This document shows positions 1 to 64,000 of a DNA stretch of 64,000 nt, one piece after another. The notes beneath the pieces were generated by a model that had not been told where the DNA came from, made no database searches, and saw only the letters and a program-made list of their open reading frames with translations. The stretch comes from Octopus vulgaris (taxonomy: Eukaryota): positions 3,658,001 through 3,722,000 of the forward strand of contig OX597821.1 of the NCBI GenBank assembly GCA_951406725.2. The letters run 5' to 3'. How positions within the stretch are numbered: position 1 is the first letter of the stretch; each line of letters opens with the position of its first letter. Both the position numbers and the translations under genes were made by a program.

Positions 1-325
1 GTACATTACTTTTGGCCAACCCAATGTAGATAAGGATAAACAAAAATCTAAAAGTACGATGACAGTACCAACAACAATAACATCAACTCCGCTACGGCGA
101 CCTTCAATATAATCGTAGTAATAATAATATTAAGAGTATGTGTGTGAGCGTACGAGTGTGTGCGTGTGCGTATGCGTGTGCGTAGTGTGTAATTTCTTTC
201 GTTTGTTTATATTACACTTTAAGACTCTTCCTCAGTTTTTGTATTTACAGACAAAACCCGTGAGAATAGTAGTCGTAACAACCTCTTCACGAGAAAAATG
301 TAATATATTAGAAAATAAAACTTAA

Positions 326-475
326 GGTGTGGCTTGCTTACCAACCACATGGTTCCGGGTTCATTCCCACTGCGTGGTACCTTGCGTAGGTGTTTTCTAA
401 TATAGCCTCGGGCCGACTAAAGCCTTGTGAGTGGATTTGGTAAACGGAAACTGAAAGAAGCTCGTCGTATGCATG

Positions 476-535
<60 letters not shown>

Positions 536-744
536 TTTGTGTGTCTGTCTTTGTCTCCCCAACATCGCTTGACAACCGATGCTGGTGACTTCACGACCCC
601 GTAAATTAGCGGTTCGGCAAAAGAGACCGATAGAATAAGCACTAGGCTTCCAATAATAAGTCCTGAGGTCGATTTGCTCGACAAAAGGCGGTGCTCCAGC
701 ATGGCTGCAGTCAAATAATTGAAACAATAATAGAGTAAAGAGTA
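326..744 (+). mobile_element. tRNA-derived SINE, family 1 (bipartite, internal (TA)n(TG)n tract)
   Basis: tRNA-like head with B-box-like GGGTTCATTCCC, body ...GCCTCGGGCCGAC...GGATTTGGTAAACGGAAACTGAAAGAAG, internal microsatellite, then a 3' half ending ...GGCGGTGCTCCAGCATGGC...GAGTAAAGAG. Several homologous copies in the window. Resembles octopus tRNA-SINEs. Confidence 0.85.
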
Positions 745-1005
745 TACAAATTTCACTTTGAAAAAATTTGCATAGTTACAGGGGGAAACTATTTTATTAA
801 AATGATTTGTTTATGAGAGTGTCGTAGATGCTAAGTATTATCAAACAAACAGCGCCTCACACACGTTTGATACTGTATGCAGCACTATATGGCTTTAAAA
901 ATAATTTTTCATATTTTCGCAGTATATGAGTTAAAACAGTATTCCTATCGACTTTTGTTCTGTAGTGTCATTATTTCACCAGGTACGCGGATAGATTTTT
1001 TTTTT

Positions 1006-1257
1006 GTTTCCCGGCTTCTTGGCGTATAGGTCTCCTACCTGGACGGGACGCCGGTCCGTCGCAGATGACCTGCAAGATGCTGGAGGAAAGAGTGAGAGAA
1101 TGTTGTGGCGAAAGAGTCAGCAGAAGTTCGCCATTATATTCTGCCGAAGCAACGTGGAGCTTAGGTGTTTTCGCTCATAAACACACACATCGCCCGGTCT
1201 GAGATTTGAACCCGCGACCGCGAGTCCGCTGCTCTAACCACTAGGCCATGTGCCTCT
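1006..1257 (-). mobile_element. tRNA-derived SINE, family 3, tail type A
   Basis: Minus strand reads GAGGCACATGGCCTAGTGGTTAGAGCAGCGGACTCGCGGTCGCGGGTTCAAATCTCAGACCGGGCG (A- and B-box-like). Head is homologous to 54768-54960; the 3' part CTGCGACGGACCGGCGTCCCGTCCAGG differs. Confidence 0.8.
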
Positions 1258-2580
1258 ACATGGCCGTGTAAATCTCCACGGATAGATTTACACCACGATG
1301 AATGATGTGTATTCACAATATTCAAGAATGATTTATGCTATCCATTTCATTGTTTAGGATTTATAAACGAAATCTATCTTCATTCAGATTTGTTCTTGTA
1401 TCTTTTCTGAAAAGTGAATTCTACAGGGGAGGTTTTAACTTTGTGCAATTTACGCAGAATATTGAAAAGTTTCCCTTTTAACCGGCAACATTATGCTTGC
1501 TATGAACATTGGATCCGTTCTCATCGTCCAAAATGAAAATGCAAAGGAAGTCGAGAGCAATTTACGACACTACACTACAGAATATCAAGCGGTGTAGTTG
1601 TTATTAGTAATGTGTACCAGTTTTATCCAGCCGGTCCTTAAGATCGAAAACATTTTAATGCAGAAGGCCCTATCTTTTCAATTGTATTCTACATCTAGCG
1701 ACCTCATTCTCTCTATCATGTACTTTTTAAATTTCTATTTATTAAATACACGCAATTCACGGTTTATCTCATCTATCGTATACAGGAAACCTCTACTTAC
1801 AATCTCATTGACTAAACGTTCTGTTAGACAGTTTAATTTGATATTGTGTTCAACTGTACTCAAATCGATCATCCCATCTTGTCAGACGTATTCTATATCT
1901 GGCTACATTATACAATTTGTTATATTTTTAGAAAGATTTCTGCTTTTATATGCACTAATATGTGTTTCGAGTTCTCACTGTTCTTTAGAAAGGATGAAAC
2001 AACCACTTAGACATTCGTTCATTAGCTCGATGTGAGTCGACGATGTGGAGAAATTGAGGAGAATAACATACCTGTATACATGTGTTATTAAATACTTTTT
2101 CTTTTTTACTTGACACATACCGGTGAATATTGTACAGAAGGGGGCAGAATGTAGGATATTAATTAAAGTGTTTCACACGTGCCGAATATCCGTATTGGTA
2201 GAGTAATGCAAAATATTAAAACACGGGCGAAATAACTTGATAATCAATGTAGCGAGAGAGATTTAAGATAAATGAGAGTAGTTTGCAAAATGTTGTGCTT
2301 TACAAATATGTTTCAGATGAGAATTTGTCACGTTCCACTATCGAAATATCCAGCATGGAAATATATTGATATCGTATCGCATGATAAGGTCACAGAGTGG
2401 TAGGTACCACGTGATAAACTTATTTCAGGCATCGGTGAAGCAAATTAATCTATATCGCGGGGCATGAATGTATCTTGTAACAAAATCGCTTCATTTCTCT
2501 ATCAATCAACTCTTTATAATAATTACCTATACGTATAGAAACGAGCAAACACGTGCACACTCAAAAACATATACGCTTCA

Positions 2581-2644
<64 letters not shown>

Positions 2645-2645
2645 G

Positions 2646-2698
<53 letters not shown>

Positions 2699-2699
2699 A

Positions 2700-2776
<77 letters not shown>

Positions 2777-2825
2777 GATATCTATCTACCTACCTACCTA
2801 CCTACCTACCTATCTATCTATCTAC
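2581..2825. repeat. (TATC)n/(TACC)n microsatellite followed by (TA)-rich low complexity to about 3290
   Basis: Read directly from the sequence. Confidence 0.95.
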
Positions 2826-2963
2826 CTCTCCCTTTCGCCCCTTCTCTCTCCATCTCTCTCTTCCTATTTCTCCCTCTCTCTCCATATAAATATATATAGA
2901 GAGAGATGGATAGATAGATAGATAAATAAATATATATATAGAGATAGATAGATATGCAATGTG

Positions 2964-2994
<31 letters not shown>

Positions 2995-3029
2995 ATATAT
3001 ATATATACGTCTATATGTATCTAAATATA

Positions 3030-3080
<51 letters not shown>

Positions 3081-3155
3081 TATATATATTTATATATATA
3101 TATATATGGAATATATATATTTATGCGTATGTATATATATATATATATGTATATG

Positions 3156-3224
<69 letters not shown>

Positions 3225-3548
3225 AGATATATACATACAAAGATAGATAAGCACGCGCACGCGCACACACACACATATATACAGTGGTATGTCTATGGAA
3301 TTTATTACTTTTGACTAGATCTTCATTCAGTAGACAACAGTTATGTTTAGACATCTTTAAATGATGTTAGTTATAGTTTAACACTCAACCTAGCGGGCAA
3401 TTTTTTATTTTTATGTCTTTCTTGAACTATGAAGTTGATCGTCGAGTTTTACTCACCAGCACATTATGTAAAGTAGAGAAACACAATCATAATTTATATA
3501 TGGGGTTATATCACAGACATAACTAAGTGTATGCATACGTGTGTTGGT

Positions 3549-3620
<72 letters not shown>

Positions 3621-3626
<6 letters not shown>

Positions 3627-3780
3627 TTTATTGGGAGACAAAAGACGAAGACAAGTGTATGAAGAATATGCAGGTGTATTAGTTTGACGCTCGGGAAAGT
3701 CTTTTACGTTTCGAGATTATAATCTTCAACAGAAAGGAATAACAGAAAATAAACAGAGACAATTAAAATAAACTTGTGGA

Positions 3781-3837
<57 letters not shown>

Positions 3838-3989
3838 GTATATATATATATATGTTTGTATATAGATATATATATGTACATATTTATATATATATATATA
3901 TACATATATATACATACACATATACATATATATATATACATATATATATATATACATATATATATACATATATATACATATATATATAC

Positions 3990-4048
<59 letters not shown>

Positions 4049-4840
4049 CATATACATACATATATATACATATATATATATATACATATATATATACATA
4101 TACACATACATACATATATATATATACATATACATACATATATATACATATATATATATGCATATATATATATATACATATACATATATATATACATATA
4201 CTTATATATACATATATACACATGTATATATATATAAATATATTGCGCCGTGAACAGGTATTAATTTTCTCTCTTCGATCCTTTGCACCACATGGTCCTA
4301 ACTCTCCTCTTCTCTTCATCTAACCTCCTGCTCTCTCCCCTTCACACCTACTCCTTCCCACCCACCTCTCCTCTCTTGGTCCGACCCTTACTTCTTCTCA
4401 TGACTTCTATTCTCCTCCCAACAGCATCACACCACAGCACACACCATTACACCATACACCACCATACCACACAACATCACATCACTTCAAACCAAGCCAC
4501 CTCGCACAAACTAGCACTGATCACTTCCCAGCCCCACATCCACGCACCGAGACATACACACACGCACACGTCAAGGTCACCAGCCCTCTATCATAAGCAC
4601 GTACATACTCTTATACACACGCACCTTCTTCCTAGTTCTTTTCTGTGACCCCTCTATCCGGCATTCTCCATGATAGATCTCTATTCTTTATTTTCTCTCC
4701 TTGTTTTTTTCTGTCTTCCTTTCTGTGTAAGTGCGTAGGCTCGAAACGTTAAATACTTTATCACTTCCCAAGCGTTAAACTAATATATCTGTTTGTTGTC
4801 TACACCACCTGTCTTCATCTTTTTTTTTGTGAATTCTCCC
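3621..4840 (+). mobile_element. Penelope-like element remnant: inverted pLTR (about 3621-3780), TA tract, GIY-YIG C-terminus, 3' UTR and pLTR (about 4680-4840)
   Basis: 4243-4323 encodes [25 protein letters not shown], matching the RxxExxLIFxLxTxxPxGxN end of PLE endonucleases. 3621-3780 is a diverged reverse complement of 4680-4840. Both arms carry degenerate hammerhead-like cores. Confidence 0.7.
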
Positions 4841-4863
4841 TATATATATATATATATATATAT

Positions 4864-6550
4864 AAACTTAGATAAACTTAGATATGTTTCGACCAATGAT
4901 TGGTCCAGGTCATGTCTAACTTAATAGCACCACCTGATAGGATTATTTGAATCCTCTTTAAGTCAAGTTTGTTTATGGTCCATTCAAATAGTGAGTTTTT
5001 GTTGGGTTAGTTGTAACCAATTATGGGTGGCTTATCTGGTATTCCTTGAAGGAATCTATCCAGATTCCGTTTAAAGTTGGTGGGATCCTGTTCCTCGTTG
5101 ATCTCTTTCGGGACAATGTTAAATAGGGCAGGGCCTGTTGAGGAAAAGAAATTATGTTGTAGTGTACATGTATGCTGTGACCTTGAATTGGGCAGGTGAC
5201 GTATAGCCCGTGGTCCAAGTCTTGGATGAACCTTGAAGCTAATGTTCAGGTCGTTTGGGCAAATTTGGCGGTATATTCTCCACATCGTACAAATGATGTA
5301 CCACTCACGGCGACGCTGGAGAGAGTAGAGTTTCAAGGCTTTAAGGCGATCCCAATAATCGAGAGCAGCCATGCCTTCAATTCGTTTAGTGAGTGCTCTC
5401 TGGGGTGATTCAATCCGCGAGATTTTTTGTCTTGTATGGGGAGACCACAGTGGGCAGCAGGATTCGAGGTGTGGCCGTACAAAGGAGGAGAAAAGTGGTA
5501 TGATGACACCTTGTTCTCTGGACCGGAAAGTTCTTAAGATCCAGAAACTCATCCTACGAGCTATATCGACCTTCTTGTTGATGTGTGCACTCCAACTGAG
5601 ATCGTCATCAACAATTACACCCAGGTTTCTGATATTGTTAGAGGTTGTGAGCGGTTCCCCTGAAGGAAGAGAGTATGGCTGTTTTAGTGAGGAATTTCTT
5701 CTAAAATGCATCAGCTCAAATTTTCCCTCGTTCAGTTGCATGTTGTTTCTGTCTGCCCATTGACTCACAGAATATAGATCAGACTGGAGTTGAGTTCGGT
5801 TTGTTCTTCATTGACGATTTGCTGGAGCTTAGTTTCATCAGCAAATATTTTCTCTTTGCAGCAATGTACGACACTGGAAAGGTCGTTTATGTAGATTATG
5901 AAGAGTAGCGGACCCACGACTGTCCCCTGGGGGACACCGCTGGTGACTTTTGCTGGGCTTGAGTGGACTCCATCAACTACAACATGTTGTGTTCTATTCG
6001 CCAGGAAATACTTGATCCAGTGTAGAACTTTTCCACGGATTCCAACATTTGCCAATTTTGAGAGTAGGATATTATGGTCTACTCTGTCGAACGCTTTACC
6101 GTCAAGATATATGACATCAGAGTTCGAACCTGTTCCCAAGGCTTTGAGTACACCTTCAATGTGGTGTAAGAGCTGTGTTAGACAGTCCCTGCCACAGCGA
6201 AAGTCATGCTGATTTGCGTTTAGGAGTTTGTGGGTCTCCAGGAAGTCAGCTATCCTTGATCTTAACAGTCTTTCAAACACTTTGATGATGTGGGAGGTGA
6301 GTGAGATTGGGCAATAGTTGAGTGTGAGGGATCTGTTTCCCTGTTTGAAAACCGGGATGACTGACTGGGATAGAAACTGTTTCGGTATATAACCTGCGTC
6401 TAACGACTGCAAGTTGGTGTCTATATTCCTTCAGGAGACTAGCGGGGAATCTATCAAGGCCTACAGCAGAGTAGTATTTGCTCTCATTTATTGCTGCTTT
6501 GATGTCAGTGGCAGTGAAGGTTATGTCAGATTTTATGTTGAGAGTCAACT
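4864..6550 (-). mobile_element. 5'-truncated CR1/L2-group LINE (reverse transcriptase pseudogene)
   Basis: Frameshifted ORFs 6273-6548, 5765-6412 and 5007-5768 contain PISLTSHIIKVFE, DVIYLDGKAFDRVDH, SGVPQGTVVGPLLFIIYIND, FADETKL (catalytic DD changed to DE), W..N.MQLNEGK and VRPHLESCCPLWSP. Tandem (ATCTAAGTTT) 3' tail at 4864-4885. Confidence 0.9.
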
Positions 6551-6842
6551 TCGTTCGCTTCTCTTACGTCAATATCAGTGGGAACACTAAAGACATAGCA
6601 GTTTTGTTTCTGCAATATATATAAATTTTTGTTAGGCAAGAATGTTGTTGTTAATGATTTCGCAGTTTCAGCCAGCTAAACGTCGTCGAACGATGAGTTA
6701 GCTGATCACAACACCGAAGTCACTGTGGACAATATTTCTGCTTAAGATAAATGAACCTGTACTCGACAAAATTATAGAATAATCCATCAGCTTTATGTAA
6801 AATTCTTTTTATTATATAACAGAACATAAGAGCGAACAATAT

Positions 6843-6995
6843 TGGTGCGTGTGTCGTAAGGAGCTTGTGTCCTAACCATATATTTCCTGGTTCAGTCCCC
6901 TTGTGTCGCATCTTTGGCAATTGTCTTCTACTATTGCGTCGGGTTATCCACAGGATACAGGATTTAGTAGACAGAAAGAGAAAGACACCCGTCAT
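6843..6995 (+). mobile_element. Degenerate 5' half of SINE family 1
   Basis: Similar to 326-470 (CCTGGTTCAGTCCCC...GTCTTCTACTAT...GGATTTAGTAGACAGAAAG). Confidence 0.65.
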
Positions 6996-7020
6996 ATTTA
7001 TATATGTACATATATTTATA

Positions 7021-7067
<47 letters not shown>

Positions 7068-7072
<5 letters not shown>

Positions 7073-7570
7073 TAGGCAATAAATCCAAACTTACAGGGAA
7101 AAATCAGATTTAGGATTGAATCCAATTTTATAGTTATTATATTATATTAAATTAGAGATAAAACAACTATTAAGCAAATCATACAATGAAAAACTTAAGC
7201 CAATACATTAGATTAATTAATTTATATTATTTAAATATATATCAAAATTATTAAAAAGATAATTAATATAACACTCCGATCGTTTCATGGCTGTTCAATT
7301 CTTAAAATTTTCGAGTTACAGTCATTCTTCAGGTGGTTTAAATATTTAACTCGACAAGTTAAATATTTAAAACCACCTGAAGAATGACTGTAACTCGAAA
7401 ATTTTAAGAATTGAACAGCCATGAAACGATCGGAGTGTTATATTAATTATCTTTTTTAATAATTTTGATATATATTTAAATAATATAAATTAATTAATCT
7501 AATGTATTGGCTTAAGTTTTTCATTGTATGATTTGCTTAATAGTTGTTTTATTTCTGATTTAATATAATA
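7068..7570. mobile_element. PLE-derived palindrome (arms about 7140-7350 and 7357-7570) plus unpaired ~65 bp tail
   Basis: Near-perfect inverted repeat centred near 7353. Tail 7068-7135 is the reverse complement of 50219-50287. Hammerhead-like motif in each arm. Flanked by (TA)n. Confidence 0.8.
7373..7438 (+). ncRNA. Degenerate type I hammerhead ribozyme motif (GGA in place of GUA triplet); mirror copy at 7271-7336 on minus
   Basis: CCAC CUGAAGA AUGACUGU...ACAGCCAU GAAA CGAUCG GA GUGU. Confidence 0.55.
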
Positions 7571-7697
7571 TATATATATAGTTGGGTACAGAAATTCAGG
7601 GTGAGTACTTGATAATGGTAAGCACCTGTATACACCGTTTGGTGGTGTAGGTGGTGGAGTAAATTAATCAAAATAAAAACATGATGCCAAGGATTCA

Positions 7698-7775
7698 GCG
7701 GTACATATGTTTCGGGCCTGTATTAGACGGATTTATAACAATGCATAATGTGTGTCTAGGGCCTTCTTCAGCCGC
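7698..7775 (-). ncRNA. Type I hammerhead ribozyme motif (mirror copy)
   Basis: Minus strand: GCGG CUGAAGA AGGCC...GGCCC GAAA CAUAUG UA CCGC. Confidence 0.75.
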
Positions 7776-7893
7776 GCACAATTACTACCCCAAGGACATG
7801 TATTACATCAAAAATTTGCATTCCCAACGGAGGATTTGCATCCCCAACGTAGAATTTTTGATGTAATACATGTCCTTGGGGTAGTAATTGTGC

Positions 7894-7971
7894 GCGGCTG
7901 AAGAAGGCCATAGACACACATTATGCATTGTTATAAATCCGTCTAATAAAGGCCCGAAACATATGTACCGC
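7894..7971 (+). ncRNA. Type I hammerhead ribozyme motif, predicted cleavage after A7967
   Basis: Stem I GCGG/CCGC; core CUGAAGA 7898-7904; stem II GGCC/GGCC extended by UAGAC/GUCUA; GAAA 7956-7959; palindromic CAUAUG; GUA triplet. Confidence 0.78.
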
Positions 7972-8000
7972 TGAATTCTTGGCATCATGTTTTTATTTTA

Positions 8001-8047
<47 letters not shown>

Positions 8048-8066
8048 ATCTATATATATATCTATT

Positions 8067-8135
<69 letters not shown>

Positions 8136-8297
8136 TTCACAAAATATAAACAAAAGATGAAGACTGGTCTCTCCTCAAGAAGAGCAGTTTGATATCAGCT
8201 TTCATATGTTGGGCTACATACATCAATAACTTCCTATGATTTCTATCAAATTCAACTACTTCATAGTTTGTTTGTAAGGTTTTATTATTATTATTAA

Positions 8298-8345
<48 letters not shown>

Positions 8346-11300
8346 TTTTTTTTCTTCTTTCAAATTTGCTTCCGTTTCTTGCCGAGTGTCTTCCCGACTC
8401 CTAGGGCAAAGAAACTCATAGTGTATATTGGTAGGCCATTAAACCAAACTCAGTATTTCGTTCATATATTTTTTTTTTTTTAAAGTTAAATTAAAATACA
8501 TGAGCAGCAACAGTTCTCACATCGACAATGCTCTTCTCAATACGTGTGATGTACCAGTTAAGACAATCTTTTGCACTTCTTGCAGGGATGGTAAGCCAGG
8601 GATCATTCTCATATAATTTTCGGTTCCCTTCTTGATCATTCCTAGTGCTCCTACGATCACTGGTATTGTAACCGCCTTGAGATGCCACATTTTCTCAATT
8701 TCAATGAGTAGGTCTTTATATTTTCTGAGCTTGTCAAACTCTTTCGCTGAGATATTATGATCACAGGGGATGCTCATGTCGATCAATAAGCAAACTTTAT
8801 TGTTTTGGTCTTTCACAACAATATCTGGTTTATTGGCCTTGATGGTTCGGTCTGTATGTACTGGAAAGTCCCACAGAATGGTTACATTTTCTCCTTCAGT
8901 TACAGCCTCAGGGTGGTGATTATACCACTTGTCGGCAGTTTTGATATTGTAATGCCGACTTATTAGCCAGTGGAGATATTGGTCAACTCTGTCATGTCTT
9001 AATTTATACTCCACTGGTGCTAAGACTTTACATCCAGAGATTAGGTGGTCCACTGTTTCAATCATGTCGTTGCAGAATCGGCATTTTGGGTCTGCTCCAT
9101 TTTTCATCACTTTGGCCTGGTAGTTCCGGGTTAATAGGCTTTGGTCTTGAGCAGCCAGGATGAAACCTTCACTCTCTGCTTTTAGCCCTGAGCTCCGCAG
9201 CCACTGATGGGTTTGCTTCTGATCAACATCTGCTTGTTTGCTGCGGGTCACATATTTGCCGTGCAGAGGTTTCTCCTCCCACCTATCAGCCAATTGCTCG
9301 TGTGCTTTTTTCATTGCCATCATTTTCACCTTCTTTGCAACAATAGTTGCCGTACTTCCCTCGGGTTGTTCAGTTTGGGTATCCTGCACGAGATCAATAG
9401 CAAATTTTTTGCTTTCCTTGATGATAGAATGAAGCTTCTTTCGTCTCTCGTGATTTTCCACGAGCTTTAGCATCCAGTCATTCGATATTTCGAGATATTT
9501 GGCCAGTCCAATTGTGGTTGTTTTGTAAGCTAGTTCAAATTGGATCAGGCCTCGACCTCCTTGGGCTCTGGGAAGGTAAAGGCGATCTACGTCTGCCTTT
9601 GGGTGGTGCATCCTATTACAACTCAGCAGCTTGCGTATTTTTCTATTTATATTCTTTACTTCACTCATATTCCAGTTCAACACATTGTAGCTATAAGTAA
9701 CAACTGGAACTGCTAAGGAATTTATAGCTAACACCTTGTTACGTGCATTTAGTTCAGATTTCAGGACTGCACGAGCTCTCCTATAACATTCCTTCCTGAT
9801 TTTCTCTTTCATGCTTGCATGCTGAATACCAGAGCCTTCATTTATCCCTAAATATTTGTATGTTTGTTCTTGCTCAAGCTCTCTTATGACTGTGTCAACA
9901 TCTAACACGACTGAATTTGTGGTCTTCACTTTCCCTTTCTGGAAAGTGGCCTTGGCACACTTCTCAAGTCCAAACTCCATCCCGATGTCATCGCTGAATG
10001 CTTTCACGGTGCGCAATAGGCCTTCAAGTTCCTTATTGTCTTTACCATAAAGTTTTAAGTCATCCATATAAAATAGATGGCTTATTTTTTTATTGGCAAT
10101 TTTACACATACCCTGTTCTGTTTAATTCACTTGTTAGGGGTATTAGGGCTATGCAGAATATTAAAGTTGAAAGTGAGTCACCTTGAAAAATTCCACAGTT
10201 GATGTTTATATTTTCTGAGGCAAGTACTCCATTAGAGTGGTATAATTGGAGATTCGTATTCCACAACGACATATTGTGCTTCAGGAAGTTTGAAATCACA
10301 GGGGAAATTTTGAAGATGTCCAGCGATCTCAAGATCCATGGATGCGGTATACTGTCGAAGGCCTTTTTATAGTCAATCCATGCGGTGCTGAGATTTCTGC
10401 GCTTGTTGTGACAGTTCTCAAGGATCATACGATTGATTAGCAGTTGATCTTTGCATCCGTAAGAGCCTCGGCGGCACCCTTTTTGTTCAATGGGGAAAAT
10501 ATCGTTCTTCTCCATGAATGCATATGTTTTCTCCGCCAGGATATATGTTAGGATTTTATACGTGGTGGATAGACAGGTTATAGGCCGATAGTTTTTTGGA
10601 AGGTTGGTTTCGTTATTCTTTGGGAGTAGGTAAGTAATGCCACTTGCTAACCATTCAGGTGTTTTCTTTGGGTCTCTCATAATTCCATTGAGCAGCTGAA
10701 CTAGCTTACCGTGTGCGCAAGGGAGCGATGCGAGCCAGAAATTCGGCACCCTATCTTTACCGGGGGATTTCCAATTATGGGCCTTCGTGAGTGCCTTTCT
10801 TAGGTCTGCTATTGTGATGTCTTCCCATGCTTGTTGTTGTAAATTTTGGTAGGATCCTTCAGTTTGTATAATCCAGTCTGCATTTATGTTGTACGTCTTC
10901 TTGTCACTCCAAATCCTTTTCCAAAAGTTTTGAACTTCTTCCATGGGAGGGGGGTCTTTAACGGTTACTTTCTCCTTCCCTATTTCTCTGTAGAATTTTT
11001 TGGCATTGGATGTGAACAGCTTATTTTGCTTGTAAAACTTGTTTCTCTTCTCAAATCTTCGTATTCTTTGGGCTTTTGCTTGGACTTTTTGTTTCAGCGT
11101 TTCTTTTATTGATATCAGTTCTTCTCTTGGTGAGGATCCAAATTTTCTCTTCATCTTTCTTCCTGTTCTGGATCTTACATCATTTCCACATATTAGTTCA
11201 TTTAAAATTGATATTTCCCCTCTCATAAATTCAATCTCTTTTTCAATTTTATTTCTCCAGGTTTGATTTCTTCCCAGGTTTTGTTTTCTTTGTTTTTTCG

Positions 11301-11490
11301 GGGGAATACAGCTGGTTTCAATTGCCCTAGCAGAAGCGTAAATAATTTCATTTAACTCAGTAAAATCAGGTTTTAATTCTCGTATTATTTCATTTGTTAC
11401 ATAGTTGCCAATTTGGATTTGTTTTTTATTTTGGTTTGTATTTGAGAGTTTATGAAGCGGTTCTCTATCATTCATACTTGTATGTCTTTT
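8346..11490 (-). mobile_element. R4/Dong-clade non-LTR retrotransposon (RT + CCHC knuckle + restriction-like endonuclease), 5'-truncated, inserted in (TAA)n
   Basis: RT motifs KSPGKD, YRPITCL, EQKGC, AWIDYKKAFDSIPH, GIFQGDSLS, HLFYMDDLKLY, YKYLG. C-terminal CRFC-x7-HLISGC, RHD and KPDIV...IDMS...K..KY. A-rich 3' end at 8346-8353. (TTA)n at 8283-8344 and 11490-11645. Confidence 0.92.
8517..11488 (-). pseudogene. Dong/R4 polyprotein ORF with one frameshift at about 10105
   Basis: ORF 10102-11730 ends ELNRTGYV* and ORF 8517-10109 continues CKIANKKISHLFYMDD. The poly-N start of the first ORF is the flanking (AAT)n tract. Confidence 0.88.
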
Positions 11491-11491
11491 A

Positions 11492-11599
<108 letters not shown>

Positions 11600-11700
11600 T
11601 TATTATTATTATTATAATTATTATTATTATTATTATTATTATTATCATTGTTGTTGTTGCTGTTATTGTTCTTGTTCTTGTTGTTGTTGTCGTCATTTTT

Positions 11701-11920
11701 AAGTCGCTGATCTGGCACAATCATTAGCACGACGGGCGAAATGTTTAGCGGTATTTCGTCCTTCTTTATGTTCTGAGTTCAAATTCTTTCGATGTCGACT
11801 TTGCTTTTCATCCTTTCGGGGTGGAGTAAATAAGTACAGGTTGAGTACTGTGGACGATGTCATAAACTTAATCCTTTCATCCAAATTTCAGACCCTGTAC
11901 TTTCAAAAGAAAAGATTATT
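11701..11920 (+). mobile_element. tRNA-derived SINE, family 2 (Nin/Deu-domain-like core)
   Basis: CTGGCACAATCATTAGCAC...GTTCTGAGTTCAAATTC...GTCGACTTTGCTTTTCATCCTTTCGGGGT...AATAAGTAC; many homologues in the window. Confidence 0.75.
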
Positions 11921-11927
11921 ATTATTA

Positions 11928-12122
11928 TTCAGTAGTTTTATTTTTTTAGCGTGCTTTTACTTCACTACCGAGCGCAGCTTTGTGTGCCTTGGGTATGTGC
12001 TGTGATTTGTTGTGATGCTCTGATGGTTATTGTATTGAAAGTGTTTTTCTTAGGATGTGTGCACTACCCAACAGTGCAATTTTCTCTATGTTGTATACAT
12101 TTGTAAGTCCTGGTGTTTTTGA
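11928..12122 (-). mobile_element. 3' end of a second Dong/R4 family
   Basis: Minus strand encodes KTPGLTNVYNIEKIALLGSAHILRKTLSIQ*, homologous to the C-terminus MIPGLPSLQEVQKIVLTGTSHVLRRALSM* of the 8.5 kb ORF. Flanked by (TTA)n. Confidence 0.8.
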
Positions 12123-12171
<49 letters not shown>

Positions 12172-12693
12172 GAGTGAGAGAGCAGTTCATGCCATCAAAG
12201 TGACACTGGGGTAAAATATACGAAGCCCAATATACCCATCATGACTATCCGTCTGATAAAGGTACACCAGGCACATGCATCACAACCATATGTGCGCGAC
12301 ATGCTGATCTCATATCAAGATAAACAGCACATGACCTTGCAGGTGGGGCCCAGTTAGAATTTTCTTCAGGTTGAGTAGCCCATCCCGCTCAAAAGGTCCC
12401 TGAATAAGGGTTGTTTAAGGATGTTGAACGAACCACCCATGTTTCCAGAGGTGAACTATTCAAACCCCAAAGAATCCCTCTCAACACATGGCTATGATGC
12501 TCCCCCACTACTTCTGCTCGTGATCAGAGATGCACATATCGTCAGCCACTAAGGGACATGTTCAACTGGTTAAGGTCAAACAATTGACAAGCAAATCTGT
12601 GGTATTGAGCAGAATATTTGCTGTAGCCCATCTTTTATACCAAGACAAAACAATGTACATGATAACACTTCCAATCAGTTAAGATCAGAAGCC

Positions 12694-12695
<2 letters not shown>
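12172..12695 (-). mobile_element. Interspersed ~520 bp element in (TTA)n, probably the 3' UTR of a further Dong-like family
   Basis: Homologous copies at 62352-62770 (same orientation, also in TTA), 61215-61690 (opposite) and fragments at 14147-14300 and 15533-15690. Dong assignment is inferred from target site only. Confidence 0.6.
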
Positions 12696-12783
<88 letters not shown>

Positions 12784-12785
<2 letters not shown>

Positions 12786-12879
12786 TATGTTTGACTTCTG
12801 CTATACATTTGTACAAGTTGGCTCCAGGTCTCACCCAGAGACCTCAAGAGACAACAAGTTGGAAGTTCATGTTGGTGTT
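12784..12879 (-). mobile_element. Short interspersed 3'-end fragment in (TTA)n
   Basis: Homologous to 62815-62900, which is also directly after (TTA)n. Confidence 0.55.
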
Positions 12880-12919
12880 ATTATTATTATTATTATTATT
12901 ATCATCATCTTTATTATTA

Positions 12920-12973
<54 letters not shown>

Positions 12974-13036
12974 CATTATTATTATTATTACTATTATTAT
13001 TATTATCGTTGTTGTTGTTGTTGTTATCTTTATCAT

Positions 13037-13245
13037 CAAGGCTGCGAGCCGGCAAAATCATTAGCGTCCAGGGCAAAATGCTTCGCGGTATTTCGTCCGT
13101 CGTTACGTTCTGAGTTCGAATTACGCCTTGATCGACTTTGCCTTTCATCATTTCGATGTGTCACCTGTTGTGTACTGGAGTTGATGTAATCGTCTGTCCC
13201 CCGCCGCCAATTTTCAAGCCTTGCGCCTTTTGTAGAAAGGATTGT
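13037..13245 (+). mobile_element. SINE family 2
   Basis: AAGGCTGCGAGCCGGCAAAATCATTAGC...GTTCTGAGTTCGAATT...GACTTTGCCTTTCATC...GTAGAAAGGATT. Confidence 0.75.
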
Positions 13246-13979
13246 TATCCTTCGGGTTCCATCTTTGTATGTGGTAGAGGGAATTACAAACACAAGCGTT
13301 AAATATCTCCAGGCTGACGCATGCATAATCTCGATTTTGTTTCGCTTGTTATCCACTTGGTCGTAATTTTCGACTGGTATATATTTTCGGGTGTCTCATA
13401 TTTTGGAGAAAATAATCTCCTTGATTTATGTTTCCAAAGCTAAATGTTGGACATCAAGTAAATTCGATGTTGAAGTTGAAAAATATAACTTGAAAGAATA
13501 GAGCTGAATAGAAGACACATTGCATATTTTAGTGTAGTTTATGGAATTCTTATGATATGGAAGTATCTTAAGTAGAAGGAAGATATTGTGAATAATACTT
13601 GTTGTTGTATATCTTCAAAGGTAGGATTTCGCGAACTCACATCTTTTCCATGAAAATGTAAATGATGTCTTGGCGATATTGCAATAACGTACAGAAGGCA
13701 ACAGCGCTACTGTGAAATTTTTCAGGATGAGGAATTATACAGTACCTCCAGATATTAAAACTAAAAGGTGTACAGGCAAAAAAGAATAAACGAAATAGAA
13801 ATTTTTAAAATCAAATCCCTGTAAGTGATATTTTTAAACACATCTTTGCCCTATGAATTCTTGAATATATTTGTATAAGTTTTGAAAAATCACAGCCACA
13901 CAAGAATTACAATAATAAACAAGCAACCAAAAATTTGTTTTGGATTATGCTGTAGTTACAGATATGGAATTGCACACTA

Positions 13980-14310
13980 CAGAAGAGGCTTAACAAGAGT
14001 AGACGAATGTGTACAGCTGGAAAGAAAAAGTCTAATAGAGTATTTACAGAGGAGCACAGAAAAACAACTGGAGGCAGCTAATAAAGAATATGTGATGAAG
14101 CACGTAATAGGAGCAAAGGAGCAAGGGGCGAATATTTCCGTCAAAAAGAACCCCTCTCAACAAATGGTTATGATGCACCGCCACTACTCTTGCTCATCGT
14201 CAGAGATTCACATAATGTCAGCCACTAAAGGGGCATGCTCATCTAGGTATGGTCTAGCCACGGACAATCAAATCTGCTGTACTCAGCAGAATGTTTGGTA
14301 TAATGATATT
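13980..14310 (+). mobile_element. Rearranged Dong/R4 fragment; part duplicated at about 15395-15712
   Basis: RRGLTRVDECVQLERKSLIEYLQRSTEKQLEAA resembles the GGRGL...YL..S post-RT segment of the 8.5 kb ORF. It is fused to a piece of the 12172-12695 element in the opposite sense. Confidence 0.5.
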
Positions 14311-15062
14311 TCTGTTTCAGCAATTGTTTGATGGAAAATAGTTGTTTCGAAACATTGATGTCAAGGTTACAAAAGCAAAGTATGAAGGGAATAATAGTCA
14401 TTTTTTTCTAGATAGAAGCAAATAGGAACAATCACTTACAGTCAAAAGGCAAGAAATATTGTTATTCGCTTTGTATGTTGTCTAGAATGTTATGTAATAT
14501 GGGATTTGTGTATTTTATATATTTAGCTCGCAAAAACAGATTGGGTCTGAAAAATAGATTCAAATTATTTTTATGATATTTTGTAAATGGTTAAAGATTT
14601 TCTAGTCTTGAAAATAACATGGAGAAGAAAATCATGATTTGAGATATGTTGAATAGTTATTCACCAGAGTGTACATAATTACACCAGAATAGAATAAAAT
14701 CACATGCAGTATAGTGAAGAAGCGGAAACCTACAAACTTTTTTTTTCAGGACCCGAAATTTAGTAGAAGAAAACGAAATCATAGAGAAATCATACATACC
14801 TTCATTTTTTCTTTTCCCAAATTTAATCCGCGGTGTTATTTACACAACAATAATTGTTGGGTGTGGATCTTGTGGATAGGAAGATGAAAATGTAAAAACA
14901 ATTATCCCACTCATAATATGGCGGAATATATTACATATCATAAAAGATAACTTTTAAAATGCAAACATATATAGAAACGCATACGTGCAAGTGGATGTCC
15001 ACACACATGCAAACATATACACAAACACACACATATATATATACATATATATATACATAAAT

Positions 15063-15131
<69 letters not shown>

Positions 15132-15727
15132 CATACACATATATATATATATATGTTTAAAGATGAAAACGCGTAGTTAATTATGCACATGTACACTGCT
15201 TGCCATAAAGGAAACACACTTATTTGTATGAGTTACACAAATTTCAGTATACGTTTATATGTACGTGTGTATTTGCGTTTGCGTTTGTCTGTATATGTGT
15301 GTGTTTGCGTGCTGTGAGTTTTCATGTACAAACTCACACGCACACACACATACACACACAAAAACAGACACCCACGTACCCACTTACACACATATGTATA
15401 GAGTATTTCCAGAGGAGCACAAAAAAACTACTGGAGGCAGTTAATAAAGAATATGTGATTAAGCACGTAATAGGATCAAAGGAGCAAGGGGCTAATATTT
15501 CCTTCAAATTTTATTTTCGTTCTTCAGACACAAAGAACCCCTTTCAACAAATAGTTATGATGCACCGCCACTACTCTTTGCACATCGCCAGAGATTCACA
15601 TAATGTCAGCCAGTAAAGCAGTATGCTCATCGAGGTATGGTCAAGCCACGGACAATCAAATCTGCTGTACTCAGCAGAATGTTTGGTATAATGATATTTC
15701 TGTATATATTTCTGTATATTTCTATAA

Positions 15728-15784
<57 letters not shown>

Positions 15785-16110
15785 ACATGAAAACACAACA
15801 ACGCGAGGACGTGGAACAAGTATAGTGTTACTGGACGCTAAAGAAAGGAAAGAAAGGAGGAGGATCTGACGTTTCGTGCGGAGCTCTTCGTCAGAATAAT
15901 ATATATATATACATATGTGCGTGACTGAGTGTGTATCGTTGGCGATCTTTTTCCTCCGTCTTCCCTTCCTTGGATCTTTCCTTTTCCTATTATTCTGACG
16001 AAGAGGTACGCTCGAAACGTCAGATCCTCCTTCTTTGTCTTCTTTCCTGAGCGTCCAGTAACACTATACTTGTTCCACGACCTCGCGTTGTTGTGTTTTC
16101 ATGTTTAGAT

Positions 16111-16112
<2 letters not shown>
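15785..16112. mobile_element. PLE pLTR pair in inverted orientation (15785-15900 minus, about 15935-16112 plus)
   Basis: AACATGAAAACACAACAACGCGAGGACGTGGAACAAG... and its reverse complement. Each arm has CTGACGAAGAG...GAAACGTC. Same family as 44966-45706 and 59825-60030. Confidence 0.75.
15992..16024 (+). ncRNA. Ultra-minimal hammerhead-like motif (stem III = ACGU, GUC triplet); mirror at 15865-15897
   Basis: UU CUGACGA A GAG GUACG CUC GAAA C G UC AG; stem I is weak and stem III is only possible in a dimer. Confidence 0.5.
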
Positions 16113-16146
<34 letters not shown>

Positions 16147-16203
16147 TATATATATTCTTTTACTCGTTTCAGACATGCGGCTGCGGTCATGCGGGCATAT
16201 GTA

Positions 16204-16275
<72 letters not shown>

Positions 16276-16748
16276 CATTATAGTGTAGTAAATATACAGT
16301 ATGTATATACATACATAGGGTAAAATATAAAAGTTCAAATATGTATCAATAAGGCACTGTTACACGCGTGCTAACAGTTCCGGTCTAGTAAAACACAAAA
16401 ATATATTATTACTATGATTACAAGACACCACTATTTTCAGAAATTCTTGTAAGATTTGAGATGCCGATGTAGTATTATTATCAAATACCTGAAAATTGAT
16501 AGTCACGATTTTTGAAAACGTATAATTTGGGAAAAATAGAAGGAACTATAAATGTCATATATGCTCGCTTCAATTACTACCTCCTCTAATTCTGAACTAG
16601 GATGTCAGTAGATAGTCATAACATATGTTGGTGTGGTGCTAGTCTTGATGGATTTACAGCCAAATAAAATGATGGGTGCTTAATAAGTCTGTACATGAGT
16701 GAATAGCATATGTTTGTGAGAGTCCAGGTCTATCTCTGCACATGTGTA

Positions 16749-16792
<44 letters not shown>

Positions 16793-16933
16793 AATGTGTA
16801 CGCGTGTATGAAGATTTAATGCACTGGAATATGAGACTGCATACACGTGTTTATGTGCAGATGTCCATCATTACACCATAACCTTATACATCACATGTAT
16901 TGTCTCATATATTTATGAATATATACGTTTATA

Positions 16934-17021
<88 letters not shown>

Positions 17022-17026
17022 TATAC

Positions 17027-17058
<32 letters not shown>

Positions 17059-17274
17059 GTATATATGAGCTTATAAAATATATATATACAGTTCTTTATG
17101 TAATTATATAATTACAAATCTGCTGAAATCTATACCTATCTAATTATATATCTACACACACAGACACACACACATACACACACACAGACACACACATAGA
17201 TAGATAGATAAATAGATGGATAAATAGATAGATATATGTACATACGCATTTATAGACACATATACAAACATAAC

Positions 17275-17336
<62 letters not shown>

Positions 17337-17461
17337 AGCACACACATATGTAGCACACCGAAAAACTAGAATTGGCGGCAGTCTACACTTCTGGAAATCG
17401 AATTTCGTTCTCTAAAATTTCATACATACATATAACATACATACATTCATACATACATATA

Positions 17462-17525
<64 letters not shown>

Positions 17526-18162
17526 CATACATATGTACATACAGATAGAGAGCGAGAGGAGGAGAGAGAGAGAGTAAGGGAGAGAGAGGAGTAGAATGAG
17601 TGAGGAAAAAATCTCCTGTCGTTCACGGTATTATGCAGGCAAATTAACCAGACAGTCTGCGCAACTGACTATAGCCAGAGTAAAACCAATGTCAACGCAT
17701 GATTAAAAAAAAAGTAGGACATCAATTCATACTCGCTCACTCTTTTATAAATTGCAATCACATAAGTTAATCTTGTGTATGATATCAAAGGGAATCCAAT
17801 CAAAACGTCTGTTCATGAGGAGGAGAACTTGTAATCCTCTCGGAGATTTCTTTTTGTGAACAACCATGCATTATTTATAATCCAGTGAAACGTAAGTCTC
17901 ATTTACTTCGCAACCAATCTAAACGCCGGGAACGAAACGTCTAATTTATCTATTTACTGCATTCAATGGACATTCTTGATATATTTGGGATTTGAAGATT
18001 CCTAAAGTCCTGAATGGAATTGTCTTCTTCAGCCTGTTAATTGCCAGGTTAGATTCGTGGAAATGTGGCGTGCTTTCAATAAAATCTGCAATATACACAT
18101 ACTTACATACATACACACACACTAACATATATATGCAGATATACACACACACACATAGATTC

Positions 18163-18217
<55 letters not shown>

Positions 18218-18240
18218 AACGCAAAAACATACACACACAT

Positions 18241-18316
<76 letters not shown>

Positions 18317-19359
18317 ACAAACACACATATACGTCGGCAATATTAGTTTGACTCTGATAAATATACACGACCGAATACGTTAATATATAAGTGAACATGT
18401 ATGATTAACATTTATTGACCTCATTTTGTTACCTGCAAATCATATATATATATATATATAGATGTGTGTGTATCTATATATATATATATATATATAAATG
18501 TGTATGTCTCTGTGTGTATAGATAGATAGATAGATATATGGATAGATAGATATATAGATAGATAGATGTACACTTAATTAATTGCTTTAAGTTTCCTAAA
18601 AGGTATGTCCATGCATGTGTAATGAAGTAAATTGTATTTGTGAGAATGCCTACATGGCCTTTAAGATATGCGACTATGTCACTCTCCATGTTCATGGATT
18701 ATATATTAGAAGGTTTAACGATGGGAACGCGTAGTTAATTATGTACATGTACACTGCTTGCCATAAAAGAGACACACTTATTTGTATAATGAGTTACACA
18801 AATTTCAATATATGTTAATATGAGCGTATGTGTATATATTTGTGTTTTTCTGTATATGTGTGTGTGTTTGTGTGCTGTGCGTTTTCATGTACATACTCAC
18901 ACACACATACATATGCACTTATACACGTATGTATATAATTCTACTTTTGCTTTCGGCTACAGGTGGTGCCATGCTACAGCACCGCCATTAGCTTTCATTC
19001 TCGCTTATTTTTACAAATCTTCGTTTTGAAGTATTAAGTGTGACACCGACAGCAATAAACCCTTTGCGTTTCTTGCAGTCGTGTTAATTTTTCTGTTGTA
19101 TTAGATACAACTTTGCCTAATTGCTCCTTCAGCACATCGCCCCTTTCAAGTGCTAAAGCAGAAATGTCAGATAACTTAAAAGACATTATGTTAGTATTAC
19201 ATAAACATGTTCATATAATACCAGGGACGCACGTTGGTCTTAGTTATATAATTCGTGTAACGTATGTGTTCGTGTATATACATACACACACATATATATA
19301 TATATATATATGTGTATGTGTGTGTGTGTGTGTGTGTTTGTGTGAGTGTGTGTGTATAC

Positions 19360-19585
19360 TTTCTTTTATTCTTTTATTTATTGCAGTCATTTGACTGCGG
19401 TCATGCTGAAGCACAGCCTTTAGTCGTGCAAATCGACCCCAGGACTTATTTTTCGTAAGCCTACTTACTTATTCTCTCAGTTGCTTTTCGCCGAAACGCT
19501 AAGTTACGGGGACGTAAACATACCAACATCGGTTGTCAAGCGATATTGGGGATAAAGTACAGACACAAACACACACACACACTTT

Positions 19586-19627
<42 letters not shown>

Positions 19628-19791
19628 CTACGGGCTTCTTTCCTTTTCTGTAAACCATATCCACACACAGGGCTTCGGTCGGCCCGAGGCCAGAGTAGAA
19701 GACACCTGCCCAAGGTACCATGCAGTGGGACTGAACCCGAAACCACGAGGCTGGTAAGCAAGCTACTTAGCACGCAGCCACCCCTGCGCCT
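19360..19791 (-). mobile_element. SINE family 1
   Basis: Reverse-complement homologue of 326-744, with full tRNA-like head ending ...GCAGCCACCCCTGCGCC. Confidence 0.85.
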
Positions 19792-19809
19792 ATATATATA
19801 TATTATATC

Positions 19810-20520
19810 TTAACCATTGCCGATACACAGTGTATATGCTTTGTTTACACACCGAATTTGTTGCGAGATAGAGTTCCACGAAAGCTTCCCGCACAACGCC
19901 GGTTGTTAAAGAACACCTGAATGTCACAGAGCAGGAGATACACCTTACTTCAAAACCATGGAAAATGATAGAAGATGGTATTGCGCCACGAGCATGGCTT
20001 ACCACTATCATGTGCACAGAATGTCTCGAAACAAACTGAATATTTGAAAAGTGACTTATTTGAAAATAGGGCGAAGTCTAATTGCTGATGTGCTGCGGCG
20101 TACAAGGTGAAAGTAGAGTAAACTACGATTTGGAAGCAGCTTCAGTGACGTAAAGCTCTGGATCATAGAAGCGTAGTTTATGTGTAATGTTAGTATATGT
20201 GTAAAATGGGAAGTATAGGAAATATGGGAAGTATAGACCGAAATAAAAAAATAAATATCGAAATAAAAATAGAAATAAAATAATAAAAATGGAAATCGAT
20301 TGTTTCATTATCCAAGAAATATGTGGTGAAGAATGGTATGTAAGTTCCGATAGGAGTTACTATTTTATTACATATGGATACTGTACAGTTCTTTCTATTT
20401 AACTCTCTCACATCGCCTCTGTTGATGGGACGCCTTTTACATTCCTGAAACAGCTGTAAGACTACCTTTCTATCAAATTTCCTAGAAATATCAAACTGCT
20501 TTGACTTTTATTTTATTTAA
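19810..20520 (+). mobile_element. Old PLE remnant ending in a hammerhead-like pLTR (20415-20462)
   Basis: GCCU CUGUUGA UGGGA...UUCCU GAAA CAGCUG UA AGAC. Context is homologous to 43020-43140. Weak GIY-YIG-like trace VYML...T...VKEH at about 19830-19920. Confidence 0.45.
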
Positions 20521-20538
20521 AACATATACGCATATATG

Positions 20539-20569
<31 letters not shown>

Positions 20570-20710
20570 ATACATATATTTATATATATATATAAACATA
20601 TATTTATATATCTATATATATATATATATATTATATATATATATATACATATATTTATATATGTGTATATATATACATATATAAATATATACATTTATAT
20701 ATATATGTAC

Positions 20711-20748
<38 letters not shown>

Positions 20749-20912
20749 TTATATATATATATATATCATTTATATATATATATAATAAACATATATGTAT
20801 ATATTTATATATATATATATATATAACATATATATATATATATTTATATATATATATGTATATTTATATATATATATATATATTTATACATATATGTATA
20901 TTTATATATATA

Positions 20913-20950
<38 letters not shown>

Positions 20951-21043
20951 CATATATATGTATACATTTATATATATATGTACATTTATATATATATATA
21001 TATATATAAATATATATGTATATGTACATATACATATATATGC

Positions 21044-21116
<73 letters not shown>

Positions 21117-23100
21117 GGTATGTAGAGAGAGATAATTGTCTAAGAATCATATAAGGGAAAACATTCACTTGTGTATTTGTAGAAAATGGTATATTAGTCA
21201 AATTGAACATTTACATATATCTATTAGGCCGTTTTAAGAATCAGGTTTCGCACTGGTTATGAACCCAGATATTGGAAAAGGCTTAATGTTGATTCAAACC
21301 AAATGGTAAGATTGCTCGTAATAGTTATATAAATCAAAAAGAAAGATGAAAGCATACAAAAAGAAGACACGTCAATTAGATGTACACCGTGACTATATAA
21401 AAGACTAACGCTCAGTGAAATATCTTCAGGTAAATATAGGAGCATGGGAGTGGAATCGACGTTTCTACCGTGGTTCTTCTTCATAACAAAAAGGACGCAT
21501 TCAGGGAGGAAAATAGGTGGAAGGGAGCTGATAGTCCAAGAAGGTTTATGGATATAAGGCCGAAAAATACTACACACATACGCGCGCATATATTTAACTA
21601 TATATATTTATATACATGAATTGATAGAGATTGACATGTGTCTGTCAGTATATATTTATATATAAAATATATGTATATATGTATATGACCACATGCATAT
21701 ATATATACATACATATACATGTACACACATTTACACACACGTGTGTGTGTTGATAGAGAGACAGAGAGCAAGAGAGAGATAGTGTGTGTGTGTGTATCTG
21801 TGTCTTTAGTATGCATGAGCATTATAAGACAGGCATATTGCCCTTTGCTTAAGCGTCAAACATTATTTAAACAATCAAGGCTGTGAATATTACCTTTCCT
21901 ACGAGATATCTCGGGTAAACGTGGTCCAACAACGAGCAGGTGTGTGACAGCCTCTATTGGAATGAGTGAAGGAACTCGAAGAAGAAAATTGGGTATGTTA
22001 TTTTCGTATGTATATACAGGTATATATACATATACACATGCACGCGCGCTCACGCGTACGCACACACACGCATACACATACACACTCATATACACATATG
22101 CCAATGGACTTTAATCTTATATACTCGTTAACAATGTATCATGTAGAAACTTTTACGTTCTGTGTGATTTGGAAACATATTTACTCCATTTTTATATATC
22201 AATAGCCACAATTTATTTTTCAATATTTCTTCTTATTTCTTAGCACCCAATTATATCGATTTGCACATACAAGTTATAAGTTCGCTTCAATTTTATACAA
22301 ATTATGACAGCATAATAAAGTACTACATCTAGGTCTTTCAAATACCTATTGCTTCCTCATTCACGCGAGTTTCTACCGAAGTACATACGCACTCACAATC
22401 ACATACATATTTCTTTGGAGCCATAATGAATATTGGATAGATTTAAGGACACAGAATAAAATTAACTGTCTGCTACAAAAGTAAAGCTCTGTGGATTTAT
22501 AAATTCCTTTATCTTGTCTCTATAGTTTTTTCCCCTAGAAATTGCTGTAACATTTTTTAATCAATACACATATCTGTTTGACGAGACAGGGAGCCATAAA
22601 AAAGAGAGGAATGTATGTTGGTAGCTATATGGAAATTTCGATAAGATACTCTCTACACTAGAAGTCGTAAAGTACTAACATAACATTTGCTACGCGAATC
22701 TAGTTTAGCTAATTTTATTATATCGAAAAATTGCCTTCTGAAAAAGGCATGAAAAGCAATGTATCTCGCTTAAATATCAGAGAAAAATCGAATATCTGAA
22801 GTCTTTGCAATGTTCTATGTTGTCTACGTTGAATTAATTTAACATCAATCAAAATATGAGTTGTACGGAAAATTTACTAAGCAAAAAGAAAAAAATTGGT
22901 AAATTTGTTTGATATGTATACAGACAGTACATTTACATACACACGCACACACACACAAACATACGTACATATATACATATATACATACATACATACATAC
23001 ATACATACATACATACATACATACAAACATACATACATACACACATACATAAGTACATGCATACAAACATACATACATATATACATACATACATACAAAC

Positions 23101-23653
23101 ATGGTGGCTGCCCCCTCGTTATCGAGTATGGCCATTGCAGGAAGCTTAATCAATGTTGTTTTCGTGCAATGCCTGCGCAAGAAGATTTTTTTTTAAGTGA
23201 GGAAAGGCTGTGCACTGAGTCAATCCCACTCACTAAGCAACAGCAGCCATAATCCGAAAAGAAGAACAAGTCAAAATCATCGGTAACCACTGAGCCGCAT
23301 ATTTTATGTCGGAGTTATCCCACTTACCTGAGTTACCTTCTCCTAGGAGGATGCCCTAACAAAGACTAGGAGTCATCCACTCCCAATGGTTAAACCGCGC
23401 GATCGGGTATTCATTCCGATTATTTCTGTGTCCGAGCATGATACAATCTTAAGACATTTATTAGATGGCCGTTGACTTTCAAGAGTTCTTCCGCACTTTG
23501 ACAGGTTTTGTTTTTCATCCTGCAGGGTGTCCAATAAACACCCTCCTCACCAAGCAAGCTTTGTGGGGTTGCCGGTTTAGTCTCCGGTTACACGACCATG
23601 CAACAGGTTGTACTGGGTTACATGTTACCAGTAGCACTCGAAAGTGACCTGAC
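23101..23653 (-). mobile_element. ~550 bp GC-richer element in (CATA)n, probably a non-autonomous RTE-related retroposon
   Basis: Sharp composition change with (TACA)n on both sides. Minus-strand GGGCATCCTCCTAGGAGAAGGTAACTC resembles RTE 5' UTR motifs as I recall them (not aligned). Strand is inferred from that motif. Confidence 0.45.
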
Positions 23654-23674
23654 ATACATACATACATACATACA

Positions 23675-23740
<66 letters not shown>

Positions 23741-24076
23741 CGAAAGAAGGTATGAAAATGCAATTTAAAAGGTGTTTATTTACCATACCGGTTTCACTCT
23801 TTGGAAAAAAGTTGTCAAAAGTAACATGTACAAGTTTGGTTGCGTTAAATATTGGTTGTTGCAAATTGCTACATTACATGTGTATGTGTGTATATATGTA
23901 TGCATTATGTGTATGTGTTTATATGTGTATATATGTATATATATATATGTGTATTGTATATATATATATGTATGCATTGTATATGTGTATATGTGAATGC
24001 ATTGTGTGTGTACGTTTGTGGTATGTATATGTATGTGTACGTTATATGTATGTATATGATGTGTGTGTGTGTGGGC

Positions 24077-24134
<58 letters not shown>

Positions 24135-25619
24135 CATTATATGTACGTGTATTGTGTATATGTATGTGTATATATGCATTGTATATATGTATATTGTATG
24201 TGTGTTGTATATATATGTATACATTATGTATGTGCATGTTGTGTGTATGTATGTTATATGTATGTGTATATATATATATATAATTATACATTGTATGCAT
24301 GTATATTGTGTGTATGTATGTTGTGTGTGTATATTATGTGTATATGTGTGTTGTATGTGTGTGTGATGTGTGTGTGTGTGGTGTGTATATGTATGATGTG
24401 TATATATATATATATTTATATATATATATATGTATATGTAGTGTGTGTGTATGGCCCGCACACACGCGTAGACACATGTATGCATGTATATACACACACA
24501 AAGACGCGTGCACCCACACTGTGTGTACGCACACACACAAGCACATACTCAATACCAACACACGCAAGACACATATACACGCATACCGCACGGACACACA
24601 TGCCCCCCCACACACACACAAACACATATATACGTATATATGCACACACACAAGGACACACACACACTCACACCAATCTCACCTCCATACAGATACACAT
24701 ATACACACGAAGCAACATGCTAAATGCCATCCACACACATACATACATACACACACACACGCACACACACACACAACACCAAGACAACCACACACGCGGT
24801 TGACAAACGGACACAACATCCTACCAGATCTTACAGACACACAGACACATCTATTCACACCACATATGTATGTATGCACGCACACTCATACTCACACAAA
24901 GACACATACACTCACCCTACCCTGACCCCAAAATCATTGATGCTTGAAGGAGAGACAAAAAAGAAAAAAGGGTACATTCTTTTCAGTTCCACATTTCTCC
25001 TCCTAAAATGGACAGGTCAGTTTTAGCTTCACCACTATTATAATGTAAATCTTTTTGAACTCATAATATTCTGTAGGTGTATACTGAACTTTTTTAATAA
25101 TTCCTCCTGGAAATTATCTTGAGATGTATAATATATTTGTTGTTATCTTTTGTGCCCATTATTTTTAACTTTAAGCTTGTTAAACTTTTTTATATTCTCA
25201 ACATACTCTTGTCACCAAAGAATGTATATTTATATGGATTATAGTACTCTGTGCCAACTAATATTCTGTGCATGTTTGAATATACAGATATAATACCAAT
25301 ATCAATTCCTTCTGGAAATTATCTTAAGTATGTCTTGAGAACGATTATTTATGTAGTAATCTTTTGTGCCCAATATTTTAAGGAACTTGTTGAAATTTTT
25401 TATGTCTTTAACATGTCCCTGTTACCAAAGACTATATATATGTAATGTAGCAATTTGCAACAACCAATAATTAACGCAACCAAACTTCTACATGTTACTT
25501 TTGACAATCTTTTTCCAAAGAGTGAAACCGGTAAAGAAAAAAAACATCTTTTAAATTGCATTTTCAAACCTTCTTTCGAATATAATTCCACTCGTGCGGT
25601 ACCCCACAACTCCACTTTG

Positions 25620-25622
<3 letters not shown>
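23741..25622. mobile_element. PLE-like element: ~140 bp inverted arms (23741-23879 and 25440-25578), 3' tail 25579-25622, internal ~215 bp tandem duplication
   Basis: Arms are reverse complements and each has GAGTGAAACCGGTA. 25063-25240 resembles 25258-25442. Confidence 0.6.
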
Positions 25623-25669
<47 letters not shown>

Positions 25670-25928
25670 GTATATATACATACATATATATAAGATCCAG
25701 TGATCGAGGTGTGGGAATAGAGTTAGCTTCAAGCAATCCGTGGCAAATATAAAAAGAATTTTCAGAGACAAAATTGCTCTATTGAGACGGAAGATTGTGG
25801 ATTATTTTTTTCGTATCGGAGTACGATAAACCGAATAAATCTCTTTTTTGTATTTCATCGTAAACGACCGGAGTTGCCGGGTTTGCGAATAAGAATACAA
25901 GAGTTAAAGAGGGGAATAAACAAAATTC

Positions 25929-25996
25929 CGGCTACATATGTTTCATAGTGATAAATATCCAAGAGAAATGTATACCGCAGGCTAATCTTCAGGATA
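25929..25996 (-). ncRNA. Degenerate hammerhead motif in a (TA)n-flanked element (about 25690-26215)
   Basis: Minus strand: C CUGAAGA UUAG...CUAU GAAA CAUAUG UA G. Core is intact but stem I is reduced to 1 bp. Confidence 0.45.
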
Positions 25997-26234
25997 TCTT
26001 TAAATGAAAGTCTACATGTTCGGAAGCTGGTACATGTTAATACATGGGAGATTCAATCAGAATGTGATTCGTCTTGAATTCTGATCGAATCTTCCATGTG
26101 TAAACATGTACCTCCTTGCGACAATGTAAACTTTCATTTAACCAAGATATCCTTGGCGTGAAGAGGAGCCCGTCATTTACACCTCGCTTAGATATTTACC
26201 ACTTCAAAGTGGTAAATATATATATATGTGTACA

Positions 26235-26407
<173 letters not shown>

Positions 26408-26408
26408 C

Positions 26409-26447
<39 letters not shown>

Positions 26448-28294
26448 TATATATGCATGTATGTATGTATGTATGTATGTATGTGTGTTATTCTTATACA
26501 ATATGCTGTTGAAAGTGACTTCGAAGTTTCAGTAAGCTGAGTCACCGTCAGACCCATCAGACTAGTGTAAAATTCTTTTCATTATAACTGAACATATAAA
26601 TAAACATTAATACACACACACACACGCACACACGCACACACACACACACAAAAATAACACACAGACACACACACACACATATATATGCAGTGGTTGTGTG
26701 TATGCGAGTATGTGGTGAGGAAAATGTGACTATACCATATATACGTAGGTAATGTATGCTGCTACTATATAATACACAATATTTTAACGTATGGCCTGAT
26801 GATGCATAAAGATTTTAAAACAATTTTTTAAGTGTATTTTTACTAGTTGGAATCATAATATCAGCCTACTCATGTGCAACACCTATGCCTCTCATTGATT
26901 TCTGTAGAATTGGAACTCTTTTTGTAGAAACTAATCTCAAGTTGAGAAACGCATCAAAACGGCCATCCGATATATTCTGGGCATGAGATAGCTTCGAAAT
27001 TAAGTAAGATGCATGTTATTTTTCTTTACAGAAGAAAAACTGTTATATTTTAACATAGCTTTTGCTCCTTATTTTCCGTTTTTATTCTTTTGTTATTACA
27101 TAAACTTCTGTAACTTAGAATATATGAACATCGATTAGTTGTAGAAAGAGAGAATTATGAATGATTGATGCACAGACGATATTTTTGAAATTTGATATAC
27201 ATGTAACTTTACACAAACATTATCAAATTTACTGTCATAAAAACGTATTTAGGTACAACACCCTATGAAATGCTTGATGGTTATTTAATAATTTGTACCA
27301 GACAAATTGAAGCTCATGATTTCATGCATTTTATCTATATCGACATATTCCTAGATAGGATATCGAGCCATTATGAACAGTGCTGTCGAGCTTGACATTT
27401 AGGGAACTGAATCTCACTTGGCCAAGATAATTCACACTTTATAAAGATTCTCTCGTTTTCGTTGTATTGTACACGTAGATAATAAAATACACGTTGACAA
27501 ACGTTATATGATGGTCTTCTCCAGTAAAAGCAATTGTTTTTTGGAGTAGGGATTCTATTATGTAATAAGCGAGGGGATAACTCAGATGAACTGAGCTCAG
27601 TTTTGTATTTAAGAGCGTATTACATTCTCAACAGTGTTGTAAAAGAGCTAAAAAGCAACAAACAAGACTTCAGGGAAATAAAGACAATGTTTCTTGCCAA
27701 TAAAGTCCGTGTTGCTTGCAACGGCAAGATTTCATATTATTCGACATTTCATCGAAACATATTTTACTCAGGTGTCAAACATTTTTAGGTTTTGTTACTC
27801 AAATAACAATGACAGTTGTGCCGACAAGTCATTTTTCGTTCAAAATTTGCTGGCCTGCATTAGAAACAATTATAGTGAAATTCAGAAAGTCACTATTGTA
27901 AAATTGGCCATTAACAGTTGTTAAGAATTCAAGCTCAAGGCCAGCAGTGTTGAATGAAGCGAGTTAGTCCCGTTAATCGAACCTCGTACATTATATTGAA
28001 CCTAAAAGCAAAAATACATTATGTGATTGCAGCGGCCTGATTAGTGTGTCAATATAAACAATAGAGCATCATTTTATAATACAGAAGAATGTATTATCGA
28101 TTACCAAAGAAGAACTCGGAAACGTATTTTAAATAACTGGAACTTGTACTTTACTTGCAAGTACACGAGGCGTGCAGAAGCACGCACACAAAGACACAGG
28201 GACACTTACACAAACCTCCACACATATGTAGTCGCAATTGTGATTGAATGTATGTTTGCATATACATACATACATACACACACATACACACACG

Positions 28295-28352
<58 letters not shown>

Positions 28353-30664
28353 CACTTAGACATATACGCACAAATATTAATCTGCCTTTATGTGCGTATG
28401 TTTATGTATGCAGATATTTATCTATAAACGCCAATAAACAACTTATATGGGTACTATATACCGATATGTTTACATATATATATGCCATATACATACATGC
28501 GCATGTCTATATATATTTAAATGTGTACATGAAGTGTACTTTCACTTTCACAAACGCAGTTTTGTGTATCCTTTCAAAGTCGTGTGCGAATATATTATTT
28601 TTGAATTATTCATTAAATATGACATTTGTAACTCTAATAACACAAACTTTACACAAATGGTTGCAAAGGCAATTTAAATCATCACTTACTATATTAAATC
28701 TTCTAAAGTTATATATTTAAATCTTCTCAAGTCATATATTTCCAGAGTATTTTTTAATTTGTTTCGCATTTATTGTTTTTTTTTTCCTTTCTGTCTATCT
28801 GCTATAAAGGAGCAGAGAATATTACATACGTTATCTGCGAATTTCTATATATACTAACAGTTGAATTACAATCTCTTCCTTCTTTATCACTCCCATTTAT
28901 TCTCCCTCTTCATCTCTATATTAAACGATTTTGTTTGCATATGAACATACAAGCATTATATACATACATACATACATATATATATATACAAATATATATT
29001 ATAAATATATATATGTAAACATATATATGGGTATGAATAAAGTTTAAATATTTATACATAGTGTGTTCATATATATGCATATTTATACAAGCAAACATAT
29101 ATATCTCTATGTACAAACATATGTATGTGTAGCTTGCTTGGGTGTGTATGTCTCAATGTGTTCTATATTTTCTGATATTTTAAGAGTAGGAGTGACAAAG
29201 AAAAATCTATTTAATTCATTTGCTTTTTCTTTTCTTTTTCAATATTTTCATTTCCATTACACAATTATTGAAATTCTTGGAGAATCAAATGTTTTGCTTG
29301 AAAGGAATCGCTTTGATATCATAAATCAAAATATTTAATCAAAGTTTTATATTGAGATTGACGGTTTAATAATATCAACTTTATGGGTGTGTATACTTAC
29401 AAGTTTATTAATTTATCCCTTTTATCAAAAATTTATGTTATAATGTTTTCCTTTAATTTTCATCTGTTATACATTTTTCAAATATTTAACACAAATGAAG
29501 AAATAACAACATTCAAATATTTGGTGAAATACCTGTGCCAGAACAGAATTCTTGCAATGTTACACAAAGCATGGAAAAAATATGGTGTTAATTATTCGAA
29601 AAACAGAATTCTTATCAGTTTGGCATGTCTATTGCAGTATGGAGATTGTTTTAAATAAATATATGGATGCAAAATAGCAAGCATTTAATTCATAATATGC
29701 ATGGAAGTTACACTAGAATGAAACCAAACATTGAATTGTTTCTTCATTTAGTTCACATACTATATTAAAGAAGGATTATGAATTATTTATACTCTAAATA
29801 TATTCCACGTCGAATATGCACATACATATAATTGCATATATATGTATGTGTGTATTGTTTATGTATGTATATAAATATAGGTACACAGCTATATATATGC
29901 ATGAGAGTGTACGTGTATGTGTATGTACGAATGTATGTATACATATACATGGTATCCAGATTAAATTTAATGATTTTGCGTGTCTTTTTCTCTCCTTCTT
30001 TTTCGGGAATAGCTTAAAATGTCATTGGCTTTGGAGAGCAGAAAAGATACCTGACATGGCGGACTGGACCAGAGATACAGGTATGATGCTGATTCTCGCT
30101 GGATATGAAAATGCAGATACCATGACTGCTGCTCAATATTCTGTGAACACTGTAAAGGATGGTAGCTGCAAGGGAGACGACAAAGTTGTGGCCAGGAGGA
30201 AGGGTAACAGCAAGCTATCTGACAGTTTCCGCATGCAATCCGCAGCAACCCTACGTTTGGAACACTTGTTAGGTTAAATTCCGACGCCTACGAAAAAACT
30301 GCTGGAGATTTTGGTCAAAAATCTAACCGGAGAGGGTTGCTGCTGGAAGTCCACATATGTGTAAGCTGCATTCGACATCTTACCATTTCTCCAGAACGAG
30401 TTAGAAATGCTCGTCGATGAATTACTACGGATTCATCAGCCCCGATTTCTCCCCGGATTCTAATGTCAGAATGTTAGTATGCGTGGAGTGTTGTTGCGAA
30501 ACGCAGAGACCACTATGCCTGCAACACCCATGCCGAGATACTGGCCTAGTTGGAGAAGAATTTCTAGGATCCCCCAGACACGCAGTGAAAAGCACATGCG
30601 CCAATTTCAGGTGCAGTCTTATGGCCGCGCAGCAAACTTATGCAGATAATCTGAGTAAAGTGTA

Positions 30665-30842
30665 ATCACCCACAAAGAATGTAGTTGATAGTTTTGTATT
30701 ATTGAGTTCAAATTCTGCTGAGATCAAGTCTGTCTTTCATTCACTTGGGATCGATAAATTAAGTACCAGTTTCGTACTGTGGTCTAATCGACTGGCCCGC
30801 CTTTCCCAAAATGTCGTGCCTTGTGCCCAGAGTAGAAAAGGA
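30665..30842 (+). mobile_element. Degenerate SINE family 2
   Basis: TGAGTTCAAATTCTGCTGAGATCAAG...CTTTCATTC...TCGATAAATTAAGTACCAG...AGTAGAAAAG. Confidence 0.65.
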
Positions 30843-31198
30843 TATTTTTGTATTATTTTAAAAGCTTTCATTTTTAGTTGGCATATCTTATATCCTTTCC
30901 TTTCAGAACAGCCTGTGCACGCACACATTCACACTCACGCACACACACGTACACCCACACACACTCTCACACACACACACGCAAACACACACACATATCT
31001 GTGTATGTATATTGTGTATTATATATATAAATATAACCACACACATGCATATATTCATATATATAAACACATAATACATTTATACATATATACACACAAA
31101 CATATATACATATACAGGGTAATTATATATATCATTTCGCGCCATTCCTTGTGAATTACCCTGTATATGTATATATGTTTGTATGTATATATATATAA

Positions 31199-31252
<54 letters not shown>

Positions 31253-31339
31253 CAAAATATATATATATATATATATCGTCCAGTGAATGAAAGACAAATT
31301 TCAATGAGAAGGACCCAGAGACCTGAAATATAAGCAATA

Positions 31340-31398
<59 letters not shown>

Positions 31399-32389
31399 TA
31401 TATAAACAAGGTATGTATTTTGTCAGTGCATGGCCAGGCTACGATGTAGTAGCAGTAAAATTCGACGGGAAGCCATTGACAAGTGAGATAACACGTATCA
31501 GACCTCCTTAAAGGAATGATCGACATTAAGGTTCCTTCATCTTTGCTTGTCAATACTGCATACCTGAAACGAGTCCAGACGCAAGCCAAATCGTCTTCTA
31601 TGACTAAATGCAAAATGGAATAAGAATCATCTGCTGGTATGTCCCAAACTTTCATAACACAGAAACAATTAATATATGAATGAGAAGATACATAAAATAC
31701 ACAAATTAAGTGCTCTATCATTTCGTGGACATGCTGTGATTGTAGGCTTAATAGAAGATATACACACAAATTCGCCTGTTAAAACATATGGTCTCTTTTG
31801 AAACATTAATATCTATTATTCCTTTAACGGGACCTGATGCGAGTTATTTCGTTTATCTATGACTTCCAGGTAAATATCGTAAATATATGTCAATATATGA
31901 GAGAATAACGTAAATATACATGAAAATATCATATGTATACATATATATGTGTGTACCAGTAAGTGTGTATGTGTGTGTCTGTTTGTGTGTGTGTGTGTGT
32001 ATAAACAGTATTATCTGAAATATATTATTCGAAACTTCATATCTTTATAATTGTTTCATCATAATCACAGACCTGTGATTACATCCACATATTATACGGA
32101 CCACAGAACTCTGCCGTGGCACTGGGGTTGACAAGGTCTCGCTTTGGACGTATCCTTCTATATGCAGTAAATTCGTGCAGATATATGAAATAACATAATG
32201 CAAAATAATGCACAAAATTTGCGCAATAAAACTAGATGTGTCAGCTTCTTTTAAAAAGCAGAGTTAATCTGTTTCTAACCAAACACACACTCTTGTATGC
32301 ACTCACACAGATAAATACATATAGTCATATGCATAAATCTGTATTTACATAGAAACACACACATGTAAAATATATGTGGACACATATCT

Positions 32390-32432
<43 letters not shown>

Positions 32433-32929
32433 CATGCACACAACACACATATATACAAATGTACATACAAACAGAAACACATACACACAATATATATATA
32501 TATATATGCATATATACTTACACTGATCCTTCAACAAAGTACTTATTTTCTTTTTCTACAGTCTGAGAAACCGAGAGAATTGCTGCAGCATTATCGAATA
32601 TGCGGGGATCAAACTATAGATAAGTAGTTAGTACGTGCACAACAAGTTCAAAGTACCATGCACTGTTCCATACTTAAGACAACAGCACTATACGTTAATG
32701 GATAAAACAAGATGCAACATAATCCTGTCTGAGAAATATAGTATTTGTAAATACATAAAAGAGACACGTCATGTAGTAACGCTGCATGGGAATCCTACCT
32801 TAAGTACATATCACTAATGCTTTTAAAGTATTTCTCATGAAATTATACACAGAATACCAAATCATTGTAACGGAATCCATAGATTGTCGTTTTTATTATT
32901 TCCCTGTTTTCTTTGCCTCTTTTCTTTTA

Positions 32930-33180
32930 TCTTTTACCATTTACTGTTTCAGTCATTACACTGCAGGCACGCTGGGGCACTGTCTTCAAGCAACTTAGTG
33001 GAAAGAATCCCCCCTTTCAAGTTATATGTTTCTAGGTTTGCCATTAATTTAATTCGTCCCTTTTGCCATGCTGCTAAACTCGGAGATGTAAACATACAAA
33101 CACTGTTGTCAATCTGTAGTGGAACACGATGAGTGACACAAAGACGCACGCATACATACATCAATAAGCCAAGACGTATT
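32930..33180 (-). mobile_element. Degenerate 3' half of SINE family 1
   Basis: GTTTCAGTCATTACACTGCAGGCACGCTGGGGCAC...GCTAAACTCGGAGATGTAAACA. Confidence 0.5.
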
Positions 33181-33212
33181 ATTATACCATTATTTATGCT
33201 CCAACTTGCGTG

Positions 33213-33263
<51 letters not shown>

Positions 33264-33713
33264 ATAAATAAGGACGAAAAGAAAAAAAAGCTTCTCTGCC
33301 AATATGCTGGTATATAGACGCTAGTCACTAGATATATTTTCACGTATAATTTTTTCCTTTTGCCCTCATTTATAGTTGTGTTTATAATTTTCACCTTAAA
33401 ATGTATCTTTCATATGCTGGACACTGATTTTAATAAAATTTTATCGTTATATTAGAAGTATATATATATATATGTATATACACACACTTATATGGAAATG
33501 ATGAGCTACTTTCAGTTACCCTCAACCAAATCCACAAAATAAATGTTTCAGGTGGTGCGTGGCTGAGCAAAAGACCAATTTCTGAAGGTGACAATCAATG
33601 GGACACAGCCACGCCTTTAAATTTTGTAGAATTTCTTGTATACATACATACATACATACATACATACATACATACATACATACATACATACATACATACA
33701 TACATACATACAT

Positions 33714-33744
<31 letters not shown>

Positions 33745-33764
33745 TGCCTACATACTTATGCGCA

Positions 33765-33915
33765 CGAGTGGGTGCTGAAAAGTAAAAGAAAGTACAGGAG
33801 GATCAGTTAATCTCGATTTTATACAGCATATGCCCCTCTTCAAATTCACACACCTATTGCAGTTGTCATACATATTTACTAGGCTCTGTAAAAAAAACTC
33901 GGAATCTTGGGTATC
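33765..33915 (-). mobile_element. Mariner 3' terminal fragment
   Basis: TIR-like CGAGTGGGTGCTGAAAAGT. Minus strand encodes QDSEFFLQSLVNMYDNCNRCVNLKRG, like the F..G...L..R..KC....G.Y mariner C-terminus. Confidence 0.55.
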
Positions 33916-34002
33916 TTACCAGACCTTTCACTACACCATTAAAGCCATGAAACTTTCAGTTCTCACAGGAACACACATACACCACCCACAGCTATAGAAA
34001 TG

Positions 34003-34107
34003 TCAAAGTCGACCTCGACGGAATTCGAACTCAGAACGTAAAGACAGACGAAATACAGCTAAGCATTTTTTCCCTGGGTGCTAACGTATCTGCCAGCTCG
34101 CCGCCTA
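34003..34107 (-). mobile_element. 5' part of SINE family 2
   Basis: AAAGTCGACCTCGACGGAATTCGAACTCAGAACGT...CTGCCAGCTCGCCGCCT. Confidence 0.75.
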
Positions 34108-36145
34108 TCCAGGCAGTATCTTGGCTGTACTTTGAACGATGCGTTCATGTTGATGGGGTTAGCTAGTATGTTATTGTGCTAGTATGCGTTTATATTCAAG
34201 TGGTTAGTAAGTTATCTAACCACTTCAACAAGAACTCATCCTTCAAAATACTGCTACAATATTCCCTGGATTTACCTGGAATTATACCCAAGTGCCCATA
34301 CCTTGGGCACTTTGGTAGAATGTATAGAGATTTGTCCGTACTTTCATGAAACTACGGACACATCTCTATACACGCTAGAAGAAAAGGTAATGTGAACTTT
34401 ATTCTCCTGTCTATATACTTCTATCTACTTTTACTTGTTATTCTTGTAGTTTATTCCTGATAAACTGTGAATTTCACTGTTTAGAATTTTCATACATACC
34501 CACCTTGTGTACATACGTGCTAGCCTATCACTTGGGATATACCAGAAACATCTGTATGTCTTCATATTCACTCTACCCTAATTTAATTACTATAAATGAC
34601 TAGAGATACTCGTCCAACCTTGGTTGTTGCTCTTCCTTTCCTCTAGTGTGTGTGTGTGAACGCACCACAGAAATAAATCCGCATACACGCGAATATATTG
34701 GCCGTAAGTACTACTACACAAAGCACGTTTTACTCCTGACGATTTTATCCCATGGTCTAGCTTTGAACATTAACCACTGAGAAACTTGTAAACTGGTTTG
34801 AAATACTGCTTATATCATAGGGGTAATATTCAATATAATGATAATTATATTCTACTTTTAGCTCCCTCGCTATATGACTGAATATCTTACACGATGGATT
34901 AGGAATTGCATACGATTACAGTCACAAACACAGTAACACATATTATACATGAATGTATGTATGAGATAATCTGTGTGCATTTGTGTGTACGCTTGTGCGT
35001 GTGTGTGCATTAGTATTTCTTTGTGTGTTTATGCGTTGTTAACGGCACGCACATTTACTTACATATATGCAAGTTGGAAAAGAAACTAGTTATTTTGACA
35101 GTAGAAAAATCGATATTTCAAAGACCAAAGTGAAGTAGACCAAGATATCTTAGAAGACGATGTGATGCATATTCTATTTAGGAAATAAACGAATAAATTA
35201 AATAAGTAACAACGAACAGACATAAAATGTTAAAAAAAAGAAAAGAAAAATAACATTGTTTAGACTAGAAACGTTACTTTGTATTCCCACGGAGCTGAAC
35301 TGTACAACATTTCTTCATGGATGCCATTGATTATAGAATGTCAAGCAGAAAATTGAGGCATTTGGTATTTGATTCAATTTATCACACTTGTATGTGGTGC
35401 AAGATACGTAAGTTTACTCTAGTCAACTTCAGTTCAGCCGTACATGCTAGTGAATATCTAATACACATTTAGCTTGCCTTTGTCTACTACCATTGTGTCT
35501 AATCTGAATAAACTTCGTAATCTAATAAAAGAATGCATTATATATTTCAAATGAAATTGTTCCGTCGGTATCAATGCTTATTAAGACGTGAATATTTTTT
35601 CCTGCTGTTTCCTACTTAAACGTATGTTGGTGTTGTTGTTGTTGATCTTTAACCCCAGGTCATCCGTGATCCAGAATAATTATGAGGAAGGACATTCAAG
35701 CAGTAACCAGTGTATTGTTTTGCATATCAGGGACACTACATCATTTAGCTTGTTCTTCCTTTTTTTTTTCTTTTAATCGAAGTCATACAATAAAACTATG
35801 TTATAATAGATTCTTGGTTCATGTTTCGCTCGGGACGAACATCGCGTAGAAATTTCATATGAATTATCAATCAATAGAAGTACCTAATTCTAATATAACA
35901 ATTCGAGAAAAATTAATAGGTATTTGTCATTTCACCTTTCACAAAAAGTAAAATCAAAATACTGATCAGTGGACTTAATACCACCATGCATTTTGTCAGA
36001 TGCTCTAATGATTTTTCTACCCCGAATAATAATAACCATTGCAAAGCGTGATAGTATTTACTTATAACTGAGGCACAACTGACTATAGAAAGTAAAATAG
36101 AAATAAAACGGGGAATTAAGTAATATTTACTGGGATGAATCTAGT

Positions 36146-36541
36146 TACTCTTTTACTATTTTACTATTTTGTTTCAGTCATTTGACTGTGGTTATGCTGG
36201 ACCACCGCCTTTAGTCGAACAAATCTACCCCAAAACTTATTCTTTGTAAGATTCATACTTATTCTATCGGTCTCTTTTCCCGAACCGCCCATTTACCAGG
36301 ACGGTAACACATCAGCATCGGTTGTCAAGCGATGTCGAGGGAACAAACACAGACACACAAACAAATACACACATACGCATATATACATACATACGACGGG
36401 CTTTTTGCAATTTCCGTTTACCAAATCCCCACCACAAGGCTATAGTACAAGACACTTGCCCAAGGTTCCACGCAGTGGGACAGAACCCGGGACCATGTGG
36501 CTGGTAAGCAAGCTATTTACCACGCAGTCATTCCTACGCCT
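36146..36541 (-). mobile_element. SINE family 1
   Basis: Reverse-complement homologue of 326-744. Confidence 0.85.
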
Positions 36542-36899
36542 AGTTAATGATAGGAATTATATTGTTTTTGCCAAGTTATCTGATGCTGTTAAATGACGCT
36601 GGTCACATGGCGCCTCCTTACTATCTAGTGGCTTTCCAATTATACCAACTCGTTTGGTAGACCGATATTCATAACTGCAGCACTCTAACCATTAGGCCAC
36701 GTGTTTTCGCTGAATTTAATATAAAATCATCAAATGTAGAAGAAACAAAAATTATATAGAAACACGGGAGAGAATCAAAACCAAAGCAAAGACTTGATAG
36801 CTCTCAGTAAAGGATCTATTCACACACTGAAAACGTTTTCAGAATTCAAGTCGAATCCGTAAAACAGTCATATCACTAACTTAAGAGAAAGTAATATAG

Positions 36900-37105
36900 G
36901 TTTCAAATTTTGGCACTGAGACCATAAATTTTAGGAGAGGGTAAGTCGATTATATGAGCCCCAGTGCTCAACTGGTACTTGTTTAATCGACTCCGAAAGA
37001 ATGAAAGGCAAAGTTGACCCCGGCGGCATTTAAAATCAGGGTAGAGGAAAGGCAGCTGAGTATTTTGTCTAACGCGACAACAATCCTGCTAGATCGCCAC
37101 CCTGA
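36900..37105 (-). mobile_element. SINE family 2
   Basis: CCAGTGCTCAACTGGTACTT...ATCGACTCCGAAAGAATGAAAGGCAAAGTTGACC. Confidence 0.7.
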
Positions 37106-38809
37106 AAGCAAACTATATTGATTTTAGAATAGAAGGGTTGAGGGTCAACAAGAAAATAACGAAACGTCTCGCATTGGGCAACAGCTTAGATTTACAGGCA
37201 AGGACCAGTTATACGAAGATAGAAGAGAAGATCTAAGAGACTGTACGAGTGTCGCGGCTTATGAGAAGCCTGTTCCTGTGCTTGTCTTGATGTGCAGAAA
37301 TCTTTCAGAAAAGGCGTTATTGTTCCTCTTTAAAAATTTGTTCCCGTGCTCGTCGTTGAATTGTATTTATATGTTTACGAAATTCTCTTTCGATTTTGCT
37401 CATTCTCTGTTTGTCTACTTGCTGCCGTATCCTTGCTTGTTGCCATGTCGTTGCTTACAGTCGTATTCCTGCCTGCTTCTCTGTGAGACATTTCCTTTGA
37501 TTGCATATATTTGGCTGTTCGGTGAATGAAATGTTTGACAGAGCGTCAATTGCCATAGAAAGGAATAAAATTAATAAAAAGGAAAGCTAAGTAAACCACC
37601 TGCATTTCATGGTCGTATTGCATGTGGCATTGAACAGTATTTGCACCTTGTTTCAGAGGAAAAAATTGTCTTTTCTTTTTTGTTTTGTTTTGTTTTAAAA
37701 TACGATATGTTATTTAGTTTCACAATACGTATAGTCAAAGATCTGATTTCGTCATTACGACGAGACTGATTGGTATGTATTTCTGCCATATCCACAAACC
37801 ATATAATATGCTTCATGTACGTAAGTAATATGATAAATGTAGAAGTGAATGTTTAAGTAGAAATCTTATCCCATTGTGAACGTAAGATTTCAGTAAAATA
37901 TTTCAACTAAAATTTATTTCATACGGCGGATATGTAAGGATAGAACCAGCTTCGGTGAAAGTATGCGTGTGAGTGTATGCCTATGTTCGCTTGTTGGTGC
38001 ATCTGTGGGTGAATAATTACAGCAATTTCAGTGGAATATGTAATGAATTACCATCGCATTTGAAATGAGTTTATTTCTATCCTTATATTTCTTTTATGAA
38101 ATTAAGTAGAAATAAATTATTTAGTACCTCATCGCATGATATTTACCTCTATGTGAAGGATCCAAAATTGTAAAATACGTCATGCTAATTTTTACGTTGA
38201 CGATAGAAATATCTGTATCATGGTCAGTCACGTATGCGTCAATTCAGGATCAGTTGATCGAAGGACAGGGCTCTTTATTGTTGTTTTTTTTCTGTATTGT
38301 TACCTTTAACCATGTTTTTTTTCTTGTGCTTGTGCGTTTCTAGACGTATGTATGAACTTTTACGGTACGCGTGTGTGTGTATGAGTTTGTATATACATGC
38401 GTATACATTTGGCGAAAAATGGGAGTGAAGATGTGTACGTTTTCATAGTGACGTATAAGTACACACGTTGGTCCGCGAGCGCACATGTGAGCGTATGAGT
38501 AGCCATGTTTACGTGTTTACTATGAACTTTTAATCTTAATTTATATAAATAGCGGAATTATAACACAGTAATTTCTCTTTATATAACGGTATTTTTTCAT
38601 AGCGTTTTTCAGATGGCCAGATAACCAAAGAGATGGTGTTGTGGATTTCCATATCGGCATCTGCCACTCAGAGTTTTATCTTGACTATTGAATAATTGTA
38701 AGATATTATTTTATAGATAAATTTCCCCTATTTACATAATATTGATGTATCTTTCTTTCTTTTGTTATCTTACCATTTTTACCAATATATATATATATAT
38801 ATATATATA

Positions 38810-40197
<1,388 letters not shown>

Positions 40198-40279
40198 ATG
40201 TATGTAGGTATGTATGTATGTGTGTGTGTATATATACATGCAGAAAAATGCGAACACACACACACACACATGCACATGT

Positions 40280-40518
40280 ACTCATTTATCTTTTACATGT
40301 TTCAGTCATTTGAATGCAGCCATGCTGAAGCAGCGCCTTTAGTCGAGCACATCGATCCCAGGTCTTATTCTTTGTAAGCCTAGTACTTATTCTATCGGTA
40401 TATTTTTACCGAACCGCTAAGTTACGGGGACGTAAACACATCAGCATCGGTTGTCAAGCGATGTTGGGGGAACAAACACAGACACACAAACACACATGCA
40501 CACACACATACACAAACG

Positions 40519-40552
<34 letters not shown>

Positions 40553-40733
40553 AATAAATTCATATATAAGATGGGCTTCTTTCATTTTCCGTAAAGCAAA
40601 TCCACTCGCGAGGTTTTGGTCGGCCCGAGGCTATAGTAGAAGACACCTGCCCAAGGTGCCACGCAGTGGGACTGGACCCGGAAACATCTGGTCAGCAAGC
40701 AAGCTACTTACCACACAGCCACACCTGCGCCTA
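40280..40733 (-). mobile_element. SINE family 1
   Basis: Reverse-complement homologue of 326-744, full length. Confidence 0.88.
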
Positions 40734-41306
40734 TACAACCACTCCTATATATATATACGCATAAGCGTGCATTACGGAAACTACAACACTCGGGTGTTCA
40801 TATAATTAATTAGTGAAGTATAAAATAAAGAATTCACCTAATTACCTTTCACTTACTTGGTAGCGTCACCTGGAGATAATAACTTCAAGCTTACACATTC
40901 CTTATATAATCATAAAGTTTTGTCCTGTTGGTATATATTTGCTTCAGCCGTCTTCTAATTTAATTGCACAACACCTCTATGTCATGTAACGAAATGAATT
41001 CCGTGATTTAAATAATTGGAGAAACAGAAAAATTCAGTGATCAAATCAGAAAAGAATTATGTAGATTAAATTAATTTTTTATTCATATTTTTGTATATAT
41101 TATTATAAATATTCATTTAGTCGATGTCAAATCTATTAGGAAAATTTCAGAGATAACCGTAGCAATATTACGTTCATGATTCAGGCTTTTGTAGCTGAAG
41201 GAATACTTAATGAAGTACACCCGCCTATACATAACTATAGTATTATATTGTCTAATACAAACATCACAAACGTAATCGCACACACACACACATACACACA
41301 CACTAC

Positions 41307-41376
<70 letters not shown>

Positions 41377-41379
<3 letters not shown>

Positions 41380-42242
41380 GGTCATTCCTTAAATAATGCG
41401 GTGTTTTCAAATGTATGAACAAAAAGTCCCGCTTCAACTTGCTATAAAATCAGGTAGTATTTTTACCTTTTCCTTATTCTTCGTGCAAGTTATGAAAAGA
41501 GCAGGCGATTTTACCAGTTATATTTTCAAAGCTATAATGTAAGTGAGCATATTCAGCATATTTTTTTTTATGAGTTCAATAAAGGCAACAACGCAACGGA
41601 AAGTGCGAACAATATTAATGTAGTATATGGAGACGGACGATAACTGTAAGCCCGTTTCAACTGTGTTTCCGAAAACTTCCAAGCATGAAAACTACAACCT
41701 AGAAGATATTTAGAGCTGGACAACGACGTGCTGCAAATCCTGGTGAATCAAAATTTCATAAGAACTGTTGAGGCACTAGCAGGGAAGCTTGAATTCGGTC
41801 ATTCAACCATTCAGCGCTAGAAGAAAAACGACCATGTTTGGTTTCAAAGCGAAACGTATTCTTTCATCAGCATAATACTCAATCATATACAACGAGGGTG
41901 ACATTCCAAAGGTCGGAGGAAATTTGAATGGTAAACGATGCCCCAGCCACCATATTCGCCATATATTGCCCCATCTGATTATCATTTATTCCTCAGTCTT
42001 CAAAATCATTTGGATGGGAAAATATGCATTCTGTAAACGAGGTCAGAAGATTAGTGAAGGAATATCATTCGTTACAGACGAGTGAAATTTAGAAGAGGGG
42101 CTTTGCAATCTAACAGAGGATTGTACTTGATTGGAAAAGGATTTTAGAACGTGAAAGAGATTCCAGATTATAAAAAAGAAGTTTGTTTATCTTAAAATAA
42201 AAGAAGTATTTAAAAAACTGCATTATTTATGGAATGACCCAA
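41377..42242 (+). mobile_element. Internally deleted mariner transposon
   Basis: TIRs TTGGGTCATTCCTTAAATAATGCGG / CTGCATTATTTATGGAATGACCCAA. Remnant peptides FYEFNKGNNATESANNINVVYGD (HTH) and QPPYSPYIAPSDYHLFLSLQNHL (YSPDLAPSDY motif). Confidence 0.88.
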
Positions 42243-42247
42243 TGTAT

Positions 42248-42495
42248 AGTGGTTGTACTCACGATCACAAGATTGTAGGTTCAGTTCCTCGAACTGATGG
42301 TGTGTTGCGTTCTTGAGCAAAACACTTCATCTCACATTGCTCTTGCGAGCATTTCGACGCCTGATGCAACGTTGATGTTACGGAGGGAGTGAGCTAATGT
42401 ATACGGTACATGCATTTGATCACTGTAAAGAATTCATTTTTGCAGGCCTTTCGGAAAACGCGAAGCGGTCACACGTTGTTACGAAAGGAGATTCC
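42248..42495 (+). mobile_element. Degenerate tRNA-derived SINE
   Basis: CACGATCACAAGATTGTAGGTTCAGTTCCT...GTTCTTGAGCAAAACACTTCATCTCACATTGCTC (B-box-like plus conserved SINE body). Confidence 0.55.
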
Positions 42496-42617
42496 CTCAT
42501 ATATATATTCATATATGTAAGTACATAGATGTGTGTATATCTAGCACCCTCACGTAACACAAAGAATAATCTGTGGACTGTACGGTTTCATATTTATTTA
42601 TCTTCATCGGCAGAGAA

Positions 42618-42691
<74 letters not shown>

Positions 42692-42695
<4 letters not shown>

Positions 42696-43152
42696 TTATG
42701 AGAGGTAATGGTGTCAATAAGACCCAAAGGTGTCAGGAAATGCTGAGTAAGTACTATGATCAAACTATAGTTAAGCTCCATGTTCGGTGATTATGCGAAT
42801 GAGTCCAACGTAGGTCATATTTCAGTATGTATATATATAAAGATCCATTATTTAGGCAGAATATTATGCATATAAGATTCCAGTACCTCACAAGGTACTG
42901 GAATCTTATATGTATACCATTCTGTCTAAATAATGTATCTACATATGCAATATCCCTGCATATCTCATGTCTATTTTCATTCCTCCATTTCAATCACTTT
43001 TTCATCTAGAATAACTATTGCCTAACTTTCCTCTCATACCGTCTCCGATGAAGGGATATATAAAACATCCAGGAAACGGCGGTATGACCTATTTATAAAT
43101 GTTCTAAAATCTTTCACAGCCTTGGATTTTTATCTCATTCTGAAAATGTCTT
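42692..43152. mobile_element. PLE remnant with inversion-junction hairpin (about 42835-42945) and decayed hammerhead (43041-43088)
   Basis: CATATAAGATTCCAGTACCT-loop-AGGTACTGGAATCTTATATG; GUCU CCGAUGA AGGGAU...AUCCAG GAAA CGGCGG UA UGAC; (TA)n on both sides. Confidence 0.55.
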
Positions 43153-44908
43153 TATATATATATATATATCTGTATGTTTGTGTGTGGGATTTTTATGTAG
43201 TTATGTATCAATAATTACGTAGCTATGCATGTATGTACCAGTTACTGTTTACTTCGGTAACACACGCTTCACAAAAGAACCAATCAAACACCAAAACGTA
43301 AAGTCACTATTGAGGTTATATCATATTTTGCCTTTATAACTTAGTATTAGATATATATATATATTTCAGATATTCCCAGCATTTATTGGAGCCTAACACG
43401 ACTCACTCTCAACAACTACAAACCCACTTTTCCACTATTTTATGATACTAACTATCCGAAAAGCGAATTGCTGAACAATAATGGAGAGAAGACCCAAATT
43501 CAACTCTGTTTTCTGGCCTAATACCCACCGCCTATCCATTGGATATCTTTGATGCAGTCTACGTTGTTGCAAATAACTTTGGGACGTTTTGGATACACCA
43601 AATTGACAGAGATTTTAAAAAGTGAACATGAATGCATCGTCCTTGTTTCTGAGTAATCTATCAGAAAATCTCTTATTACATTACATTACATTACATGGTC
43701 GCTTTGTAATAAAATAATTTCTCTTCCTGTACTTAAACTTTTCTTAGTATCCGTCAACACAGGAAAAGATATTTCGTACCGCCACTCTATCTGAGATAAA
43801 TAAATCTCTAAAAGTATAATCAGATTTAATCATTCCCTTTCTCTTTCTAACTCTTAAACCGACGCTATCTTCATAGCTTCAATGCATTATAAATATACAA
43901 ACGGGAACAGAAATAGTCTCTATCCTTCATCTTATGCCGTGTTTCAAATGAAATACACTGAAGTATGCTTGTTTTCGCTTCATTCTCTTGATGTACTTGA
44001 GTTGAAAAGAATTGAGTTAGAGGGGTGCATATTTTGTATCATACTTAACTGCACTTGGTGTTAATTTACCTCCGAGGATGTCTATTCCTGTAAAGGGAAA
44101 GACCAAAGTGAAATAAATTGCAAAGAATTTTCCCACTATTCAATTACTGGATAAGATGACTGAAATGACTTTTAGTTGCAAGGAGGTGTCTTAGCTGCTA
44201 TATATATAATGCAACTGTTCAGTTCTGTCAATACTCAAGACGATTTTCATTCCTAAGGAGGTGTGCCTATAAAGACGTCATGTGTGCCGTAGTATTTAAA
44301 TTTTATAAAGCGATTATCTAATCATATCGATTCCATACAATATGCCTAATAGAAGGTGTAATTTAGCTGTCAGTCGTAAATGACTGATTGCATTATTGGC
44401 ACAAATTGACAGGGGGTACTTATATTTCTCAGCGTGCATGTTGTAAAAGCTGATGCCCAGGGAAATCCGTATTAGTAACAGTAACTGCAAACGCAGGTCG
44501 TTATCCTTTCAGAATTGATACTTTTAACGGGTTTTCCTTGCTTGCAATTTAATTTCTCAATTATGTGTCAGCCGACATGACCAGCAGAAAGCAAGTCTAA
44601 ATTATAAAATTTTGCTTCATTTAATTATATTACGGCCAGATTAATGACACCATTTCACATGCATTCCAAGAAAAAGTTATAAAAATAGTTGAAAATATTT
44701 TTGTGCTCCAAATGATGTCATATATGTTTTTGCTGAAGTTATACCCTAAGGAAAAATATCACAATTTTGACCCGACTTACGATTACAGACTGTTCATTCT
44801 ATACATAGTATTACATTACAAATACTATTTAATAAGACACTTGAATTTCCTCTGTCTGAGATGGACATCCATTAAAGAGGAAATATGTGTATATTCGTAT
44901 ATATATGT

Positions 44909-44965
<57 letters not shown>

Positions 44966-45706
44966 TATAAAGTTAATCCAAACATGAAAGCACAAAAAAC
45001 ACAACAACGCGAGGACGTGGAACAAATATGGTATTATTGGACGCTCAAGAAAGAAGGAAAGAAGGAGGGTTTAACATTTCGAGCGGAGCTCTTCGTCGGA
45101 AACATAAGAAAAGGAAAGATCCAGAGAAGGGAAGACAGAGGAAAAAAAAATCGCCAACGGTACACAGAGCGGTCACATTTTGAATGGGTGGGGGAGAAAG
45201 AAAACGGCAAAGAAGGGATTGAAGGTGCTGGAGGAACGAGTGCAAGTCAGGCATGTTGAGAAGTAGTGAATGTCTGTGTAGGTAAAAGTGGTGGCGACAC
45301 AAGTGGAAAAGTGGAAGTAGAAGAAGAGGACGAGGAAAAAGTGGAAGAGTCACGGACAAATTTTTTTGATTTCCAATCACGATTAGAGTGGCGTACTCCG
45401 GAAGAATGGTAACAGTAATCCGTAGGTGCAAAAATCCAGGAATTTGTTATCCAAGGTACTCAGAAGGCCGGGGTTCGTGTGAGCGTGCGGTATATAAAGT
45501 TAATCCAAACATGAAAGCACAGAAAAACACAACAACGCGGGAACGTGGAACAAATACAGTATTATTGGACGCTCAGGAAAGATGGAATGAAGGAGTGTTT
45601 AACGTTTCGTGCGGAGCTCTTTGTCGGAAACATAGAAGAAGGAAAGATCCAGAGAAGGGAAGAAAGAGGAAAAAAATCACCAACGGTACACACGCGGTCA
45701 CATTTG
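44966..45706 (-). mobile_element. PLE partial tandem: two direct ~215 bp pLTRs (44966-45182, 45493-45706) around a possible ORF-end remnant
   Basis: Direct repeats beginning TATAAAGTTAATCCAAACATGAAAGCAC. Mutated hammerhead cores (CCGACGA, CCGACAA). Spacer on minus has a frameshifted WI...FAP/YGL trace, like WIxxLxTxxPxGLN. Confidence 0.65.
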
Positions 45707-46295
45707 GATGTATATATAAATTTTGATGTATATATAAGTACGTATGTATGCGTGTGTGTAGCTATATATATATGTTTCATCATGTTTTGCATATAGTATA
45801 TTCATTGTAAACATATTTACAACATCGTAAACAACTACCACGTATTATACATAAAATGTTGTTTAAAAATTATATTTTGTGTTGAGTATCAAAAATGATA
45901 CTCTCTCAAAATATATATCTATTTATTTCCATTACACAGAAACACCATACATGTGAAAGCAATAGTTAAATTATTGCTAATATATTCAATAGAAGGAGCA
46001 AACAACAATGTAATTGAAGATTGCAATTTTTAATTGAAAGATATATATATACATATATATATATATATACATATATATATATGCATACATATATTCATAC
46101 ATATATATGTATATATATATGTATATATATGTATATATATATGTATGAATATATGTATGCATATATGTATATGTATATATGTATATATATAAATGTATAT
46201 ATGAATATGTTTATATGTATATATATATACATATATACATATACATATATACACATATATATATACATTTATACATATTCATATATACATATACA

Positions 46296-46327
<32 letters not shown>

Positions 46328-46338
46328 CATATATATAC

Positions 46339-46369
<31 letters not shown>

Positions 46370-46398
46370 CATATATATATATGCATATATATATACAT

Positions 46399-46465
<67 letters not shown>

Positions 46466-46552
46466 ATATCCACACATATATATATATTTATATACATATA
46501 TATATATGCATACATATATATACATATATATATATATACATATATATATATC

Positions 46553-48345
46553 ACCTTGACCGACCAGTCCGTCAGGCGTCCATTTGACACCGCTGGTCAC
46601 AGCACGCTGTCCACTCCCCTCTGGATCGCGTCTTTCTCATCCTCGTAATCTCAATCGTCCTCCTGAAATCGTAACTCCACCGTCGTGGATGTCTTCCTGG
46701 TGGTCTTTTCCGCTCGCGGGGGTACCATTCGACAACTGCGAGGGTCCACCGATTATCGGAGAGCCGGGCGACGTGTCCAGCCCATCTATACTTGCTGCGT
46801 GTATACTCTGCGATGACATCTCTCACGCTGGATTTCTTTCTGATGATCTCACTACTGATGTGCTCTCTCAACGAGATACCAGGCATTGACCTTTCCATGG
46901 CTCTTTGAGCCGTTACCAGTCTTTGCTCTTCTCTCTGTGGTAGCCCATGTTTCACTACTATATAACATTGCAGGCAGAACTGTACTGTTAACGAGGTTGG
47001 CGCGGGTGGTCCTGTCCAAACTTCCCTTGAGCACATTCCTTATGCCATTAAACGCCTTCCATCCGGCCCTTACTCTCCGTGAGATCTCCTTTTCGACATC
47101 TCGGCACATATTCACCTCCTGTCCCAGGTAGACATATTCCCTTACCTCCTCTATTTCATCACTGCCGATCACCATTTGGTACGTTGTCTGACCGAATGAA
47201 CTTTGTTTTCATGCAGTTCATCTTGAGATCTACTGAAGAGCTTTTGATGTCGAGCTCCGTCAGCATGGTCTAAAGCTGATCCGTATTTTCAGCGATGAGT
47301 ACGATGTCGTCAGCGAAATGGAGGTGGGTGAGGGGCTCGCCATTGATGTTGACACCACCTTGCCAGTCGATGTCTCTGATGATCTGTTCGAGACATGCAG
47401 TGAAAAGTTTTGAGGAGATTGTATCTCCTTTCTTCACTCCCTTCTCGACCGGCACTCGTATGGGTGATGTCGGTGGTGCATCCGGAATTTGCCTCTCTGA
47501 GCAGCTGCACATATTGCGCTTCGACTTCTTGCCTGTGTAGTGAGTTCAGCACTGAGTTGGTTTCGACGCTATCAAAGGCCTTCTCATAATCTATAAACGC
47601 AACGCAAAGAGGCAGCTCGTACTCATTTACTCGCTCAAGCAGTTGCGTTAGAGTAAATATATGGTCCATCGTGCTGTAGTTCTTCCGGAATCCTGCTTGT
47701 TCCTTTGGTTGTTGTTCGTCGAGACGAGGTGATAGCCTGTTCAGAATTATCTTCGTGAACAGCTTGTACACGTGAGACAGCAGGCATATGGGTCGGTAGT
47801 TCTTTAGATCTACTCTGTCGCCCTTATACAGTAGGATGGTATTTTACTCTTTCCACTGCGAAGGAATTCTTCCCTCGTCTAGTGCGTAAATCGCTCAGCG
47901 AGGATTTTCCCGAGCTGCTCTCTGCCTGACTTTAGCACCTCGGATGTTTTGCCGTCTTTCCCTGGAGCCTTTCCGTTTTTCATCGAGCCGATGGCTCTCT
48001 CAACCTCACTGACACGGATAGGTGGCACGTTTTCTTCATGTTAGAGTGGTGCTAACGGCTGGACATTTCTGGTAGACTTAAAGAGCTTGGTGTAGAAGTC
48101 TTTCGCAAACTTTTTCCATCTCGCTCTTCTCGTTGACCGGTATTCCATCTGTATTTTTCAGGGCCGTCACCTCCAATCTATATAGTACCATGTCCCTCTT
48201 GCATTTCTTGAGGTTTTTCTTTTCCTCTGCGGCCTTCAAGAGCTTCTCCATCCGGTATGCCTCAAAGTCTTTCTTTAGTTGCTGACGAATCACTCTGCTG
48301 AGAATGGAATATTCAAGGTGATCTTCAATAGTCCTCTTCATATTT
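46553..48345 (-). mobile_element. 5'-truncated RTE-clade LINE, multiply frameshifted
   Basis: YKLFTKIILNRL, EQAGFRKNYSTMDHI, FIDYEKAFDSVE, GVKKGDTISSKLF, HLHFADDIVL, EYVYLGQ, WAGHVAR...RWT..VVEWYPR..KR..GR..RRW. Confidence 0.92.
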
Positions 48346-48349
48346 TTCC

Positions 48350-48393
<44 letters not shown>

Positions 48394-49335
48394 TATAGAT
48401 ATATATACATATATATATATATATACATATTAATTTAGTTTATATTAATACGACACAGCATCATCATTGTCAACATCATCAAGAACAGCAACAGCAATAA
48501 CTACTACTAATACTACTACTACAAAATACCAGCATATTTATGTAAATGTAAGAATCACTCTTCACGAAGCAACAGTGAATATTCCAAACGGACTAACCAA
48601 CCGACACGTTCCGACTACACGACGAACTCAACTCGAACTAACAAACAAACTTCACTCCGACCGCTGCTATTTATAATCGCTCAGTCCAGTCTATTTCTTG
48701 CAAGGGGGCGTCGTGACACTCATTAAAACAATGTGTTATACTCAGTACAATATATTGATGGGAAATATTCTATTTGGAACATATACCAGCAGTTACTGAT
48801 TAATGATACACATCGATTTTCTGTGGTTCGATTGAAAATGTAGCTGTTTTGTTTGTACACTAAACACGTTAATAGGTTATCGATGTATTTCTTATCGAAA
48901 AACAATATACTGACAGTCTCCATTAAGAAATGTTAAGTATGTTAAAACAGGCAGGAAGCATGTAGGTGATAGCTTGACCTGTTAGAATAAACAGCCACAT
49001 CTCCTATAACTGTGGTATAGTATCTTCTACGTTCTGCATTTTAATTTAATTAGTTAGATTTCCTCGAAAGATCAACCCAGTGTTTAATTGTTTTGAAGTC
49101 TGCTACTTATTTTATTAGGCAATTTGGAGGCACCGTTAAGTTACGTTGACCTAAAGAAACAAACTCTTGTAATCAAAATTGTTTAAACAGAGATTTAAAC
49201 ACGATTAATTTCATCCCATATGCATATATATATATATATATATAATATTATTAGAGACAAAACCACTATTTTGCAAAACAAACAAGGAAAGACTTAATCA
49301 ATACATAAAATTTTAATAAAAAGTCAAAAAAACCG

Positions 49336-49378
49336 CCACTACAATTGTTTCTTGTCTTGATCGACAATCTTCAGGTGG
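49336..49378 (-). ncRNA. Minimal type I hammerhead ribozyme motif (mirror copy)
   Basis: Exact reverse complement of 50072-50114. Confidence 0.82.
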
Positions 49379-50071
49379 ACTTCCAATCTAAAATATCAAT
49401 ATTTTAAAATATAAAAATAATAATTTTAAAATAATTAAAGTATTAATGAAAAAATATAAATATATAATCTATTTATAACCTATATATAATCCATATATAA
49501 TCAATATATAAACAATATATAAACTAAAATAAACCTATCAACAATTAAATATAAAATATAAAATATAAAATATAAAATATAAAATATAAAACAAAACAAA
49601 AAATAAAAAATAAACTATATATACACCCATACACATATAACTAATTATATATAACCATATCTAAATACATACACTAAATCACACACCTATATATATATCC
49701 CTATACATACACATAAAAACGTCTAGGCAACGATAAATATATAAAATAGCTAAATACTTCAAAACAATACTTATCCATACTCCCTCACACACACATACAA
49801 CCCACATTCCCGCTCTAGAAACGGACATCACTTAAAATTATGAACGGAGAAATGGAATAAATGGAATTAAAAATTTATATTTTATAGTTTATATTTTATA
49901 TTTAATTGTTGATAGGTTTATTTTAGTTTATATATTGTTTATATATTGATTATATATGGATTATATATAGGTTATAAATAGATTATATATTTATATTTTT
50001 TCATTAATACTTTAATTATTTTAAAATTATTATTTTTATATTTTAAAATATTGATATTTTAGATTGGAAGT

Positions 50072-50114
50072 CCACCTGAAGATTGTCGATCAAGACAAGA
50101 AACAATTGTAGTGG
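50072..50114 (+). ncRNA. Minimal type I hammerhead ribozyme motif, predicted cleavage after A50110
   Basis: CCAC CUGAAGA UUGUC GAUCAA GACAA GAAA CAAUUG UA GUGG: perfect 4-bp stem I, 5-bp stem II, full core, GUA triplet, palindromic stem III. Confidence 0.85.
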
Positions 50115-50309
50115 CGGTTTTTTTTACTTTTTATTAAAATTTTATGTATTGATTAAGTCTTTCCTTGTTTGTTTTGCAAAATAGTGGTTTTGTCTCTAAT
50201 AATATTATATAATATTTTACTATAAAATTGGATTTAATCCTAAATCTGATTTTTTCCCTGTAAATTTGGATTTATTCCCTAATATTTATTATATATATAT
50301 ATATATATA

Positions 50310-50760
50310 TCAATGAGAAAACGAAGAAAATGAAGGAATTGACATGTACACATCAGTTTATTTTAAAATATTCAACGCAATATCATATGCATTTATTTTC
50401 CCTACAGCCGTTTCACTAGCCAATTAATTTAATTAGAAAATTTAAATTAAATTAGTTCAAAATTTTTCATACTGAGACCGGTTAATTGAGTATTTCATCA
50501 GGGAAGAATTTACCCAAAATGAGCTACATTCCAACGGTTTGGTCGACCCTTGACAAACTTGACTGAAATATCCAATTAACCAGTTTCAATATAAACATTT
50601 TTATTTAATTTAATCTAATTTAATTTCTGTACTTGAATTAATTGGCTATAAGAACGGCTGTAGGCATAAGAATTTCATATTAGACTGATTTGAACATCTT
50701 TCAATAAACTGATGTCTGAATGTCAATTTCTCCATTTTTTCTTTTACTCACTCATTAATA
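50310..50760. mobile_element. Older, diverged inverted-repeat PLE remnant
   Basis: ACATCAGTTTATT...CCTACAGCCGTT...TAGCCAATTAATT versus AATTAATTGGCTA...AACGGCTGTAGG...AATAAACTGATGT. Confidence 0.65.
50399..50505 (-). ncRNA. Type I hammerhead motif with long stem II
   Basis: Minus strand: UUCC CUGAUGA AAUACUCAAUUAA...UUAAUUGGCUAGU GAAA CGGCUG UA GGGA. Confidence 0.65.
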
Positions 50761-50860
50761 ATTTAAATACACCTACCCGTCAATACAAAACTAACGTACC
50801 CAGTTTTTCAATGAACACTGGTAAAATCCGGAGAACTAACATGTAAACGTCCCTAAGGAT

Positions 50861-50940
50861 TATAAGTCCTTGGGGTCGATTACTTCGTCTAAAAGGCGGT
50901 GCTCCAGCATTAACGCAGTCAAATGACTAAAACAAGTAAC
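50861..50940 (+). mobile_element. 3' fragment of SINE family 1
   Basis: TAAGTCCTTGGGGTCGAT...AAAGGCGGTGCTCCAGCAT...GCAGTCAAATGACT. Confidence 0.7.
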
Positions 50941-50995
50941 ATAATAAACATACATATATAGGTAGATGCATACATAGATACGTTGGTTGATAAAT

Positions 50996-51085
<90 letters not shown>

Positions 51086-51087
<2 letters not shown>

Positions 51088-51925
51088 GGGTTTGGACACA
51101 ATAATGGTAACACCTAGCATCATAATTTTGAAATATCTATAAAACCGTTAAGAGCTTATTTATTTTTTATGCTTTTTGATCTATTATTAGTGTTGTACAT
51201 TTTGCTGTAAAATTGCTGTATATTTTCAGATATCATCAGAAAGAGGTAATTAAAATTCATTACAATGACAAATCTATCAGACTTTCAAAGAGATCAAAAT
51301 GTTGGAGCTAATATGGCAGACGCTAGCTGAACGAAAACAGCCGAAATGCTTTGTCTATCAATTACTACTGTCTCGAAAGTAATGACAGCCTTTGAGAAAG
51401 AGGGAAAAATCTCCTCGTCGAAAAAATACCCCGAAAGAGAACCAAAACTTTCAGATAGAGTCCGTCGTAATCTTACGGGAATTGTTAGAAAATTACTGCA
51501 GAGCTTAATGACCACCTCGAGAACCCAAGGGCTGCACAAAACCGGATTTTACGGAAGGCCTGCAATCAGAAAACAACTACTTTCAAAAACAAATGTTGCA
51601 AAGCGTTTAGAGTGGAGTAAAACCTACAGAATTGGTCCCAAGAGCAGTGGAAGATAGTTATTTTCTCGGATGATTCATCTTTTACCTTATTTCCGACTAC
51701 CAGCCTAGTATAAGTGTTGAGACAGCCAAAAGAAGCAGTTTACCCAGACTGCCTTTTTCCAACTGTTAAAGATGGAGGAGGATCCGTGATGATCTAGAGG
51801 CGGTGGGGAGGTGCTATATCTTGGAAATGTGCCGTCCCAATGATTTTCCTCCATGGCAGATTTAATAGTCAAGACTATTTACGCATTTTATCTGATCAAA
51901 TTCATCCTATTGCTGCGGAACTGTT
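51086..51925 (+). mobile_element. Tc1-like transposon, decayed and 3'-truncated
   Basis: TIR-like TAGGGGTTTGGACACAATAATGGTAACACC. Peptides MTNLSDFQRDQNVGA...TTVSKVMTAFEKEG (HTH), WKIVIFSDDSSF (W..VIFSDES) and TVKDGGGSVMI (TVKHGGGSVMVW). Confidence 0.88.
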
Positions 51926-53307
51926 TCTACTCCATTAAATCGATCCCAGTAATTCACTGGTACTTAATTCATCGACTTCGAAATGATGAAAGGCAAAGTC
52001 GGTTAAAAAAATATATTTTGGTTAAAAATCAAACCGATATAGTCATAAAGGTCACGTGACTTGTATTTAATAAATCACGGCTTACTAAAAAATTTAAGTG
52101 AACTGGAGATACGAAACGGATCAGCTACAAGGAAATAATAAAGTAGCATCATTATTGAAATCTCTGAAATACTATCCGTTTTCATATTGTTTTGTCGTTA
52201 ATGATGACTACAAACGAGAATGTCTAGTTAGTATCTGGATTTATTAGAAAAACAGGGAAATATTAAATCTAGTTCATAATAAAAGAATAATAATACTAAA
52301 GCATTGTCACTATAGACATAAATTTTGAATATTTTCAGCCGTAAATGGAGACGTTTATTTTTCGATTATTAGAAGTTCTATGAGACTGAAAAATACTGGT
52401 CCGAATTTCGAAGATGTGGTATTTGTTCTTTTTAAAATTTCAATTTCAAAGGAGTTTAATACATTTTCGATAAGGTATAATATCAGAAATTTTCCGCCAT
52501 TGTAGTAGTTTAAATGAAGCCAAACATTTTGTTATTAACGCTTCCCGCAGCATGAATCATATGTTCATTAAAATACTTAATTGAATGCACAATACTATGA
52601 AATTTCTTCGACATATAGATATAGATATACGCTCGATATCATAAGTATTTATGAATACACACAGATTATATACGCATTCTCTCTCCCACACGCACACATG
52701 CACATTAGTTTTAGCAGACATTGACTTCTTCCATCAAAGAGTTTATAACTCTATACGCTGTCCCTCAGTTATTTCTTTAGGATAATCCTCCCGGTGATAA
52801 CATTTTTTGTTTCCTGTCTGTCCATAAGACCGTTACTCTTTATTTATGTGAGTCGCACGTTTTCCCACGTGTTGTCCTGCTTCCTTTCATCTTTCTCTCT
52901 CGTCGGCCCACTAATTGTCTCGTCTTCAATTACATTCATTCCATATTTGTATCTTCACTTTCTGTATCGCATAGTTGTCTATTTCTTGTTTGTTAAGTCA
53001 TTTATCGTCCTGTTTAGTCCATTGTTTGTCAGCTCGCCATCTCCCGGCGACTTCTCTCCGTTGCTGACACCTGGGGATTGTAATATTAATGCTAAGGCGT
53101 AAGATTTCATTTGACCCTCTGGTCGGTAACTCATGAGAATTTCGTGTCCTTCGGTGCCTGCTTCCCGTTTATCTGTACATGGAACGATATGTACGGTTAT
53201 ATTTTTTAACAAGTAATTATTCAAATATATTTGGATGCATATATAGATATATACAAACATAAACATACATTTATAACCAATATCTATATGTATGAATATA
53301 TGTATAC

Positions 53308-53383
<76 letters not shown>

Positions 53384-53518
53384 TACTTTAATTAATATTA
53401 TCAAAGGGTAATCGGAAATATTAGAAATTTCCATTAACAGTGGCCTAGCGTGTAGAAATTTAGTCAATAGACTATATATTATTCATATAGATATAGTGTA
53501 CAATTAAACCCATAGGAC

Positions 53519-53621
53519 TGAGTTTTCAATATTATATTATCGCCGCTTCTGCCTATATACATACTTTGAAAAGACGTAAATATGTACGTATTAATCTATG
53601 TATTTATTTAAGTATGCATAT

Positions 53622-53678
<57 letters not shown>

Positions 53679-53891
53679 ACCCATAAGGAGCCATCATAGG
53701 ACTATCTACACGCTAGAGAGGACAGTTAAATTCCGAACCACCATTAGAGATGAAAATCGAAGGGAATGATAAATAGATGGTAACTGTTTATCTTATTCAT
53801 TCTCTTCGATTTTTATCTCTAATAGTGGTTTGGAATTTAACTGACCTTTCTAGCGCGTAGGTAGTCCTATGATGGCTAACCCTTATGGGTT

Positions 53892-53931
<40 letters not shown>

Positions 53932-54028
53932 TACTTAAATAAATACATAGATTAATACGTACATATTTACGTCTTTTTCAAAGTATGTATATAGGCAGAA
54001 GCGGCGATAATATAATATTGAAAACTCA
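53519..54028. repeat. ~510 bp nested palindrome
   Basis: Outer ~98 bp arms differ by one indel; (TA)n spacers; inner ~105 bp arms are about 90% complementary; centre near 53782. Confidence 0.9.
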
Positions 54029-54526
54029 AATCAATTTACATTGTTAGCCTATGAAAGGTCTCCTATATTTATTCCAACACGTTTCAGAATCGGGAGATGT
54101 TATGGCAAATGAGTGATTCCGATTAATTTCTATGAAATAGGATTTTTTATTGATACATTTGTCGAAGTACTCCTAATAGTTCACTGACCGATTCTTAATT
54201 ACACAAGACACGAAATATAAACAAGTCGTGTTGTGTGTCAGAGCTATATATATGAATTTATCTTTAAAAACCGACATTTCATCATGCAATGGTGTTCTCA
54301 TATATAATCATAATAAACAATTGCGATATTATATCATTCAGGAATAAAAATGAGGAAATATCTATAAAATGATAGTTACGTATTTAGAAATCATAATATA
54401 CATAACGTGATGAATTGGCTAACGTAACACGATCAGTTTATTAAACGATGAATTACTATATTGGCTCGAATGCACAAATTCCTAATACAATATATCGTTG
54501 AAAATTATTACTGTAATCGATATACC

Positions 54527-54710
54527 GGTAAGCTAGAACGTTTGGCAAAATGCTTAGTGGCATTTCATTCGTCTTTACATTCTGATTTCAGATTCCGCTG
54601 AGGTGCACTTTTTGCTTCATCCTTTCAAGGTCGATAAAATAAATACCAGCTGCACACTGGGGTCGATGAAATCGACTTAACCCTCCCTAAATTACTCACA
54701 TTGTGCCATT
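54527..54710 (+). mobile_element. SINE family 2
   Basis: GCAAAATGCTTAG...TTCATCCTTTCAAGGTCGATAAAATAAATACCAG...CTGGGGTCGATGAAATCGACTTAA. Confidence 0.7.
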
Positions 54711-54767
54711 ATTGCCCTTTTTTTTGTTATTGTAGTAGTTAAAACTATGTGCTGCCAGTATGATTAG

Positions 54768-55183
54768 TGGAGGCGCAATGGCCCAGTGGTTAGGGCAGCG
54801 GACTTGCGGTCGTAGGATCGTGGTTTCGATTCCCAGACCGGGCATTGTGAGTGCTTATTGAGCGAAAACACCTAAAGCTCCACGAGGCTCCGGCAGGGTG
54901 TGGTAGTGAACCCTGCTGTACACTTTCACCTCAACTTTCTCTCACTCTTTCTACCTGTTTCTGTTGTACCTGTATTTCAAAGGGCCAGCCTTGTCACACT
55001 CTCTCTCACGCTGAATCTCCCCGAGAACTACGTTAAGGGTACACGTGTCTGTGGAGTGCTCAGCCATTCGCACGTTAATAAATGAGCTGCTGGTCTTCCA
55101 TAAACAACCTTGCCCAGACTTGTGCCTCGGAGAGTAACTTTCTAGTTGCAAAACCATGGTCATTCATGACCGAAGGAGGTCAC
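54768..55183 (+). mobile_element. tRNA-derived SINE, family 3, tail type B
   Basis: GGAGGCGCAATGGCCCAGTGGTTAGGGCAGCGGACTTGCGG...GGTTTCGATTCCCAGACCGGGC head; tail ends CCATGGTCATTCATGACCGAAGG (stem-loop GGTCAT/ATGACC). Confidence 0.85.
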
Positions 55184-55444
55184 AATATATATATGTAAGT
55201 ATACTGTAAAGTGTTAATATGTATACTATATAATATATATTATAAAAATATGTTAGTTTTATTTAATTTCTGAACTGTTGGGCGGCCGTTTGTTTATGTA
55301 GCTTGATTTTTTTATCCATCATTTTTTACTGAGATATAGACGCGAGTAGAATTAATAATAGAGAAAGGAGAATAAAACATTCGAAACAGCCTAAAGGGAG
55401 ATAACTGAGGAAGACTTGAAATCAACGTGAAGTAAATATAACAA

Positions 55445-55606
55445 AATAATCCAGAACCATTGTCCGGTACCAGATCGATCCCAAAATCTAATTTCATGCC
55501 AGTCCCGAGGACAAACATCAAGTGGTTCTTGAGATATTTTGTCTACGGACATAAATCAAAGAAACACGATTGAAAACACCTCTGCCTTAGCGAAGGCGAA
55601 GGTAAC
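55445..55606 (-). mobile_element. Fragment of Helentron-type non-autonomous element
   Basis: Reverse-complement homology to 63072-63243 (ATAATCCAGA..., GATCGATCCCAAAATCTAAT, GATAT..TGTC..CGGACA); terminal CCTCTGCCTT..AAGGCGAAGG palindrome. Confidence 0.55.
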
Positions 55607-55734
55607 AAATAAGTCGGTTGCTGGTCGAAATTATGCTCAGCATCGATATATGTAAGTGCCGCAAAATACATAAATAAATTTTAAAACCAAAATGAAATAA
55701 TTGTCAAAATGTTTAGGAGGATTCATTATTTCTA

Positions 55735-55940
55735 CGAAAGGCACAAGGCCTGAACCTTTGGGGGGAGGGAATTAATCGATTATATCAACCCAAGTGTTCC
55801 AATGGTACTTTATTGATCGACTCCGAAAGGATGAAAAGCAAAGTGGACTTCGGAGTAATTTTAAACCAAAACGTAAAGCCCTACGAAATGCTTGGAAGGC
55901 GTTTCGCCCAGCCTGCTAATGATTCTGCCAGCTTGCCATC
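55735..55940 (-). mobile_element. SINE family 2
   Basis: GGCACAAGGCCTGAA...GATCGACTCCGAAAGGATGAAAAGCAAAGT...CTGCCAGCTTGCC. Confidence 0.72.
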
Positions 55941-56086
55941 TTATCGTGGTAGTTATAATAACAACATTTGTGCCATTGAAAGAAAATTCCTTGGGACATT
56001 ACGTTATTGAGCAGAAAAAGCTACAGAGGAAATATGAGAATGGATGGACTTGAACTTACTCCGTAGAGAGCCGTAAATAATCTTTT

Positions 56087-56697
56087 ATACTCTGGGCACA
56101 AGTCATGAAATTTATGGAGAAGGAACCAGTCGATCAAATCGAGTCCAGTAAGCAAGTGGTACTTTATTTATCAACCCCGAACGAATGAAAAGCAAAGTCG
56201 ACCTCGGCGGAATTTGACCTCAGAACGTAACGGCAGACGAAATATCGCTAAACATTTCACCCGGCGTGTTGATGTTTCTTATTTCATAATTACCCACAAA
56301 GGGCTAAACATAGAGGGGACAAACAAGGACAGACAAAGGGATTGAGTCGATTACATCGACCCCAGTGCGCAACTGGTACTTAATTTATCGACCCCGAAAC
56401 GATGAAAGGCAAAGTCGACCTCGGCGGAATTTGAACTCAGAACGTAACGGCAGACGAAATACCTATTTCTTTACTACCCACAAGGGGCTAAACACAGAGA
56501 GGACAATCAAGGACAGACAAACGGATTAAGTCGATTATATCGACCCCAGTGCGAAACTGGTACTTATTTAATCGACCCCGAAAGGATGAAAGCCAATGTC
56601 GACCTCGGCGGAATTTGAACTCAGAATGTAACGGCAGACAAAGTACGGATACGCATATCGCCCGGCGTGCTAACGTTTCTGCCAGATCGCCGACTTG
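56087..56697 (-). mobile_element. Head-to-tail trimer of SINE family 2 (units about 56087-56279, 56280-56463, 56464-56697)
   Basis: Core AAAGTCGACCTCGGCGGAATTTGAACTCAGAACGTAACGGCAGAC repeated three times; 184 bp period between units 2 and 3. Confidence 0.88.
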
Positions 56698-56814
56698 ACA
56701 GCCGTAAATAATAGCTAGAGTTTAAGTATCATGTTTTCTAATATAGTCACAAAAAGTAGCGAAGTGACAGTATCGTTAGGACCACAGGCGAATTGTTTAT
56801 AGATACATCTTCTG

Positions 56815-56935
56815 ACTTCACGTTCTATTATTCTTTTGGTGTCGATAAAATAAGTACCAGTTGAGCATTGGGGTTGATGCTATCATCTAACTCGTTTCGA
56901 CGGAATTGCTAGTCTCGTGCCAAATTTTAAAACCA
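56815..56935 (+). mobile_element. SINE family 2 fragment
   Basis: GTCGATAAAATAAGTACCAGTTGAGCATTGGGGTTGAT. Confidence 0.65.
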
Positions 56936-58118
56936 ATCTACGTAAAAAGTTGGCAATTTAGGAGTAGAGATCTAGTCAGTTAAAAGACCCGCTAATAAAT
57001 ATGAAACACTTTATTTGACTACGACCAAATATGAAATCATAACATAAATATACGTTATTAAAATGCCGCATAGAATGAAGTTGGCGTGTATCAGGTCTGC
57101 CGATTCAGAGAATGACAGTTATAATATCAAGAAGAATAACAATAGTGTCTTAAAAATAATTGACGCATCCACGATCATATTGATAAAACTATAAAAATAA
57201 AACCGTATCTGTTACGTGTTTCATTGTTTATTAACCTTTGATAGACATATAATAACGCAGTATACATTCAAACATCATAAATTTTTTTAATCATTGCTGA
57301 TATGGAAGAAAGATATTTGATAGCTTTTCTATGATAATTTCTAACGCAATTTCTTTGATAAAGATATCAAAGGAATCAAAGAATATAATGCTGTGATTAA
57401 CAAACATTTATGGGTTTGCTATTTCAGGATTTCCAAGCATTCTGTAAACTAAATCGCTCTATCATTTCAATGAACATATTGTGAGTCAGTTATGCTCTAC
57501 GCTGTTTAGTATAAACCCGCAAAAAGAACGAGCCAATAACTGAAGACCAATTTGTTATAAATAACAACCATCACACTCTTAAATCACTCGCAGCCATCTT
57601 GAAGAAGTTTAATTCGTTCTCCATTTCGTAATTTTCATACGTGTTTTACGGTCAACTCGTAGACCATGTACTTGTGCATAATGCATTTCCATATAACGTA
57701 TATCCTTCTATACTGTGTGAAATGTTTTGACAGAACAAATCGAATGTCTGACAATGCATTGTCGTGTTTACTACGCCTTCTGACATAGACTTTCGTCCCC
57801 ACAAGCCTCGGGGGAGACTAAATAATATATCAGTTTATGATGATGCTTTACTGATCAACAGACTTCTGAGAGTGTTGAACGTAATTCCATGCAATATTTG
57901 TATCGTTATTACTTTTTTAGTTCCTTACTGGAGACAATTGCACCAAACTACTTACGATCATAGCTTTCATTCAGCAAAATATTGGTACAATTGGTTTTGC
58001 TCCTTTGGTAATTATTGTTTATCCATAAAATAAACCTCCCTGATTTCCTCTTTCGTTTTGTACAAACATTTTCAACACTAAGAAAAGTAAATCTTAGAAA
58101 ACGATAGCATGTCTTCAT

Positions 58119-58500
58119 AGGAGTGGCTGTATGATAAGTAGCTTGCTTACCAACCACATGGTTTCGGGTTCAGACCCACTGCATGGCACCTTAGGCAAGT
58201 GTCTTCTACTATAGCCTCGGGCCGACCAATGCCTTGTGAGTGGATTTGGTAGACGGAAACAGAAAGAAGCCCGTCGTATATATGTATTTATATATATATA
58301 TATATACATTTGAGTGCGTATATGTTTGTGTGTCAATGTTTGTTCCTCCATTATCGCTTGACAGACGATGCTGGTGTGTTTACGTCCCCGTTCGGCAAAA
58401 GGGACCGAGTGAATAAGTCCTGGGGTCGATTTGCTCGACTAAAGGCGGTGCTCCAGCATGGACACAGTCAAATTACTAAAACGAGTAAAAGAGTAAATGA
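58119..58500 (+). mobile_element. SINE family 1
   Basis: GGAGTGGCTGTATGATAAGTAGCTTGCTTACCAACCACATGG...GAGTAAAAGAGT. Confidence 0.88.
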
Positions 58501-59039
58501 GAGTGTGTTCTTAATTCATTCTGTTCATATATTAATGTACGCATATATTTTCCTATAGGTGATTTCTATAGAGTCCCAGCACACAATTACGTCTGACAAC
58601 GATGATTTCTAAGATATTAACACAAAAAGCCAGTAATATGCATGCGTCTTGTGTGTCGGATGGTTGTTTCTCAAGCAAATATGGCCTGTTCAATTGTAAT
58701 ATGCTTTTGCAACTTGTGTATGGTAATTTTGTAGTTGCGAACAGGCCCGCATCCCCCTTTCCTGGATCGATTTGAACGTCGTTGATATGACAGCCGCGAA
58801 GTTATAATAAAACGAGCCTGATGTATATTCACATTCTTGTTGACTGGAGAAACACAAAATATATTTCCTTGCATAAAGGCACGAGCGTAGGCTGCTCCGA
58901 GAATAAAACTCACGGCATTCCGGCCGTCTGTACAGCACCGCGACAGTAACACGGAATTTAAGTTTCTTAAGTAAAATGTGTATGGAGAATAAAAACAGAT
59001 ATTACATATATTATAGTTCTACAATACAAGGAAAACCTA

Positions 59040-59760
59040 TATCTATATATATAATAAAACGGAAGATGTGTGTATGCGCGCGCACGTGTGTAGGGGCCTT
59101 TTACTTCATCCACCTTAAAATCAATATTTTTCATCCAATTACGTTCACGCTGGGAACATACACCACTTACGATCCAGAGATGATCATAGACTCTTCAAAT
59201 ATTCCACATAATGAGTAATGCCGCCCCCAGGAGACGGAAACACCTCATAGGTAAATAACAAAAAGTAACCATCATTGCTTCAATGGACGTTACTTTTGAT
59301 GACGGAGTTATGCTACTTTCACTTCGTCTTTCACTACTGTTTTTACAATACTCATTCACTGAAAACCTCCGATATTTGCACACTAGCACTTCCTTCAGGT
59401 AGCCATGCAATTTAAATCTACTTTTAATTATACTTCAAATGCCTTCAGAAATTATTCATATAATATATCTACACCACTTTTACACATACAAAGTTGTGAC
59501 AGTTATACAGATTTTACAATGCCCAGTCCTTGCAAACTGCCGATATTTGCACGTTAGCTCGTCCTTGATATAGCCATGCACTTTACTTCAACATTTAATA
59601 ATTTCTTAAATGCCTTAATACAACATTCATCCAGAATGCCCAAAGGCTCAACTGTTTCAACCCTTCCTAAGGCTATTCTGACAATTTTCTGAAACCACGA
59701 CAGATATCATTCAGGCATCGTCTTAACCCACCCCCTCTACTTTCACTTTCCAGATAACCT
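59040..59760 (+). mobile_element. Possible Helitron-like remnant with internal ~171 bp-spaced duplication
   Basis: Starts A|TCTATATATATAATAAAA followed by GT-rich sequence; 59369-59447 resembles 59540-59618. No CTRR 3' end identified. Confidence 0.3.
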
Positions 59761-59773
59761 TGCAATCCCCTCT

Positions 59774-59817
<44 letters not shown>

Positions 59818-59822
59818 TATAT

Positions 59823-60031
59823 ATAAAGTTAATCCAAACATGAAAACACAAAGAGAAAATACAACAACGCGAGGACGTGGAACAAATATAGTATTATTGG
59901 ACGCTCAGGAAGGATGGGAAGAAGGAGGGTTTCTCGAGCGGAGCTCTTCATCAGAAACATAGGAAATGGAAAGATCCAGGGAAGGGAAGACGGAGGGAAA
60001 AATCGCCAACGGTACACACGCGGTCACATTT
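59823..60031 (-). mobile_element. Solo PLE pLTR (family of 15785 and 44966) in (TA)n
   Basis: Homologous to 44966-45182. CTGATGAAGAGCTCCGCTC is retained but the GAAACGT part is damaged. Confidence 0.75.
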
Positions 60032-60119
60032 TATATATATATACGCACAATTTGTATTAGTAAAATTAGTCTTAACGACAGTAGTCAAACTGGTAACCAC
60101 GCTGCAATCAGAAGTGAAG

Positions 60120-60132
60120 TCAGCAGCAGCAA

Positions 60133-60173
<41 letters not shown>

Positions 60174-60210
60174 ATAGTAGTAGTAGTAGTAGTAGTAATA
60201 ATAATTGCAG
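60120..60210. repeat. (AGC)n/(AGT)n microsatellite
   Basis: Read directly; explains the poly-Ser ORF. Confidence 0.9.
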
Positions 60211-60997
60211 CAGCAGAAGTAGCAGTGCAATTATTATTACTAGCAGTAATAAATTTTTTTTTTGCTTAGTTTGACCTTAAATAAAGCGTTTCAGATATCA
60301 AAATGTACTGTAAAACATTATTATTCACACCGGCGGCTGTATTTCCATAAAAAAGCAACATAATGATAAATCTAACGCACAATAAACAATAGCTAAAAAC
60401 AACCCTCAAGTCCCATTTTTGTTTTTGAGAGTTTTATCATTTTTTTCATCAGTTTTCTTATGTCTTAAAAATTAAATCACTCAATAACATTCTAGGCTAT
60501 ATGTCTGCGTGTATATACGCAAACGTGTTCATGGTTGTCTTTGAGTGTATATGTGTATGTGTATGTGTTAGTTTAAGCATTTATGTTATTTTTTGATATT
60601 TGTGTTGAGGGCGTTTTAACTTCCGGATTTATATTTCATTTTTCATGCCATTAGTAATCCACTTGTGTTTGTGTTTGGAAGTTTAGTAATTTACATTGAA
60701 AACGCTCGAAGAGAAAATGAAATGACAATTAAAAGAACATACGTTACTAAAAATATAAAATGTAGCCTTTTACAAAACAAATCTATATAACTGAAGGCAT
60801 TTTACGCGTGATTTTCTGAGAAGCGAAGATCAGCGGAAAGAAAAAAAAACTGTAGTAGTGAATTGTACGCTTTTCCACAATTAGTAAATTCTTTATTTTT
60901 TAAAGTTATTTCAGTTAAAATTAGTAGAAAGTATTCTTTCTTTTTTCAGTTGCCACTATAATGAATAATCAACAACAATATTAAAAATAATAATCAT

Positions 60998-61165
60998 GGT
61001 TTCAAATTTTTGCACAAAGCCGGCAATTTCAAGTGAGGTTTTATGTCAACTACATCGTCCCCAGAAAACAAATGGTACTATTTTATCGACACTTAAATAA
61101 TGAAAAGCAATGTCGACCTCGTGAAATGTGAACTTAGAACATAACCAGGTGACAATTCTGTCATC
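60998..61165 (-). mobile_element. Degenerate SINE family 2
   Basis: GGTACTATTTTATCGAC...ATGAAAAGCAATGTCGACCTCG...GAACTTAGAAC. Confidence 0.6.
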
Positions 61166-61214
61166 TTACTGGTTTCAGAATAATGATACAGTACCAAGTA
61201 GTAGACCTCATGGA

Positions 61215-61690
61215 TTCTGAACTCAACTGACTGGAAGTGTTAACGTGTGCATATTTTAACTTCATATGAAAGATGGGCTACAGCAAATATTCTGCTCAAT
61301 ACGATAGATTCGCTTGTGCGTTGTTTGACCTTAAATAGTTGAGCATATTCCTTAGTGTCTGACGATTTGTGCACCTCTGACAATGAGCAGGAGTAGTGGG
61401 GCAGCATATATAACTATGTATTGAGAAGAATTTCTTAGGGTTTAAATAATTCGCCTCTGCGAACACAGGTGTTTTATCCATCATCCTTAAACAAACCTTA
61501 TTGAGGGTCCATTTGAGCCGGATGGACTACCTGCAAGGTCATGCATGATCTATCTTTACATGGCATTACCATTTCGCGTACATATGACTGTGATGCATGT
61601 TCGTACTGTACCCTTATCAGACGGAGAGTCCTGCTGTGTAGAGTGGGCTTCGCATATTTATACACCAGTGTCACTTTGATGGCATGCGTT
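61215..61690 (+). mobile_element. Copy of the 12172-12695 element, opposite orientation
   Basis: AAAGATGGGCTACAGCAAATATTCTGCTCAATAC...CCAGTGTCACTTTGATGGCATG. Confidence 0.7.
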
Positions 61691-61849
61691 GACAGAACTG
61701 TAAAAACATTGGGGGTTGTGCTTCCCGGAATATGAAATGAGGCAGGCACGTACGTGGTAGTGAGACATAATTACCTGTTGGTGAATGAGTTACGTACTTT
61801 GAACTTAGTAGGTATAACTATATTGATATTGTGGAGCTGCACGAATTTC

Positions 61850-62000
61850 TAAATGAGAAGCTGAAATGTGTAAAGAGCTTGAAGAGTCTTGGATGGGCCT
61901 GTTATGAATTACAGTGCGCCAATTCTAAATAAGAGCAAAGGAGAGATAAAAAATGTTGGAAGGCCTCACACAAAATCAGATCTTGACAGTTATGCATTGT
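61850..62000 (+). mobile_element. Decayed Dong/R4 RT C-terminal fragment
   Basis: PVMNYSAPILNKSKGEIKNV and HTKSDLD align by eye with PVVTYSYNVLNWNMSEVKNI and HPKADVD of the 8.5 kb ORF. Confidence 0.5.
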
Positions 62001-62319
62001 AGCGAAAAGGAAGTTATATAGCTACGTAGTCCGGAGTACCTAGGAGGGTAAAAATCATGTGCGCTTATTGAATGAAGGTCTTTAGATTAGAAGTAGAAAT
62101 GATAATGGACATTATCATTGATATTGCTTTCCTTATAATTATAATTATTAGTACACGTACAATTATTGCATGTTGAATTAATAATTGAATTAATATATTT
62201 GGTTGGTAAATTTTTGGGCCTTTACTATTCGTGGATTTCAAGTATTTCATATCTTCAGCTGCTAGAGTTATCAAGACTGATATTTGAATGTCTTTTTAAG
62301 ATAGATATTTATGCAAGTA

Positions 62320-62351
<32 letters not shown>

Positions 62352-62352
<1 letters not shown>

Positions 62353-62768
62353 GTGAGAGAGCAGCGCATGCCATCAAAGGTACACTGGAGTAAAATATAC
62401 GAAACCCAGTATACCCATCTTGACTACATATCTGATAAGAGTAAACCAGGTACATGCATCACAACTATATGTGCTCGACATGGTGATCTCATATCAAGAT
62501 AAACAGCACATTACCTTGCAGGTGGGGCCCAGTTAGAATTTGCTTCAGGTCGAGTAGTCCCTCTCGCTCAAAAGATCACTGAATAAGGATTGTTTAAAGA
62601 TGTTGAACGAACCACCCATGTTTCTAAAGGTGAATTATCCAAACTTCTAAGAATTTCTTTCAACGCACGGCTATGATGCTCCCCCACTACTTCTGCTTGT
62701 GATCAGAGATGCACATATCGTCAGCCACTAAGGGACATGGTCAACTGACAAACACATCTGTGGTATTG

Positions 62769-62810
<42 letters not shown>

Positions 62811-62955
62811 GTTATTCTATGCTTGACTTTTGCTTTACATTTGTGCAAGTTGACTCCCAGAGACCTCAAGAGACAAGTTGGAAGTCCATGTTGGTGTTAT
62901 GCCTAAGGTACCATATATTTGGTTCTGTACTTAGTGTTGTACTAGTGAATGTTTA
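62352..62955 (-). mobile_element. Two (TTA)n-embedded elements homologous to 12172-12610 and 12784-12879
   Basis: 62352-62770, then (TTA)n, then 62815-62955. Confidence 0.7.
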
Positions 62956-63071
62956 AGAATTATTATTATTATTAACAACAACAACAGCAATAATAATAAT
63001 AATAATGTTATCTACCATGACATTAATGCTGTTGATGATGATGATATATTTCGAGGTACTTCTCCTTATGA

Positions 63072-63421
63072 TTATTACTCCGCCATTGTGTTCAGTCGTG
63101 TTTGTTTGTTTGTTTGTCCCTGGAGAAGATATCCCAAGAATCGCTGGATGGATTCGGACGAAAGTTTCAGAGATGCTTACACTTGTGATAGGCACGAACT
63201 GATTAGATTTTGGGATCGATACTGGACAAGGCTCTGGATTATTTTCCTGTTTCTTTTTACTTGATTTTTTATTGCGGTCGGCTTCATTTTTAATATTCAA
63301 GATTGTGAGAGTAGTCGAGTTTATTTCAGATATTCTCATTTTAAAAATCACCCCTGGCTAATAGTTGGGAGGACGTTGCTGTCACCTTGGCGGAGGTTTG
63401 CGCTCTCGGAGTGCTCTTGTT
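63072..63421 (+). mobile_element. Helentron-associated non-autonomous element (HINE/DINE-1-like)
   Basis: 5' TTACTCCGCCA, (GTTT)n microsatellite, subterminal inverted TTGGCGGAG, 3' stem-loop GCGCTC-TCG-GAGTGC, ends in TT. Confidence 0.7.
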
Positions 63422-64000
63422 ATTATTATTATGATAATAACTAATAGTCACACTTTTCAACGTTGTCTTCTTAAATGACGAAGCAATATGTATACAAAAA
63501 ATTCCTAAAGTAAAGAGAAAAAAATCTCTGTTTTGTTAGAAAATTAACAATAGAAACATACGGAAGTCGCATCGCTCGCAGTTAATGCTATATACAAAAA
63601 ATGCATTATGTTTTTTATTACCATTGTTATTGTAGCAAATGCATCAAGTATTTCTAATGTAATTCTTCTCAATATACTATGCGATCTGCTAATATATTGA
63701 ATAAAGTTCAGCCAATCGAATATATGTTTTGCCTCTTACCCATGAATATCTGTGTGAGCATGGATGTAAGTAACAGTGCGTGTGAACGCTAGGTTATCAT
63801 TTTCTAAGCCACAATTAAAGTCATTGTTCCTTCCGAAAATGCTTATAATAAGTCCATTTTGCGCCCTATGATACCTTAATAGATGTCCCCGTATGATAAA
63901 TGAATTGTATGTGGAATATATATAGTATTATATTTATTCCTTAATTTCTATTTTGAGTTCCTAGGGTAGTGCGTCGGTACTCTTTTACTCTTTTACTTGT

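What the first reader, a model, noticed from the sequence alone, without database searches (positions are those of the whole stretch)
49245..50290. 43-nt minimal hammerhead duplicated in inverted arms
CCAC CUGAAGA UUGUC-GAUCAA-GACAA GAAA CAAUUG UA|GUGG has every core nucleotide and perfect stems. It is the main complex island in otherwise extremely AT-rich arms and is identical in both, indicating a young insertion. The first stem II pair is U-A rather than the usual G-C. This is the best candidate for an active ribozyme in the window.
Basis: partly seen in the sequence, partly recalled or inferred. Interest (0 to 1): 0.75.

Follow-up and report, generated by a model that had tools for sequence, protein, structure and literature searches.

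The report
Hammerhead of a Penelope-like retrotransposon
This is one of over 3,000 copies of a known kind of small, probably self-cutting RNA carried by a jumping gene, likely silent at this spot, but its sibling copies show that the jumping gene is likely copied twice, head to head, from its own uncut and often spliced message.

Summary
The 43-nt motif is real (+50072-50114, -49378-49336) and not chance. It is the terminal-repeat hammerhead of a young Hydra-clade Penelope-like element (PLE). The genome holds 3,250 such hammerheads and full-length parents with an 840-aa RT-endonuclease ORF. The window is a 5'-truncated, head-to-head insertion in (TA)n. The "U-A first pair" is a Hydra-typical extra position, mismatched in several subfamilies. 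The stem III palindrome covaries, which fits dimer action. The two copies lie on opposite strands: they cannot dimerise, a read-through RNA is predicted to bury them, and the start exon is missing. Activity at this locus is therefore unlikely.

The family is more informative than the locus. All 53 scorable inverted pairs have one short and one long end. 503 copies carry a precise GT-AG spliced junction 8-9 nt before the hammerhead, and those inspected mostly stop at a likely start site. That points to sense, uncut RNA as template and to two primings, against a published antisense self-priming model. Truncations show no clear pile-up at the cut site. Cleavage is untested. The scan noted a similar spliced fold-back in another genome (e1-9506236).

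The parts
50072..50114 (+). Type I minimal hammerhead: stem I 4 bp, CUGAAGA, extra U, stem II UGUC/GACA, extra A, GAAA, palindromic ACAAUUGU, cut predicted after A50110
49336..49378 (-). Identical hammerhead in the inverted copy (cut predicted after 49340)
49874..50291 (+). Forward 5'-truncated copy of the PLE 3' end, with the long end (matches L079 8187-8605 at 98.6%)
49239..49881 (-). Inverted 5'-truncated copy with the short end (matches L079 7904-8528); includes the apparent spacer
49874..49881 (.). Head-to-head junction with 8 AT-only nt shared by both copies (possible microhomology)
50061..50062 (+). Splice acceptor AG of the element's intron, 9 nt before stem I. Sequence upstream of it in this copy is retained intron
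49388..49389 (-). The same acceptor in the inverted copy
   Evidence: arm symmetry
50212..50291 (+). ~80-nt tail between the short and long end sites, present on one arm only
50224..50253 (+). Predicted 13-bp hairpin in the tail, conserved across subfamilies; candidate protein-binding signal (inferred)
49224..49242 (.). (TA)n target, left side
50290..50310 (.). (TA)n target, right side; a target-site duplication cannot be read

Best explanation
The motif is the terminal-repeat hammerhead of a young Hydra-clade Penelope-like retrotransposon, present twice because this truncated insertion consists of two head-to-head copies of the element's 3' end, likely made by two reverse-transcription primings on uncut sense RNA, and it is likely silent at this locus. 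Shown: parent element, copy number, head-to-head anatomy, the one-short-one-long end rule, and precisely spliced sibling copies. Inferred steps: (1) A tandem parent is transcribed from a start site in the upstream repeat, and a 1.3-2.3-kb intron ending 8-9 nt before the hammerhead is spliced out of the 5' leader. (2) The RT-endonuclease cuts both strands of a (TA)n target. (3) One DNA end primes at a site ~98 nt and the other at a site ~182 nt downstream of the hammerhead cut site; the two sites flank a hairpin. (4) Both cDNAs run through the intact hammerhead and are joined at their far ends. Priming in the spliced 5' leader gives intronless mini-palindromes; priming in the unspliced 3' repeat gives long copies such as this one. 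In parent RNA the hammerhead would cut slowly, only as a dimer through its palindromic stem III and perhaps with protein help.
For: Parent: hammerhead - 840-aa ORF - ~4 kb - hammerhead in L079 and others. Hydra motifs are present, and the predicted fold's six best matches are telomerase RTs, best E 4e-10. There are 3,250 hammerheads against 0 for the reversed control. Stem II UGUC/GACA is kept in 185 of 191 copies while loop 2 varies in length. Stem III loop counts are GAUC 374, GAUU 876 and the pair-breaking AAUC 4. The cofold of two 43-mers is the double hammerhead, -22.0 against 2 x -6.5 kcal/mol. Ends: 53 of 53 scorable inverted pairs (58 examined) have one long and one short end. The long-ended arm reaches further in 8 and the short-ended arm in 4 of 13 resolved long pairs (1 equal), so neither is always first. 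Splicing: 503 copies carry the exon-exon junction, and GT donor and AG acceptor match in two subfamilies with different exon ends. None of 28 spliced copies passes 23 nt upstream of the donor, and only 5 exact matches genome-wide go further. Pairs are spliced/spliced 24, intron/intron 19, mixed 0, unclassified 14, of 57. In vitro precedent: two internal RT start sites, both strands extended, uncut RNA as template, protein-assisted hammerhead (PMC11167929).
Against: No cleavage and no transcript were observed; the intron and start site are read from DNA copies only. Pfam finds neither RT nor GIY-YIG in the parent protein, and the sequence searches of solved structures found nothing significant. 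No tree against reference clades was built. The search pattern fixed the core and stem I, so their invariance is partly by construction, and loop counts reflect subfamily expansions, not independent events. In three full-length parents (L079, L087, L092) every exon-1-like repeat found reads GAAAGT, not GTAAGT, at the donor. Two of the 5 extended spliced copies run more than 150 nt upstream, so the 3' intron is sometimes removed. The inverted pairs were picked by me from the first listed rows and favour short gaps. A fold-back model with a variable first site is not excluded.
Confidence: 0.82

Rival explanations
1. This locus itself yields an actively self-cleaving RNA, for instance from a promoter in the spacer that transcribes one arm only.
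For: The core, stems and GUA triplet are intact. GUA is a natural, active triplet (PMC1636495 passages). Eight independent genomic copies begin exactly at the cut site, against 2-3 true junctions at each of two control offsets.
Against: The copies are on opposite strands, and 43 of 43 nt pair with the other arm in read-through folds. The forward-only fold also lacks the active shape. Exon 1 is absent. Monomers of such motifs did not cleave (PMC4209133). Only 1 of 23 listed (TA)n-flanked truncations sits at the cut site.
Confidence: 0.1
2. The inverted arms come from self-priming on an antisense template (Arkhipova et al. 2013), or from fold-back of a single cDNA.
For: Junctions often show short palindromes or shared bases. 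The two arms share subfamily and splice state, and their hammerheads are identical in 47 of 57 pairs, as copying of one cDNA would give.
Against: Precisely spliced arms need a sense template, which excludes the antisense form for those copies. A fold-back from a fixed first site predicts that one end type always has the longer arm; the split is 8 to 4.
Confidence: 0.2
3. The hammerhead works mainly uncut, as a palindromic dimerisation element that pairs two RNAs for an RT dimer.
For: The stem III palindrome is kept by compensatory change. Nearly all cDNAs read through an intact motif. Each inverted insertion needs two primings.
Against: There are no mixed spliced/intron pairs among 43 classified and no cross-subfamily arm pairs among 57. 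The catalytic core is intact in subfamilies found by protein search alone. Naiads build the same inverted structures without a canonical hammerhead (PMC8557442).
Confidence: 0.08
4. It is a non-autonomous retrozyme or MITE-like fold-back element that moves as a 1-kb unit.
For: It is non-coding, has long inverted arms and a high copy number.
Against: Every locus has its own junction and arm lengths, with gaps from 17 nt to 9 kb. Both arms map onto the 3' end of a coding PLE. There is no tandem monomer.
Confidence: 0.03

Closest known systems
Hydra-clade PLEs and their hammerheads (Craig et al. 2021, PMC8557442; seen: passages, section 11, Files S1/S2 and protein passages of the supplement)
   Same: RWK-like (KWK), DKT, CxCX5C, CxxC..E and N..CxH motifs; C-terminal GIY-YIG; (TA)n target; hammerhead with extra opposed nucleotides and a U-A first pair; inverted 5'-truncated copy; one-sided tail.
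   Different: A different family from Hydra-1_Obim (different hammerhead, 2.5 kb). The unit is 6.0-6.8 kb rather than under 3 kb, with a ~4-kb repeat-rich 3' region, an Asn-rich insert of ~110 aa, a tail of ~80 rather than 30-40 nt, and a long intron that is not mentioned for Hydra in what I read.
Minimal PLE hammerheads (Cervera and de la Pena 2014, PMC4209133; seen: parts 1-2 of 4)
   Same: Type I, short helix I, extra nucleotide after A9, palindromic helix III, dimer-dependent and slow. Dual motifs 100-700 bp apart on opposite strands were already noted. The D. virilis intron ends at helix I.
   Different: No G10.1-C11.1 pair; a further extra nucleotide before G12; intronless genomic copies are not described in the parts read.
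Poseidon PAc in vitro (Frangieh et al. 2024, PMC11167929; seen: parts 1-2 of 4)
   Same: Two internal RT start sites define the tail; both target strands are cut and extended; uncut RNA is the main template.
   Different: A different clade. Here the hammerhead lies ~240 nt upstream of the ATG, and the evidence is genomic, including the strict one-long-one-short rule.
Penelope of D. virilis and Pen_Av of Adineta vaga (PMC2377424, passages; PMC3846280, passages and Discussion)
   Same: 5' intron shortly after an Inr-like start (TCACT in A. vaga); inverted pLTR; tail; Asn-rich inserts.
   Different: Those papers stress intron retention and propose an antisense template. Here hundreds of spliced copies exist.
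Non-LTR retrozymes (bioRxiv 10.64898/2026.07.22.740005; seen: part 1 of 5)
   Same: Type I hammerhead linked to PLEs.
   Different: Retrozymes are tandem repeats with a hammerhead per unit; this is a truncated head-to-head stub of a coding element.

Membership tests
Type I hammerhead (PLE minimal type) | Core CUGANGA, GAAA and an NUH triplet | tested here: met
   CUGAAGA, GAAA, GUA
Type I hammerhead (PLE minimal type) | Stems I and II form | tested here: met
   4-bp stem I; stem II kept in 185 of 191 copies with a variable loop
Type I hammerhead (PLE minimal type) | Short palindromic stem III allowing a dimer | tested here: met
   Cofold gives the double hammerhead; GAUC 374, GAUU 876, AAUC 4
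Canonical / Cervera 2014 consensus hammerhead (not filed here) | G10.1-C11.1 pair; match to Rfam models | tested here: not met
   U-A after an extra opposed position; no Rfam hit. The same departure is common in Hydra File S2
Type I hammerhead (PLE minimal type) | Site-specific self-cleavage | not testable with these tools
   Genomic footprint weak; only contigs could be laid
Penelope-like element | Single ORF with a telomerase-like RT | tested here: met
   840-aa ORF; model pLDDT 80.9, top six fold hits are TERT; YRDD in 27 of 28 aligned rows
Penelope-like element | C-terminal GIY-YIG endonuclease | tested here: inconclusive
   VVY...VYIG motif read by eye; Pfam GIY-YIG hit in only 1 of 28 relatives, E 0.003, and none in the parent
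Penelope-like element | pLTR with hammerhead, tandem or inverted 5' copies, tail | tested here: met
Hydra clade | RWK and DKT motifs | tested here: met
   RIKWK and SDKT in the parent; most aligned relatives read RWK and DKT (definition)
Hydra clade | CxCX5C linker, CxxC..E and N..CxH, no CCHH | tested here: met
   CTCRDKSNC, CYLCSNE, LLN..CRH; no CxxC between VVY and YIG (read by eye)
Hydra clade | (TA)n insertion preference | tested here: met
Hydra clade | Generally under 3 kb (a tendency in the paper, not a diagnostic) | tested here: not met
   Hammerhead-to-hammerhead gap 5,953-6,795 nt in 7 of 8 full tandems, 7,985 nt in one
Hydra clade | Phylogenetic placement with reference Hydra RTs | not tested
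   Reference proteins were seen only as supplement text. Database relatives at 32-44% include a Hydra vulgaris protein
Non-LTR retrozyme | Tandem non-coding units, each with a hammerhead | tested here: not met
   Head-to-head stub mapping to a coding element

The most novel reading that the evidence does not exclude
This family's copies settle how Penelope-like elements build inverted ends and keep introns. An asymmetric RT dimer primes once at each of two fixed sites around a hairpin on one sense RNA with its hammerhead uncut. The intron is spliced only in the cap-proximal repeat, which leaves hundreds of dead intronless mini-palindromes, while mobile copies come from the unspliced 3' repeat and so always regain promoter and intron.
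Probability: 0.55. Interest if true: 0.62.

Novelty: new member of a known kind. Interest (0 to 1): 0.4.

Why it matters
The hammerhead itself is ordinary. The family bears on two open PLE questions: why introns are retained and how head-to-head repeats form. Arkhipova et al. 2013 left sense against antisense template open, and Craig et al. 2021 call intron retention unexplained. Spliced inverted copies and the 53-of-53 end rule are genomic evidence for a sense template and two asymmetric primings. They extend the 2024 in vitro result to the Hydra clade and give exact sites for a reconstitution. Three targeted literature searches and three broader ones showed no listing that describes intronless PLE copies. 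The library lacks most subscription papers, including Lunse et al. 2017, and I did not see the supplements of most papers.

Tried and rejected
Rfam: no hit. Pfam on the parent and relatives: no RT, one weak GIY-YIG. PDB sequence searches: nothing significant. RNA evidence: no RNA holder on record. Four contig sets, two only guessed to be RNA, cover 50064-50292 but cannot show ends, strand or level. One contig has a loose end at 50110, but it is one of 88 loose ends over 229 nt, and its first 17 nt were not in my loci or the window, so I gave it no weight. Pile-up of truncations at the cut site: 9 hits (8 independent) against 4 and 4 raw hits at offsets -2 and +2, of which 3 and 2 are true junctions; 1 of 23 distinct loci in the first 100 of 461 overlapping rows. 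This is suggestive at most. A cap-derived G at the start site was considered: in all 4 copies reaching 23 nt the G can come from the other arm, and one further copy lacks it, so it is not claimed. Apparent short/short pairs were tail variants missed by my first classifier, corrected. Identity with Hydra-1_Obim was rejected on hammerhead and length. No host exon was sought beyond an ORF list, which shows mostly repeats and other retroelements. Lunse et al. 2017 is not held.

Full report
Observation. The motif CCAC CUGAAGA U UGUC gaucaa GACA A GAAAC aauu GUA GUGG stands at + 50072-50114 and - 49378-49336. These are the only two hits of a generic type I hammerhead scan of the window, and 60 simulated windows gave no strong hit. 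The arms differ at 2 of 337 positions. Rfam does not detect the motif.

Family and parent. A 172-nt query gave 1,118 first-look candidates in the window's genome; 40 were scored, all 99-100% identical. A pattern with the core and stem I fixed finds 3,250 hammerheads against 0 for the reversed control. Of 14 loci fetched around near-identical ORF hits (18 in all), 8 show hammerheads in tandem around the ORF, 6.0-8.0 kb apart. L079 is typical: hammerhead at 1546, ORF 1825-4347 (840 aa), about 4 kb of repeat-rich sequence, hammerhead at 8384. The protein has KWK, DKT, YRDD, CxCX5C, VYIG, CxxC..E and N..CRH, the diagnostic set of the Hydra clade (PMC8557442 section 11). Its predicted fold best matches telomerase RTs. 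Pfam and PDB sequence searches are blank or weak, and I built no tree. The host is probably a cephalopod; this is an inference from one partial Octopus hit and the genome size.

This locus. Both arms map to the parent's 3' end: an inverted copy (49881 to 49239) and a forward copy (49874-50291) that share 8 AT-only bases at the junction, set in (TA)n. The 'spacer' is simply the part reached by the longer copy. Inverted 5'-truncated copies and one-sided tails are known PLE features, and opposite-strand hammerhead pairs 100-700 bp apart were noted in 2014. A transcript across the locus from either strand is predicted to pair all 43 nt with the other arm, and the first exon is not in the window. 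The ribozyme is therefore likely silent here.

Selection on the ribozyme. At positions left free by the search, stem II UGUC/GACA is kept in 185 of 191 copies while loop 2 varies from 6 to 13 nt among the copies listed. The same layout is common in published Hydra hammerheads (File S2). The stem III loop is AAUU, GAUU (876) or GAUC (374), and almost never AAUC (4). CpG decay of GAUC should give AAUC and GAUU alike, so the variants that spread keep the pair, though these counts are subfamily expansions and not independent events. In a monomer that pair would close a 2-nt loop; two 43-mers cofold into the double hammerhead with an 8-bp helix. Published relatives cut slowly and only as dimers or with protein help.

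What the siblings show. (a) Ends fall at two sites, about 98 and 182 nt after the cut site, around a conserved predicted 13-bp hairpin. Of 58 inverted pairs, 53 could be scored, and all 53 have one long and one short end. I chose these pairs from the first listed rows. (b) Pairs with gaps under 150 nt carry a different upstream sequence: a short exon joined to the base after the AG that lies 8-9 nt before stem I. In parents this exon is followed by GTAAGT about 1.8-2.3 kb upstream. In a second subfamily a different exon end is followed by GTATGT 1.3 kb upstream, and again the join is exact. 503 copies carry the main junction. None of 28 inspected passes 23 nt upstream of the donor, an initiator-like TCACTT; 4 stop exactly there, and two rows share junctions and may be duplicates. 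One further copy goes 2 nt beyond. Five exact matches extend further: three by about 25 nt, two by more than 150 nt. Splice state never differs between arms: 24 spliced/spliced, 19 intron/intron, 0 mixed, 14 unclassified. Against this, three parents lack the GT at the main donor, and no RNA read confirms the intron. (c) Copies starting at the cut site are few (8 independent) and not clearly enriched, so templates were nearly always uncut.

Mechanism. Splicing marks the template as sense RNA, which the antisense self-priming proposal of 2013 does not allow for these copies. The end rule, with either arm able to be the longer (8 to 4), fits two primings, one from each cut target strand, at the two internal sites. 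In vitro, a Poseidon element starts at two internal sites and extends both strands. Priming in the spliced leader runs off the RNA's 5' end and leaves intronless mini-palindromes; priming in the unspliced 3' repeat leaves long copies such as the window's. Why the 3' intron is mostly kept is inferred, not tested: a very short first exon may be recognised only next to the cap. A fold-back with a variable first site remains possible.

Comparison and novelty. It works like, and meets the tested features of, Hydra-clade PLE hammerheads. It fails the G10.1-C11.1 feature of the canonical consensus and is longer than published Hydra elements. The D. virilis intron also ends at helix I and lies just after the start site. 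I found no paper on intronless PLE copies, within a library that lacks most subscription journals. After forming this reading I saw that the scan had noted a spliced Penelope fold-back in another genome (e1-9506236); that is an unchecked AI note, not independent support.

Verdict. A real but ordinary hammerhead in a dead stub, a new member of a known kind. The value lies in the family's record of the PLE mechanism. Interest 0.4.

Noticed in passing
L079 ORF residues ~494-602 (P0002): An Asn-rich, low-confidence insert between the RT thumb and the endonuclease, like the N-rich inserts of Adineta Penelope elements.
   Followed up: partly
L079 4347-8380: The ~4-kb 3' region is built of G/T-rich repeats with internal inverted segments and more than one copy of the exon-1-like motif; in some copies the donor reads GAAAGT, which leaves a possible GT 4 nt downstream.
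   Followed up: partly
L093-L096; L095 near 1596: A related family with 955-962-aa ORFs (about 50% identical over the 130-aa query) has many copies; one has a minimal hammerhead with no loop III about 220 nt before the ORF.
   Followed up: no
L040 3768-7468 +: Another PLE family with Pfam RVT_1 and GIY-YIG hits, preceded by an overlapping 479-aa ORF with no convincing family match.
   Followed up: no
L041 near 5140 + and its inverted copy: A third hammerhead-like motif in an inverted pair beside a PLE ORF fragment.
   Followed up: no
window 50181-50197: A conserved AUAGUGGUUUUGUCUC motif just before the short end repeats the UAGUGG of the hammerhead's 3' strand and could pair with the 5' strand of stem I as an alternative fold (seen; not tested).
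   Followed up: no
window 8517-11778 -, 5007-6430 -, 46572-48340 -, 51270-52000 +: Other mobile elements: a nearly whole RT element in two long frames, RT fragments, and a decayed transposase-like stretch (labels recalled from motifs).
   Followed up: no
runs X12, X16, X17 (organisms B, C, D): The same hammerhead region, with the A50104G loop variant, is present in three other organisms' contigs.
   Followed up: no
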